Under the pieces are notes generated by a model. The model worked only from the letters and a program-made list of their open reading frames with translations. It did not search any database and was not told the DNA's origin. Of a stretch of DNA of 64,000 nt, positions 1 through 64,000 are shown one piece after another. A program made the position numbers and the translations under genes. The stretch spans positions 4,160,001 through 4,224,000 of the forward strand of contig CM000152.2 of assembly GCA_000004695.1 (NCBI GenBank), in the 5' to 3' direction. The first letter of the stretch is position 1, and the number at the start of each line of letters is the position of its first letter. This DNA comes from Dictyostelium discoideum. Its lineage: Eukaryota.

Positions 1-460
1 TAACATCAATAACAATAACAATATTAATTTCTCAAATAATCAAACAACATACGTAGTTACAAAGGATCAAGGCCAAACCTGTCCAATTTCCACAACTGAT
101 TGCGGATGTGGCCCATCACCAAAACCAGATCCACAACCAAGTCATCATGTTTATATGATGTAAAAAAATTATAACTTTTTTTTAAAAGTGTAAACTATGT
201 AAAAAAAAAATAAAAACTATATTTGTTGTCTATTTAATATTAAATAATCTTTTTTTTTTTTTTTTTTTTTTTTTATTTTCTCTCCTAATATTTTGGAATA
301 ACAGAGAATTAAAAATAGAAAAAATAATTATTTTTAATTTATTTTATTTAATATATTGTGTTAGATTATAAATTTTTTCATCATACAAAGTACGAGTGAG
401 AAGTATTTTATACACAATTATATGATTCCAATAATTATATGAAGTTGTTTCTTGTGTGGG

Positions 461-497
<37 letters not shown>

Positions 498-662
498 ATC
501 TATTATTTCCAACTATTTTCCATTTGAAGATATTGTTTTGTAAATGAAGATGGTGTATTTGGGGAACACATTATCGAGTCTGCTTTTTGTGCCTGTTTTT
601 GTTTTTTGGATTAGAGAAAATAAATAAAAATAATTAATAATCAATAAATAAATAATCAAAAA

Positions 663-1005
663 TTAATCAGTAAGATATCTTACATTTGCAACGGTATCAG
701 GTCTAGCCCAAATGCTAAACTTTTTATAAGAAACAGTAACAATCCAATCATTGGTGCATAGTAAATCAGTTAGTGGATCTGTGTGAACTCTGTGTGATAC
801 AATTGGTAATATTATTGGTGCAACAGTTCTTGAGAGACTATTTACAAGGATTGGAGTTGTAGGTGGGGAAATATTTAAATCTATTGGCTTTTTCTGTAAT
901 TCATTTGCTTTTTGTTGACTTTCTTTACTTAAAACTGATGATAAAGATGGTGATTCTTCCTTAGAACTATTATCATCACTATTATTACTATTATTATTAT
1001 TATTA

Positions 1006-1042
<37 letters not shown>

Positions 1043-3008
1043 TATTATTATTTAAATTATAACCTGAATTATTATTTTTATTATTTGACTTTTTTTAAAA
1101 AAAAAAAAATTAATACAGTTTCTTTTTTTTTTTTTTTTTTTTTTTATTTCCTAAATTATTAAAAAAGAAAAACTTACAAAACTTTTTCCTCTTTGTTTTC
1201 TTAGTACAGTATCTTTAGAAAAATCCCAAAGTAATAATCTTGTATCTTCACCACCAGATAGAATTCTATAATAATTTGAATCAATTGGGAAAGCATAAGG
1301 ATCAAATTTAATACAACCTACCCATGACAGATGACCCTGACCTCTTGCAACCAATTGTCTCTCTTCAAATGAGAATATACTAATGAAATCATCCTCACCA
1401 CCAGTCTAATAAAATTTTTATATTTATATATATATATATATTAATATTAATAAATATTATAATAAAAACAAATATAAAAAAAATAAAAAAAAAAAAACTC
1501 ACAGCAATATATTTTCCATCTCTACTCCAATCTACTGATAAGAAACCACCAAAATAACTCTTAAATGATAATAAATGAATTTTTCCATCAATATCATAAA
1601 TATTCAATAAACCTTCTTGACAAGCAACTGCTATATATTTGCCATCAGGCGAAAAACAAAATGAATTCACTTTCTTTTTATCAGAAACTTTCCATAGACT
1701 GACTGGATTAAATCTTGATTCCTTTTGAAGATATACTGAAAATTTAAAATCTTGTTTTTTACCACTTATACTATTATTATAACCACCATTATTATTATTA
1801 TTGCTGCTATTATTATTATTATAATTAACATTACTATTTACATTTACATTACTATTTGAAACATTATTATATTGATAGAGTAAACTTTTATGTTCTGTTC
1901 TATTTGTATCGAAAATCATAATATTTCCATTATCAAAACCTGCAATAAATCTATCATCACAATTTGGTAACCAATCTACACATAAACATTTTGTTTTTTC
2001 AAGATTCTATTAAATAGTTGTAATATAATAATTATAAGTATGATTTGAGAGAGAATTAAAAAAATTATATTAATTAATTATAAAAATAATAATTAATATT
2101 GAATACATTACATCTTTATTAAATACTTTAATATCTACTGGTTTAATTTGAGGATCAAATAATAAGATTTCACCAGTATCAGTACCAACTAGGATTTGAA
2201 GATGACTATTTTTCTTTAATTTTTTTATTTTTTGACAAAGTGCATTATAACCAGTATGAATTGGATTTATTTTCTCCTCATATTCCGCTTTATCAATATT
2301 GGTGAAATTAAATAATGATAAATTTCCAATATTTGTGAAACTAAAGTATAATTGATCTTTTTCACTTGTTGGATGGATTATATTCTTTTTACTACTATTT
2401 TTACTACCACTACTGTTACTACTACTACTACTATTACTATTACTAGTACTATTACTATTATTAATTGTACTATTGGATGGTGATGGATGAGAAGATGATT
2501 GATAATCTTCAATAGGTGTAAAAGCACCCATGGTTGAGTGTGGTATATTCAATGAATTAATTGTATTTATTGATGTAGATGATGATGCAGTATGCAATGA
2601 TGAAGTTGAGGTTGAGGATGGTGATGATGATGCTGAATTATTATTATTATTATTGTTGTTAATTATGTTATTTACATTACTTTTAGTATTATTAAATGAT
2701 GATGATGGTGTTGTATAAATAGATGATTGATGTTGTTGAAGTTGTTGTTGTTGATGATTTTTAGAACCTTTATAATAATATGAAACTTTTGGATAGCCTT
2801 TACTTGAGATGATACCTCTTTTAAATGATTTTTGATCAATTTCAACTGGAACATCTTTAATTAATTTATAATGACCTTCTGTAGTTTTAAATGAGGGTCT
2901 TATTGGTTTAGTATGTTGTACATTTGGGTTAATCCAACTAGATGCCCCTGCTAATCCATATTGACCACCAATATTTGATCCACTCCCATAAAAATGAGAT
3001 GAATTCAT
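663..3008 (-). CDS. WD40-repeat protein, multi-exon (approx. exons 663-1085, 1178-1405, ~1504-2009, ~2113-3008), with Ser/Asn/Gln-rich low-complexity N-terminal half
   Basis: Minus-strand ORFs 2070..3008, 1395..1919, 1151..1354 and a terminal exon ending at stop 663-665 join through introns with GTAAGT/GTGAGT donors and AG acceptors. The translation contains WD motifs (LSGGEDTRLLLWD, GKYIAVACQEGLLNIYD, SVDWSRDGKYIAV). Intron coordinates are approximate. Confidence 0.6.
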
Positions 3009-3010
3009 TG

Positions 3011-3042
<32 letters not shown>

Positions 3043-3537
3043 TTATAAAATAATTAAAAAAATATAAAATGAGATAATATTGTTATTATTGTTGTAGTAT
3101 TATGTGTGTGAATGAACAAAAAAAAAAAAAAAAAAAATAAAAATAAAAAAAATAAAAATAAAAAAAATTAAAAAAAAAATAAAAAAAATTTTATAAAAAA
3201 ATAAAAAAAATATATTAATTTTTTAATTTATTTTTAATACAAGTGTTTTAAGAATTCCTAGTTTGGAGTTTTTAAATTGGGTTGACTAATGTAGTATTAT
3301 CTTTTTATTCCAAAAATTTTTTAAAATAATAATTTTGATTTTAAAAAATAATAATTTTGATAATTTTGGTAATTACCCCAGTGTTCCAAAAATTTTTAAG
3401 TTTAATTTTTAATTTTTTTGATATTTTTTTTGTATTATTTTATTTTTCATTATTATTTTATTTATTTTTTATTAAAGAAATAAAAAATTGGATTTCTTTT
3501 TTTTTATTTATTTTTATTTTTTTATATTTTATTTTTT

Positions 3538-3576
<39 letters not shown>

Positions 3577-3654
3577 GAATCTTTTTTTATTTTTTCATTT
3601 TTCATTTTCATATTTTTATTTTATCAAAAAAACGATCAAAAATAGAAAATTAAT

Positions 3655-4369
3655 ATGGAAACTGAAACTCCAATGGATGTTGAAACAAAATCAACAACAA
3701 GCAACACCAATGACAATAATAATAATACCACAATTGTCAAAACCACTTCAAATATTATTAAAGAAGGTGATCATGTCATTTTAGATATAAATAATGGTGA
3801 AAAGTTCTCTGTAATTAAAGTAAAATTAGGAAGGTATGTATTTAATTATTATTATTATCATTATTATTTCAAACATATATATATACATATACAAATATTA
3901 ATATTAAAATTTTTAGTAAGGTTAAAATTGGTAAAAAACAAATTTTAATAAATTCAATTATTGGTGAATCTTATTATTCAAGTTTTCAAGTTTCAAATGA
4001 AAAGAATACATTAGAACGTATTACACAAAAAGAAATTGATGATAGATTAAACAATTTGGTTGAATTGAATCAAAATGATGCAGATAATAGAAATTTAGAT
4101 CAAAATAATACAGCACAAAAATTAACACAAGAAGATATCAATGAAATGAAACAAAAAGGTACAGACTCAAATACAATCATTAAAACAATCGTTGAAAATA
4201 GTGAAAGTTTTAAAACTAAAACTTCATTCTCACAAATTAAATATTTAAAAAAGAAAATTAAAAAATATTCAACAATCGTTAAAATTATTAAACCAACTTT
4301 AAAATCATTAACTGAAGCATATTATAAAAAAGATTCAAGAAAAATTTGGTAAGTGTTGTACAATTCTTC

Positions 4370-4401
<32 letters not shown>

Positions 4402-5436
4402 CATATTTTTTAAAAAAAATACATAAAATATATTAATTTTTTTTCTTTTTTTTTTCTTTTTTATTTTTTTATTTTAATTAGTGGTCTTAGATTTGATTCA
4501 TTTGGACAATTATTAACATTAGGTAATATTAGAGCAAATAGTCAAGTATTAGTAGTTGAAACATGTATGGGATTAGTTACTGGATCAATTGCAGAGAGAA
4601 TGAATGGTCAAGGAACAATTCTATCAGCATATATTGGTAAAGGACCATCACTATCAATTGTTAATAATTTTGGTTTCAATACAGATGTTTTAAATACAAT
4701 TTATCCATTCAATTTAAATATTACAAGTGTTTTAAATAAAGGTGAAGATATCAGTAAATTACCACCAACAGCATCATCTGGTATTTATGATAAACAAGTT
4801 AAAGAAAAAGAAAAAGAAAAAGAAAAAGATGAAAATGTAAAAGATGAAAAAGAAAGTGGTGAAGAAGCAAAAACTATTATAAATCAAAGAAATGATACAT
4901 CAAATGAAAATATTGTAAAATTATTAAAGGATGGTGGTGTTTGGTCATTGGTTATTGTTACAAAGTATTCACCATTAAATATTTTATTATCATGTTGGCC
5001 ATATTTAAATTCATCAGGTAGTTTTGTAATTTATTCACAGTTCCCACAACCATTGATGGAAGTTCATCAATTCCTTCATAAGAATCAAATGGCTGTAAAT
5101 CAACAAATCTCTGAAATTTGGATGAGAGAACATCAAGTACTACCAAAAAGAACTCATCCAATGATGGGTATGGATGGTGCAAGTGGTTTCATTTTATATG
5201 GTACTAAAGTTACAAAACCAATTCAAAAATCAACTACAACTACCACAACTACTACCACCACCACCACTAATAACTCAATCAATCCAACTAAAACCACTGC
5301 TTCATTAGATATTGAAAATAAAGTTATAGATGCAACTACATCATCATCATCATCATCAACAGCAGCAGCAACAACAACTGAAGAAGATAAAGAAGATAGT
5401 GAATCAGCATTAAAGAAAAGAAAAATTGATGAATAA
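3655..5436 (+). CDS. trmt6: tRNA (adenine58-N1)-methyltransferase non-catalytic subunit TRM6/GCD10 homolog; join(3655..3834,3921..4348,4482..5436)
   Basis: The translation aligns with human TRM6 motifs (DNRNLDQNNTAQKLTQEDINEMKQKG...KYLKKKIKKY vs DNRNIVDDGKSQKLTQDDIKALKDKG...KYIKKKKKKY; QLLTLGNIRANSQVLVVETCMGLVTGSIAERMNG vs QMLTLGNIRAGNKMIVMETCAGLVLGAMMERMGG). Splice phases are consistent (0, then 2). The acceptor of intron 1 must be the AG at 3919-3920. Confidence 0.8.
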
Positions 5437-5537
5437 TTTAGAAAAACAAAATTAATAAAAAAAATAATAATAATAATAACAAATATACCTTTTTAAAAAT
5501 TTTTAATTTAATTATATTGCGCAATATATGTTTCTTT

Positions 5538-5573
<36 letters not shown>

Positions 5574-5612
5574 GATAAATTATAATTATAATAATTTAAA
5601 AATTATTTTATT

Positions 5613-5947
5613 TTATTTAACATATTTAACTTTTTGTTTTTCTTGTTTCTTTTCCATTTTCTCTCTTCTTTTACTCTTTTCTTCTTGTGGTTGTTGTTGT
5701 TGTTGATTTCTACTTGCTAAATATGGTCCAATGAAAGTTTTCCAAATTTTAAAGATTGCAAATGCTGGAATAACTAAAATTAAATATAAACATTTATCTG
5801 AAATTAAACCTAATCCTTGAATAATACAACAAACATAAATAATATCAAAGTAATATCTAATTTATATATTTATATTTATATAAGTATTAGTATTAATAAT
5901 AAATAAATAAATAAATAAATAATTATTGATATCTATATATATAGATC

Positions 5948-6042
<95 letters not shown>

Positions 6043-6323
6043 TACTCTGTCATACCACCTTGATTTAAATCAGAACCACCATCAATAAGTTCACCATTAT
6101 TATCATAGGTTAATTTACACATTGATGTAATGATATAGTATGCAAACATATTGAGTGCATTTAATGATAAATATGCAAACCATAGCCATCCTCCAAATGT
6201 TTCACTATGATAAACGACACGATATAAAATATATGGAATTGTACCTGCTGCCATTATTAATCTAACTTTAAATAATTCTTTTTCATTTTGTGTCTTTCTT
6301 TTTTTTGCTCCTGAATTTGCCAT
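5613..6323 (-). CDS. tmem208: TMEM208 homolog (173 aa); join(complement(6046..6323),complement(5613..5856)); the intron is almost entirely a perfect (AAT)32 tract
   Basis: N-terminal exon ORF 5862..6323 (MANSGAKKRK...DGGSDLNQGGMTE) plus a second exon after a GTATGT...AG intron give 173 aa, the same length as human TMEM208. The conserved core is ...NGELIDGGSDLNQGGMTEY... vs human ...[20 protein letters not shown]... Multiple TM helices are present. Confidence 0.75.
5945..6040. repeat. Perfect (AAT)32 microsatellite, intronic (TMEM208 intron)
   Basis: Direct reading of 5945-6040. The antisense ORF 5862..6323 poly-Ile stretch is produced by reading through it. Confidence 0.9.
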
Positions 6324-7311
6324 CTTTTTTTATTATTCCTATTAATATATCTGTATATATTATATTGTGTTATACTGTAATTTTAATTGTTATTTTATTT
6401 ATATTATTTAATTTAGATGTTCACTTAAAATTAAAATTTGGATGGGTGTTGGACAATATTGATTTTCTTCTTGTGGTTGTTGTTGTTGTTGATTTTTTAA
6501 TGGAAAAAAAAAAAAAAAAAATATAAAAATAAAAAAAAAAATTTTAAAAAAAAAAAGTTTTTTTTATGGAGACCTAAAAAAAAATTTTTTTTTTTTCTTT
6601 ATTTGCCATTTTCAAAAAATTCAATAGCACCTTTTGCATATATTCATATTTTTTTTTTTTTTTCTTTTTTTCCCCTCTCTATCCTTCAATTTCTTTAGTA
6701 ATATTAATAATAATAATAATATAATACAAATAATAATACCAACTTAATATATATATTTTTTTTTAATTTTTTTTTTTTATAAAAAAATTTTATTTTTAAA
6801 TTTATTTAATTTTTTTTTTTTTTTTTTTTTTAAGCCGACCTAAAACTATTTTTTTTTATTTTTTTTTTTTTTTTATAACAAAACAACCACACACAATAAA
6901 ATTTTATTATATAAATTATATCTTTAATTGTAGTGTAATTATTTATATTCACACAAAAAAACAATAAATAATAATAAAATAATAAAACAGTAATAAAAAA
7001 AAAATATAAAAAAAAAAATAAATAAAATAAAATTAGATAAACACAAATAATAATAGAAATAAAAAAAAAATAAAAAATAAAAAAAAATATTTATATATTA
7101 TAAAATTTGGAGCACATAAATAAAACATATAAATAAACATATAAATAAATGCACCAAAAAGTTTAAACAACTTAATTTTAATATTTTAATTTTTTAATTT
7201 TTTTAATTTTTTTTAATTTTTTTTATTTTTTGTTTCCAAAAAGTAAAATAAATAAAAAATAAATCCCACATAATATACAATTTTTTTTTTTTCTTCTACC
7301 AAATATAAATA

Positions 7312-10856
<3,545 letters not shown>

Positions 10857-11088
10857 TAATAATATATAATATATATAATAATCATAATATATAATTTTTT
10901 TTTTTCTTTTTTTTTTTTTGCACTTCTCTTCAATTCCTTTTTTTTTAAATTATTTAATTTTTTTTTTTTTTTTTTATTACACCAACATTTATATATATAC
11001 ATACACACATAATAATTAATAATATTAATACAATAAAATAAAATATTACACAATTTATTTTTATTAATTTTTAACAATATTCTCTTTC

Positions 11089-12256
<1,168 letters not shown>

Positions 12257-12985
12257 TTATAGTGGGAATCTTTTTTATTTTAATTTTATTTTTATTTTTA
12301 TTTTTATTTTTATTTAAAATTATAATTTTTATTATTTATTTATATTTATACATAAATACAATTATTTTTTTTTTTTTTTTTTTTTTATGAATTTTAAATT
12401 TTAATATGGATTTTTTTTTTTTTTTTTTTTTTTATTTATTTGAAATTTACCAAAAAAAATTATATTTTTTGCTTATACTTTTGTTTTAATATGTAAACAA
12501 TAATAAAAAAAATAATATAATTTTAAAATTCAACTGGAAAAAAAAAAAAATAAAAAAATAAAAAAATAAAACAGATTTATTATAATTGAAAAAAAAACAA
12601 AAAAAAAAAATAAAAAAATGATAAAAATAGTAGCCCGGCCACACAAGTGGGGTTTAATAAAAAAAAAAAAAATAAGGAGAATAAAAAATTTTATATCGGA
12701 AAATTCAATATAACCACATTCAATATTAATATTAATTCAGAGTATTTACAAAATAAAAAAAAAAAATTTCTTACTTAAATTTTTATTTTAATTTTTTTTT
12801 GAAAAATAAGGTTATGTGATTGGGGGTTTTAAAAATAGAAATTAATAAAAAAACCATCATAAAGAAATTAAAGAGAACTTTATTTTTCCCCAAAAAAAAA
12901 AAAATCTGTCTGTTTGTTGTTTTAGATTAAAAAAAAAAAAAAAAAAAAAATGGATGTGGGACCATCTACATGACAAATACTATTT

Positions 12986-13038
<53 letters not shown>

Positions 13039-13080
13039 AAAAATTGAAATTTCAACACAAAAAATGTTAACCCACAAGTA

Positions 13081-14208
13081 ATGAAAAAACACATAAACAA
13101 AAATGAATATAAAAATGAAATCGAAAATGTTGGTAATGACTTTAACCATTTAGATAATTTTGAAAATTATGATGACGATGATGATGAAGATTTTTACTAT
13201 AACCCAAGTAAAGAATTCACAAATATAAAAAATAATAGTAATAATAATAAAGATAATGAAAATTATGATAAAAAAAAAGAAGAAGAAAATAAAGAAAATG
13301 AAATTGAAGAAGAGGAATATAATAATGATGATGAAGAAGTAGATAAACCACTGAAATTAATATGTGAAGATTCAACATGTTCAATTTGTCTTTCTCCATT
13401 TGAAAATCTTACATTTTTAGATATTTGTTTTCGTAAGTAATAACTTTATTTTAATCCTCCTATATATTTAATATAAAATCTTATACTAACCATATTATAC
13501 TATTCTTTTAAAGACCAATTTTGTTTTGTTTGTATATTACAATGGTCAGAATTAAATCAAAGATGTCCACTTTGTAAAAGTGAATATCATTCTTTAATTT
13601 ATCAAGTTAAATCAAATACAGATTATCAAAGATTTATTATTCAAAATAAAAGACAAACTACTACAACTACTACAACTACTACAAATAGTAATACACAAAG
13701 AAGGCCACAACAACAACAGCATCATAATGACTCAAATCATATTTATAATAATAATAATAATAATCAAAGAAGACAACAAGTATATTTACCAAACTTATCA
13801 ATTACAGAACAACATAATGCAAGAAAAAGTATTTATTCAAGAAATGTTAAGGCTATACCAATGGTACCACCATTTAAATTATATTTAGATCCACAATCGA
13901 TAAATTCAAATTTTAAATCATTTAAAACTAAAGTTCAACCATGGATTAAAAGAGAACTTCAATCAATTTTACAAACTTCTGATACTGAAATTTTAGAAGA
14001 TTTAATTTTAGAACTCTTAAAAAAGTATAATATTATTCATGATTCAAAAATTCATGAAACTTTAGAGAAATTCTTATTTCAAAAAACTAATCTCTTTATT
14101 CATGAATTAATTTGTTTTGCAACTTCACCCTATAATATTAAAACTTATGATTCAAAAGTAATTTATGATAAAAGACAATCATTAATAACTGATATGAATA
14201 ATTTAAAC

Positions 14209-14276
<68 letters not shown>

Positions 14277-14634
14277 AAATAATAATGAGAATAATAATAA
14301 AAATGGAAATGAAGAATCAATGGAACCATTGTCACAGATTTTACAACAAACTAATTCGCCAATTAAACATATTCCATCATTCTTATCGAATATATTAACT
14401 GAAGAGATTGAAAAACAAGAATTAATTGAAAAAGAAAGAATAGAAAATGATATTCAATCAGAGAGAAAACGTATAATTCAAATTGATCAAGAGGAAAATA
14501 TTAGAAAAATTTTGAGATTAAAAGAACCAAATTGGAATAATTTTAATGACTTAAATTCTATATCTACTGATCAGCTAGAATATGAAATTTCAAATTTATC
14601 AGGTTATATTTATAATTTAAAAAATTTTAAAAAC

Positions 14635-14707
<73 letters not shown>

Positions 14708-14808
14708 TAAATAATAGTAATAATAATAATAATAATATAAATAATAGTAATAATAATAATATTAAAAAAAATAATAATAAAAATAATAATAATGATGATA
14801 ATAATTAA
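13081..14808 (+). CDS. RING-finger E3 ubiquitin ligase, TOPORS-like; join(13081..13432,13514..14808)
   Basis: A C3HC4 RING is split by an 81-nt phase-1 intron (CSICLSPFENLTFLDICF|HQFCFVCILQWSELNQRCPLCKSEYHSLIY), closely matching the TOPORS RING (CPICL..F....L..C.H.FCF.C...W......CPLCK). The reading frame is continuous into ORF 13861..14808. Confidence 0.65.
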
Positions 14809-15896
14809 TATTTATTTATTAATAAAAAGTGAAAATAATAGGTTTAAAATTAAATCCCCTTAGATGTAAAAGATCTCTAATTTATTAATTTTTTTTTTTT
14901 TTGTTGTTCTTTATGTCATCGTTCTTTAAATATTTTTTTTTTTTTTAAAAAAAACAAAATGAAGTTTAATATGTTTGTAAATTTTTGAAAAAGAAAAAAA
15001 GAAGAGCAAGAGAGGCGAGTTTGAAAAGAATTGTTGTTGGTTTTGTTCTTTTGAATATTATTTTCCTTACTGTAACGAAATATAGTTTGCTGTAATTTGA
15101 AACAATGATTTAAGTTTTAAAGGAAATTAAGGCCAAGAGACAAGTTCGAGAGATTTGAATTTTTTTTTTTAAAAAAATTATTAAATAATATAGTTACTGA
15201 ATTTTGTAAACAATGATTTATCTTAAATATTAAAATGAAAATGAACCTCCTTTTTTTGATAGGTATTAAAATTTAGTGTACTGGAAATAAAAAAAAATAT
15301 TAGAAAGGTATTTTTTTTTTAAAATGAATTATTATTATTAAACAATTACTATTATTTAAATTACCTGCATTATATACTGTGAATGGAAATATCTGTGCAC
15401 AAAATAAGTGATAGCGACTTTCCAAAAGTTTTTTAAACTAGAACCTTTTTTTGATTGAAAAATAACTTAATTTCATACCATCTTTTTTTTTTGAATAAAT
15501 ACATCCATTGTGAAACTCAATAGATATAATTATTGATTTTGAATTATTTTTTATGGTTTTTATATTTTTTTTTTTCCAAAAAAAAATAATTAAAGATTGT
15601 AATTCCAAAAAATTTCCTTGAAAATATTCACCTTCACTTTTTTTAATCTAGATTAAAAATTATTTTTATTATTGATAAAAAAATAAAAGAAAATAAAATG
15701 AAATTTCACAATTTAAATTAAAAAAAAAAAATAATGATTTTTTTTTATTGGGATTGAATTTCTAAAAAAAAAAAAAATTAAAGAGAAAATAAAAAAATAG
15801 GTTGCAATATTTGTTTTAATTTTCTTTTATTTTTTTTTTTTTTTTTATATATTAAATTATTTAATTTTATTTTTTTATTTAAAGTTAATTTTTTTC

Positions 15897-15931
<35 letters not shown>

Positions 15932-16224
15932 AGCCAACGCGCCAATGCTTTCCCTTGATTCGTCCCAAATTTATTAATTAGTTTGCAATTTTTTTTTTTT
16001 TTTTCACAAGCCAAGCGACCGACCACCCTCCAACGTTAAAAAAAACAATTTTTTTTAACATTTTTCACAATTTTTCATTTTTTTTGAATTTTTTTTTTTT
16101 GTTTTCTCTTCCAATTGGAATTTTATATTTTTTTTTTTCATTTTTTCAAATATTTTTCACAACCAACACCCACACAGATATTTTATTTCAAATAAACGTA
16201 TAAAAAAAAAAAAAAATACAATGG

Positions 16225-17722
16225 ATGAGTATTTTCTATCAATATCACTTAAGTGTTTTAAAAGGAACAAATCCAGAAGCCAAAAATAAAAAAGAAACTG
16301 ATAAAATTGAAAGTATTACAAAAAATTTCATTCTTGGAACTGTTGATGGAAAACAAGTATTACAAAAAAATGGTGAGTATGGTTTTTGAAAAAACAAAAA
16401 AAAAAAAAAAAAAAAAATTTTTAGTTTCCATTTTTCTAATTAATTAATTTTATTTTTATTTTTATTTTTGTTTATATTTATTATTTTTTATTTAATTTTT
16501 ATTTTTTTTTAAATAAATAGTTGCAGGTACATTTAGAATTGTTCCAAAAGAGTCTGAGAAAAATGCAATTTTAAGAGGTAACCATATTGTAGGTGGTGAA
16601 CATTTAAGTAAAACTAGACTCGTCGATAGTTTAAAGGGTCACTTTTGGGCATCAAAAATTCAAGATGTTGAAGCTTTTTTAGGTAAATGTTCAGAATGTT
16701 CATCAATTTATCCACTTAAAGATAAAAAAGAAGATGATGAAGATAAAGAAGAAAAGAAAGAGAAAAAAGATAAAAAAGAAAAGAAGGATGATAAAGAAGA
16801 TAAAGAGGATAAAGAAGAGAAAAAAGATAAAGACGAGAAAAAAAAGAAATCATCAAAGAAATCAAAAGAACCAAGTGATAATGAAACTGAAGAGGAAGAA
16901 GAAGAAGAAGAAGAGGAACCAGAAAAAAAACCAACTAAAAGCAGATCAAGATCATCTTTAGCCGCTGCAACAAAAACTGTAGCTAAAACACCAACTAGAT
17001 CAAAATCATCACTTAAAGAAAATGAAACTAAAGAAAAAGAAACCAAAGAAACCAAAGAAAAAGAAGCTAAAGAAAAAGAAGCTAAAGAAAAAGAAGCTAA
17101 AGAAAAAGAAACCAAAGAAAATGAAACAAAAGAAAAACCAAAAGGTAAAGGAAAAGAAACAAAAGAAAAAGAAAAAGAAAAAGAAAAAGAAAAAGAAAAA
17201 GAAAAAGAAAAAGAAAAAGAAAAAGAAAAGGAAAAGGAAAAGGAAAAGGAAAAAGAAAAAGAAAAAGAAAAAGAAAAGGAAAAGGAAAAAGAAAAGGAAA
17301 AAGAAAAAGAAAAACTAAAGGAAAAAGAAAAAGAAAAAGAAAAAGAAGCATCAGAGGGATCAGATTCAGATTCAGAAACTAAAGAATCTGGTAAAAAGAG
17401 AAAATCACCATCAACAACAGCATCAAAAAAGAAAGCAAAGGTCACAGCCTCTCGTTCAAATGTTACTAATAACACCAAAGAAGAGAGTGGTTCTTCAAAT
17501 GATACTGATGCTTCCTCAGCATCCGATAGTACTGCTCCAGAAGCATCCACTACCACCACCACTACCGAACCAAAGAAATCAATTCCAATGCCATCAAAAT
17601 CTGCTGTCAAATCATCAGCAAAGGTTCAACCAGAACAAAAATTCGGTGATGTTTCAATCACTGAATTAAAATCTGCCTTAGCTGTCATCACAAAAGTTAT
17701 CGAAGCCATGGAAAAGAAATAA
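16225..17722 (+). CDS. Highly charged Lys/Glu-rich (KE-dipeptide repeat) probable nuclear protein; join(16225..16372,16521..17722)
   Basis: ATG at 16225, G|GTGAGT donor at 16372 (phase 1), acceptor AG at 16519-16520. Exon 2 encodes a folded N-terminal domain (GTFRIVPKESEKNAILRGNHIVGGEHL...), then ~200 aa of KEKEKE/KEKETKE repeats encoded by (GAAAAA)n, and a Ser/Thr-rich tail. The minus-strand ORF 16708..17610 (SFSFSF...) is the antisense artefact of the same repeat. Confidence 0.6.
17161..17336 (+). repeat. (GAAAAA)n / (GAAAAG)n hexamer repeat encoding (KE)n
   Basis: Direct reading, ~29 hexamers with occasional G substitutions. Confidence 0.9.
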
Positions 17723-18220
17723 ATAATTATAATTAATAATTAACGACAATATTAAAAACTACAAAAAAAAAAAAAAAAACCAGAAAAAAAAAAAAGAAAT
17801 AAAATAAAAAAAAAAAAATGTAAAGTTAAATCCTTTATTCACCAGCAATCCATATCGAAAAAAATCTTATTTATTTATATATTTTATTTTTATTTTAATT
17901 TTTTTTTTTTTTTTTTTTTTTGTAGTTTTGGAAATTAAAAAAAGATTTTTAAAAATCGTGATTGAAATTAATCTTGTTTTTTGGGTTTGTGGAAAAATAA
18001 AATAAAAAAAAAGAATAGTTGCGAAAATAAAAAAAGGAATTTGAGGAATTGTTTAATCTAAATAGAAAGATTTAAAGTTTTTACCAAAAATAACAACCCC
18101 TTCTTACCAATTTTGATTTTAATTTATTTCATTTATAATTTTTTTTTTTTTTTAGTTATGTTTAATTTTTTTTCTTATAATCTTTAATTTTTTTATTTTT
18201 TTTATAAATAAAAAAACTAC

Positions 18221-18252
<32 letters not shown>

Positions 18253-18285
18253 ATTTTTTATTATCCAAAGCGAGTTTTAATAAAA

Positions 18286-18320
<35 letters not shown>

Positions 18321-18378
18321 AAATTAAATTAAATTAAAAAAAAAAAAAAAAGAATCAATTAATTAAATAGTAATCATA

Positions 18379-19137
18379 ATGTTATTTAATCAATATGTAT
18401 TTAAATATAAACAAGGATTTTATGGTCATAGGGAGTATGATTCAGTTTATTCAATAGCGTTGATTGATAGTTTATCATTACAAGAATTTATTTTTATAGT
18501 TAATAATTTAAATTATAAAATGCCTTATTATCTCTCAATTTTAAATAGTATTGCTTTATTTTTAATTTTCCCAATTAATATATTTTTATTTATATTCCAT
18601 CATAATTCTTGGATACAAACTTTTTTTTTATTATTTTTAATAGTTTTTTCTATTTTTTTATTTTCTATTAATATTTTCGAATTATATTTAGTAAGATTTT
18701 AATTCTTTTTTCTTTCTTTAAATATATAATATTTACCTTTTTTTTTTTTTTTTTTTTTATTACAAATTTTTTTTTTTTATTAATAGCCTAAAAAGAGAAT
18801 AATTACATTTATAGAAGAATTAAATAATGAATATTCAAATAGATTAATTTCATTTCATATTAATCAAGAAGAGGACATTGTTTTATTATATCCATTACCA
18901 GATCATTTTTATAAAAATGTTCCTTTCCCTTTTTTCCAAATACATCAACCAATTCAACAAGATCAAAATCAACAATTACAGGAACCATTACCTGGTAAAC
19001 AATACCAAGAGCAACAAAAACATGAAACATATACTTCAATTGATTTTCAACCAATTATTGAAACAAATCAATATTCCGAGCCATTGTTATCAGAAATTGA
19101 AGAATATACTCCAATAGATTTAAAAGAACAAATTTAA
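18379..19137 (+). CDS. Small polytopic membrane protein with a Gln-rich acidic C-terminal tail; join(18379..18690,18787..19137)
   Basis: ORF 18379..18702 is truncated at a TTA|GTAAGA donor (phase 0). An acceptor AG at 18785-18786 opens an in-frame exon ([20 protein letters not shown]...[12 protein letters not shown]). Exon 1 encodes 3-4 hydrophobic helices. There is no recognisable homolog. Confidence 0.4.
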
Positions 19138-19326
19138 AAAGTGAAATTTATAAAATAGGATTTGAACCTATTCCATAACAAACTAGATCTTAAAAATTTT
19201 GAAAAAAAAAAAGATAGTTATCTTTTTTAACTATTAAACATACCCAAATAAAATAGATTATCTTATATATTAAAATTATTTTTCTATTTTTTGTTTTTAT
19301 TTTTAATTTAAATAATTATGTTTTAT

Positions 19327-20254
19327 TTATAATAATTTAATGAAATCAAAAGTTTGAACATCATTAGTATTGGTGATAGATTTGAAAGTGATAACAATGT
19401 TACCAGATTCGAATGACCATGACCAATAGCCACTTAAATTAGCATCGTGTTTAATAACGATAGTATGATTTGAAGTTACTTCTTGAACTGCTTCTAAAAT
19501 CATTTCATCTGCACAACGTTTTGAAAGATTTGCTGCTACTTTTTCAACGATACCAGCGAAGATATGACCGAAACTATTCTTTAAATCGTCAGCAACTTTT
19601 GGATAAACAGATTCTAATGATGATTCATCGATTGACCAATCTGATGATGATTTTAATGCTTTTTTAACTGATGATAAATTATCTTTCATTTTTTGTTCGT
19701 TTGTTTTAATATTTAAACGAGTCATTAATGAATAAACACCTTGAGTTTGAATAATTGTTTCTAATTTAAATGTGTTAACATCATTTGTGTTACATATCTT
19801 TGGACGGAATAAAATTTGACAATCACCATTTTCAAATTGATATTTCCAATATGATGATAACTTTTCATCAGCACAAACAAAAACAAATTTTTTATTTGGA
19901 ACTGCAGCTAAGAATGCTTCTTTGATTAAAGGATCTGCACCTACTTTAACCATGTTTTTAGCAAGATTACCAACAACATCTTTATAAAATATACTACCAC
20001 AACTATTTGTAACCCAAGAATCATTACATTTTGCAATAATATCTTCGAAATCAAATTCGATGGCAAATGGTTCCCCTAATGATTTTTCAATTAAGGCTAG
20101 ATTTGTTTTTAAAGATTCTTCATTATCTTTTAATGATTTTCTATAACAAATTGAATTTTTATATTAGTATTTATTTATATTAGGTATTGGTTTTTAATTA
20201 AACTTATTTTTTTAATTTAAATAATAAATACCTTGAAGTTAAAGCGAGAGGCAT
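19327..20254 (-). CDS. Tandem-family copy 1: 278-aa protein with an internal two-module repeat; join(complement(20232..20254),complement(19327..20140))
   Basis: A 23-nt first exon (MPLALTS + AG) is spliced (GT...AG, phase 2) to an 814-nt exon containing ORF 19327..19953. It is 98-100% identical to copies 2-4. Confidence 0.7.
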
Positions 20255-20653
20255 TTTAAAATTTTATTAGTATTTATATTATTTTTTTAAAAAAAAAAAA
20301 GAATTTATTATTTATAGTATGTTTTGATTGAATGATTTGAAAAGAATAAAACATTTTGTATTTATACTAAAATAAATTGGAAATAAAATTAATAATTTGA
20401 TTTTAAAAAAAAAAATAGAAAAAAATTAGATTCGGTGGTAAGAAATAATTTGAAAAAAAGATATTTTTATTAATTGGAATGAAAAAAAAAAAAATTTAAA
20501 AAAAAAAAAAAATTTTTAAACAAATATCTTAAGATTTTTTTTTTTTTTTCAAAAAGGAATTATAAATTATTTATTTAAATGTACAACAACTTAATTTAAA
20601 TAGTTTAAAATAGTTTTATATTATTAAATGAATGGTATTTTTAGATAAACAGT

Positions 20654-20940
20654 TTAAAGGTCAACATGAGCATATACTGCTAATATTGGATGGATAATAA
20701 CTAATGCATCAAGGGTTAAAAGAGCAGCATTATTATTAGATTGAGAAGTTCCAACAAAATGAGTTCCTGAAATTTGATTCTTTTGAGATGCACTTTGGAT
20801 ATTAGCAATTGAATTTAATGATTCTATTAGGTTTTTTAATTATTATTATTTTTTTTTTAAAACAATGTTAATTCTTAATTTTTTTTTTTTTTTTTTTTAT
20901 TTTTTTTTTTTTTTTTTTTTTATAACTTACTGAATAACAT
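20654..20940 (-). CDS. 59-aa small Ser/Asn-rich protein gene, copy s1 (hssA/sigN-like small-protein family candidate); join(complement(20931..20940),complement(20654..20823))
   Basis: ATGTTATTCA|GTAAGT first exon (10 nt, phase 1) plus a 170-nt exon give MLFKSLNSIANIQNSSQKNQISGTQLIGTSQSNNNAALLTLDALVIIHPILAVYAHVDL*. The coding exons are conserved among 4 copies while the introns differ. Confidence 0.6.
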
Positions 20941-21556
20941 TTTAGATTTTTAACAATTTAATACAAGTGTTTGATTATTTTTAATGATTAAAAAAAATAT
21001 TTTTTATTCATTTTATAGTTTTTTTTTTTTAATAATATTATTGTATTTTAAAATTATTATTAAAAGATTTCATATAATTTAATAATGAAAAAATAACCAA
21101 GTGATCAATTTTGATCAGCTTTTGAATCAATTATCTATTCTAATCAGTTAGAATTTATTTATTAAAAATCACAAAATCTGTTATTTAAATTTTGTGGTAT
21201 ATTAATTAATAAAAAAAAAAAAAAGAAAAAAGAAAATTGTAAAAATAAAATTAAACACATTTTAATAAAACCTTTAATGTATTTAAATTCTATTTTTACA
21301 AAAAAATTTAACATCGTTTGTATTAGTGATTGAGATGGCAATTTTTTAAATTGACCATAATGGACATTTAAGAAAAATGTGAATTAAAACAATATTATTT
21401 TTGTTATTGCCAATTAATATTTTTTTTTTTTTTTTTTTTATCTATTAACACAAAAAAATAACAGATTTTGGGGTTTTTTTTTAAAATTTTAAAGTTTTAT
21501 TAATAAAATGATTGGAGATTAAAGTAACTTTTAAAAAATAATAAGTTTATTTATTT

Positions 21557-21588
<32 letters not shown>

Positions 21589-21681
21589 AATAATAATATC
21601 AATAATAAAAAAAACTATAAAATAAAAATTTTATTTTTTTAATTTAATCATTAAAATTAATTAAAATATTAAAAATTTAAA

Positions 21682-21955
21682 ATGTTATTCAGTAAGTTTA
21701 ATAAAAATTATAAAATTTGTAATATTTTTAATATTGAAAACAATTTAATATTAATTATATTAAAAAAATTATAAAAATTATTTAGAATCATTAAACTCAA
21801 TTGCCAATATCCAGAATTCATCTCAAAAGAATCAAATTTCAGGAACTCAATTAATTGGAACTTCTCAATCAAATAATAATGCTGCTCTTTTAACCCTTGA
21901 TGCATTAGTTATTATTCATCCAATATTAGCAGTATATGCTCATGTTGACCTTTAA
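21682..21955 (+). CDS. 59-aa small protein gene, copy s2, transcribed divergently from s1; join(21682..21691,21786..21955)
   Basis: Same two-exon structure as s1. The exon-2 nucleotide sequence is the reverse complement of 20654..20823 (near-identical). Confidence 0.6.
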
Positions 21956-22116
21956 ACTGTTTTATTAAAAATATTAAAACTATTATAAAATAATTTGTTG
22001 TATTTTTAAATAAATAACTAATTTAATAAATTTTTAAAATTTCTTTTTCTATAAATTTAATCATTAAATTAAAAATAAAAAAATAGAAAAAAATATTTAT
22101 TTATTTAATGTTTTAT

Positions 22117-23047
22117 TTATAACAATTTAATGAAATCAAAAGTTTGAACGTCATTGGTATTGGTAATAGATTTGAAAGTGATAACAATGTTACCAGATTC
22201 GAATGACCATGACCAATAGCCACTTAAGTTAGCATCGTGTTTAATAACGATTGTATGATTTGAAGTTACTTCTTGAACTGCTTCTAAAATCATTTCGTCT
22301 GCACAACGTTTTGAAAGATTGGCTGCTACTTTTTCAACGATACCAGCAAAGATATGACCGAAACTATTCTTTAAATCGTCTGCGACTTTTGGATAAACAG
22401 ATTCTAATGATGATTCATCGATTGACCAATCTGATGATGATTTTAATGCTTTTTTAACTGATGATAAATTATCTTTCATTTTTTGTTCGTTTGTTTTAAT
22501 ATTTAAACGAGTCATTAATGAATAAACACCTTGAGTTTGAATAATTGTTTCTAATTTAAATGTGTTAACATCATTCGTGTTACATATCTTTGGACGGAAC
22601 AAAATTTGACAATCACCATTTTCAAATTGATATTTCCAATATGATGATAACTTTTCATCAGCACAAACAAAAACAAATTTTTTATTTGGAACTGCAGCTA
22701 AGAATGCTTCTTTGATTAATGGATCTGCACCTACTTTAACCATGTTTTTAGCAAGATTACCAACAACATCTTTATAAAATATACTACCACAACTATTTGT
22801 AACCCAAGAATCATTACATTTTGCAATAATATCTTCGAAATCAAATTCAATTGTAAATGTCTCACCTAATGATTTTTCAATTAAGGCTAAATTTGTTTTT
22901 AAAGATTCTTCATTATCTTTTAATGATTTTCTATAATAAATTATATATTTAAATTAGTATTTATTTATATTAAGGCATTGGTTTTTTAATACCTTATTTA
23001 GTTTTAAAACTAAATAATAAATACCTTGAAGTTAAAGCGAGAGGCAT
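22117..23047 (-). CDS. Tandem-family copy 2 (278 aa); join(complement(23025..23047),complement(22117..22930))
   Basis: ORF 22117..22743 is identical in protein to copy 1. The upstream 23-nt exon (MPLALTS) is conserved. The unit period is ~2.79 kb. Confidence 0.7.
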
Positions 23048-23475
23048 TTTTAAAATTTGATTGTTATTTATTTTATTTAAAAAAAAAAGAATTTGTTATT
23101 TAAAATATATTTTGATTGAATGATTTGAAAAGAATAAAACATTTTGTATTTATACTAAAATAAATTGGAAAAAAAATTAATAATTTGTAGAAAAATAGAA
23201 AAAAAAAAGATTTGATAGTAAGAAATAATTTAAAACAAGATATTTTTAAAAATTGGAATGAAAAAAAAAAATCTAACAAAGATCTTTCATCAAAAAAAAA
23301 AAAAATAAAAAATAAAAAATAAAAAAAAAATAAAAATTTTTAAACAAATATCTGAAGAGGTTTTCTTTTTCTTTTTTTTTTCCCCAAAGGGAATAAATTT
23401 TTATTTAAATGTACAACAACTTAATTTTAATAGTTTTAAATTATTAAATGAAAATGGTATTTTTAGATAAACAGT

Positions 23476-23732
23476 TTAAAGGTCAACATGAGCATATACT
23501 GCTAATATTGGATGAATAATAACTAATGCATCAAGGGTTAAAAGAGCAGCATTATTATTTGATTGAGAAGTTCCAATTAATTGAGTTCCTAAAATTTGAT
23601 TCTTTTGAGATACACTTTGGACATTTGCAATTGAGTTTAATGATTCTATTAAGTTTTTTATAATTTTTTAAAGGTTAGTTTTAAATTGTTTTCAATATTA
23701 ATAATTTTATTATTTAACTTACTGAATAACAT
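23476..23732 (-). CDS. 59-aa small protein gene, copy s3; join(complement(23723..23732),complement(23476..23645))
   Basis: Same structure. Its intron resembles the intron of s2 (the plus-strand copy of unit 1), indicating that the segment is inverted between units. Confidence 0.55.
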
Positions 23733-24499
23733 TTTAGATTTTTAATATTTTTATACAATTTATTAATTTTAATAATTAAATTTAATAAAAAAATTTTATT
23801 TATAGTTTTTTTAATTGATATTATTATTTTTTTGTTTTTTTTTATTTTTTTTTTTTTTTTTTTAACAAATAAACAACCTTATTACTTTTTAAAAGTCGCT
23901 CTAATCTCCAATCATTTTATTAATAAAACTTTAAAATTTTAAAAAAATAAAAAAAAACCCAAAATCTGTTATTTTTTTTTGTGTTAATAGATAAATAAAA
24001 AAAAAAAATAAAAAAAATAAAAAAATAATAATAATTGGCAATAACAAAAATAATATTGTTTTTATTCACATTTTTCTAAAATGTCCATTATGGTCAATTT
24101 AAACAATTGCCATCTCAAACAATAATAAAAATGATGTTCAATTTTTTTCTATAAATACATTAAAGGTGTTATAAAAATGTGTTTAATTTTGTTGTTACCA
24201 TTATTTTATCTTTTTTTTTTTTTTTTTTTTTTTTTTGAATTAATTACCACAAAATTTATATAACGTGTTATGTGGTTTTTAATAAAATTTTTTTACTGAT
24301 TAATAGATAATTGATTCAGATAGCTGATCAAAATTGATCACTTGGTAAATTTTTCATTAAAAAAAATTATATGAAATTTTTTTAAAATAAATTTAAAATA
24401 CAATAATATTATTAAAAAAAAAACTATAAATGAATAAAAAAAAATTTTTTAATCATTAAAAATAATCAAACACTTGTATTAAATTTTTAAAAATCTAAA

Positions 24500-24768
24500 A
24501 TGTTATTCAGTAAGTTATAAAAAAAAAAAAAAAAAAAAAAAAAACTACAAAAAATTAACATTGTTTTAAAAAAAAAAATAATATAAAAAACCTAATAGAA
24601 TCATTAAATTCAATTGCTAATATCCAAAGTGCATCTCAAAAGAATCAAATTTCAGGAACTCAATTAGTTGGAACTTCTCAATCAAATAATAATGCTGCTC
24701 TTTTAACCCTTGATGCATTAGTTATTATTCATCCAATATTAGCAGTATATGCTCATGTTGACCTTTAA
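24500..24768 (+). CDS. 59-aa small protein gene, copy s4; join(24500..24509,24599..24768)
   Basis: Encodes MLFKSLNSIANIQSASQKNQISGTQLVGTSQSNNNAALLTLDALVIIHPILAVYAHVDL*. Its poly-A-rich intron resembles the intron of s1. Confidence 0.55.
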
Positions 24769-24949
24769 ACTGTTTAATTAATAATTTCAAAACTATTTTA
24801 AAAAATAATTTGTAGTATATTTAAATAAATAATTAATTTAAAAATTTCATTTTCTTTTATTTTAATTTAATAATTAAAATAAAATCTAAAACTTAATTTT
24901 TAAATAAAAAAAAGAAAAGATTATTTATTTTATTAATTTGATATTTTAT

Positions 24950-25867
24950 TTATAACAATTTTATGAAATCAAAAGTTTGAACGTCATTAGTATTGGTGAT
25001 AGATTTGAAGGTGATAACAATGTTACCAGATTCGAATGACCATGACCAATGACCATTTAAGTTAGCATCGTGTTTAATAACGATTGTATGTTTTGAAGTT
25101 ACTTCTTGAACTGCTTCTAAAATCATTTCGTCTGCACAACGTTTTGAAAGATTGGCTGCTACTTTTTCAACGATACCAGCAAAGATATGACCGAAACTAT
25201 TCTTTAAATCGTCTGCGACTTTTGGATAAACAGACTCTAATGATGATTCATCGATTGACCAATCTGATGATGATTTTAATGCTTTTTTAACTGATGATAA
25301 ATTATCTTTCATTTTTTGTTCGTTTGTTTTAATATTTAAACGAGTCATTAATGAATAAACACCTTGAGTTGGAATAATTGTTTCTAATTTAAATGTGTTA
25401 ACATCATTTGTGTTACAAATCTTTGGACGGAATAAAATTTGACAATCACCATTTTCAAATTGATATTTCCAATATGATGATAACTTTTCATCAGCACAAA
25501 CAAAAACAAATTTTTTATTTGGAACTGCAGCTAAGAATGCTTCTTTGATTAAAGGATCTGCACCTACTTTAACCATGTTTTTAGCAAGATTACCAACAAC
25601 ATCTTTATAAAATATACTACCACAACTATTTGTAACCCAAGAATCATTACATTTTGCAATAATATCTTCGAAATCAAATTCAATTGCAAATGGCTCACCT
25701 AATGATTTTTCAATTAAGGCTAAATTTGTTTTTAAAGATTCTTCATTATCTTTTAATGATTTTCTATAATAAATTATAATATAAGTATAAATTAATATAT
25801 ATTTTTATTAATCTTTTTAATAACATTTAATTATAATAAAATACCTTGAAGTTAAAGAGAGTGGCAT
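24950..25867 (-). CDS. Tandem-family copy 3 (278 aa; variant residues P, K, N, H); join(complement(25845..25867),complement(24950..25763))
   Basis: ORF 24950..25576. The first exon encodes MPLSLTS. It carries copy-specific substitutions (SKHTIVIKHDANLNGHW, IIPTQG). Confidence 0.7.
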
Positions 25868-26362
25868 TTTTAATTATTTTTTTAATTATTTTAAATAAAA
25901 AGAGTCACAAAAAAGAGTTTATTATTTATAATATGTTTTGATTGAATGGTTTGAAAAGAAAAAAATATTTTGTATTTATACAAAAAAAAAGAAAGTAAAA
26001 AAAAAACTTTAAAATAAAATTAGAAAAAAAAAAGATTGGATAATCAGAAATAAAAAAAAAAATAAAAATAAAAAAAAAACTAAGATATGTCAAAATAAAA
26101 AAATTAGAAAAAAAAAAGATTTTTTAAAATTTCTGATATATTCTTCCAAAATAAAAAAATATCTTTACTGGTTTTTTTTCATTTTATTTCTAAAAACTTA
26201 ATCTTTTTTTTTTCTAATTAAAACTATTATTATATTTATTATTATTTTTTTTTTAATATAAATAAACAAAATGTTTTATTGTTTCAAATCATTAAATCAA
26301 AACATAAAAAATAGTAAACACCTTTTTTTTAAAAAAAATAAACAAAAATAATTAATTTCAAA

Positions 26363-27263
26363 ATGCCTCTCGCTTTAACATCAAGGTATATATTTTTTTT
26401 TTTTTTTTTTTTTTTTTAAATTGTTAATATTAATAAATTTTAATTATAGAAAATCATTAAAAGATAATGAAGAATCTTTAAAAACAAATTTAGCCTTAAT
26501 TGAAAAATCGTTAGGTGAGCCATTTGCAATTGAATTTGATTTCGAAGATATTATTGCAAAATGTAATGATTCTTGGGTTACAAATAGTTGTGGTAGTATA
26601 TTTTATAAAGATGTTGTTGGTAATCTTGCTAAAAACATGGTTAAAGTAGGTGCAGATCCATTAATCAAAGAAGCATTCTTAGCTGCAGTTCCAAATAAAA
26701 AATTTGTTTTTGTTTGTGCTGATGAAAAGTTATCATCATATTGGAAATATCAATTTGAAAATGGTGATTGTCAAATTTTGTTCCGTCCAAAGATATGTAA
26801 CACGAATGATGTTAACACATTTAAATTAGAAACAATTATTCCAACTCAAGGTGTTTATTCATTAATGACTCGTTTAAATATTAAAACAAACGAACAAAAA
26901 ATGAAAGATAATTTATCATCAGTTAAAAAAGCATTAAAATCATCATCAGATTGGTCAATCGATGAATCATCATTAGAATCTGTTTATCCAAAAGTTGCTG
27001 ACGATTTAAAGAATAGTTTCGGTCATATCTTCGCTGGTATCGTTGAAAAAGTAGCAGCAAATCTTTCAAAACGTTGTGCAGATGAAATGATTTTAGAAGC
27101 AGTTCAAGAAGTAACTTCAAATCATACTATCGTTATTAAACACGATGCTAATTTAAGTGGCTATTGGTCATGGTCATTCGAATCTGGTAACATTGTTATC
27201 ACCTTTAAATCAATCACCAATACAAATGATGTTCAAACCTTTGATTTCATTAAATTGTTATAA
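26363..27263 (+). CDS. Tandem-family copy 4 (278 aa), inverted relative to copies 1-3 and head-to-head with copy 3; join(26363..26385,26450..27263)
   Basis: ATG at 26363, AG|GTATAT donor at 26385 and acceptor AG at 26448-26449 join in frame to ORF 26421..27263 (which starts at an alternative TTG only as an ORF-finder artefact). Confidence 0.75.
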
Positions 27264-27405
27264 ATAATAATTCAAAATAAAAATAAATAAACTCATTTAA
27301 AAACTAACTATTAATTTATTTAAATTATTTATATTATTTATTATTTTCTTTTTATTTTTTTTTATTTTTTTTTTTTTTATTTTTTTTTTTTTTTTTGTTA
27401 ATTTA

Positions 27406-27472
27406 TTAATTCTTTTTAAATTTATTATTAAAGTTACTGTATTTAACTGATTTTGATTTTAATTTATCAGTG

Positions 27473-27510
<38 letters not shown>

Positions 27511-29627
27511 TGAATGATCGATAGATAAAGATGATGATTTTGTTGAAATAAATAAAAGTTTAAAGATACCTAAATAAATTGGTACTAAACCAAATATGAA
27601 AAAAGGGAAGAATAAGAAACCCCAATTATTTGAAGCTAAAATTATACCAATGAATAAATTTTTCCAACCTATTGACCAAAGTGCCCACCATTCGAATACT
27701 AAAAACGTTGGATGAGAAACCAAACAAATGATCATCCAAATTAATTTGACAAGTTTTGATTTAACTTTATTTTCCAATATAAAAGTTGTAAAATGTAATG
27801 TTGGTAATGATAAAACAATAAATAAACATGTAAATTGGTTATTTAACATCATACCCATTAATCCCAATAATGCATAATCTATAAAAAAAAAAAAAAATTA
27901 ATAATAAATATATAAATTATTTATATATAAATAAAATAAAACTTACATAATAATAAAATTGTTTGGGTACCATACCAATCATTTTTATTAAAAGTTGGAA
28001 AAGATATTGATAAAATTTTAGTTATATATTTTGAAATTGGTGATAAAATGAAAAAGTAAAATGAAATACACGCTAAAAAAAAAGTGAAAGAAAAGAAAAT
28101 GATTTGATTCTCTATTGAATTTGTAATTGATAATGTTGAGAATAGATTATTTAAAAGCTGTGATGATTTATATAAATTTGCAGGTTGTAAATCATTAGTT
28201 GGAATTAAATTAAAACTTGATAAAAACCAAGGTAACAATAAAATAGTTGAACAAAATAAAAGTATTGATAGAAACCATGGTAAAGATAATAGAATTCTAA
28301 TTGTAATATTCTCAATTGAAATAGAAATCGATATCAATTGTAAGAAAATCCCAACACTAAATACAATCACTGGTAACAATGCTTGACCCAAATCAATGAA
28401 AAACACAGCACCCGCCATCATATACCATCTATAACTTTGATGTAATTGTTCATCTGCATTATGTAAATGTCTAATAACAGTCTCCATTATTTTCCCCAAA
28501 TTAAAAAATGTTGTATTACTTAATGGTTCTTCATTAAATCTTTATTTTTTAAATAAAATAATAAAAGTTAATAATATATTATTAATTTATTTATTATTAT
28601 TATTATTTATTTAATTAATTATTACCTTTTAATATTTTTATGAATTTTATGTAATGGTGTATTTAAGAAATCAATATCCCAAACATTATGAGAATGGTCA
28701 GTACTGACACCAACTGAATTGATACCATATTGAGTGAATATTGCATGATTTGAACGTGGTAATGATAAAGCGGAATTCCACATGAAAATTAATAAACCAT
28801 AGAGTGAACCTTCAACAGCTTCTTGATCCATATGAGTGTTTATACCAGCTGGTATATCATTTAAGAATGATGTAGTGGTGATTACATTTAATATATCTAA
28901 ATTTGATAAACCACCTTTTAAACCCTCTGGGTACACTAAAATTCTCTCCATATTTTTATTACCAACCCTATCAATTGCAATTGCACCATAAATTTGACCT
29001 GCTCTTAATAATGTTTTTGATGAATAATTATTTTCTAAAGAATTTCCTTTCTGTTGTTGTTGTTGTTGTTGTTGTTGATGATCACCACCACCAGCAGTCC
29101 AACCAACTGGTTTAACACTATAGTAATCATTTAACCAAACTGATATACCTGAAATATCCATTGATGTACCACCATTAATTTCACCACCTTCACTTGTGAA
29201 AACATATATTATATCTCTTGCTTGCCATGATGTATTCTTTAAATACTCTGAAAATCCAATTAAAAATCCAACTGATCCTGCACTATGCCATTGATCAAAT
29301 GATGTTGTCAATACAAAATTCTCTGTACCTAATGATCTAATTGCTTTTGATATACCAATTACATTTACTCCTATCCTATCTATTAATTAAAATAATAATA
29401 ATAAATTAATATATTGAATATATTATATATATATATATATATATATACAACCACAATAACAAATCTTACTAAATGATGAATTAAAAAAATATAATTGAGT
29501 TTCTAAACCCAATTGATCTAATTGATATTTTATCCAATTTGCGCTATTTAATGCCTCATTTGAACCTAATGACCTATTCGGGAACTATATACACATATAA
29601 GAAATAATATATTAATTATAATTTGTT

Positions 29628-29689
<62 letters not shown>

Positions 29690-29973
29690 CTGTTAATTAA
29701 AATAATAATTACCAGGGTTTTAAAATCGTTTGAATAATTTATACAAATATCTGCAAATTGATTAGATATAAATGGGCTAACTGTACATTGTAAATTCTTT
29801 TCTGATACATAAGTGTGTGAACCGAGAAAAGGAAGAAAGAAAATCAGAAATATTGATCCTAAATGAACTGTTATAGAAAGTATTGAAATAATCTTTAAAT
29901 TTTTGAAAAACGGATATAATATATTAAATGCTTGATATCCAACACTTTCAACTTCTGCTATCAATCCCTTCAT
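27406..29973 (-). CDS. gpaa1: GPI transamidase component GAA1/GPAA1 homolog; join(complement(29713..29973),complement(29470..29584),complement(28626..29379),complement(27947..28539),complement(27406..27878))
   Basis: Five exons with consistent phases (0,1,2,1). The translation matches human GPAA1 along its length (LGSHTYVSEKNL vs QRTYMSENAM; LNSANWIKYQLDQLGLETQLYFFNSSFS vs [34 protein letters not shown] vs KDIVFLVTEHD; KIMETVIRHLHNADEQLHQSY vs KLNHLLERLHQSF) and has a C-terminal multi-TM region. Confidence 0.8.
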
Positions 29974-31094
29974 TATATATATATGTTATTTATTTATTTG
30001 TAATTGGATTTTTTTTTTTTTTTTTTTTTTTTTGGGGGGATTTTACAACTTTTTTTATTACTTTAATTATTATTTTGTAAATAAAAAAAAAATAATAATA
30101 ATCCACTACTACTATTATTTATTTATTTGTTATTACTATTATTTTAACTTAATTTTTATTTTTATATTAATATTTGTGTTATTATTATAATTATTATTTT
30201 TATTTTTGCGTGTCCTTGATTATAATTTAACTATTTTGGTTAATCCCACTTGAAAATTTCAAAAAAAAAAAAAAAAAAAAAAAATAGTTGAACAAGACAA
30301 ATGAATTTTTTTTATTTTTTTTATTTTTTTTATTTTTTTCATTTTTTTTCTAATTTTAAACTCGAAAGAGTATCTTATCAAAAAATGAAATAAAAAATAA
30401 CTTTTTTTTTTTTTTTTTTTATTTTTTTTTTTTTGTCAAAATTTGCCCTAATTTGGGTCAAAAAATAACAAAGTTATAAATTTAATATCCCGGGAAAAAT
30501 TTTTTTTTTTTTTTTTTTTTTTTTTATAAATTATTATTTATTTTATTATTTTTAATATTTTTTTTATTTTCATTGATGATATATGTATATCATTTTTATT
30601 TTTTTTTTTTTTTATTTTTATTTTATCCATTAATTTGAAAACAGGAACTGTTTTTAAAATTTATTTTGGAAAAAAAAAAAAACTAAAAACAATTTTCTGG
30701 TAATATTACTTTCCCCTGGTGAAATCGAAAAAAAAAAAAAAAAAAAAAAATTTAAAAAAAAAAATTTTAAAAAAATAAAACATTTTTTTTTTTTTTTTTT
30801 CATTTTTAATTTATTTATTTTCACAGATACAATTTGGTATGTTATATACATATAATATATTTATATATATTATTATTTATTAATATTAATATTATAACAG
30901 CAATAATAAAACAAAAAAGTAATCAAAAACATTTATTAACATATTTAAATCTCTTTTTCCTCTCTATTTTTTTTTTTTATAATTTTTTAAATTTTTTTTT
31001 TTTTTTTTTTTCAAAATTTTTTTTTTTTTCTTTTTCATTTATATTTACACATAACACTCCATTAGTTTTTTTGTATATAATTTTATATTTAAAA

Positions 31095-31236
31095 ATGAAA
31101 GTTGTTTTATTTGTTTTAATGGCAATCATTGCCGTTTCATTTGCTGCCACTAATTTTGTTGATCATAGAAGTGGTCACATTGTTATCAAACCAACTGAAG
31201 TAAGTTTTCAATCATTATTTTTTCGAAATATGAAAC

Positions 31237-31267
<31 letters not shown>

Positions 31268-32891
31268 GTTATATTATTTACTAATACTTTTTTTTTAGTC
31301 ACAAAATTCAAAATTATTCTTAAAAGGTTCAGCTTTTGATAAAGTTTCACTTAAAAATATTAATGATGTTCAAGTTTCAAACATCATCACTCACGTTATG
31401 GGTCTCTTACCATTAAACAATGAAGAAGTTTCAGGTCTCCCAGCTGCTTCAATCTTTAACAAACCAAAATTAAATTTATTCTTTTCAGTTGAATCAGTTT
31501 CAAGTGGTAAGTTTAATTTTTATAATTATAATATGTAAATACATTTTTAAAAAGTATAACTAATTATTTTTATTTTTTAATTTTTTACAGATGATTTAGT
31601 AAACTCTAAAATTTTCAATTCAGAATCAATGATTTCAATTGAAAAAACTTTTACTCCACAAGATTTAATTTCTGAATTAACCACTATTGTTACTGGTGTT
31701 ACACCAAATGTTCATGGTATTGTTTCATCCAATTGGATCAATCCAACAACTGGTCATAAGGTTCATGCCTACGAAAAATCAACTCAATCATCAGCTGCCA
31801 ACATTGCTTACTTAGCCAATGCCAGTTTCAATGGTAAATCAATGATCATTTCATCATCTGCCGATAAGAAATCAGCTTCAGCCACTGGTATTCACACTGG
31901 TGTCTCAAGCCTCTACAAAGATGCTGATATCTATACCTACAGTGTTCGTCCATCTGGTTCAGTTTTACCAATTTTCGGTTCAAACGGTAACGATAAATTA
32001 TCATTAACCAACAATCAAGTTGAAACCATCATCTACAGCAAAGAATTCCAACAATTCATTTTACCAGCTGGTTGGAAAGCTACCTTCTCTCGTGGTATTT
32101 TCACCATTGTCGATGAAAAAGGTAATGTTAACAAAATCGATTTCGATCAACACGAAACTGGTTCATTCCTCACTGAATTAGTCTCTGTTTTCAATATTGT
32201 CAAAACCATTAAAACCAATGAACACTTCAAAGCCTTGGCTGCCGATTCAATCCCAGATTTCATTTCATTCGATTTTGCCTCCATCTCAAGAGTTCGTGAA
32301 TCACAAGGTGCCAACTCTGATGCCTTCAAATTTGCTTTGGCTTTAGTTGAACAAACCATTCAATCAACCATCACTCAATTATCAGGTGTCTATGGTGACC
32401 GTGTTGCTTGTGAAATCGTTGCTCTCGCTCCAAAACATGCTTTCACTGAAGAACAAATCGAAAAACTCGAATCCATCGTTGGTGAACATACTCATGATAT
32501 CACTGAAACCCTCCCACACATTTACGTTTTACCAGAAAGCAGTGAAAAAGTTGATGACATTTGCCAACAAATTCAATCATCTATCCCATCTGAACTCTCT
32601 GCCCAATGTTTCATTCATACTCTTCCAGTTTCATTCCTTCAAGATGCTTCAGGTTCAGCACCAGCTCCAACACAAACACCAGTCCCATCAGACAGTGATT
32701 CATCTGCTTCAGGTGAAAATCCAATCATTGCAACTCAAAATACCAACAGAATTGCTGCTTTCCAAATTTTCCTCTTCTTCCCAATCGTTTTTGCATTATT
32801 CATTGGTGGTGGTATTTTATACATTATGAAAATCAGTTTCACTGCTCAATCTGATACTTTATTATATCGTTCATCTCAACGTCAATATTAA
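31095..32891 (+). CDS. Type I membrane / secreted glycoprotein of unknown function (~537 aa); join(31095..31199,31299..31506,31591..32891)
   Basis: Exon 1 encodes a signal peptide (MKVVLFVLMAIIAVSFA) and ends at GAA|GTAAGT (phase 0). Exon 2 ends at G|GTAAGT (phase 1). Exon 3 contains ORF 31629..32891 with a single C-terminal TM helix (IAAFQIFLFFPIVFALFIGGGILYI) and a short cytosolic tail. No homolog recognised. Confidence 0.6.
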
Positions 32892-33115
32892 ATTTCTTAA
32901 ATAAAATAAAATTAAATTAAAATAAAATTTCAAAAACAAACATGTAAAAATAAAAAAAAAAAAGTATTCGTTTTTTCATTTTTAATTTTTATTTAATTTT
33001 TTTTATTTTTTATTTTTTTTTTTTCGTTTTTCTTTTTATTTTTAAACTTTTTATCAAAATTAATTTTTTTTTTTTTTTTGTTCTAAAAAAAAAAAATATA
33101 TATATATCTATAAAA

Positions 33116-34082
33116 ATGAGAAAAACAGTAAGAAAGAATAAACAAGTTAAAAGAGAATTAGCATTATTAGAAAAAGAAAAAGAAGAGATTGAATCATTTA
33201 CTAAAGTTTCAAAAACAGTAGAAAATAAACAATCAATTAATTCAAATTGGAATGTAACAAAAGAAAAGATTAAAAATAAAAATAATGCATATCAAAAGAA
33301 AAAAGAAGCAAAGTTAAAATTAAAATCAGCAACTCCTTATACAAGTACAAAAGTAATTGAAGAAAAAAAACCACATATTAAAGATTTTAATCAATTATGT
33401 CAAGAACATAATATAATTTCACCAATTGATGATAATTTAGTTTCACCAACTCAAAAAGAAATTGATAATTTGTATGTTTTTCATTTTTAAATTTAATTTA
33501 TTTATTATTAATATTAATATTATTATTATTATTTTAAAAAGAAATGAAAGTTCAAAATTTTTTTCAATTGATTGTAAAATTATAGAGATTGAAGGTAATA
33601 AAGGTACATTGGGTAAAGTTTGTATAGCAAATCAAAATGGTCAAATAATTTATGAGAAAATAGTTAAACCAATGGATAAAATTGTAGATTTTAGAACTAA
33701 ATTCACTGGTTTAACAAGAGATAAAGTTCAAAGAGAAGGTACAGATTTTTTACAAGTTCAAAAGGAGGTTGAAAAGATTTTAAGACATAAGATTTTGGTT
33801 GGTCATGATTTAGTACATGATTTAAAGAATTTAAAATTAGCACATAAAAAGAAATTATTAAGAGATGCAACTCAATTCACTAAATTTTTTAATCCAGATA
33901 CAAATTCTGAAGATTCTTTAAAATCAATTGCAAAACGTGAATTAAATTTCTCACCTGATAATTGGGATCCAAATGGAAAGAGAGATACTATCATCAACGT
34001 TATTTTATATAAACAAAACCAAAAAGAATGGGAAGCTTTTATTAATAATAAGTTTTATGGTCAACCAATTGATAAAAATTAA
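33116..34082 (+). CDS. REX4/REXO4-type DEDDh 3'-5' RNA exonuclease (298 aa); join(33116..33471,33542..34082)
   Basis: A basic N-terminal region, then after a phase-2 GTATGT intron the exonuclease core (FSIDCKIIEIEG...VCIANQNGQIIYEKIVKPMDKIVDFRTKFTGLTRDKV...LVGHDLVHDLKNLKLAHKKKLLRDATQF) matching REX4 (VAMDCEMVGVG...[37 protein letters not shown]...[26 protein letters not shown]). Confidence 0.75.
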
Positions 34083-34261
34083 AATTATAAAAAAAAAAAT
34101 AAAAAATAAAAATAAAACTAATTATAATGGTTTAAATCTGAAATTAATTTATTTTTTATCTTTTATGGAATATTTCCACCTTGTTTCACACTTTAATTTA
34201 AATTATGAAAATTAAGGTAAAACAAGCTTTAACCTTATTATTTAAAAGATTTATAGGTTTT

Positions 34262-34500
34262 TTTTTTTTTTTTTTTTAAATTAGATAACGCAATGTTTAG
34301 TTGTTTCTCCTTGAGATTCTAGATCTTTTAATTTTTAGTTAATTTTATAAGGCCTCTTTAGGAAAAGGGTTAATACTTTTATGTGTTCTGAAGTCTCATC
34401 TTCCCCACACTGTTGGTATGGCATGTTGTATATTTTTGGTAGTGCTTTCAGTGTGCATCTCCATAATAGGTCTCTCCCTTAATAAATTTGAGCCGAGGGA
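34262..34500. other. ~240-bp island of much lower A+T (~60%) ending in an A-rich tail, 27 bp upstream of tRNA-Ala; candidate 5'-truncated tRNA-gene-targeted non-LTR retroelement (TRE5-like) 3' fragment or an unannotated ncRNA
   Basis: It has no ORF, and its composition is sharply different from the flanking intergenic DNA. It terminates in gaagtaaaaaacaaaaaa directly upstream of a tRNA gene, the preferred target of Dictyostelium TRE5 elements. Confidence 0.25.
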
Positions 34501-34527
34501 GAAGTAAAAAACAAAAAATTTCATCAT

Positions 34528-34623
34528 GGGGATGTAGCTCATATGGTAGAGCGTATGGTTTGCATAAACAGCAACGATAATCAGAGTTCCATAAGGTAAA
34601 GGGATCGATACCCTTCTTCTCCA
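34528..34623 (+). tRNA. tRNA-Ala (anticodon UGC) with a 23-nt intron (34565..34587) between positions 37 and 38
   Basis: GGGGATG acceptor, TA, GCTC/GAGC D-stem, anticodon stem TATGG/CCATA, loop TTTGCAT (anticodon TGC at 34561-34563), T-arm AAGGG-ATCGATA-CCCTT, 3' acceptor CTTCTCC and discriminator A, followed by a T-run (AAATTTTG) Pol III terminator. The G3:U70 pair is the Ala identity element. A T6:T67 mismatch and A54 are unusual. Confidence 0.7.
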
Positions 34624-34648
34624 AATTTTGTCTCCATCATTTAAAGAT

Positions 34649-34666
34649 CACAGGTTCGACTCTCTG
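34649..34666 (+). promoter_or_regulatory. External B box (exB) downstream of the tRNA gene
   Basis: CACAGGTTCGACTCTCTG matches the Pol III B-box consensus GGTTCGANTCC and lies ~45 bp downstream of the internal B box. Extra downstream B boxes are a known feature of most Dictyostelium tRNA genes. Confidence 0.6.
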
Positions 34667-34900
34667 AGTTTATATCAATCTTAATGACCCTGTCCTATTC
34701 AACTTTGAATTTTTTGGTTCATACACCCTCGCTGATAACCAAATATTTATTTATATACCGAAAAAGAACTTTGGGAAAAAAACCTTTTTATAAATTTTAT
34801 AATACAAAAAAAAAAAAATAAAAATAACTAAATAAACGACTAGTATTTCTTAAAACCAAGTCTCACAAATAATTCATCTTAAACATTTTTTTTGGAGTTT

Positions 34901-39620
<4,720 letters not shown>

Positions 39621-39689
39621 ATTAATAATATTTTCTTTTTTCTTTGTTATTTTTTTTTTTTTTTTTTTTATATATTTGCCAAAGCACAT

Positions 39690-39732
<43 letters not shown>

Positions 39733-39949
39733 AAAAAAAAAAAAACCTTTATTTGAAACAATTCCAATATCGTTTCAGTTTCTTGTGAAAACAATTTTTT
39801 TTGGATTTGAAATCAGATCCTGACAAGTTTGATGGATGAAAAAAAAAAAAGAAAAAAAAAAATATGAAAAAATGGGTAAAAAAAAAAGGTGAAAAAAAAT
39901 GGGTTTTTTTTTTCCGCTAAGGAAATGATTTTTTATAAATAAATTAATT

Positions 39950-42900
39950 TTAAGCTTCATTCATTGTTTTTAATTTTTGATTTACGTTCTTCATAAAAGT
40001 TTTTTGGTTTTTCTTTCTGAAATGATGATAAATAATTGAGACAACAATGACGGCAGCAAAACCTACAGCACCAATGATAATACCAGCCAATTGAGCGGAT
40101 GATAAACCACCACCAGATTTTGAATTACAAATATTATTATTACCACCATCAGATTTAGAATTATCCAATAAAACAGAGAAATCTGGATCAATAATTGAGG
40201 AAACAGAATAATGTGGTATATCAATACCAATGAATGATTGTGATTTTGTTGGTGTTTTAATTGCACTCATTTCATTATCTAAAATTGAATTTGAAATTGA
40301 AACTATTCTATTATCAATAATACCTCTTTTTAATAATCTACCATAAAGTGAATGTTGATCAATTTGAATTTTAATATAATTTGAATCATCACCTGTACTG
40401 GTATCACCAAATTCATTAGCTGAACAAATTGAATCATCATTTGAATTAGTTTCAAGTTGTGCTGACATCACTAATTGTAATTTATTTAATGCTGAATTAA
40501 ATTTATATTTTGAAAGTTCAATTGTGTATTTAACAGATGAAGGATTCATTTTAATTGTTTGTTGAGCAAAAGTAATATTAGATTCTTTATCAAACCATTG
40601 TAATGTTACATTAACAATAGTTTGATTATTAATATCATCACCAATTGTTGTAATATATTGTTGAGTTTTTTCATTAATTTCTGTTAAAGTCCATTTTTCA
40701 AATCTATGAATTTTATAAACTGAATCATCAAATGTAATTTCTCTAATTGCAACTAAATTAATAATTGATTTAAATGTTATTAATTCATTTGAACCATTAT
40801 TATTATTACCATTATTTGGTATATCAATTGAAATAGTTGGTTCAGTAGAGTTTGGTTTTGGTTGTGGTATAATAATAACAGTGGAACTACAATCAATACC
40901 AATATATGGAGTAAAACAAATACATCCATTTGGTGTACATATTCCTTTATTTGCTCCACCACAATTGTTTTTACATAGTTGTGGTGAATTTGTTGGTAAA
41001 TTTGTATTTTCAGTAGAGGATGATGATGATAAATATGGTGGCGTTGGATCATAAAGTGCTATCCATGGTTTAATAGTATAAATATTTGAAGTTATATTTG
41101 AAGGTGATAATTTTGAAACTTTAATTGTAAAACTATTATTTGTTGGTAAAATATTTGAAATTAAAATTGCACTTGAATAAACTTTTGAAATAATTGGATT
41201 ACCATTTCTTTGTGCTTGTAAATTTTGATTATGGTATGAAAGAGTAACTGAATTTACACCTTTGAAACCTCTACCAAAAATCCATAAATTACCACCATTA
41301 CTATTAATATCTTTATGAGAAGTAATGATTGGTTTATCAATTGAATAAGTACTGATATTAATTGATGATTGGAAACCTAATAAATCTAAATCAGAACTTC
41401 TAAAACCAGAGAAATAACCATTATTATTAACTATACCATATATTGAAAGCAATGCACCATGTGGATATCCAAATGCAATTGGTAATTCAATTTCACAATA
41501 ATATTTTGAATCTTTAAGTAATTGAGATTTACACTGTAATAATTTTAAATCTCCACCAAGTATATAAACTATTGGGTTTTGATCATATTTAATACCACTA
41601 ACTGAATCACGAGTTTCAAAATTAAATGATACTGTTCTATTTAAAGAACCAACATCAATAATACCACTTGAAACTGTAAATGCTATTAACTCTGGTGTAG
41701 TTGTATCATCCCCCTCTGGTATACCACATCCTTGGAAATTAATTGATGTAACTGTCATTTCATCTAAACTTTTTATAAATGGATTGAATGAATCGAATTG
41801 ATCAGGGATTTCATCTAAACTAAATCTTGAATAACGTCCCATTGTATCATTTAAAAATACATTTGTAATAACATAACTTTGTGATTTACATGGATTTGAT
41901 GAATTAATTCTAATAGAATATTGACCAATGAATTTATCACCTAAAATTAAATCATTTGAAGATCTAATTTCAAATTCATATAATGATGAATCTATTGAAC
42001 CTCTTACAATAATTAAACCATATTCAAATCCATTATATAAATCTTCTATAGTAAAATCCCAACCAAAACTATTTACTTCAAATTCTTGAGTAATCTTTTT
42101 AAAAATTGGTCCATAATAATCCATATCTTTTTATTTTAAAAAATAAAAAATAAAAAAAAAATATATATTAGGTTGTTGTTCAATCAATTATTAATTATTA
42201 TTATTATTATTATTATTATGAATGAAAAAATACATACTTTTTGAAATTACATTTAATTGAGTTGGTAATAAATTATGATCAATTTGATAATCACCAAATG
42301 CTATACCATAAACTAAATTACCATGATAAATATTTGCATCAACATAAAAATCTGATTGGAATAAATTTAATGTTGGATTCCAAACTATTGGGAAATATTT
42401 AATATCATTTTGTAATAATGATTTCTTTTGTGTAAAGAAATTAATTGGATAATTATTTGGAACTTCATCTTGATCAAAACTAAAGTAAACTCTATTTGCA
42501 ACTGAAATATTTGAAACATCAATTTCATTAATTACAAATGAAATATTTTTTAAATATTCAATCTTATTTTCTAAATTTTATTTTATTTTAAAAATTAAAA
42601 AATTAATAAATTAATAAATTGTAAAAAATAATATTAATAATTAATATTAATGAATATATAACTTACTTGGTTTAAATGATGAAATATCAAAAGGTGGTAA
42701 TGTATCTGAATAGAAATAAGGTGTTGAAATTTCAAATTTTCTATCAGTTTGATCAATAAAATTTAAATTTCCTAATTTGGTGAAAGTATTATCAACTAAA
42801 ATTTCATATGTACCATTATAAATAGTACCAAAAACTAAACATTCAACACCACCTAATAAAGTATTGATTTCCAACACATAATCTTGAGATATAACATATT

Positions 42901-43862
42901 TAAATCCATTTTTACTTGTAAATTTAATTCTTAAAATAAACAAAGAACCTTCCAATTGTTCTAATTCTATTAATTGAAAAATTGGATTATCTGTCCAGTC
43001 ATCTAAATAATAATAATAATAATAATAAAAAATAATAAATAATAATAATAATAGTTAATAAAATAAAACAAATATCAAAAATAATAAATAAATAATAAAT
43101 AATAATATTTACTTGGAGTTTCTGAAACAATTTGTATTGGATTGGCCTCATCAATTATTAAATTTGGTGAACCTAAACCACCTGATTCTGGAGTTAATAT
43201 TTCAATTGAATAATAATAATTACTATTTTGACCAGATTTAAAGCCAAATGGAGATTTGGTTTTTACTTGATAACTACCATATAATCCAATATTCATGGTT
43301 TTAAAAGTATAATTAGCGCTGACCATATTATATCCTACTAATACAGTGCCACCTAAATTTAAATAATCATTTGTATCCATATTTTTAATTCCATTCAATT
43401 CGATCTCTATTCAATAATAATAATAAAAAATAAAAAAATAATTAGTTTTTACTTTTCCAGGATATTTAAATATATAAATATAAATACTTACCAGATAAAT
43501 AATTAAAATCAAAGGCAATACCACCTTGATTTACTAATGATGGTCCATCTTGTGATAAAAATTGAAGAGAACTACTAAATTGATAGGAATAAAGATTTGC
43601 TGGTAAATGGTAAATGTATGTTGTTGAACTTGTATTTCCATAAATTGGGAACAAATATGACATTTTGATGTTTCCAAAATTAATAGAATTTATTATCGAA
43701 CCATATGCTGATTGAAGTGGTAATAAATTTGAAACAAATGTAACTGCACTACCTAAATTTAAACCACTTATTACAACATTATTAAAATCATTTGGCCATA
43801 ATAAATAATCTGTAATTTTATCATTATTCTCTAAATAGAATTTATTATTATTATTATTTATT

Positions 43863-43894
<32 letters not shown>

Positions 43895-44240
43895 CTTACG
43901 TGTTAATAAACTATTTGAAAGGGTAAACGAATGAGAAGTTGAAGAATTTCCAATTTGAAATAAAATAATAAATGGTTGTGTAACATCTGGGGTTAAAGTA
44001 GAAATATTAACTTTGAAATAATCTGATTTTGAATCTTCTTCATTTACTACAAGTTTACAATCATAATTTGGACAAGTGAGCCCATAAAAAAAGTATTGGG
44101 CCTTTCCAATTGTGCTATTTAATCCACTAATTTTAATTAATGCTTGATAATTACCAATAAATTCTGTAGGATATACCTTTCCAACTAATGTAATATTTAT
44201 ATCTTCAATTTTAGGTTCTATATATATATATTTATTTATT

Positions 44241-44290
<50 letters not shown>

Positions 44291-44779
44291 TTTTTTTTTT
44301 TTTTTTTTTTTTTTTAGATTTAATTATTGTAAAAAATAAAAAAAAGAATAAAATAAAAATTTAGTAAATTATTAATAATAAAAATTAATAATAAATAACA
44401 TACCTAAACAAGTATATGGAAATTCCAAAATGGTTTGATTTAAATTATTATCAATTACTTTTGCAGTATCTGATCCAAATGGGAAACCGGATCCATTAGG
44501 AATTAAGGAATAGATAATAGTTGTTGAGTTTAGGACTTCGTATGGGTTTGGATAAAGTTGATTGGCATATGAAAAGATATAATCCCCACTGATCGAATCA
44601 AAATTTAAATTAAAATCTGTTACCTTGAAATAAAATGTAAATGAGCAACCAAGAAGTGAACCATATCTAATATTACCTTGTGGTGAATAATTTAATTTTT
44701 CTATGATATAACCATTTGTTTTATTCAAAACTATAAATAAAAATAAAAATAAAAATAATAAAAAAATTTTAATATTCAT
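39950..44779 (-). CDS. Paralog B: large type I surface glycoprotein (~1393 aa), tandem duplicate of A; 7 exons: complement(join(39950..42126,42238..42570,42667..43002,43113..43406,43492..43839,43900..44217,44404..44779))
   Basis: Signal peptide exon (MNIKIFLLFLFLFLFIVLN). The intron positions and phases are homologous to A. ORF 39950..42124 forms the last exon with the same EGF-like motif (CKNNCGGANKGICTPNGCICFTPYIGIDCS) and TM (LAGIIIGAVGFAAVIVVSII). The exon 1 boundary is uncertain by +/-1 nt. Confidence 0.65.
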
Positions 44780-45744
44780 TTTTAAATATAAATTTATTTA
44801 TCATAAATAAATAAATAAATAAACAAATAAATAAATAAATAAATAAAATAAAATAAACTAAAATAAACAATAGAAAAAAAAAAAAAAAAAATAACTAATT
44901 TATACAAAACTATATAAAAAAAAATAAAACAAACTTTTTTAAAAAAAAAAAAAAAATGCAATGAACAGAATAAAGTATGGTATACACGAACCCCTCCCCC
45001 ATTAATATCGGATATTTAAGAATATCTTCAAAAAAAAAAAAAAAAAAAACAAAGCCATTTTAATGAAATTGATATGAGGTTTGGGTTTTTTTAATAAAAA
45101 AAAAAAAAATTGGCAATCCATTGCGTTTGTTTTTGTGATTATTTTGGAATTTAAAAATAATATCTGAAGATTAAAAAAAAAGATATTTTAAAAAAAATTT
45201 TATTGAAAAAAATGTCTAAAAATTTTGATTGACAGGACGAAAAAAAAAATAAAAAAGTTGGAAAATTAAAAAAATGTTTGTGAAGGTTTTTTTAAAATAT
45301 TTTTTTTTTTTTTTATAATTTTAAAACTAAAAATTAAAAAAAAAAAAAAAATATTTTAAAAAAAAAAAAAATTCCAATTCAGATAATCACAATGATAATA
45401 GGGAATATCGAATAGAAATTTTTAAAATAGTGTTTTTTTTTTTAATTTTAAAACTAAAAATAAAATTAAAATATAAAAAAAAAAAAAAAACAACTTTCTT
45501 TTAAAAAAAATAATAAAAAAGTTACAAACACACACATTAAATTCTTACATATATCTCTCTTACTATACTATGTATCTTAATAATTCTTTTTAAATAACAA
45601 CTATAATATAGCCCATTGTTTAGCACAAGTAATAAATTTGACTATTCAATATGTATAATAATAATATATTATATATTTAGAAATATAAATATCTACATAA
45701 CACACCCAACAAATTGAAATTTTTTTTTATTTTATTTTTATTTT

Positions 45745-45786
<42 letters not shown>

Positions 45787-47202
45787 GATTGAAAATAAAC
45801 ACTTACAAGAAAAAAATGAAAAAAAAATAAAAAAATAAAAAAATAAAAAAATAATAAAAAAATAATAAAAAAATAAATTAATTACCACACCAGGTTGGAA
45901 TTAACAATGGTTTAAAATAATTTGAAACAAAAGGTCTAAATTAATTTAATAATACAAATAAAAAGAACAAACAAATCCTAATTCGAAAAAAAAAGATTTT
46001 TTGAATTAAAGACAACAGAAATAAAAATTAAATTAAAAATAAAAAAAAATAAAAAAAATATATTTTTTAAAAAAAAAATTTAAAATAAAAAAAATAAAAA
46101 ATAAAAGATAATTTTTCTGCAAAGATATCATTTTTTTTTTCTTTTTAATAAAAAAAAAGAATTTTTTTTTTTTTTTTTTTTTTTTTTTAGTTACCTTTGT
46201 TTATAAAAAAAGAAAAATCAAAAGCAATAAATAATAAATAATAATAAAAATAATATCAATATAATAATATTAAATCAACAATACATTTTTGTACTAAAAA
46301 TAATAATAATCACCTGTTTTTTTTTTTTTTTAGTATCAATTTTAATTAAAAAATCTTGATCACACCTTTATCTCAAAATTTTTTTTTTTTTCTTTTTTTT
46401 TTTCCCTAATAAAATAATATTTATTTCGCAGCACACAAACACCAGTGCAATAAAAATTTTATTCAATTTCCCTTATTAAATAAGCACACACAAACCACAC
46501 ATCAAAAAAAAAAAAAAAAAAAAAAAACTTAATTCTTTTTTTTTTTTATTTTTTTATTTTTTTTTTTTTTTTTCTTCTTTATTTTTTTTTTTTTAATTTT
46601 ACACTTAAATTTACAAACATCCACATCCACATACTCTTATAACACTAAAATACATATTCATTGACCTTTTAAATAATTATTTTTTTTAAAAAAAAATAAA
46701 AAAAATAAAAAAAGCCAATTGGAAGAAGTATAATTAAATTTTTTTTTTTTTTATTTTATTTTTATTTTTATTACTTTAGTTTTTATATTTATTTATAGAT
46801 ATTTTTATTTTTTATTTTTAAATTTCTATTTTTAAATTTCTATTTTTATTTTTATTTTTATTATTTTTAAAAAAAAAAAAAATAAAAAAACCAAATATTT
46901 AAAAAAATAAATAAATAATAAAAATAAAACCCCCCATTCAACAGTATTTGTAAATACTATCACTTCTGTTACCCCCATTCACACAAAACACACAAAAAAA
47001 AAAAAACAAAAAATAAATATAAAAATAAAAATAATAAAAAGTTAAATTAAAAAATCAAATAAAAAAAAAAAAAAAAAAAAAATAGACCAAGACCAAAAAA
47101 AAAAAAATAAAAAAAAAATAAAAAAGAAATCAATTAAAATAATATTAGTATTGTATTTATATATACATTTAATTAAACTATATTAAAACTAATATAAAAG
47201 AA

Positions 47203-49040
<1,838 letters not shown>

Positions 49041-49253
49041 TTCAATTTAATTACTTGAAAAAAAAAAAAAGAAATATTCATTGTATTCTTTTTATATATA
49101 ATAATAATAAAAATAAAAAAAAAAAAATAAAAAAAAAAAAAAAAAAAAAAAAGGTCGATTGCAACGGTTTGAAAACCGTGGTACTCATATCTATGTACAT
49201 TTAATTAAAAATTAAGAGACAATTTTTTTTTTTTTTCTAGAATATCTTTTAAG

Positions 49254-49287
<34 letters not shown>

Positions 49288-49838
49288 GTTTTAGGAGTTT
49301 TTTTAATTGGTGGAAATTTTCAGTTTGAAATATCTTGATAAAGTTTCTGTTTTCATAAAATATCACAAGTTTTTTTCATTAAAATCAATGAGATTAAAAT
49401 AATATATTCTTTGCATTAATTAGTTTTATAATAATTAGAGTAAAACTTTTATATTTTAAAATATCTTTTTTAATATTTTTTTTTATTTTTTTTATTCTTT
49501 ATAACAAACAAATTTCAATCATAATTTAATTGGATATTCCATTAAATTAGATTTGGTGATTGATCCAAATTTTTGAAAATGAAAAAAATTCAATGAATCC
49601 CCATTACCCTCACTTCTATTTGTTGATGAAGGTTGGCCAAAAATTAAAAATGAAATAAACAATAAAGAAAAAAAAAAAAAAAAAAAAAATAATAGCTTTT
49701 ATAAAAATAAAATTATAATAACAAAAAAAAAATGGTTTAAATGATATAAAAAAAGGGCATATAATTAATAATTAAAAATTAATAATTAAAACAGTTTTGA
49801 AAACCGTCTATGTGGATTCATTTAATTTTTTTTTTAAA

Positions 49839-49870
<32 letters not shown>

Positions 49871-50415
49871 CGTATGTTTGCTTGTTCTTAATTTTTTTTA
49901 ATTTTTTTTTTTTTTTTTTTAATTTCTTTTTTTAAATTCTAATTATTGATTTTAGATTTCGTCTTTTGAAAAAAAATTTTTTTATTGGACGATAAAAATA
50001 TTTTTAAAAATAGTTTTTTTTATTTTAATTTTTTTTTTTATTTTTTTTTTAAAAATTTTTTTTTTTTTTTTTTTAAAGCAAAACAACACAATAATTTCAA
50101 AAATTTCTAAAAAAAATTTTTTTTTTTTTTTTTTTTGAAAAATTTTTCATTGGTCAAAAATAAAATATCTTCTATTTTCATTGGTTTTCAAATAATTATG
50201 GCTTTTTTTAATCAACAAAACGAATGAAGCACTTTCTATCCAATCAGATCTTTTTATAATAATAATTTTGATTGATTTGAGACGATAAAAATTACCAAAA
50301 TTTGTGTAGGCACGAGTAGTTTAACTGCCTATAAAACTGTTTTTTTTTTTTTTTTTTTTCTATTTTTTTTTTATTTTCTATTTTTTTTTTTTTTTTTTAT
50401 TTTTATTTTCTTATC

Positions 50416-50470
<55 letters not shown>

Positions 50471-50773
50471 CTCTAAACATTTTTAAAATAGAAATAAAAC
50501 AAGATTTACTATCGAAACTTAATATATAATAATATTTAGTTTTGTTTGTGTATTGTTTATATATTGTATATTTACGAAAGAAACTTTTTTTTTTTTTTTT
50601 TTTATATTGTATAGTAGTATTAAAAAAAAAATTAAATAAAAAAAAAAAAAAAAAACGACCCATTGTATTATAATAACCACAAAAAAAAAAAAAAAAAAAA
50701 TCTTATCTCCACACAACAAAAAAAAAAAAAAAAAAAAAAAAAAACCAGATTTTTTTTTTTCTTGAAAAAAAAA

Positions 50774-51695
50774 ATGAAATTAATAATAAAAAATTTAATA
50801 CTTTTATTAGTATCATGTTTATACTTTTTAAGTAATGTAAGTTGTGATCAAGAAGTTCATATGGCTTTACTCTTGGAAGGACAAGTTGATGATTTAGGTA
50901 TCAATTATGAAGTTAATCAAGGTTTAGCAGAGACAGAAGCATTAATTCAAAGAGCGGCCAAAGTTATTAATGATGCCAACTCATATGATTCAACTTATGA
51001 TAATATTAAAAGTTTATTAGATCAAGATAATCCATACAATTTAATCATCACAAGTTCAGAAAGTCAAATGTCAGCAGCATTAGACATTGCCTCTGATTAT
51101 GAAGATACATATTTCTTAATTTTTGGTGACATGGGTGACAAAAAAGTGCCACATAGTAAAGTTGGTACCTACTATTTCAATTTGGTTTCACCACATTTCG
51201 TTTTGGGTTTCATTGCAGGTGGTATGGGTAAAAGCGTTGGTATGGTTGTACCAGGTCCACCAACTGAGAATTATTTCACTGCAAATGCTTTTTACGCCGG
51301 TATGAAATATTATACGTCACCAGCTGGTGCACCAAATCCATCTTTATCAGTTGTAGCCACTTCAAGTTATGATGATTATGATACTGCAACTGGTGCTGGT
51401 AGAATTTTATTAACCAAAGATATCGATATTTGTACTCAAAGTCAAACCGATATGACCGTTGCAAATATGTTTTTAAATGCTTCAAAATGGGCTTTTGGTA
51501 CAAATGGTTTCCCACAATCAAACATCTATGGTAATCGTATCATTCAATCTGTTGTTCATAATTTTCAAGTGCCATTCTATGAAGCTGCAACTATGGTAAT
51601 GAAAAATACTTGGAAAAATGGCTATAATTTCTTTGGTGATTTTAATAATAATTTCTTTTATTTAGATTATTATAGTTTTTTAGTAAGTTTAAATT

Positions 51696-51747
<52 letters not shown>

Positions 51748-53017
51748 ATAATAATAATAATTATTAATTTATTCATTTATTTATTTATTTTATTTTTAGG
51801 TTGATCCATTACTTAAAAATCAAACTGAAGATTTAATTTCAACAATTAAAGGTGGTGCTAAACCATATATTACAAATGGTTTAACTTATGAAAAAATATT
51901 AGAACAAACTAAACTTTCAACAGGAATTACTGATTTAGGTTATTATGCAGTACCAACTACTGAAGTTTATACAACTGGTAGTATTAATAAAACATTTATG
52001 GCAGTTTCAATCTTAGAGATGGCAATTTGTTTAATTATTGGTATAATTGTAATTTTCTTCTTTAGTAGAAATATTAATATCATCTATTCAACCATTCCAT
52101 ATTGTTTAACCATTTTATTGGGAGCATCTCTTATTGCAGTGGCTATTTTCCTTTGGAATCTTCGTGATTTAAATACTCAAATTTGTACATCAAAGATTTG
52201 GATGGCATCATTGGGTTACAATGTTTTAATTGGTTTCATTATTATCAAGAGTTCATTGATCTACTTTAAATTCAAAGAGATGGTTAAATCAAAGAATGAA
52301 AAGATTAGTCCAATTCCATTTGGTCGTATTGTTCTCTGGTTCGTTCCATTGTTAATTATCGATTGTGTTTTATTGATCATCTATAGTACTAGTGGTAATC
52401 CAGGTAAAATCGATTCACTCGGTTTGGATGGTATTGGCAGATATGAATACACTCAAAATTGTGTAAACAATTTAACCGGTGATATCATCCTTTACATTAT
52501 CTTGGTTTTCCATGGTTTACAATTACTCTATGGTTGTGTTATCGCTTGGAAGACTCGTGTCATCGATTTGGAAGAATTCATTGAAGCTCATGATTTCGCT
52601 ACCGCCATTTATTTAATCACTTTCTGTAGTTTCATTATCGTTATTCTCATGGTTGGTGTCACTTCAACTAGTAACAGAAATACAATTATCTCTGCTTGTG
52701 CTATCTTTTCTTCCTTCTCTTGTGTATTAATTATTTTTGGTGCTAAATTCTGGAAAATTTATAAACCAGTTGAAGATGATGGTCTTCCACAAATTAAACT
52801 AAAGCCACAAAAATCTTACAGTGGTTCTGGTGGTTCTGGTAACTCAAGTGGTTCAAAGTCAAAGAAAACCTCTGCTCACTCTAGCACAAGTGGTGTTAAA
52901 TCTGGTACTTCTGCTCCAACTCAAACTTCTCAAAGTGCTATGGCCAGTATTAATATTCAAAACTTTGTAAATCCAATTGAAGCAAGTTCAAGAGCTGCTG
53001 CACAAAATGATAATTAA
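50774..53017 (+). CDS. Family-3 GPCR (metabotropic glutamate/GABA-B-like, Grl-type): signal peptide plus BMP/PBP-like extracellular domain plus 7TM; join(50774..51682,51800..53017), 708 aa
   Basis: ATG at 50774 with a signal peptide (MKLIIKNLILLLVSCLYFLSNVSC). Exon 1 (within ORF 50663..51748) encodes a periplasmic-binding/BMP-like domain and ends at TTA|GTAAGT (phase 0). Exon 2 (in frame, reaching ORF 51998..53017) encodes 7 hydrophobic helices and a Ser/Gly-rich tail. Confidence 0.65.
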
Positions 53018-53018
53018 A

Positions 53019-53056
<38 letters not shown>

Positions 53057-53146
53057 AATTAACGATAAATATATATATTAATAGTAAACAATTTAAAAAA
53101 ATTTGACAATGAATCATATATACATTAAATAATAATTATTGTCAAA

Positions 53147-53207
<61 letters not shown>

Positions 53208-53400
53208 AGAAAAAAAAAAATCGATAAATTCTATAGAATCCAATAATAAAAAAAAAAAAAAATAAGAAAATTATTGTTTATTAACAATAATTTTCAAAAA
53301 TCTATAATCTAACAAATAGTTTTTTTTAATTTTATTTCATTTTTATTTTTATTTTTTTTTTTTCTATAAATAACTTTTTTTTTTTTTTATTTTTTTTTTT

Positions 53401-54232
53401 TTAATTAATTTTTGATCTTTTCTTTAATAATTCATTTAATAAAATTTGATGATTAGATGGTGAATCAGGTTTACCTTTTATTTTTTGAGGTTGTTGTGGT
53501 AATTTTGTAATATTTATAAGTTTTGGTTTTGATTTTAGAATTGGTTGAGTGGCTTGTGGTTGTTTTGAAAGTTGATCAATTTTCTCTTCTAAAAATAGAG
53601 TCCATTCCATTTGTTTCTTTTGATCAGTTCTAAATTTAGGTAGGGAAGCTCTAATGGATCTTAATTCATCAATTGTTAAAGAACGAGAAAGTAGATAAGA
53701 TTGGAAATCATTTTGATGTTTTGATAGAATTGCTTTTGGATCCATACCAATTAATGAAAGTTCAGGATTTTCTTTAATTCTTTCTCTAATTTCCAAAGAT
53801 TGTTGATTTGGTGGTATTGAATAAATTGGTTTCATTTTTGATAAAGATTTCAAATTTAAAGGTTCATTTAAACGACGTTTTTCATCTTGAATCATTTGAA
53901 TTTCTCTTCTATACTCTTCAGTCATTGATAATTCTTGAAATAATTTTTCAAATTTAACATTAGCATCATTACGTTCTTTTTCACCAACCTTATCATTTAA
54001 TATAATCTTTTGAATTTCTTCCATTTCCGATTTCATATTTAAATGTGTTCTTTTAAATTGTTCATTATTATTATTATTATTATTTGTTGTAGATGAATTT
54101 AATAAATTAATTGATTGAAATTGTTTCATATCATCTAATTTTCTAATAAATTCTTCTAAACGATCTAATTTTTCTAATTTTGTAACTAATAAAGAAATTT
54201 GTTCATTTTGTTGTTGAATTATTAAATTTGAT

Positions 54233-54285
<53 letters not shown>

Positions 54286-57074
54286 TAAAGATGAGTTTGA
54301 TCTATTTAATGATGAAGTTGAAGAGTTTAATTCATTTAATGAAGATGATTTTATTAAAGATGATTGAAGTTCTAATTGAGTTTTAATTTTAGAATTATTT
54401 AATTCAACTAAATTTAATTCCATTTCTTTATTTTTTAAAGTAGCAGTTTGAATTTTTTCAGAGATATCTTTAATTTTTTTACCTAAGGGAGTATCAAATA
54501 ATTTATTATTTGCAATTGAAGCAGATGCAGCACTATCAGGTTTTTGTGAAATATTTACAAGTATACCAACCATTTCATTTAATTTCTCTTCAATTTGTTT
54601 TGGTGTTCCATTTGTTAAAGTATTTTTTAAATTTGAACCACTTGAAAGTTCTTTTTCCAATTGATCCTTTTCTTTTTGAATTTGGTCTCTTGATTGAACT
54701 GCTCTATTTCTTTCTCTTTCAATTGCTTCGTTTGTATTTGTAAGTGATTTAATTTGACTTTCTAATCGTTTAACTTCAGATTCTAAACGATCAATTAATT
54801 TTTGATCCCTTTCAGCCAACTTTAATTTCTCTTGTACTAAAATTCTAGACTTCTTTTCTAAATCAATTTCACTTTCTAATTGTTTAACTTTTAATTGTAG
54901 TTGTTCAATTGAATGAATTGATTTGACAGTATTTGGAACGATACCAGTTATGGTTGATAGTTGTTGCTGTTGTTGTTGTTTTAATTGTTTCAATTCTTGT
55001 TCCAATTTTGAATTTTCACGTTCTAATAATATCTTTTTCTCACGCATTACATCTGATAATTCTTTTTGAGTATCTAATTCCATTATTAAAAGTTTTTCTT
55101 TGGTTTGAGCTTGTTCCAATTCTTTAATTAATTTTTTAGATTCTTCACGTTCAAATTCTTTTTTCTCAGTTTCTTTTCTTTTTAATTGTTGTTCATATTC
55201 TAATTCTTTTTCTAATTTTTCAGATTCCTTTTCAAATAATTTATATTTTTCATTTAAAATCTCTTTTTCTTGAATTAATGATTGATTTTCAGCTTCTAAA
55301 ATTTTAAATCTATACCATAATTCATCATAGGATTTAACTTGAGTATTGGATTTTGTTGATGCTAATTCTCTTTTTAAATTTAAAACTTCCCTTTCAAGTA
55401 AATTTACATCTTCTAATGCACTCTCTTTTGATCTTCTTTCATTCTCTAATTCAACAATGAAAATTTTCATTTTTGATTCAACATCATGTGAACTACTCAT
55501 TATATTATTATTATTAAAAATTGATGCATGAATTAAATTCATTGAATTATTGTTATTATTATTATAAGATGAAGAAGAAGGTGATGATGATGATGATGAT
55601 GGTAAAAATGAAGAAGTTGGTGGTGATGTTGATGATGGTGATGTTGATTTAGTTAGAAGTTTTTCATTAGATTTATTATTTCCAACAGTTTTTGTCATTA
55701 AATTCTTTCCTTTTGATGGTACTTTTTGTAATGGAGTTGCAGTACTAACAACTACTGTTGACTTTTTAATAGTAGTTGGTTGTTGTGATTGAACAATTAT
55801 TAATCTTTCCATATCGTCAATATCTTCTTGCATTTTCTTTAATTTCACTTTCTCTGATATAACTGGTTTACCTTGCTTCTCTAATTGTTTAATTGTTTCA
55901 TTTAATTTTAAAATTAAATCCTTTTGAATTTGAATTTGTTTCTTTACAATACTTTCTTTATCTTTAATAGTTTCTTCAATGATTAAATCTTCTTCTTTTG
56001 TATATTCATTCAAGGAATTATTAGTGATATTTTTATTACTATTATTATTCAAAGACATAATACTACCATGATTTTCATTATCATCAATTGGTATTAATGG
56101 TACCATATATCTTGAATTAATTGATTCACCTCTTTGAGTTTCTAAAATATCAGATCCGCTATTATTTCCACCAACACTAATACTAACTGGATATCCATAA
56201 TTAATATTATGTTCAGGTGTGATTGAATTTGGTGATGATGAAGATGATGATGTTGTTGAACAACTTGTTGTACTACTAACTGTTAGGTAGTTATTACTAC
56301 TACTACTACTTGTATTGTTATTGATATTTTTGTTACTACCATTACTAATACCACTAATTGTTGATGGCTTCCATTGTTGAGTTGGTTGAGATTGTGATGT
56401 TGGTTGAGAATCATTTTGGGAGGTAAGTGGAGTTGGTGGTTCAAAAAATTCTCTTGGGATTGATGATCTTGATTTGGCTCTTATTAATCTATGAATAAAA
56501 GTAAATTGAATTTGAAGACTTCCAGTTACAATCTTTGGTTTTTGTCCTTCCTTTAATGGTCTATCAGTTAAATAATACCACTGTGGACCTTGTGGTAAAT
56601 TTAATGCTTTTATTGGAATTTGAATTTGACCAATAAATTTTGATCCACCAGTTTTTTGTTCTTTTACTGTTAATGTTACTTCATCATCTTGAAATGTCAT
56701 TAAATCTCTTTAAAAAAATAAAAATGTTAATTCTTTAGTATAGGATAAAAAAAAAGGAAAAAAAAAAAAAAGAAAAAAAAGAAAAAAACTTACAAAACAA
56801 ATTTTTCAAATATTTTTGGATCAGGTCCTTTAAATAAATGAGTTTTGAAAGTTTTGTTTGGTGGTAGATCAATAATTACAAATATATCACCAGATTTTAT
56901 TCCCTTTGTTTCAAATACTAAAAATATTTATTTTATTTAATTTATTTTTTGATTAGAGATATTTTTATTTTTATTTTATTATTATTATTTTTTTTTTAGT
57001 GGGAAAATATCATGATTTTTGGATTACTTACAGGTTATTTCAATATCTCCTTTTTTATTTTTTAGAGATGCCAT
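53401..57074 (-). CDS. C2-domain plus long coiled-coil protein (~1157 aa); complement(join(53401..56707,56794..56917,57032..57074))
   Basis: Two small 5' exons (MASLKNKKGDIEIT / LFETKGIKSGDIFVIIDLPPNKTFKTHLFKGPDPKIFEKFVL) splice in phase (1, then 2) into ORF 53401..56700. Together they complete a C2 fold (...DLMTFQDDEVTLTVKEQKTGGSKFIGQIQIPI...). The remainder has Ser/Asn-rich linkers and ~500 aa of heptad-repeat coiled coil (ELKQLKQQQ..., LESEVKRLESQIKSL...). Confidence 0.6.
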
Positions 57075-57105
57075 TCTTTTTTTTTTTTTTTTTTTTTTTT
57101 AATAA

Positions 57106-57156
<51 letters not shown>

Positions 57157-58383
57157 CAAATAAATAGATAGAGAGATAAACTATTAACAAAACAAGACTC
57201 TTTTTTTATTTTTTATTTTATACTTTTAAAAAAATTAACCCTAATAATAAAACAAAAAGACTCTTTTTTTTTTTTTCTTTTATTTTTTTTATAATAAAGA
57301 TGTATTTTTTTTTTTTTATAAAATTTTTTTTTTAAATCTCTTTTTTAAAAATCGATTATAATTTAATTTAATTGAATTTATTTTTTGATAGAATTTAAGA
57401 ATTTGAAAAAAAAAAAAAAAACAAAAGTTGGAAACAGATTAAATGATTTAAATAATTTTAAATTTTAAATTTTAAATTTTAAATAAAAAAAACAAAATAA
57501 AAACAAATAAAGATATAATGGTTATAATAAATTTATAAAAATTTATAGAAAATAAATAAAAATTTTTTTAAAAAAAAAAAATAAAATACACATTCAACAT
57601 ATATATATTTATAGATAGATTAAAAAAGAAAAAAAAAAAAAAAAAAAAAAAAAAAAGAAAGAAAATAAATCCAATTTATTTGTAAAGTTATACAATCATC
57701 GAAAAAAGGAAATAGTATTAATACCAAATAAAAACAGTTCATAATAATAATTGAATTATAAAATACTCAATATATATAAGTATAGAATTTAGTACAAGCA
57801 TGTGCTTAAATTATTTCTACACAATTAAATATCGGACTACATAAAATATACCACACACATAATTTTCTATTATAATAATAAAAATTAAAAACAATAATGT
57901 AAATCGAATTGTAATTATCACATTTAAATTTAAAATAAAAAAAAATAATTAAAAAAAAAAAAAAAAAATAATAAAAAAGTACCATCAATAAATAAATATC
58001 CAAAAAAAAAAAAAATAAAAATAATTGTTTAAAAAAAAAAAATGGGTTTGATTTCCTAATATAATTATAATTTATATTATTATATTTTATATTTTCATTT
58101 TAAATAAGTAGTAGTGTTGTTATTAATGATTGAAATAAATAAATTTAAAATAAAACAAAATTGAAAAAAATTAAAAAAAAAAATTAATTGTAATTAAGAA
58201 GAACATTTTATAATTTTAGTTATCAAATAAATACTACACATAAAAACCCCCTCCCCCTATAAAATTTGTTACAAAATAAATAGGAAAAAAAAAAAAAACC
58301 TTTTTGTTTTAAAAGAGTTTGAATATATCTTTACTTAATTTATTTATATATATTATATATATATATTTTTAAAATTTTTTTTC

Positions 58384-58429
<46 letters not shown>

Positions 58430-58465
58430 TAATATCCAAAAAAAGAACAAAGGAAAAAATATATT

Positions 58466-58497
<32 letters not shown>

Positions 58498-59334
58498 ATT
58501 GAAAAAAAAAAAAAAAAAGAAACAACCGGTTTTCAATTTTATGACTTTTTCTATTTTCCTTTTTTTATTACTTTTTTGTATGATTAAAATTTTAAATTAT
58601 AATATATTTTTATTATTTTTTTGTATGATTTGAAAACCTAATAATAATTATGAATTTGAATATTTTATTGTTCAATATTAAAATGTTGAATTAATTATTA
58701 ATTTTTTATTTTATTTATTTATTTTATCAAATGCGATGGGCATTTTTTATTTTTTAAAAAAAAAAAAACAAAAAAAAAAAATAAAAATAATCAAAAAAAA
58801 AAAATCTAAAAATATTTTTTTTTTACACAAAAAACAATATTTTCACTTTCTATTTTTATTTTTATTTTTTTTATTTTTTTTTATTTTTTTCTTTGGTAAT
58901 AAAGCTTTTTATTTTCTTTTTATATTTAATTCTTATTTCTTTTTTTATTTCTTTTATATTATTATATATAAATAGATAATAAAATATAGCAACGAATTTT
59001 AGTTTCTACTATTATCAGAAAAAAAAAAAAAAAAAAATTAGAGGTGTATATAATTGTTTTTTCTTTTTTTTTATTTTATTTTTGTACAAAAATAGTCAAT
59101 TTACAAAAAAAGTCTTTGGGTAACATTTTTTTTTTTTTTTTTTTTTTTTGGTGGTATCAGTTAAATAATTTTTTTTTATTTTTTTTTAATAATAAACACA
59201 GCATTGCCAATCGATTAAAATATGATTTATCACACTATCACACATTAGTGTTTTCCATATAATTATAATTCACATAATAAAACACACCATACTGGTTTTC
59301 AAAATAATGGGAAAAATTCATCAAAGATTTATTT

Positions 59335-59374
<40 letters not shown>

Positions 59375-59766
59375 GTAATATATTTATCCAACAACAAATT
59401 TTATTTTTTATTATTTATTTTTATTTTTATTTTTGTTCTGTTTTTTTTTTTTTTTTTTATATCTCTCTGTTGTGAGTGTGTGAGAGATAATTTGGTTAAA
59501 AAAAAAAAAAAAAAAAAAAACAATTATTTTTATTTTTTTTTTTATTTTTATTTTAATTTTTATTTATTATTTTTTTATTTATTATTTTTTTATTTATTAT
59601 TATTATTATTTTTAATCTTCCATAATAAGATATCACAAGAAATTGGTTTTTTTTTTTTTTTTTTTTTTAAAAAAATTTTATATAATTAATTGTAATATAA
59701 AATTATTATTAATAAAAAAAAAAAAAAAAACTAAAAAAAGGATCACAATAGATTGTTGTATATTTT

Positions 59767-59797
<31 letters not shown>

Positions 59798-60017
59798 TTA
59801 TTATTATTATTTTTTTTAAAAACTACATTTATGAATAATAAAAAAATTTCAATCAACGATACACTTTCTTCACCCAAAAAAAAAAAATTAATTATTTATT
59901 TTTTTTATTAATAATTTTGTGTACAATTTTTTTTTTTTTTTTTTTTTTTTATTTTTATCTTTCTTCTCCTCACACACACAACCTGCGTATGATTAAAATA
60001 ATATTATAAATAATTAA

Positions 60018-64000
<3,983 letters not shown>

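Follow-up and report, generated by a model that had tools for sequence, protein, structure and literature searches.

A compound tandem gene array on Dictyostelium discoideum chromosome 3 with the marks of concerted evolution

A cluster of near-identical genes in the genome of Dictyostelium discoideum raises the questions of (i) whether such an array is genuine or a product of assembly; (ii) by what processes its members have come to be so alike; and (iii) what kinds of protein it encodes. The array lies on AX4 chromosome 3, adjoining the Gaa1 gene, in a 64,000-nt stretch of DNA that we refer to as the window (contig CM000152.2, positions 4,160,001 to 4,224,000), and its eight genes are annotated as "hypothetical proteins" DDB_G0281187 to DDB_G0281201. 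A preliminary description, made from the sequence, saw four 278-aa genes interleaved with two divergent pairs of 59-aa genes. Every element of this structure was reproduced, and all eight translated models match the annotated AX4 proteins exactly. The features, in window coordinates, are as follows; each gene entry is based on a gene model and its AX4 protein match.

19299..27289, no strand: whole compound array, in the order c1(-) s1(-) s2(+) c2(-) s3(-) s4(+) c3(-) c4(+)
19327..20254, minus strand: c1, large gene DDB_G0281187, 278 aa, Q139; exon 2 19327-20140, intron 20141-20231, exon 1 20232-20254
20646..21973, no strand: small-gene cassette of unit 1, inverted-repeat arms and a ~740-nt spacer
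20654..20940, minus strand: s1, small gene DDB_G0281189, 59 aa; exon 2 20654-20823, intron 20824-20930, exon 1 20931-20940
21682..21955, plus strand: s2, small gene DDB_G0281191, 59 aa; exon 1 21682-21691, intron 21692-21785, exon 2 21786-21955
22117..23047, minus strand: c2, large gene DDB_G0281193, 278 aa, Q139/T32/T34; exon 2 22117-22930, intron 22931-23024, exon 1 23025-23047
23476..23732, minus strand: s3, small gene DDB_G0281195, 59 aa; exon 2 23476-23645, intron 23646-23722, exon 1 23723-23732
24500..24768, plus strand: s4, small gene DDB_G0281197, 59 aa; exon 1 24500-24509, intron 24510-24598, exon 2 24599-24768
24950..25867, minus strand: c3, large gene DDB_G0281199, 278 aa, S4/K232/N244/H246; exon 2 24950-25763, intron 25764-25844, exon 1 25845-25867
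25868..26362, no strand: divergent intergenic region between c3 and c4, from an alignment of the four upstream regions
26363..27263, plus strand: c4, large gene DDB_G0281201, 278 aa, Gaa1-proximal inverted copy; exon 1 26363-26385, intron 26386-26449, exon 2 26450-27263

The limits of the array were set by the extent of repeat homology in a self-BLAST, and its layout is backed by repeat families D6-D8 and inverted repeats I1-I3. In all four large genes the proposed split was recovered: exon 1 has 23 nt and exon 2 has 814 nt, and the GT..AG intron that separates them measures 91 nt in c1, 94 in c2, 81 in c3 and 64 in c4. Splicing of the 23-nt exon is supported by the intronless D. purpureum orthologue, which is colinear with the spliced product, since its uninterrupted ORF reads MPLSLTSRKSLKDNEE straight over the proposed junction. 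In each small gene, 10 nt of exon 1 are followed by a GTAAGT..AG intron and then by an exon 2 of 170 nt, giving a product of 59 aa. The small genes form two divergently transcribed pairs in AX4; s1 lies ~400 nt upstream of c1 in the same orientation. The fourth large copy is indeed inverted and head-to-head with the third, 495 nt separating c4 (+) from c3 (-), and a TATAAAT-plus-leader block, conserved upstream of all four large genes, is found at both sides of this interval.

Other parts of the preliminary description require amendment. A ~2.8-kb unit was said to be repeated three times head-to-tail; the spacing of the large genes (2790 and 2833 nt) agrees with this, but the third 'unit' consists of the large gene only. 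Identity among the large proteins was put at 98–100%, whereas no two are identical, the pairs differing at 1–7 residues (97.5–99.6% identity). The division between copies 1 and 2 (Q) and copies 3 and 4 (P) was seen at residue 139. The K, N and H substitutions ascribed to copy 3 alone are present as K232, N244 and H246, although N244 and H246 are also the state in array copies of other strains, and to these substitutions we add P32T and A34T in c2 and A4S in c3.

That the reference might hold a wrongly expanded or collapsed repeat was a natural concern, as short reads are difficult to assemble where 0.8-kb repeats are nearly identical and the DNA is very rich in AT. However, window positions 17000-29652 align to a second chromosome-scale assembly (GCA_054883475.1, which is AX4-like and may not be fully independent) with 0 mismatches and 3 indels over 12.6 kb. 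Each copy carries private sites and an intron of different length, the large copies all being distinct (17–26 pairwise differences over the 837-nt coding sequence), and homologous arrays with the same flanking context are present in other strains. The multigene cluster is genuine, and an artefact is improbable in the extreme.

We compared three genomes of the D. discoideum complex (AX4, ACTFIR and ACTFIZ) and one of D. citrinum. The array contains two large genes and one small gene in D. citrinum, three and two in ACTFIR, four and four in AX4, and five and eight in ACTFIZ, confirming the suggestion that its copy number varies. The orientation of the small-gene cassette varies as well. Each pair of small genes is a 230-nt inverted repeat with 86–90% complementarity, and the AX4 unit 1 cassette is inverted with respect to those of unit 2, of ACTFIR and of ACTFIZ (four of four). 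It matches the reverse complement of 24776-23458 with 86.5% identity over 1381 nt (self-BLAST), and in global alignments of the sequence between the two start codons, units 1 and 2 are 87% identical in inverted and 71% in direct orientation.

Several observations speak to how the large genes are kept alike. Exon 2 is 97–98% identical in all pairs of large copies, while their introns reach 50–85% and their flanks 64–85%; shuffling gives a baseline of 67%. The 13 informative sites include all three possible partitions of the four copies, arranged in blocks; 46 of the 78 site pairs are incompatible, and like partitions are clustered with a permutation p of ~0.03 (from 13 informative sites only). 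In a neighbour-joining tree, array copies cluster by genome and not by position. The Gaa1-proximal and distal copies differ at 16 nt in AX4, 12 in ACTFIR, 9 in ACTFIZ and 4 in D. citrinum, whereas same-position copies of different genomes are 29–79 nt apart; some amino acid substitutions are common to all copies of a single strain. The array thus combines three or more tandem repeat units with homologous genes, paralogues that are closer within a genome than positional orthologues are between genomes, mosaic site patterns and, among the genomes sampled, polymorphic copy number. The earlier argument for ongoing exchange or conversion is upheld by the mosaic partitions, by the clustering by genome and by the confinement of identity to the coding exon. 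The accompanying claim of recent amplification holds in part: synonymous divergence is 0.07–0.14, the direct units have flanks of only 64–85% identity, and the head-to-head large-gene pair is older than the D. citrinum split.

Could the likeness within each strain instead stem from a recent amplification in every lineage separately, with no gene conversion involved? Such amplification would fit the differences in copy number between genomes and the similarity of direct units over their entire length within one genome, and it could account for part of the by-genome clustering of these units. It cannot account for the by-genome clustering of the inverted copy next to Gaa1, which is old because its position is shared with D. 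citrinum, c4 being orthologous, by position, to one copy of the pair in that species. The c4 intron (50–59%) and flanks (64–79%) are near noise, yet its exon is 97–98% identical to those of the other copies and contains a 157-nt tract of seven sites shared with c1 only. Moreover, the two head-to-head copies of D. citrinum are 4 nt apart and 74–79 nt from the AX4 copies, and a second locus, described below, shows a like pattern. We therefore regard independent amplification as largely refuted for the inverted copy and, overall, as improbable. Old duplicates that resemble each other through purifying selection alone, without any exchange, are less probable again: block-wise incompatible site patterns and clustering by genome are left unexplained, and synonymous sites differ by only 7–14% while neighboring introns and flanks have reached saturation or come close to it. 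In favor of this reading, dN/dS is very low and the protein is 93–95% identical to those of other species.

We consider it highly probable, then, that this is a concerted cluster, shaped by duplication of a ~2.8-kb unit, crossing-over, gene conversion and the flip of a cassette, together with purifying selection. The ancestral locus consisted of two 278-aa genes placed head-to-head around a single small gene, an arrangement that D. citrinum retains. In the D. discoideum complex, the locus grew by duplication of the ~2.8-kb unit, comprising a large gene and a small-gene cassette, and unequal crossing-over of direct units alters the unit number, giving three, four and five large copies in the three genomes. 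Gene conversion, which hardly extends beyond the 814-nt exon and includes the inverted copies, keeps the coding sequences near-uniform within a genome while introns and spacers drift, and recombination between the inverted small-gene arms has flipped the one AX4 cassette. In addition to recombination, the large protein is under strong purifying selection. In kind, this genome behavior is familiar and not new.

The second locus (DDB_G0281613, DDB_G0281615 and DDB_G0281617) is on the same chromosome, ~0.53 Mb away. As in the array, both gene families are present, in the order large-small-large and with the same exon structure, and the large genes are homogenized, being 8 nt apart in AX4 and 58–63 nt from D. 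citrinum. Unlike those of the array pair, its two large genes are in tandem, and between them is a single small-gene paralogue, DDB_G0281615, with a different C-terminal half. No amplification of a unit was seen at this locus in AX4, ACTFIW or D. citrinum.

For the large genes, dS is 0.07–0.14 and dN/dS 0.015–0.16, and the high identity of the proteins owes much to strong purifying selection. So conserved a protein lends no support to the proposal that its function is strain-specific. The sole published mention of these genes concerns DDB_G0281199 and DDB_G0281201, which have few reads in growing cells and are induced in a dnmA knockout. The protein was first thought to have no recognizable homologue; 316 representative clusters match it at E<=1e-3, making up a sizeable unnamed eukaryotic family. 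Its named sources include Cavenderia, Physarum, Mastigamoeba, Percolomonas and Borealophlyctis, and it has so far been found in Amoebozoa, one heterolobosean and one chytrid, all of them organisms with crawling amoeboid cells. The internal repeat noted earlier exists, but its two modules are ~138 aa long (37% identical, E 1e-20), and the supposed 45-aa module corresponds only to the C-terminal strand region. Of the 197 family proteins compared, 115 have two modules. DDB_G0290465 (695 aa) and further relatives with several modules share this module of ~137 aa, running from LPLxxRKN via DEMxKEA to FExG, but have five per chain instead of two and are single-copy genes outside the array; a Percolomonas relative has an extra N-terminal PH domain.

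An AlphaFold2 model of the 278-aa protein (pLDDT 93, pTM 0.81) predicts that the modules are alpha/beta. An hmmscan of the large protein against Pfam-A returned no family at E<=1, scans of 20 relatives gave no match to the repeated module itself, and no convincing neighbor was found among solved structures. The best structural neighbors were zincin-like metallopeptidase domains (Wss1/SprT, the aminopeptidase N catalytic domain, MATCAP and anthrax lethal factor) and HECT C-lobes. We rejected a zincin-like metallopeptidase, having found no HExxH (or variant) helix with a significant fold match; a HECT ubiquitin-ligase C-lobe, as a conserved catalytic cysteine with an adjoining N-lobe was absent; and a double-stranded-RNA-binding domain, for which neither sequence nor fold gave a significant match. 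Neither Cys nor His holds a conserved position in the family consensus, and inspection of the 278-aa protein revealed no signal peptide or hydrophobic segment. Our leading, though doubtful, suggestion is that it may be a cytosolic protein that serves in binding or as a scaffold, without enzymatic activity, and whose gene dosage matters.

As judged from their sequences, the 59-aa genes most likely do encode proteins, evolve fast, and are partners or co-regulated neighbors of the large genes. An intact ORF is retained by each of the 14 array-type copies in the D. discoideum complex, by the array orthologue of D. citrinum and by the three paralogues recovered from the second locus; in one ACTFIZ copy the AG splice acceptor is gone. 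Small genes lie ~400–550 nt upstream of a co-oriented large gene at two loci in two species, while large genes without a small gene are seen at other loci and in other species. The N-terminus of the small protein presumably recalls the MxxFxSIxSIxN-type Dictyostelium families (hssA/2C/7E-like), but we set membership aside, as neither the Pfam scan (no family at E<=10) nor protein searches detected similarity.

Alternatively, these 'genes' could be non-coding, that is, conserved regulatory or RNA-producing inverted-repeat elements that happen to keep an ORF. Such a reading, which we regard as unlikely, would be in keeping with the inverted-repeat form of the pairs, with the lack of small-gene calls in newer genome annotations, with moderate constraint (pN/pS ~0.4 among copies), with the lack of a confident predicted fold (pLDDT 52), and with a distribution limited to the D. 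discoideum/D. citrinum lineage, where searching 5.8 billion proteins by sequence and by profile returned only the family's five AX4 genes. Against it, the ORF, start, 10-nt exon, GTAAGT donor and stop are kept, without frameshifts, across a dS of ~0.3 (dN/dS against D. citrinum is 0.35–0.5), and the same features persist in a paralogue with only 45–50% protein identity, while intron length varies freely (75 to 107 nt). Exon 2 has a GC content of 29–30%, like the large-gene coding exons, compared with 6–13% around it, the values for s1 being 30% and, in intron and spacers, 7–13%; pN/pS stays under 1 and is lowest, at 0.26, in the C-terminal half; and Rfam gave no match at E<=1 on either strand of 18000-29000.

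Taking the two families together, we may be dealing with an undescribed ~137-aa alpha/beta domain, present one to five times per protein, and, more speculatively than the role suggested above, with a functional module in which, in the D. discoideum/D. citrinum lineage, the 278-aa protein has become genetically coupled to a newly arisen 59-aa gene lying 400–550 nt upstream, its dosage being tuned as units are gained and lost. The domain family is unnamed, confidently modeled and hundreds of members strong, has no Pfam entry and is linked here to a young orphan gene family. For practical work, short reads will multi-map over DDB_G0281187, DDB_G0281193, DDB_G0281199 and DDB_G0281201, and single knock-outs face buffering by six paralogues. 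The findings overturn no current understanding; the array is a compact and unusually clean case of concerted evolution in a model organism, in which copy-number change, exon-limited conversion that includes inverted copies, and inversion mediated by inverted repeats occur within 8 kb and can be distinguished through positional orthologues in sister genomes.

Concerted evolution by unequal crossing-over and gene conversion is classic for rDNA, histone and globin genes and for many lineage-specific clusters. Like those families, the array has head-to-tail units, a mosaic of conversion tracts, polymorphic copy number, within-genome paralogues that are closer than positional orthologues, and homogenization concentrated on coding sequence. 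It differs from them in being small, with 3–5 units, and compound, each unit carrying genes of two unrelated types, and in that an inverted member is also converted and one cassette has been flipped between inverted repeats.

Exact protein look-ups placed the window, which has a G+C content of about 20% and contains long A and T runs, on chromosome 3 of Dictyostelium discoideum AX4. The gene models of the array, rebuilt from the sequence, comprise four large genes (c1–c4) and four small genes (s1–s4):

Genes of the array
19327-20254, minus strand, large gene c1, intron of 91 nt
20654-20940, minus strand, small gene s1
21682-21955, plus strand, small gene s2
22117-23047, minus strand, large gene c2, intron of 94 nt
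23476-23732, minus strand, small gene s3
24500-24768, plus strand, small gene s4
24950-25867, minus strand, large gene c3, intron of 81 nt
26363-27263, plus strand, large gene c4, intron of 64 nt

In all four large genes, exon 1 measures 23 nt and exon 2 measures 814 nt; the two flank a GT..AG intron and together encode 278 aa. In the four small genes the exons are 10 and 170 nt long, on either side of a GTAAGT..AG intron, and encode 59 aa. The eight translations exactly match the annotated proteins DDB_G0281187, 189, 191, 193, 195, 197, 199 and 201, every one of which is listed as a 'hypothetical protein'. Successive units, consisting of a large gene plus a small-gene cassette (inverted small-gene arms and a spacer) except for the third, which is the large gene only, are spaced 2790 and 2833 nt apart, repeat homology extends from about 19299 to 27289, and a tblastn search across the whole window detected no additional copy. 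On these grounds, the preliminary description of a compound tandem array of large and small genes is confirmed with small corrections. An Rfam search on the array found nothing, and a scan for bacterial-type promoters and terminators was set aside as irrelevant for a eukaryote.

The array is real, and its copies are not assembly duplicates. The same four large proteins are present in a second chromosome-scale assembly (GCA_054883475.1), which matches window positions 17000-29652 with no mismatches and three indels, and every large copy can be told apart, both by intron length and by the 17–26 nt that separate each pair within 837 nt of coding sequence. The proposed splicing of the 23-nt exon likewise appears sound at the sequence level: the signals are canonical, the product equals the curated AX4 proteins, and the D. 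purpureum orthologue is colinear, its uninterrupted ORF reading MPLSLTSRKSLKDNEE over the exon junction. The D. purpureum gene (L008 10001-10840, an extract from that locus) is intronless; all D. discoideum-group copies examined carry an intron after nucleotide 23.

The array is flanked on the right (27406-29973, minus strand) by a multi-exon gene for the GPI-transamidase component Gaa1, with polyglutamine runs; this gene anchored the synteny comparison in every genome (Pfam Gaa1 match in the syntenic loci). To the left, 16708-17610 is a long imperfect repeat with a 12-nt period, reading as lysine-rich on one strand and as Ser-Phe repeats on the other; it falls inside the stretch that, by coordinate conversion, matches a 450-aa gene called in the second assembly to the left of the array.

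The AX4 large copies differ almost exclusively at synonymous positions (dS 0.07–0.14, dN/dS 0.015–0.16). Each of the three ways to group the four copies has support among the thirteen parsimony-informative sites, which are arranged in blocks: c1 with c3 at sites 234–378, c1 with c4 at sites 570–726, and c1 with c2 at sites 416 and 777. Of the 78 pairs of informative sites, 46 are incompatible, and only about 3% of permutations are equally clustered. Identity is high only in the exon: all pairs of large copies are 97–98% identical in exon 2, as compared with 50–85% in the intron and 64–85% in the flanks, against a shuffled baseline of 67%, and in c4 all sequence outside the exon is near noise level relative to the other copies. 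In an exon 2 tree the copies cluster by genome; within each of four genomes the Gaa1-proximal and distal copies are 16, 12, 9 and 4 nt apart, whereas same-position copies from different genomes are 29–79 nt apart, and several amino acid substitutions are common to all copies of one strain. Taken together, the mosaic blocks, the exon-limited identity, the clustering by genome and the positional comparison show that the array is under concerted evolution by conversion, inverted copies included; the exchange suggested by the preliminary description is well supported.

The number of units changes as well, presumably by unequal crossing-over. At the syntenic locus beside Gaa1, D. citrinum has two large genes, head-to-head, and one small gene; D. 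discoideum strain ACTFIR has three large and two small genes; and D. cf. discoideum ACTFIZ has five large and eight small genes, as against four large genes in AX4, bearing out the copy-number variability that had been anticipated. The cassette between c1 and c2 (20646-21973) is inverted relative to that of unit 2 (23458-24776) and, with locus orientation allowed for, also relative to the ACTFIR cassettes and all four ACTFIZ cassettes; it looks as though the unit 1 cassette was flipped by recombination between its inverted small-gene arms. Within the spacer that separates the small genes, conservation is highest at 21301-21333 (minus strand), which has a counterpart near 24100-24132 (plus strand) in unit 2; the translation is ISITNTNDVKFF for unit 1 and ISNNNKNDVQFF for unit 2. 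This piece resembles the large-protein C-terminal segment SITNTNDVQTF over 11 aa only, as SITNTNDV(K/Q)FF (E 0.21), and could be a remnant of the 3' end of a large gene. Beyond this match, nothing was found when large-gene remnants were sought in the inter-gene spacers, a permissive blastn search being swamped by AT-rich noise.

K, N and H substitutions had been described as specific to c3. Other strains also carry N244 and H246, which leaves K232 and S4 as the sole residues unique to c3 within the set of array copies compared. Q139 of c1 and c2 (near 19747 and 22537) takes the place of an invariant proline of a 13-sequence family alignment extending to Acytostelium (42% identity). Codon 139 sits at the junction of the two modules of the protein.

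A second AX4 locus (L003 10001-12956), on the same chromosome about 0.53 Mb off, has the tandem 278-aa genes DDB_G0281613 and DDB_G0281617 on either side of DDB_G0281615, a small-gene paralogue of 58 aa. Both D. citrinum and strain ACTFIW retain this locus (also in extracts L011 and L013), and its two large genes are homogenised within each genome, as in the array.

Among 5.8 billion proteins, homologues of the small protein, which includes the stretch GTSQSNNNAALLTLDALVIIHPILAVYAHVDL, were limited to the four array genes and DDB_G0281615, whose 10-nt exon and intron position are identical to those of the array genes. D. citrinum has orthologues of both array-type and second-locus small genes at corresponding positions, and each locus has one small gene that is co-oriented with a large gene and situated about 400–550 nt upstream of it. 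The ORF is intact in all 14 array-type copies of the D. discoideum complex, in the D. citrinum orthologue and in the three second-locus paralogues found. One of the eight ACTFIZ copies (L009 12161-12331, plus strand) has TG in place of the AG splice acceptor before exon 2 and may be decaying. The introns measure 75–107 nt, whereas the exons do not vary in length, and the G+C content of exon 2 is 29–30%, against 6–13% around it.

It is unlikely, in our estimation, that the small genes are non-coding, even though newer annotations omit them and the AlphaFold2 model of the product (pLDDT 52) predicts no fold. The first six gene models alone hinted at near-neutral change. Pairwise comparison of 12 intact 59-aa copies from three genomes, however, yields a pN/pS of about 0.4 for the whole protein and of 0.26 for its C-terminal half, and comparison of the D. 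citrinum orthologue with five copies yields a dN/dS of 0.35–0.5. Since these ratios stay below 1, we no longer favor the view that these are spurious ORFs, retaining it only as a rival; judged from their sequences, the small genes are probably young, fast-evolving protein-coding genes.

The large protein, for which the preliminary description recognised no homolog, does have relatives. A first search returned them in dictyostelids only; a subsequent profile search covering 1.84 billion representatives retrieved 316 at E≤1e-3, 143 of them at E≤1e-10:

Named sources of large-protein relatives
Cavenderia
Physarum
Mastigamoeba
Percolomonas (relative with an N-terminal PH domain)
Borealophlyctis (a chytrid)

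Many other relatives are encoded on environmental contigs about 1 kb long. The two halves of the large protein are 37% identical across 132 residues (E 1e-20), defining a module of about 137–138 aa rather than the two ~45-aa modules and linker proposed earlier; the relatives collected have one to five modules per chain, most commonly two. The consensus of 203 non-redundant modules retains LPLxxRKN, two glycines, DEMxKEA, a tyrosine and FExG; neither Cys nor His is conserved at any position. The NTND motif noted previously is confined to the dictyostelid subfamily.

Pfam scans of the large protein, the small proteins and 20 relatives revealed no family spanning the module, and PDB sequence searches with the single protein and with the profile gave only a non-significant match, to a Dicer domain. 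A confident AlphaFold2 model of the large protein (pLDDT 93, pTM 0.81) gives each module five or six helices, along with three or four predicted strands; Foldseek found no match at E<0.1 to it among PDB structures or viral models. Identities as a zincin-like metallopeptidase or a HECT C-lobe were considered, and as the defining features of these families are absent, the protein was filed under neither. Given that inspection revealed no signal peptide or hydrophobic segment, that there are no conserved catalytic-type residues, and that the protein has modular repeats and is fused to a PH domain in a relative, we would tentatively take it for a dosage-sensitive, non-catalytic protein of the cytosol with a binding or scaffold role.

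DDB_G0281199 (c3) and DDB_G0281201 (c4) diverge from a shared intergenic region of 495 nt (25868-26362), and a TATAAAT box and leader block are conserved in all four large genes. In a published study, these two genes, labeled unannotated, have low counts in growing cells and are up 15-fold and 4-fold in a dnmA (DNMT2) knockout, in which retrotransposons and small heat-shock (hsp20-type) genes are up as well; the other array genes are absent from its supplements. A literature search on gene and UniProt identifiers found no other array gene named, and DDB_G0290465, a relative of the large protein, in one proteomic table; function is not addressed for any of the three.

The phenomenon itself is a standard one, in genes already annotated as hypothetical proteins; what is worth pursuing is the domain family, which has no name, and the way it is coupled to an orphan gene.

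Follow-up and report, generated by a model that had tools for sequence, protein, structure and literature searches.

One old inversion probably accounts for the opposite orientations of a 1.2-kb segment in two tandem gene units of Dictyostelium discoideum

Two neighboring tandem units on chromosome 3 of Dictyostelium discoideum AX4 carry the same inner segment of about 1.2 kb in opposite orientations, as seen in Table 1. The best explanation is a fixed evolutionary inversion in unit 1 that arose in a single homologous recombination event involving the inverted 3' ends of divergent 59-aa paralogues, and we give this reading a probability of roughly 0.8. The locus lies in a 64-kb stretch of DNA, referred to here as the window, and all positions are counted from its first letter. 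Each of the two 2.8-kb units holds one 278-aa gene and a head-to-head pair of 59-aa genes, and plus-strand self-BLAST matched 19306-23318 to 22095-26117 (82% over 4186 nt). The three 278-aa genes G1, G2, and G3 are on the same (minus) strand, as had been said of the genes flanking the pairs in a preliminary description of this DNA. The region is repetitive and ~80% A+T. No tandem arrays with a period up to 500 were found in the 18-30 kb part of the window, and no tRNA genes were found in the 64 kb. A Pfam search placed neither the 59-aa nor the 278-aa proteins in a family. Literature searches with the four small-gene identifiers found no papers, and no record matched the 59-aa protein in an exact-product look-up.

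Table 1. Features of the locus, in window positions
Feature	Positions	Strand	Description
Tandem unit 1	19306-22094		G1 and small-gene pair 1; inner segment in derived (inverted) orientation
G1 (DDB_G0281187)	19327-20254	minus	278 aa in two exons, without a Pfam domain; protein present in the collection as an exact match
Left exchange interval, unit 1 inversion	20646-20755		3' ~100 nt of exon 2 and 8 nt past the stop codon; from four-way alignment
A1 (DDB_G0281189)	20654-20940	minus	Alpha type (poly-A intron) with A-type 3' flank, a recombinant combination
Spacer 1	20941-21681		741 nt between start codons; upstream of both genes of the divergent pair; matches spacer 2 as its reverse complement
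B1 (DDB_G0281191)	21682-21955	plus	Beta type (intron with TTAATATTGAAAACAATTTA); protein match P0001 at 100% identity
Right exchange interval, unit 1 inversion	21854-21963		Alignment columns 206-315 in window coordinates
G2 (DDB_G0281193)	22117-23047	minus	278-aa gene; gene model
Unit 2 left arm core	23468-23577		109 nt that match the right arm without a difference; homologous to the exchange interval of unit 1
A2 (DDB_G0281195)	23476-23732	minus	Beta type, ancestral position
Spacer 2	23733-24499		767 nt between start codons; ancestral orientation, beta left and alpha right; collinear with the spacers of L001, L002, L008 unit 2, and L010 a-c
B2 (DDB_G0281197)	24500-24768	plus	Alpha type with B-type 3' flank; linkage as in the single D. 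citrinum gene
Unit 2 right arm core	24667-24776		109-nt tract identical to the unit 2 left arm
G3	24950-25867	minus	278-aa gene; gene model
G3/G4 head-to-head palindrome	24869-27329		G3 (minus) 24950-25867 and G4 (plus) 26363-27263, center near 26118; from self-BLAST (86% over 2520 nt), gene models, and a center scan

All four small genes have two exons: a 10-nt exon 1 (ATGTTATTCA) followed by GTAAGT, and a 170-nt exon 2, which together encode 59 aa. The pairs A1/B1 and A2/B2 are divergent. Each pair had been described as an inverted repeat around a spacer of ~740 bp, and this was seen directly: the arms of unit 1 (20616-20848 and 21761-21993) are 233 nt long and 86% complementary, those of unit 2 (23436-23669 and 24575-24808) are 234 nt long and 90% complementary, and the spacers have the lengths given in Table 1. 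A scan of metagenomes for a 23-nt arm motif gave 0 matches. The two intron types are swapped between the units, which also agrees with the preliminary description. The poly-A intron (containing AATTAACATTGTTTTAAAAAAAAAA) is common to A1 and B2, and the intron with TTAATATTGAAAACAATTTA is common to B1 (21728-21747, plus) and A2 (23682-23701, minus). The four open reading frames are all intact, with 59 codons, second exons of 170 nt, and intact splice sites.

The spacers showed the same relation as the introns. Spacer 1 aligned to the reverse complement of spacer 2 with a score of 989 (665 matches, 51 mismatches), in contrast to a score of 298 for the direct alignment, which is on par with the score of either spacer aligned to its own reverse complement (317 and 337). 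Mononucleotide shuffles scored 77±13 (maximum 120), and reversed-only and complemented-only controls scored 119 and 97, respectively. A simply palindromic spacer, for which orientation would be meaningless, was considered and rejected; the self-complementarity is real (317 versus 77±13) but far below the score between the units. The earlier claim that spacer 2 is the reverse complement of spacer 1 is thus upheld, and the two motifs quoted in its favor were located in both spacers, one at 21481-21520 with an exact reverse complement at 23903-23942, and the other at 21352-21384, matched in reverse complement by 24064-24096 with 1 mismatch. BLAST on the minus strand matched 20562-22014 to 24837-23400 (83.2% over 1524 nt, 1597 bits). 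The segment that is reverse-complemented between units 1 and 2 is the inner ~1.2 kb, which lies between collinear outer flanks. It is made up of the spacer, the two first exons, the two introns, and ~69 nt at the start of either exon 2. Substitution divergence between the inner segments of the two units is 7.1%, compared to 5.9-11.6% for flanking noncoding DNA.

The exchange intervals could be read directly from a four-way alignment of the small genes. The inverted relation (A1=B2, B1=A2) holds 5' of exon-2 position ~69, and the tandem relation (A1~A2, B1~B2) holds from ~8 nt past the stop codon. The switch falls within alignment columns 206-315, a region of ~108 nt without an informative site. 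The spacer takes along the first exon, the intron, and 69 nt at the 5' end of exon 2, which leaves the 3' ~100 nt of that exon and a few bases past the stop codon as the recombining arm. The exchange points fall within the arms, where identity is high, and the flipped inner segment is what the preliminary description expected of recombination between inverted arms. The inversion is balanced: the flanks are collinear, genes and splice sites are intact, and there is no gain or loss at the junctions. In B1, A2, and B2, the residues encoded by the exchanged 3' parts are identical. Two nested inversions between arms of different units were also considered and rejected; both spacers would flip, leaving the same relative orientation.

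The arms themselves have been homogenized in the same part of exon 2. In unit 2 the longest exact match between arms runs to 109 nt, and in unit 1 to 46 nt. Differences between the unit 2 arms number 6/69 in the 5' part of exon 2 and 0/101 in the 3' part (Fisher p=0.004), and those between the unit 1 arms 8/69 and 2/101 (p=0.016). The private variants 110T, 111G, 145G, and 159A of L010, all in the 3' part, are present in 8/8 alpha and beta copies, and L002 has its own variants 38C, 92C, 113C, and 128A in both arms. Alpha and beta copies remain distinct in the 5' part except at 38C, which lies where the arms of L002 are also identical. Strain-private variants common to alpha and beta copies in the 3' tract mean that the arms recombine, and their concerted evolution is observed directly. 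Switch points within this homogenized tract read as the signature, at the level of sequence, of homologous recombination between inverted repeats.

Orientation was compared in 10 complete units from about four strains of the D. discoideum complex and a reassembly of the AX4 genotype. L003, L004, and L005 are paralogous G-gene loci that lack the small genes and were left out. In the reassembly (GCA_054883475.1), the AX4-like chromosome CM142509.1 is collinear with window positions 12095-29652 at 99.83%, and within 20500-24900 it differs from AX4 by a single homopolymer. This independent assembly is chromosome-scale (6,429,748 bp versus 6,357,299 bp in the reference) and reproduced both units, so the two states do lie side by side on one chromosome, as first described. 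The strain assembly GCA_054859355.1 (L008) differs from AX4 by 2.8% substitutions in the flanks, yet its unit 1, which is orthologous to AX4 unit 1, is inverted and its unit 2 is standard. The contig of this strain ends inside a further small-gene arm, which could reflect repeat complexity or structural heterogeneity. The other eight complete units (AX4 unit 2, L008 unit 2, L001, L002, and four L010 units) all have the standard, unit 2 orientation. Copy number of the unit varies between strains from 1 to at least 4. A literature search on the new Dictyostelium assemblies found nothing relevant.

Unit 1 of AX4 and unit 1 of L008 form one clade as mutual closest relatives (8 informative sites, 78% NJ bootstrap); this support is moderate, and the AT-rich, indel-rich spacers align imperfectly. 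Orientation is concordant with the unit phylogeny in these 10 complete units from about four strains, so one event suffices. Discordance between orientation and segment phylogeny, the sign of recurrent toggling, was seen in none of the 10, a small sample. The preliminary description had called the segment invertible; instead, orientation behaves as a stable inherited character, with the same state in both assemblies of the AX4 genotype and in orthologous units of different strains. The D. citrinum outgroup gives the polarity directly. Its single gene joins an alpha-like upstream region and intron to a B-type 3' flank, which is the linkage of unit 2 and not of unit 1, making unit 2 the ancestral and unit 1 the derived orientation; the alignment scores to this rearranged outgroup locus are modest (z = 4-5.5 for the 3' flank). 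That alpha was ancestrally beside the 278-aa gene, as the D. citrinum arrangement might suggest, was rejected because the citrinum 3' flank is B-type.

These data suggest the following history. A single small gene, as in D. citrinum, would have been duplicated head-to-head into a ~1.4-kb quasi-palindrome whose center has since decayed, and gene conversion between the arms would keep the 3' ~100 nt of exon 2 nearly identical. The unit of a 278-aa gene and a pair was then amplified, plausibly by unequal crossing-over of the 278-aa genes, which are direct repeats. Before the lineages of AX4 and GCA_054859355.1 separated, a crossover in unit 1 or an equivalent recombination, resolved in the ~109-nt homogenized tract, would have turned around the ~1.2 kb between the arms. 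Each gene would flip with its own promoter, exon 1, intron, and two thirds of its coding sequence. Since these move together, only the positions and the 3' flanks of two near-identical genes are swapped, and the inversion was probably near neutral.

A reciprocal crossover is the pathway we infer, and the same arms could serve other kinds of recombination. One of these is inverted long-tract gene conversion or gap repair, in which a break in the spacer is mended from the neighboring unit in inverted register, with arm A using the other unit's arm B and without a reciprocal crossover inside a unit. Such copying would give the same end product with the same exchange intervals inside the arms, and arm similarity between units does equal that within units. 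We find it unlikely, given that the inner segments of the two units are as diverged as their flanks and fall into separate clades, each common to AX4 and L008. Any copying would thus have to be about as old as the duplication, and it would need two coordinated invasions where a single crossover is otherwise enough. Less probable still is a segment that flips actively, with arm recombination so frequent that clonal populations are mosaic at each unit and an assembly records the majority or a random state. The arms demonstrably recombine, unit 2 offers a perfect inverted match of 109 nt, both states exist, and the L008 assembly, of long-read scale, breaks exactly inside a small-gene arm. However, the two independent AX4-genotype assemblies agree at both units, and orientation tracks the unit phylogeny in all 10 complete units. 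The arms are also short, as high identity extends over ~110 nt in unit 2 and no perfect match in unit 1 exceeds 46 nt, whereas recurrence of human inversions is governed mainly by the length of the flanking repeats, most recurrent cases having repeats of at least 10 kb (bioRxiv 10.1101/2021.12.20.472354).

The other two explanations can be nearly dismissed. Mis-orientation of the 1.2-kb segment in the AX4 reference, through inverted arms left unresolved within a tandem repeat, might be suspected in a repetitive region of about 80% A+T where the unit 2 arms have 109 identical bases. The collinear independent assembly makes this very unlikely. Moreover, a diverged strain has the same two states, the unit 1 arms have only 46 identical bases, far below read size, and inner segments that differ by 7% are distinct sequences. 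A programmed inversion by a site-specific recombinase that switches expression, like that of a bacterial inverton or of the 2-micron FLP/FRT system, is similarly hard to credit. Its appeal is one of geometry only, as inverted repeats enclose a segment that contains promoters. Precomputed Pfam matches for the called genes within ±10 kb were to the Gaa1, phosphodiesterase, and Kelch families or to none, with no recombinase or transposase domain, and none was detected in 10 scanned ORFs, taken from among the largest ones of the 64-kb window. Ordinary gene conversion acts on the exchange interval, a conserved stretch of coding sequence, and since both promoters and both genes invert together, no linkage between promoter and gene changes and nothing is switched on or off.

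A single old inversion in unit 1 remains the preferred reading, and it carries a caution for annotation. The four DDB_G02811xx small genes are not simple tandem duplicates; the counterpart of A1 is B2, and that of B1 is A2. The 8-kb locus is a compact, fully sequence-resolved case of three repeat-driven processes, namely unequal crossing-over, arm conversion over ~100 nt, and inversion of ~1.2 kb. It indicates that ~110-230 bp of homology is enough for a fixed inversion in Dictyostelium, and, with its junctions known exactly, it can serve PCR or long-read assays of inverted-repeat recombination. There is a slim chance that the pair still toggles measurably in vegetative D. discoideum despite its ~110-bp arms, so that clonal AX4 cultures are mosaic for orientation at one or both units. 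If so, recombination between short inverted repeats could be scored by PCR at a natural reporter locus in a haploid model organism, and toggling could add a stochastic layer to orphan-gene expression if the swapped 3' flanks differ in function. The locus as it stands reveals no new mechanism or regulatory switch.

Several known systems share parts of this arrangement. In plastid genomes, the yeast 2-micron plasmid, and herpesvirus genomes, an inverted repeat also surrounds a unique segment with two possible orientations. Both isomers are present at comparable abundance per cell in those replicons, through long repeats or a dedicated recombinase. In contrast, each unit here has one consensus orientation, on which independent assemblies agree and which is conserved from strain to strain. 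Bacterial invertons and phase-variation switches (Hin/hix, FimB/E-fimS) have only their geometry in common with this eukaryotic nuclear locus, which has no recombinase nearby, whose arms are gene bodies, and where the promoter stays with its gene. The ampliconic palindromes P1-P8 of the human Y chromosome are more similar, with arms that evolve in concert and are far more alike than the center, and a crossover between arms can likewise invert the spacer. They span tens of kb to Mb, compared to ~1.4 kb here, where homogenization is confined to ~100 nt of coding sequence and the center, in which the palindrome continues in decayed form, acts as the upstream region of both genes. Human inversions by NAHR between inverted paralogous repeats, including toggling ones (EMD-FLNA; bioRxiv 10.1101/2021.12.20.472354), resemble this case in that repeats bound the segment, the breakpoints lie inside them in a tract of high identity, the event is balanced, and direct and inverted states occur among homologous copies. 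Their repeats are at least 200 bp and usually several kb long, with segments of kb to Mb, versus arms of ~110-230 bp and a segment of ~1.2 kb here. In contrast to the toggling human inversions, no recurrence was detected in the 10 complete units, and the host is a haploid social amoeba. The two states of a human NAHR inversion are alleles, whereas those described here sit in paralogous tandem units of one chromosome.

The locus contains two tandem 2.8-kb units, each made of a 278-aa gene (G) and a head-to-head pair of 59-aa genes, in a window with a G+C content of ~20%. The 59-aa products matched DDB_G0281191 (100%), DDB_G0281189, and DDB_G0281195 of D. discoideum AX4 (6,357,299-bp chromosome), and the fourth copy is DDB_G0281197. 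All four small genes have an exon 1 of 10 nt, an A/T-rich intron of 77-107 nt, and an exon 2 of 170 nt. A Pfam search found no family for the 59-aa or the 278-aa protein. Except for one metagenome-derived match, the 278-aa family was found in dictyostelids only. In a set of 1.8 billion cluster representatives, the 59-aa family came down to the four AX4 copies and two further proteins of 57-58 aa. The C-terminal half of the 59-aa proteins (GTQLIGTSQSNNNAALLTLDALVIIHPILAVYAHV) matched eight repeats, with the motif ...SLAVGSHPITAVYEGD, of an 1868-aa Ig-like-repeat protein (summed E = 8e-12, 44% identity), which could be a motif-level resemblance or a domain fragment. Elsewhere in the window, large paralogous minus-strand ORFs at 34901-37111 and 39950-42124, both with DUF7035, DUF7034, DUF7949, and ComC supersandwich domains, are a further local gene duplication.

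Genes of the two units and tracts to which the exchange maps
Feature	Positions	Strand	Source
G1, 278-aa gene, DDB_G0281187	19327-20254	-	gene model
A1, small gene, unit 1	20654-20940	-	gene model
B1, small gene, unit 1	21682-21955	+	gene model
G2, 278-aa gene, DDB_G0281193	22117-23047	-	gene model
A2, small gene, unit 2	23476-23732	-	gene model
B2, small gene, unit 2	24500-24768	+	gene model
G3, 278-aa gene, DDB_G0281199	24950-25867	-	gene model
G4, 278-aa gene, DDB_G0281201	26363-27263	+	gene model
Exchange intervals, unit 1	20646-20755 and 21854-21963		four-gene alignment
Homologous tracts, unit 2	23468-23577 and 24667-24776		four-gene alignment

The preliminary description had placed the inner segments of the two units in opposite orientations, and alignment of the pair segments bore this out. 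Self-BLAST returned the direct tandem repeat (19306-23318 vs 22095-26117) and a strong reverse-complement match between the pairs (20562-22014 vs 23400-24837; 83% over 1524 nt, 1597 bits). After reverse-complementing, global alignment of the pair segments gave an ungapped identity of 94%, with per-100-nt values of 0.72-0.97 over the whole segment, whereas spacer blocks in direct orientation reached only 0.53-0.69, not above a segment against its own reverse complement. The spacers (741 nt in unit 1, 767 nt in unit 2) scored 989 as reverse complements compared to 298 directly, 119 when only reversed, 97 when only complemented, and 77±13 for mononucleotide shuffles. The spacer motifs quoted earlier and the reported swap of introns between units were exact on checking. 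Weak self-complementarity was left in both spacers (20941-21681, score 317; 23733-24499, score 337) compared to the shuffles (77±13). Since the direct and self-reverse-complement scores (~300) exceed those of shuffles, the 1.4-kb small-gene pair is one old palindrome with a decayed center rather than a pair of arms enclosing an unrelated spacer.

An assembly artefact is very unlikely. A second D. discoideum chromosome-scale record with all four G proteins (GCA_054883475.1, CM142509.1, 6,429,748 bp) was collinear with window positions 12095-29652 at 99.83% (4 mismatches, 26 gap positions), and over 20500-24900 it differed by one homopolymer only. Both orientations are thus reproduced by an independent assembly.

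The four small genes and their flanks were aligned in coding orientation to map the exchange. The upstream region, exon 1, intron, and first ~69 nt of exon 2 paired in inverted fashion, A1 with B2 (alpha type, with the poly-A intron) and B1 with A2 (beta type). Tandem pairing, A1 with A2 and B1 with B2, began ~8 nt past the stop codon. The ~108 nt between the two pairings held no informative site; B1, A2, and B2 share one sequence there, and two changes are private to A1. Arms matched exactly over at most 109 nt in unit 2, compared to 46 nt in unit 1. Within exon 2, arm differences clustered 5', with 6/69 there compared to 0/101 in the 3' part for unit 2 (Fisher p=0.004) and 8/69 compared to 2/101 for unit 1 (Fisher p=0.016). 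Among 20 copies of exon 2, taken from AX4 and another four genomes of the D. discoideum complex, strain-private variants in the 3' ~100 nt were common to alpha and beta copies. One D. cf. discoideum strain (L010) carried 110T, 111G, 145G, and 159A in 8/8 copies, and another (L002) had 38C, 92C, 113C, and 128A in both arms. Of these, 38C belongs to the 5' part, in which the arms of L002 are likewise the same; the rest of the 5' part kept alpha- or beta-specific states. The 3' pattern is one of concerted evolution via arm-to-arm gene conversion. The conversion tract coincides with the interval to which the inversion exchange maps.

Orthologous loci in other strains were defined by their Gaa1 and phosphodiesterase flanks, and orientation was called standard when the 278-aa gene on the same strand had the beta gene next to its 5' end. 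Single units in the standard orientation, that of AX4 unit 2, were found in D. discoideum GCA_054859385.1 (L001) and D. cf. discoideum GCA_054859205.1 (L002). L010 (GCA_054859235.1) has four units, three plus one in the mirrored arm of a larger palindrome, all standard. D. discoideum GCA_054859355.1 (L008), with 2.8% substitutions relative to AX4 in single-copy flank, has at least three; its unit 1 is alpha-left like AX4 unit 1 and its unit 2 is beta-left like AX4 unit 2. These copy numbers, with two units in AX4 and in the second chromosome-scale record, fit unequal crossing-over between directly repeated 278-aa genes.

Several further rearrangements were seen. The G3(-)/G4(+) head-to-head palindrome (24869-27329) is 86% self-complementary over 2.5 kb around a symmetry center near 26118, essentially without unique spacer; in L010 it has grown to three G(-) and two G(+) genes, and its mirrored arm holds a small-gene pair. 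The L008 contig JBTAPG010000074.1 (reverse-complement 1-340) stops within exon 2 of another small gene on the plus strand, in visibly noisy sequence (indels); the assembly may have broken there because of the repeats, or the locus may be structurally heterogeneous. In L008 unit 2, the alpha copy (reverse-complement ~5420-5506) has lost exon 1 together with the 5' portion of the intron, replaced by a duplicated 29-nt piece, AATAAATGTGATTCTATTAGGTTTTTTTT, that includes the intron/exon-2 junction in reverse complement. This suggests a second small rearrangement tied to the inverted repeat.

The preliminary description's idea of an invertible, flip-flopping segment was not supported. Eight informative sites grouped unit 1 of AX4 with that of L008, and six split these and L002 from both unit 2 copies and L001. 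The inverted units formed one clade (78% bootstrap; neighbor-joining tree of 10 inner segments), and one inversion older than the AX4/L008 split is enough to explain 10/10 complete units. The inner segments of units 1 and 2 diverge by 7.1%, beside 5.9-11.6% for flanking noncoding DNA, and thus give no sign of a recent event. No recombinase or transposase was found among called genes within ±10 kb or in 10 ORFs picked from the largest in the window. Low-level flipping of the inner segment may occur.

D. citrinum provided the polarity. Its two orthologous loci have no inverted repeat and a single small gene flanked by a G(-) and a G(+), whose 5' ends face it, one copy with an in-frame stop (GNQ*IGT). 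Since only one small gene is present, the head-to-head duplication behind the inverted repeat appears to be confined to the D. discoideum complex. Upstream and in its intron, the D. citrinum gene resembles the alpha type, and its 3' flank is of the kind seen in the right-hand genes (B-type, z = 4-5.5 compared to ~0 for the left-hand A-type), so the alpha and B-flank linkage of unit 2 is taken as ancestral and unit 1 (alpha and A-flank) as the recombinant.

The best explanation for the inversion is a single homologous-recombination event between the inverted arms. The unit would first have duplicated in tandem, plausibly through unequal crossing-over between directly repeated G genes, and the exchange would have followed within the homogenized ~109-nt tract. 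An origin by recombination between the arms is supported by the mapping of the exchange to this tract and by their concerted evolution. A reciprocal crossover inside one unit would be the simplest pathway; inverted-register gap repair templated by the neighboring unit would yield the same product and seems improbable to us. In each small gene the promoter travels with exon 1, the intron, and two thirds of the coding sequence, and the 3' parts that were exchanged hardly differ, so for these two near-identical genes the inversion only swaps positions and 3' flanks. From this we infer that it is probably close to neutral.

A recombinase-driven inverton differs from this locus, where no recombinase lies nearby and promoter-gene linkage is unchanged. 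NAHR-mediated inversions of the balanced kind, between paralogous repeats in inverted orientation, show similar behavior, as do palindromes with arm-to-arm conversion. In a survey of human inversions, recurrence is set mainly by repeat length, usually >=10 kb (bioRxiv 10.1101/2021.12.20.472354), and the short arms here fit the single event seen. The locus is a well-resolved new example of an already known kind of inversion.

Follow-up and report, generated by a model that had tools for sequence, protein, structure and literature searches.

The hssA/2C/7E family of Dictyostelium discoideum (sigN, HssA/B-like; PF05710, 'Coiled') comprises about 96-100 genes whose products, about 85-100 aa long, combine an N-terminal module of the type MT[IL][FL]SSISSISN... 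with a Gly/Ser/Cys-rich tail and a terminal CCG(I/N) motif. The first exon is 13 nt long in 89 of 96 sigN-like genes and 10 nt long in three (sigN132, sigN176 and sigN183), and the sigN groups are descended from a duplicated divergent pair (PMC2257962). Another set of genes, named 'small proteins (57-59 aa), prestalk specific' by Galardi-Castilla et al. in 2013 (PMC3640940), consists of DDB_G0283465 and DDB_G0283501-19 on chromosome 4 and DDB_G0281615 on chromosome 3; its authors found it to have 'no significant similarity to hssA' (PMC3640940). The chromosome 4 genes reach their expression peak at 16 h, with a 15-135-fold enrichment in prestalk cells.

Here we describe four small genes (A-D) found in a window of 64,000 nucleotides of D. 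discoideum DNA and compare them with both groups. The explanation that we favour as a whole, with a probability of roughly 0.7, is that A-D are genuine two-exon genes, translated and belonging to a family confined to Dictyostelium, that this family is a truncated and divergent offshoot of hssA/sigN, and that the genes are TATA-driven, restrained by Mef2A and housed in a recombining array.

Results

Exon 1 with its splice donor, ATGTTATTCAGTAAGT, had four exact matches in the window compared with 0.2 expected by chance, and the core of exon 2 occurred four times compared with none expected. In all four copies, a 180-nt coding sequence of 59 aa resulted when the 10-nt exon was joined to the segment starting with AATCATTAAA. 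Each gene has an exon 1 of 10 nt (ATGTTATTCA) and an exon 2 of 170 nt, separated by a phase-1 intron of 77-107 nt. The genes are arranged as two divergent pairs (Table 1). The first-pass annotation of this DNA had proposed four protein-coding copies with a 10-nt, phase-1 first exon, a proposal upheld by the gene models, by exact matches to AX4 proteins and by the dN/dS values given below. The 59-aa pairs that it placed at 20654-21955 are real, but this interval spans pair 1 only; its consensus protein misses some variable positions, copy A reading ...GTHFVG... and copy C ...ANVQSVSQKNQILGT....

Table 1. Position of the small genes, their promoter elements and the neighbouring 278-aa genes in the window
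Feature	Position	Strand	Description
Pair 1	20654-21955		A + B
Gene A, DDB_G0281189	20654-20940	-	59 aa; exact match EAL66891.1/Q54UA3
A, exon 1	20931-20940	-	ATGTTATTCA
A, intron	20824-20930	-	107 nt, GTAAGT...TAG
A, exon 2	20654-20823	-	stop included
Pair 1 intergenic region	20941-21681		741 nt; imperfect palindrome, two back-to-back promoters
TATA box for A	21011-21018	-	CTATAAAA
TATA box for B	21615-21622	+	CTATAAAA
Gene B, DDB_G0281191	21682-21955	+	59 aa; exact match EAL66892.1/Q54UA2
B, exon 1	21682-21691	+	
B, intron	21692-21785	+	94 nt
B, exon 2	21786-21955	+	
Pair 2	23476-24768		C + D
Gene C, DDB_G0281195	23476-23732	-	59 aa; exact match EAL66894.1/Q54UA0
C, exon 1	23723-23732	-	
C, intron	23646-23722	-	77 nt
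C, exon 2	23476-23645	-	
Pair 2 intergenic region	23733-24499		767 nt; ancestral orientation
TATA box for C	23798-23805	-	CTATAAAT
TATA box for D	24424-24431	+	CTATAAAT
Gene D, DDB_G0281197	24500-24768	+	59 aa; exact match EAL66895.1/Q54U99
D, exon 1	24500-24509	+	
D, intron	24510-24598	+	89 nt
D, exon 2	24599-24768	+	
Gene X1, DDB_G0281187	19327-20254	-	278 aa, no known domain; exon 1 20232-20254, exon 2 19327-20141
Gene X2, DDB_G0281193	22117-23047	-	278 aa; between the two small-gene pairs
Gene X3, DDB_G0281199	24950-25867	-	278 aa
Gene X4, DDB_G0281201	26363-27263	+	278 aa; inverted copy, closes the array

DDB_G0281189, DDB_G0281191, DDB_G0281195 and DDB_G0281197 are already annotated genes of D. 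discoideum AX4 chromosome 3 and are not new. That gene finders would easily miss them is true of three recent assemblies, whose annotations call no copy at this locus or its orthologue, but AX4 annotates all four. Scanning the window for more copies or fragments beyond A-D revealed none, and no tRNAs were found in it. The 278-aa gene X1 is one unit of a repeat array composed of an X gene plus a small-gene pair. Structure prediction of the X protein was unusable (pLDDT 33.6), and its best match in a PDB sequence search was at chance level (E = 0.17). Kinship of the small genes with the 5′ end of the X genes was considered, as exon 2 of both starts, after the acceptor ...ag, with A(A)AATCATTAAA; inspection found no likeness past ~10 nt and the resemblance was set aside as a coincidence.

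Exhaustive HMMER and profile searches with the window proteins matched Dictyostelium small proteins only. E-values were 1e-10 to 3e-5 against DDB_G0281615, DDB_G0283509 and UPI00004E4412 in an exhaustive hmmsearch, and 1e-20 to 1e-24 against the chromosome 4 members in the profile search; a D. purpureum member scored only E = 0.22 by sequence and nevertheless has the same gene structure. Significant similarity to the family covers the N-terminal ~40 residues (MLFKS.xSI ... Q.N.I ... G..Q.NNN..L). The first-pass annotation had recommended a search of dictyostelid small-protein families, and relatives were found in D. discoideum, D. cf. discoideum and D. purpureum: besides the four window genes, the family has one member on chromosome 3 (DDB_G0281615), 13 on chromosome 4, eight in D. 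cf. discoideum and three in D. purpureum. Its proteins are 57-62 aa long, begin with MLFKS[LF][NQ]SI..., carry a central QSNNN motif and are encoded from a first exon ATGTTATTYA. All four window copies have this 10-nt exon with a phase-1 intron behind it whose donor is GTAAGT or GTATGT, and the same exon structure recurs in DDB_G0283465, in the 12 copies of the chromosome 4 array, in DDB_G0281615 and in the three D. purpureum genes. A PDB sequence search with the family profile gave no match.

The window genes and the 57-59-aa group have in common the 10-nt exon 1 (ATGTTATTYA), the phase-1 intron, the motifs MLFKS[LF][NQ]SI, QKNQI and SQSNNN(A)ALL, a length of 57-59 aa and 50-58% identity, and the chromosome 4 paralogues listed in PMC3640940 respond to Mef2A loss like the window genes. 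In contrast, the window copies are paired divergently and alternate with the 278-aa gene, whereas 12 copies on chromosome 4 follow each other head to tail; the tail reads LLTLDALVIIHPILAVYAHVDL in the window and LLDAAALVVIPGLLTVAAVAHI on chromosome 4; and wild-type reads at 16 h number 0-4 for the window copies as against 24-211 for the chromosome 4 paralogues (PMC3640940).

The ATG-to-ATG distances are 741 nt in pair 1 and 767 nt in pair 2, where each pair had been described as sharing a bidirectional promoter region of ~740 bp. A, B, C and D each have their own TATA box (CTATAAAW) 67-78 nt upstream of the ATG, a location (-67 to -78) where a TATA box is found in 11 of the 12 genes compared; because every gene has a separate TATA box, the 'bidirectional promoter' amounts to two core promoters placed back to back. 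An upstream motif, AATAACAGATTTTGKGG, present in A, B and C, was dropped, since its four matches (1.76 expected) were reached in 11 of 100 shuffles and it was missing from paralogous loci. GBF-type G-boxes were essentially absent from the promoters, and a consensus Mef2 site (CTAWWWWTAG) was found in neither intergenic region.

The laboratory that defined sigN places A-D under the heading 'hssA-related (prestalk-specific)', among genes de-repressed in mef2A- in its 2013 RNA-seq study (PMC3640940). Mutant versus wild-type reads for the four genes are 539-4, 79-0, 106-3 and 111-2 (PMC3640940, Table 3), counts that come from one unreplicated library each at 16 h and that are not reliably assignable among window copies 92-95% identical to each other. 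The window genes are missing from the cup- and stalk-specific lists of PMC6198379. We propose that A-D would be transcribed from individual TATA promoters in multicellular development, and that their near-silence at 16 h in the wild type may give way to a 35-135-fold de-repression when the MADS-box factor Mef2A is lost. Since the consensus Mef2 site is missing, this effect of Mef2A on A-D is probably indirect.

The C-terminal part of the 59-aa protein, AALLTLDALVIIHPILAVYAHVDL, is predicted to form a hydrophobic helix (residues 36-57), with a Kyte-Doolittle 19-residue mean of 1.99 at residues 37-55. Like tail-anchored membrane proteins, the products have no N-terminal signal peptide and carry a single hydrophobic helix at the extreme C-terminus; unlike them, they have an Asp, two His and a Pro inside the segment, whose summed Hessa scale is unfavourable (+4.2 kcal/mol). 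DDB_G0281615 and the D. purpureum members do not conserve this segment: hydropathy falls to 0.61 and 0.25, respectively, and such a tail is absent. AlphaFold, given a 10-sequence alignment, produced two low-confidence helices (pLDDT 52.7), one of them at residues 34-58, and nothing in the predicted structure was worth a fold search. Judged from these predictions, the helix is marginal as a membrane anchor, and it is not a constant feature of the family. The product would be a prestalk microprotein, either membrane-associated in a tail-anchor-like manner or vesicle-borne, and redundant with many paralogues.

A different fate, tentative though it is, would be that the products are not tail-anchored at all and are exported via vesicles as secreted, matrix or adhesion peptides, as proposed for SigN. 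Antibodies against SigN label small vesicles and cause mounds to disaggregate, and the slime sheath and the stalk-tube matrix are products of prestalk cells (PMC2257962); moreover, what is conserved family-wide is the N-terminus and not the hydrophobic tail. On the other hand, the specificity of the SigN antibodies is itself unproven (PMC2257962), the N-terminus MLFKSLNSIANIQ shows on inspection no hydrophobic signal-peptide core, and A-D contain two glycines and no cysteine that could stabilise an extracellular peptide. In addition, dictyBase labels the paralogue DDB_G0283505 a 'transmembrane protein'.

A resemblance to hssA/2C/7E (sigN) had been noted from the N-terminus and the size. Both families encode tiny products whose N-terminal modules appear similar (M(T)LF-S-[IL]-[SN]-S-I-[SA]-N...K..I...G.S..N), have one phase-1 intron of ~70-110 nt just past the codon following Leu-Phe, form clusters that derive from duplicated divergent pairs, probably show prestalk, post-aggregative expression and are up in mef2A-. 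The window proteins differ in being 59 aa rather than about 85-100 aa long and in having neither the Gly/Ser/Cys-rich tail nor the CCG(I/N) motif, and the 96 sigN-like genes listed in 2008 do not include theirs. PF05710 gave no match to the window proteins at E <= 10. It was the best Pfam match for five paralogues (one of which also matched ACT_4 weakly), at 13.5-19 bits and in a constant register, with residues 2-35 on profile positions 3-36; the gathering score is 21.4 bits, above the best paralogue (19), and genuine HssA/B-like proteins score 70-77. When the family profile was compared by hhalign with HssA/B-like 49/50/52 and their relatives, the probability was 45% (P = 2.2e-4) over 34 columns of Ser-rich composition with 41% identity, and the two profiles were offset by one residue. 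Because the aligned segment is Ser/Asn-rich, part of the similarity may be compositional.

Gene structure was then set beside the alignment. HssA/B-like genes read ATGACACTTTTTT, an intron gtaagg...ag and CTTCAATC, with a 13-nt exon 1; the window genes read ATGTTATTCA, an intron gtaagt...ag and AATCATTA, with a 10-nt exon 1, the difference being the Thr2 codon, missing in the window genes. Allowing for the one-codon gap of the hhalign alignment, the single phase-1 intron falls in both after the first base of the codon following Leu-Phe. The likeness first noted agrees with the heading in PMC3640940, the profile comparison and the intron position, but it misses the Pfam threshold and does not extend to a Gly/Cys-rich tail. 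Homology to hssA/sigN is plausible on these comparisons, below threshold and for the N-terminal 34 residues only.

It could be argued instead that the genes are an independent, lineage-restricted orphan family whose likeness to hssA/sigN is convergence or low-complexity noise. No Pfam match reaches the gathering score and the four window proteins have no match at all, the hhalign probability is just 45%, the authors of PMC3640940 saw no significant similarity to hssA in the 57-59-aa group, and the C-terminal halves are unrelated to those of hssA. We consider this unlikely, since PF05710 tops the Pfam matches of five paralogues in the same register each time, the one-residue offset of the alignment equals the one codon by which 13-nt and 10-nt exons differ, the phase of the intron is identical at an equivalent codon, some recognised sigN genes likewise have a 10-nt exon, and divergent-pair arrays and probably also prestalk, post-aggregative expression are common to both families. 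The MLFKSL family would most likely be a truncated, divergent offshoot of the ~100-gene hssA/2C/7E (sigN, HssA/B-like, PF05710) superfamily that has kept the N-terminal ~35-residue module and the tiny first exon with its phase-1 intron, one codon shorter, while the Gly/Ser/Cys-rich tail would have given way to a short hydrophobic helix.

All 12 copies compared, from two lineages, had an open reading frame, without a single indel in the 180-nt coding sequence; the introns of those copies vary in length (75-107 nt), and the two alternative frames of exon 2 contain 4-6 stops. Between species dN/dS was 0.38, and among deep paralogues, where dS is near saturation, it was 0.2-0.5; within the window, values of 0.30-0.74 rest on 2-6 changes per pair and are too weak to interpret. 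Variable sites numbered 11, 9 and 19 at the first, second and third codon positions. In D. purpureum, D. cf. discoideum and DDB_G0281615, the sole changes in exon 1 were synonymous (TTC/TTT), and a wild-strain allele of DDB_G0281615 carries an in-frame 3-nt deletion. The purifying selection that had been deduced from the contrast between conserved coding sequences and diverged introns is confounded in the window by concerted evolution, but dN/dS of 0.2-0.5 across species and paralogues demonstrates it.

That the functional product would be the transcript and not the peptide, as argued for hssA, has a precedent in a frame-shifted hssA construct that still suppressed the STATa phenotype (PMC6198379), and the 3′ half of exon 2 is almost nucleotide-identical among the window copies. 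Between species, however, pS in exon 2 was 0.168 in the 3′ half and 0.186 in the 5′ half, and this equal synonymous divergence means that the identity within the species reflects homogenisation and not constraint at the RNA level. With dN/dS below 1 at every depth, third positions varying most, 12 coding sequences without indels, an in-frame deletion in one allele and no Rfam match over positions 19000-27500 (E <= 1), a transcript function seems very improbable. The idea that a non-coding repeat or dead pseudogenes with a fortuitous frame make up the 170-nt block, to which the repetitive region, the very low wild-type expression and one orthologous copy (cf7305+) devoid of TATA box and AG acceptor might point, is effectively refuted, because exon 1, donor and frame are intact in the 4 + 1 + 13 D. 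discoideum copies, in 7 of 8 D. cf. discoideum copies and in the three D. purpureum copies, A-D are transcribed and dN/dS is 0.38; the copies elsewhere without a frame that the first-pass annotation named as a refuting case did not appear, one of the eight D. cf. discoideum copies alone being not intact throughout.

Introns had been described as diverged, which holds between the two gene types (43-51% identity, judged to be about background for such AT-rich DNA) but not within a type (73% for A/D and 63% for B/C). Species-specific substitutions common to all copies within one species indicate concerted evolution, and we conclude that the near-identity of the coding blocks in the window is largely due to it and not to selection alone. 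The 3′ half of exon 2, 100% identical in the window, is the site of recombination between the inverted arms. By such recombination the centre of pair 1 has been inverted with respect to the ancestral arrangement; besides the intergenic region, the inverted segment takes in both exons 1, both introns and the 5′ portion of each exon 2. We suggest that the array would have grown as an ancient divergent pair, composed of two gene types with different promoters, was duplicated in tandem, and that it would also be subject to gene conversion and to recombination between the inverted exon-2 arms.

Discussion

The genes flagged here were already catalogued, and their description leaves current understanding unchanged. 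It does hold a lesson for annotation: in new Dictyostelium assemblies, automatic annotation recovers only a few copies of the chromosome 4 array and none at this locus or its orthologue. Because the curated AX4 reference includes these genes and the new assemblies miss them, a lift-over or a dedicated profile is needed.

A more far-reaching view, which we regard as speculative and rather improbable, is that the MLFKSL genes are a distinct hssA offshoot of tail-anchored prestalk/stalk microproteins in which recombination between the inverted coding arms keeps reshuffling the arrays and acts as a natural promoter swap, diversifying the regulation of homogenised coding sequences. If this were true, an inversion of the pair 1 type would exchange two ancient promoter types between 3′ contexts.

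Small proteins of the hssA/sigN type rank among the most abundant prestalk transcripts and are still without an established function. If the N-terminal module and the intron were shown to be common to the MLFKSL genes and hssA/sigN, the superfamily would be extended, and the N-terminal ~35 residues would stand out as its functional core.

Four spliced genes in two divergent pairs

In the window, whose G+C content is ~20%, the 16-mer ATGTTATTCAGTAAGT has four exact occurrences against 0.2 expected, and a 38-nt stretch of the putative exon 2 occurs four times against 0 expected. Splicing the first 10 nt onto the block after ...TAG/AATCATTAAA produced a 180-nt CDS encoding 59 aa in all four copies (genes A, B, C and D), with GT...AG introns of 107, 94, 77 and 89 nt, respectively. 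The spliced 59-aa genes in divergent pairs described by the first-pass annotation are thus real. The interval that it had flagged covers the A/B pair (pair 1) but leaves the second pair, C/D, outside, and its consensus peptide was nearly right, except that A reads THF in place of TQL and that C carries V12, V15 and L22. No further copies or fragments of A-D were found in the 64 kb by tblastn.

The four proteins are exactly matched by entries of D. discoideum AX4 (6,357,299-bp chromosome), labelled 'hypothetical protein', so the reference annotation already includes the 10-nt first exon. An independent assembly, GCA_054883475.1, showed 99.94% identity to the repeat region across 8.5 kb with zero mismatches, indicating that the repeat structure of the array is not an assembly artefact. 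The small-gene pairs alternate with four neighbours, X1-X4, which are 95-97% identical at the DNA level and encode 278 aa in two exons, the first encoding MPLALTSR. Two internal repeat units (...SSYWKYQFENGDCQILFRPKICNTNDVNTF... and ...SGYWSWSFESGNIVITFKSITNTNDVQTF...) are present in the X protein; it had no significant match in Pfam (Nup54 alone, with E = 0.21, well short of the threshold), no relatives were found in the PDB, and its AlphaFold model was unusable. Two X copies have been reported to be up-regulated in a DNMA (DNMT2) knockout (PMC12405889).

Positions and structure of the small genes, neighbouring X genes and related loci. Unprefixed positions refer to the window; L003, chromosome 4 locus of GCA_054883475.1; L006, orthologous locus of D. 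cf. discoideum (GCA_054859235.1); L004 and L007, second chromosome 3 locus.
Feature	Position	Strand	Structure or match
Gene A, DDB_G0281189	20654-20940	-	exact protein match
Gene B, DDB_G0281191	21682-21955	+	exact protein match
Gene C, DDB_G0281195	23476-23732	-	exact protein match
Gene D, DDB_G0281197	24500-24768	+	exact protein match
16-mer	20925-20940; 21682-21697; 23717-23732; 24500-24515	-; +; -; +	
X1, DDB_G0281187	19327-20254	-	
X2, DDB_G0281193	22117-23047	-	
X3, DDB_G0281199	24950-25867	-	
X4, DDB_G0281201	26363-27263	+	
Motif AATAACAGATTTTG(K)G(G)	21169-21185; 21457-21473; 23957-23973	-; +; -	
DDB_G0283465			exon 1 ATGTTATTCA, donor GTAAGT; AAT-repeat intron of 201 nt
Chromosome 4 array	L003 6543-16302		12 head-to-tail 57-aa copies, spacing ~870 nt, each ATGTTATTCA + GTAAGT or GTATGT
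DDB_G0281615			exon 1 ATGTTATTTA
Second chromosome 3 locus	L004 3971-6926; L007 6929-9914		single small gene DDB_G0281615 between X-family DDB_G0281613 and DDB_G0281617
D. purpureum			three tandem 62-aa genes, exon 1 ATGTTATTCA or ATGTTATTTA
D. cf. discoideum orthologous locus	L006 523-10375		eight 59-aa genes, all intact, arranged as four divergent pairs, X genes interleaved
Copy cf7305+	L006 7305-7576	+	TG replaces AG acceptor; conserved TATA box missing; ORF intact

A family with a common gene structure

A single-sequence search matched only genes A-D. When 1.84 billion representatives were searched exhaustively with a profile, DDB_G0281615 (58 aa, E = 1e-10) and DDB_G0283509 (57 aa, E = 4e-9) were gained, and an obsolete 94-aa model, UPI00004E4412, was also matched; a fourth match, a long, compositionally repetitive and unrelated protein, was rejected. 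The profile built from these sequences directly matched DDB_G0283503, DDB_G0283517 and DDB_G0283465 and, at borderline significance (E = 0.22), a protein of D. purpureum; cluster look-up added DDB_G0283505, DDB_G0283507 and DDB_G0283511. All loci of this MLFKSL family (57-62 aa) that were read at the DNA level have a common gene structure, and GTAAGT and GTATGT donors alternate along the chromosome 4 array. UPI00004E4412 begins MLFKIGIQ... and, from residue 41 on, includes a complete MLFKSLQSI... member; this model probably arose by mis-joining when another family gene, not placed on a chromosome, was predicted. Copy cf7305+ of D. cf. discoideum has probably been inactivated recently. Between the window and the second chromosome 3 locus, X proteins are ~94% identical and small proteins only ~50%, reflecting either faster evolution of the small genes or homogenisation of the X genes between loci.

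A modestly new finding is that nearly all MLFKSL genes are absent from recent automatic annotations: none of the eight small genes is called at the D. cf. discoideum locus, and on chromosome 4 of GCA_054883475.1 two copies are called as 57 aa, one 123-aa model runs across two adjacent copies and the others are uncalled.

Purifying selection and concerted evolution

We compared 12 genes of the two closest lineages, D. discoideum and D. cf. discoideum. The CDS was exactly 180 nt with zero indels in every gene, introns measured 75-107 nt, and the remaining two frames of exon 2 contained 4-6 stops. Variable sites numbered 11, 9 and 19 at codon positions 1, 2 and 3, and exon 1 varied only by synonymous TTC/TTT changes. 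Between the two lineages, pS was 0.175 and pN 0.072 (dN/dS 0.38); for deep paralogues, and for D. purpureum copies among themselves, dN/dS was 0.2-0.6 with dS near saturation. In DDB_G0281615, one allele from a wild strain lacks 3 nt without loss of the frame. Taken together, the indel-free CDS, codon-position bias, dN/dS values, synonymous-only exon 1 and in-frame deletion establish that moderate purifying selection acts on a protein. Such selection had been proposed because the coding sequence is conserved and the introns have diverged; the between-lineage ratio bears out the selection, but the argument is insufficient within the window, where dN/dS is based on just 2-6 changes per pairwise comparison and copies appear to be homogenised.

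Indeed, across codons 28-59 one set of substitutions is common to all D. discoideum copies and another to all D. cf. discoideum copies (including ACT/ACA, ACC-CTT/ACT-GTT, GCA/GGA and GTT/ATT), which indicates that array copies evolve in concert within each species. Within the window, the 3′ half of exon 2 is perfectly identical among copies. Since synonymous divergence between species does not differ between the 3′ half (0.168) and the 5′ half (0.186), this identity reflects homogenisation and not nucleic-acid constraint.

Separate promoters and an apparent inversion in pair 1

Each pair forms an imperfect palindrome with 71% self-complementarity across ~1.5 kb, and its two genes belong to two ancient types whose promoters and introns are unrelated. 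A TATA box, CTATAAAW, lies 67-78 nt 5′ of the ATG in 11 of the 12 genes, so that the ~740-bp bidirectional promoter thought to be shared by each pair gives way to two separate promoters. A motif, AATAACAGATTTTG(K)G(G), was noted ~210-245 nt 5′ of A, B and C and, in degenerate form, 5′ of D; its frequency in the window does not exceed chance, and paralogous loci lack it.

The promoters of A and D resemble D. cf. discoideum type 1 genes and those of B and C type 2, whereas 3′ flanks are of type 2 on A and C and of type 1 on B and D. Promoter and flank types agree in C/D and in each of the four D. cf. discoideum pairs and are crossed in A/B, where a type 1 promoter is joined to a type 2 flank in A and the opposite combination occurs in B. 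Most simply, recombination between the inverted exon-2 arms has apparently inverted the centre of pair 1 relative to these other pairs. The inverted segment takes in the two promoters, first exons and introns as well as the 5′ portion of each second exon, and the exchange point falls within a ~100-nt stretch 98-100% identical among copies. Gene C appears mosaic, which suggests extra conversion tracts. This inversion and the concerted evolution of the array are modestly new.

Relationship to the hssA/2C/7E (sigN) family

The hssA/sigN family (Pfam PF05710) has ~96-100 genes encoding proteins of <120 aa, is expressed in prestalk cells from 10-12 h and forms clusters derived from a duplicated, divergently oriented pair (PMC2257962; PMC6198379). 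Proteins A-D matched nothing in Pfam at E <= 10. Five paralogues matched PF05710 at 13.5-19 bits (gathering score 21.4) as their top-scoring model, one additionally matching ACT_4 weakly, in a constant register of residues 2-35 against profile positions 3-36. Profile-profile comparison with HssA/B-like 49, 50, 52 and relatives aligned 34 columns with the same one-residue offset (41% identity, P = 2.2e-4, probability 45%).

In four HssA/B-like genes, exon 1, ATGACACTTTTTT, encodes M-T-L-F and ends with one further base; the phase-1 intron measures 87-95 nt, and exon 2 goes on with ...S-S-I-S-S-I-S-N. Exon 1 of the window genes encodes M-L-F, again with one further base, their phase-1 introns measure 77-107 nt, and exon 2 goes on with ...K-S-L-N-S-I-A-N. 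Intron phase is thus identical and the interrupted codon equivalent in the two groups, and the 13-nt and 10-nt first exons differ by exactly one codon, for Thr. A 10-nt exon also occurs in three accepted sigN-like genes, although none is of window-gene size. The C-terminal two-thirds, Gly/Ser/Cys-rich in hssA/sigN, are replaced in the window proteins. Intron position and phase agree with the suspected resemblance to hssA/2C/7E, and the profile alignment of this Ser-rich segment points the same way, whereas the Pfam scores are sub-threshold and the C-terminus differs. We put the probability of common descent of the MLFKSL and hssA/sigN families at about 0.65; the Pfam results fall short of formal hssA/sigN membership. 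The exon/intron argument tying the 57-59-aa group to hssA/sigN is modestly new.

Expression and proposed function

The finding itself is already known: A-D are annotated, their expression is published, and hssA kinship was suggested earlier by the group that defined sigN. The only paper that our literature search found to name all four genes in its text (Galardi-Castilla et al. 2013, PMC3640940) used mRNA sequencing on AX4 and mef2A- structures collected at 16 h (one library each). Its Table 3 lists reads (mutant-wild type) of 539-4 for G0281189, 79-0 for G0281191, 106-3 for G0281195 and 111-2 for G0281197, all four, as rendered, under 'hssA-related genes (prestalk-specific)'. Chromosome 4 paralogues are headed 'small proteins (57-59 aa) (prestalk specific)', a group that the authors considered to be without significant similarity to hssA. 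In Parikh-2010 data re-tabulated in PMC6198379, these paralogues are silent at 0-4 h, reach their maximum at 16 h and score 8,368-29,561 in prestalk versus 62-568 in prespore cells; one is labelled 'transmembrane protein'. A-D are absent from the cup- and stalk-specific lists of that paper. Because neither intergenic region of pairs 1 and 2 contains a consensus Mef2 site, Mef2A repression of A-D is probably indirect.

The conserved N-terminal ~35 residues, with an amphipathic helix predicted at residues 2-18, may be the functional core of the family. The C-terminal helix (residues 34-58) has a Kyte-Doolittle mean of 1.99 but a Hessa sum of +4.2 kcal/mol, contains Asp, His and Pro, and might tether the D. 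discoideum proteins to membranes. Since the hydrophobic tail is not conserved in DDB_G0281615 or the D. purpureum copies, such tail anchoring is tentative and less likely than not. Export via vesicles, by analogy with the proposal for SigN, seems only slightly less probable. No phenotype resulted when 13 sigN genes were deleted (PMC2257962), so redundancy is to be expected. All in all, these results show A-D to be protein-coding members of a lineage-restricted family of small proteins, transcribed and under selective constraint, regulated in multicellular development, in an array that evolves by tandem duplication, gene conversion and inversion.

Follow-up and report, generated by a model that had tools for sequence, protein, structure and literature searches.

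The GC-richer block of intergenic DNA immediately upstream of a functional tRNA-Ala(UGC) gene in the analysed window (the whole 64-kb stretch of Dictyostelium discoideum DNA) is very probably (probability ca. 0.88) a decayed and truncated copy of the retrotransposon TRE5-A, lying on the minus strand. TRE5-A, formerly called DRE, is an L1-like non-LTR retrotransposon of D. discoideum that is targeted to tRNA genes. The remnant is approximately 230–245 bp long and consists of a 5′-truncated ORF2 piece joined directly to a C-module and an A20 tail. A truncated TRE5 insertion had been proposed at this place in a preliminary description of the sequence; this was borne out, and the three components, including an ORF2 piece with 94% identity to another D. 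discoideum copy (L004), indicated the TRE5-A type. The spliced REXO4 protein encoded in the window was exactly identical to that of D. discoideum AX4 (XP_640882.1/Q54U94). The locus was compared among five lineages, namely, D. discoideum, two lineages of D. cf. discoideum (L001 and L007), D. citrinum (L002) and D. dimigraforme (L006), with genic identities of 81%–91%.

The ORF2 part of the remnant is a zinc-finger fragment (34381–34484, minus strand), with weak homology extending perhaps to about 34503, and it translates as GRDLLWRCTLKALPKIYNMPYQQCGEDETSEHI, with Tyr in place of one zinc-finger Cys. Of the APE-RT-ZF protein encoded by TRE5-A ORF2, the zinc-finger portion is all that remains. 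Positions 34380–34480 of the window aligned over 101 nt with positions 3563–3663 of L004 at the 94% identity given above (E = 2e-33) and were 86% identical to positions 6392–6491 of L001, and the encoded peptide matched the multi-copy D. discoideum proteins P0007 and P0010 at 31 of 33 residues. At the orthologous L001 site lies a longer copy that aligns colinearly with L004 for 1447 bp, and its ORF matched the Pfam family zf-RVT (E = 2.5e-5) with a score of 25.3 bits, which is just below the Pfam cutoff of 27.5 bits. Next to the ORF2 piece, a mutated C-module, corresponding to the end of the 3′ UTR, was located by blastn (34278–34386, minus strand), with identities of 72%–74% to L004 (4465–4630), 79% to L001 (5304–5419) and 80% to L002 (5673–5755); overall, the segment 34235–34387 matched L004 in its 3′ module and poly(A). 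The poly(A) tail (A20), read as T20 on the plus strand (34258–34277), directly follows the C-module 3′ end ...GCGTTATCTAATTT, and the L004 counterpart reads ...GCGTTATCCAATTC(A)17.

The terminal hairpins of this C-module have been lost. Its last 56 nt were predicted to fold at −1.8 kcal/mol (z +0.7), and the same C-module end in three other copies folded at −8.9 to −11.3 kcal/mol (z −2.4 to −2.8). The C-module hairpin is essential for retrotransposition. With this hairpin destroyed by mutation, the remnant can no longer move. The orthologous site in D. dimigraforme was empty of TRE5-A, from which it follows that the upstream block is an insertion. Within the 64 kb, no second copy of the island was detected, as a whole-window repeat search and blastn returned low-complexity matches only. 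The flanks of the remnant showed a weak resemblance between AAAAGATTT and AAAAAATTT in A-rich DNA, which was not convincing as a target-site duplication.

The base composition around the tRNA gene was evaluated against 100-nt windows taken outside open frames of 90 or more codons; their median GC content was 0.15 (95th percentile, 0.31; 99th percentile, 0.39). The longest stretch in which GC stayed at 0.30 or above extended from 34311 to 34780, with a maximum of 0.42. The impression that the tRNA gene is flanked by GC-richer segments was confirmed: GC content was 0.34 in the upstream part (34278–34497) and only 0.30 in the downstream part (34665–34768), the latter being under the 95th percentile. 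The upstream island stands out in AT-rich intergenic DNA because the remnant has retained the base composition of coding and UTR DNA, and the simplest reading of a GC-richer intergenic island beside a Dictyostelium tRNA gene is retrotransposon debris.

The downstream island (34665–34768) is specific to D. discoideum. No counterpart was found at the orthologous sites in L001, L002, L006 and L007, each of which has a different sequence there, and blastn gave no match to it in any compared locus or elsewhere in the window. Its predicted folding was unremarkable (z +0.65 and +0.51). It is most likely either ordinary fast-evolving spacer or the remnant of an insertion in the target zone downstream of the tRNA gene. 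In particular, a short remnant of a downstream-targeting retroelement, i.e., one of TRE3-A to -D or Skipper-2, is a possible but unlikely origin. [quoted passage not shown] However, A-runs occur everywhere in this genome, the GC content of the island is unexceptional for non-ORF windows, and the DNA comparison gave no similarity to any compared locus. Neither open frame had a protein homologue: an exhaustive protein search with the frame starting at 34669 returned only two spurious matches to repeat proteins, and no candidate homologue was found for the other.

The assignment of the upstream remnant to a particular TRE5 family depends largely on its relatives. Only TRE5-A has an ORF2-B-C layout (PMC3159450); the 3′ B-module, which repeats the start of ORF1 and lies between ORF2 and the C-module, separates it from TRE5-B and TRE5-C. 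L004 contains, in order, ORF2, an A-run, a module with the ORF1 start, an A-run, a terminal module of about 100 nt and A17, and the published TRE5-A ORF1 primer Rep-108 matched its B-module with one indel. Two ORF2 primers published for TRE5-A had no match in L004; this copy spans only the final third of that frame. A tRNA-Met gene on the other strand has its 5′ end about 47–59 bp away from the 5′-truncated end of L004. The window copy has lost about 800 bp by deletion, comprising the ORF2 end and the 3′ B-module; L004 and L001, its closest relatives, still have the B-module. The family name TRE5-A is therefore best regarded as a probable assignment, based on this structure, on the one primer match and on the 94% identity to L004 as against 71% to L005.

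The absence of the B-module raises the alternative that the remnant belongs to TRE5-C, which likewise ends in a C-module without a 3′ B-module. The direct contact of ORF2 with the C-module in the window copy would fit TRE5-C, and the C-module was about equally close to L005, which has a C-module and no B-module (74%), and to L004 (72%–74%). This origin is nevertheless improbable. The ORF2 piece was far closer in sequence to the B-module-bearing L004 than to L005, and the same was found at the protein level (31 of 33 residues, compared with 23 of 33). Furthermore, whichever family is assumed, the window copy lacks about 100 ORF2 codons after ‘SEHI’, and a deletion must be postulated in both cases.

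The truncated 5′ end of the TRE5-A remnant is proximal to the tRNA and its poly(A) distal, in agreement with the rule that the 5′ end of TRE5-A faces the tRNA (PMC5391098 and PMC3159450). This rule tells where the poly(A) tail should be sought. The preliminary description had recognised an A-rich tail 27 bp from the tRNA; the A-rich stretch does exist, near 34505–34520, but it is part of the native tRNA 5′ flank (34485–34527, plus strand), which is conserved in species without the element, and the true poly(A) is the T20 tract at the far upstream end. The proximal ca. 20 nt of this flank resemble those of D. dimigraforme (L006) and D. citrinum (L002) and, less clearly, those of L001 and L007; no TRE5-A was present at the orthologous site in L006 and L007. 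The junction with the element lies between 34484, where secure homology ends (43 bp from the tRNA), and about 34503, where weak homology ends (24 bp). The resulting distance of 24–43 bp is at or below both the usual value of 47 ± 3 bp and the published range of 37–90 bp upstream of the tRNA, and shorter distances have been reported for 5′-truncated copies with target-site deletion.

Taken together, the remnant shares with TRE5-A the ORF2 zinc-finger homology, a C-module followed by oligo(A), an orientation in which its 5′ end faces that of the tRNA gene, a site some tens of bp upstream of that gene and the 5′ truncation that is typical of the family. Unlike TRE5-A, it is a dead fragment with a mutated zinc-finger Cys and without the C-module hairpins, and it has lost the ORF2 end and the B-module by a deletion different from that of the TRE5-A.2 variant.

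The tRNA-Ala(UGC) gene beside the remnant occupies 34528–34623 on the plus strand. The identification as an intron-containing gene with a T-run terminator had been made from the letters alone and was substantiated by a covariance-model scan with Rfam, in which RF00005 matched 34528–34623 (plus strand) at 49.1 bits, well above the gathering score of 29. In this match, the anticodon loop carried an insertion of 25 nt. With introns allowed, ARAGORN called tRNA-Ala(tgc) with a 23-nt intron; no tRNA was called in its default mode, which is a limit of that mode. The gene is divided into exon 1 (34528–34564), an intron of 23 nt (34565–34587) between positions 37 and 38, the canonical eukaryotic site, and exon 2 (34588–34623), all on the plus strand, with the anticodon TGC at 34561–34563. 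The alanine identity pair G3:U70 is present (G3 = 34530, T70 = 34620). The Pol III terminator is the TTTT (34626–34629, plus strand) inside an AATTTT motif that is invariant in the five lineages.

Two peculiarities that had been pointed out earlier, T6:T67 and A54, were both present. T6:T67 (34533 and 34617) is the sole non-standard pair in the cloverleaf, and A54 is located at 34604, in the internal B-box region (about 34595–34612, plus strand). The internal B box differs from the consensus GTCnnnnGTTCRAnYC at three positions, A48, A54 and A60. These features had suggested a slightly degenerate copy, and both the non-standard acceptor-stem pair and the deviating B box could be expected of a pseudogene. 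Such a status is, however, highly improbable. All 73 exon bases were identical in the five lineages, even though the flanks have diverged and been rearranged, and 21 of the 23 intron bases were invariant. The AATTTT motif and the core of the external B box were kept in the same way, while the remaining flanks were not conserved. Because exons, terminator and external B box have stayed unchanged while the flanks diverged, the gene is under selection and not degenerate. The Rfam score far exceeds the threshold, and A48, A54 and A60 correspond to a known tRNA-Ala signature, since A54/A58 together with A48 and a purine at position 60 are characteristic of eukaryotic tRNA-Ala (Westhof et al. 2020, PMC7566577). 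Thus, the locus is a working nuclear tRNA-Ala(UGC) gene in the usual Dictyostelium layout, its expression and charging being predicted from conservation only.

The agreement with the unusual eukaryotic tRNA-Ala (PMC7566577) includes A48, A54, A58, the purine at position 60, A16, U17 and G3:U70. Several differences were also observed: position 15 is U rather than a purine, G30 pairs with C40 and not with U40, and the isoacceptor is UGC, whereas the signature has been reported mainly for AGC in a study in which Amoebozoa were not discussed. The A48/A54/A60 signature of tRNA-Ala occurs here in an amoebozoan UGC isoacceptor, alongside a weakened internal and a conserved external B box.

The external B box, GGTTCGACTC (34653–34662, plus strand), fits the B-box core consensus GTTCRAnYC (PMC3159450) at every position, in contrast to the internal B box, and is conserved in the five lineages. 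Its core has the same spacing from the tRNA in all five, and the spacer in front of it is not conserved. The motif GGTTCRANYC was found twice in the 64 kb, compared with 0.57 matches expected by chance. An external B box had been placed about 45 bp downstream in the preliminary description; the box itself is real, but it starts 30 nt past the 3′ end of the tRNA-Ala gene, which is also closer than the distance of about 41 bp given in the literature. External B boxes have been reported in 66%–80% of D. discoideum tRNA genes. With the Dictyostelium tRNA genes that have such a box, the present gene shares the internal A and B boxes, the oligo-T terminator and the downstream GTTCRAnYC box, but its internal B box, unlike the Dictyostelium consensus, deviates at the three positions noted above. 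The external B box is a putative second TFIIIC site about 30 nt downstream of the gene. More tentatively, for this tRNA family it might serve as the main entry site of TFIIIC and offset an internal promoter weakened by constraints of tRNA structure, a doubtful but conceivable role. If true, this would provide a concrete function for the long-noted, poorly explained external B boxes of dictyostelids.

Two further origins of the upstream island were considered, both with very little probability. The Ty3/gypsy element DGLT-A (formerly “H3R”) targets Dictyostelium tRNA genes, integrating 13–33 bp upstream of them, and leaves LTRs of 265 bp behind (PMC5006619, Table 1). A solo LTR of this element would fit the size (about 220–250 bp) and tRNA distance of the block and could be delimited by a TGTTT...AAACA pair seen by eye at 34295 and 34514. 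However, these putative LTR ends have no target-site duplication, nothing except the TRE5-homologous regions is common to the island and L005 (a gypsy-type pol locus), and the whole block is explained by the non-LTR homology of its 94% identical ORF2 zinc-finger piece, C-module and poly(A). This candidate was dropped on the homology to ORF2 and the C-module and is effectively refuted by the TRE5-A match. The equally far-fetched possibility that the 240-bp island is a structured non-coding RNA gene, suggested earlier and favoured by its raised GC content and a local stem (CTCTCCCT...AGGGAGAG, about 34471–34500), is contradicted by the lack of any Rfam match to the island at E ≤ 10, by folding energies on both strands that did not surpass those of shuffled controls (z +0.06 and −0.18), and by its derivation from a retroelement and its absence from the orthologous sites of D. 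dimigraforme and one D. cf. discoideum. Since both the Rfam scan and the folding controls were negative and the block matched a retroelement, two further hints of a non-coding RNA, a Class-I-like stem and a DUSE-like CCCACA motif, were also discarded.

Returning to the TRE5-A remnant, its history might be envisaged as follows. A TFIIIC/TFIIIB complex on the tRNA-Ala gene would have attracted TRE5-A, which would then have integrated some tens of bp upstream through target-primed reverse transcription. TRE5-A copies occur at the orthologous site in D. discoideum, D. cf. discoideum and D. citrinum, and the window copy is 86% identical to an ortholog and 94% identical to a paralog. These copies may descend from one ancestral insertion or may reflect recurrent hits, as identities of 86% and 94% fit both. 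A tRNA gene with a TRE5-A remnant beside it is already known biology and matters little beyond correct annotation. Across the five close lineages, the orthologous tRNA site was found to carry differently decayed TRE5-A, to be empty or to contain rearranged tRNA fragments. These differences illustrate rapid turnover at a fixed Pol III landmark.

The product of the two-exon exonuclease gene at 33116-33471 and 33542-34082, which ends upstream of the GC-richer block 5′ of the tRNA gene (the upstream island), matched RNA exonuclease 4 of Dictyostelium discoideum AX4 exactly (XP_640882.1, Q54U94), identifying the window as D. discoideum nuclear DNA. Orthologues of the intergenic region were retrieved by homologue search and contig look-up from four relatives, namely the D. 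cf. discoideum lineages ACTFIZ (L001) and ACTFIY (L007), each with a genic identity to the window of ca. 91%, D. citrinum (L002; ca. 86%) and D. dimigraforme (L006; ca. 83%). In D. purpureum (L003; ca. 70%), synteny was lost. The median GC content of 100-nt windows outside long open frames was 0.15 across the 64 kb, and 34311-34780 was the longest stretch outside such frames with GC of at least 0.30; the composition anomaly noticed on the flanks of the tRNA gene is real.

In Rfam, the tRNA gene at 34528-34623 (+ strand) reached 49.1 bits (threshold, 29), with 25 nt inserted into the anticodon loop of the alignment. ARAGORN made no tRNA call for this gene in default mode and called tRNA-Ala(tgc) with a 23-nt intron when introns were allowed. 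As read from the sequence, exon 1 (34528-34564), an intron directly after position 37 (34565-34587), exon 2 (34588-34623) and a TTTT terminator (34626-34629) follow one another on the + strand, confirming the intron-containing tRNA-Ala(UGC) of the preliminary description. The gene carries G3:U70, a T6:T67 mismatch and the T-loop ATCGATA with A54, and the mismatch and A54 had raised the possibility of a slightly degenerate copy. In an alignment of the window with the four orthologous sites, however, all 73 exon positions were invariant, including T6, T67 and A54, amid diverged flanks, which makes a degenerate copy very unlikely. Outside the exons, invariance across the five lineages extended to 21 of the 23 intron positions, to AATTTT and to the external B box (exB) core, whereas the 5′ flank past about -13, the terminator-exB spacer and everything further out were not conserved. 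This pattern points to purifying selection on the tRNA, the terminator and the downstream promoter element, and the conserved tRNA-Ala(UGC) gene, with its intron and exB, is predicted to be functional.

A54 is itself a known feature of eukaryotic cytosolic tRNA-Ala, in which it pairs with A58, alongside A48 and a position-60 purine (PMC7566577). The window gene shares A48, A54, A58, A60, A16 and U17 with these tRNAs but has U15 instead of a purine and the anticodon UGC instead of AGC. Its internal B box (34595-34612, GTA AAGG GATCGATAC) deviates from GTCnnnnGTTCRAnYC exactly at the tRNA-Ala-specific A48, A54 and A60. The exB proposed downstream of the gene was recovered as GGTTCGACTC at 34653-34662 (+ strand), a perfect match to the core GTTCRAnYC at a conserved position; its motif occurs twice in the 64 kb against 0.57 matches expected, and an exB has been reported to follow 66-80% of the tRNA genes in D. 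discoideum (PMC3159450; PMC5911963). Mildly new here are the presence of the eukaryotic A48/A54/A60 signature in an amoebozoan UGC isoacceptor and the coincidence of the signature bases with the internal B box deviations, beside a perfectly matching, positionally conserved exB. In D. citrinum, a second B-box-like sequence, GGTTCGAATC, was found 3′ of the tRNA (L002, ca. 6010-6130) within what resembles the 3′ portion of a further tRNA (...GACCTTGGTTCGAATCTTGGTCTCACCA). This segment, for which Rfam and ARAGORN made no call, may be a fragment of a tRNA or an element derived from one.

The key lead to the identity of the upstream island came from the ACTFIZ site, where ca. 1.4 kb of extra DNA includes a minus-strand 128-aa ORF matching Pfam zf-RVT. 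With the extended reading frame as the query, 22 related proteins were found in D. discoideum, D. cf. discoideum and D. citrinum, indicating a multi-copy family. Translated on the minus strand, the island in the window gives GRDLLWRCTLKALPKIYNMPYQQCGEDETSEHI (ACTFIZ counterpart, GRDLLWRYTLKALPKIYNKPCQLCGENETSEHIFFNC), a peptide that matched the D. discoideum proteins P0007 and P0010 at 31 of 33 residues. At the locus encoding P0007 (L004), the ORF2 C-terminus is followed by an A-run, ca. 300 nt holding an ORF1-like start (MKITNNTT...), a second A-run, a ca. 100-nt terminal module and A17. A 3′ B-module, which duplicates the ORF1 start, is exclusive to TRE5-A, and the C-module is the terminus of TRE5-A and TRE5-C but not of TRE5-B (PMC3159450). 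The L004 layout thus appears to be the ORF2-B-C arrangement of TRE5-A.1, and the published TRE5-A ORF1 primer Rep-108 (PMC4559204) fits its B-module with one indel. The gap between the 5′-truncated end of this copy and the 5′ end of an opposite-strand tRNA-Met gene is ca. 47-59 bp; both this position and the orientation are canonical for TRE5 (PMC5391098). The ACTFIZ sequence aligns colinearly with L004 over 1447 bp (L001 5276-6711).

Read along the minus strand, the window copy begins with the ORF2 zinc-finger region (34484-34381; 94% identical to L004 3563-3663, E=2e-33), where one zinc-finger cysteine has become Tyr. The copy then switches abruptly at 34381-34386 to the start of the C-module (34386-34278; 72-80% identical to L004, L001 and L002) and so lacks the last ca. 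100 ORF2 codons and the entire B-module (ca. 800 bp); A20 follows (T20 on the + strand) at 34277-34258. The last 56 nt of the C-module fold into two hairpins in L004, L001 and L002 (-8.9 to -11.3 kcal/mol, z -2.4 to -2.8), whereas the corresponding 56 nt of the window copy reach only -1.8 kcal/mol (z +0.7). As a predicted hairpin structure in the terminal C-module is reported to be essential for retrotransposition (PMC3159450), its loss would render the copy dead. The suggestion of a truncated TRE5 insertion was therefore borne out, and we interpret the block, from its sequence, as a dead, internally deleted, 5′-truncated TRE5-A remnant in the obligatory head-to-head orientation. A tRNA gene accompanied by such a remnant is textbook Dictyostelium genome biology.

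Homology of the element is secure up to 34484, leaving 43 bp to the tRNA, and a gapped, weaker resemblance extends to ca. 34503 (24 bp); the 5′ junction is uncertain. Shorter-than-usual distances are known for 5′-truncated TRE5-A insertions with target-site deletion (PMC3159450), and no convincing target-site duplication was found around the window insertion. The A-rich stretch adjoining the tRNA, previously taken as the tail of the island, resembles the native flank of D. citrinum and of D. dimigraforme, which has no TRE5-A at the orthologous site. The stretch is thus not the poly(A) tail of the element, which is instead the T20 at 34258-34277.

Absence of the B-module from the window copy would also fit TRE5-C, a minor rival given that the ORF2 piece shares 94% identity with the B-module-bearing L004 against only 71% with the C-module-only L005. 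A DGLT-A solo LTR would suit the island in size (265 bp) and in distance to the tRNA (13-33 bp) (PMC5006619), but the sequence is fully accounted for by TRE5-A. The structured RNA proposed for the 240-bp island was not supported, with no Rfam match at E<=10 and folding z-scores of +0.06 and -0.18. L005, a D. discoideum strain contig, is transposon-rich at 1-4802 and 6001-6832; there, a gypsy-type pol (RVT_1, RNase H, rve) adjoins a TRE5-like ORF2 C-terminus that leads directly into the C-module without a B-module, a layout consistent with TRE5-C.

The orthologous sites differ in TRE5-A content. The D. dimigraforme site is empty (L006 4487-4834, without TRE5-A homology; tRNA-Ala(UGC) gene at 4835-4930), D. 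citrinum has a short copy, B(3′ end)-A31-C-A14, and ACTFIZ has an ORF2-B-C copy; the ACTFIY site has no TRE5-A but is rearranged. One insertion, postdating the divergence from D. dimigraforme, could have been followed by differing deletions and one loss, or insertions might have occurred repeatedly at one tRNA gene; both scenarios fit the data, and identities do not separate them. The ACTFIY contig also holds a partial 5′-half copy of the tRNA-Ala gene (L007 4689-4759), separated by a ca. 470-bp insert from the intact gene downstream, and, beyond the latter, a duplicate of the tRNA 3′ end and exB in inverted orientation (5405-5462).

GC was only moderately raised (0.30) in the downstream island (34665-34768). 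This island had no counterpart at the four orthologous sites, which carry in its place a (CAAAC)n microsatellite, ca. 600 bp of other DNA, unrelated sequence or the inverted tRNA 3′-end duplicate. Its DNA resembled none of the fetched loci and nothing else in the 64-kb window and did not fold unusually, and no homologues were found for the two + strand frames open across it. [quoted passage not shown] From ca. 34769 on, conservation with both D. cf. discoideum sites resumes, probably representing the 3′ end of a neighbouring minus-strand gene with an ORF ending at 34901. The ACTFIZ microsatellite, of (CAAAC)n type, spans ca. 150 bp directly 3′ of the exB (L001, ca. 6890-7040). Elsewhere in the window, four copies of ca. 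850-900 nt in mixed orientation (19251-20146, 22097-22940, 24915-25773 and 26440-27339), 95-97% identical, look like a local cluster of duplicated genes.
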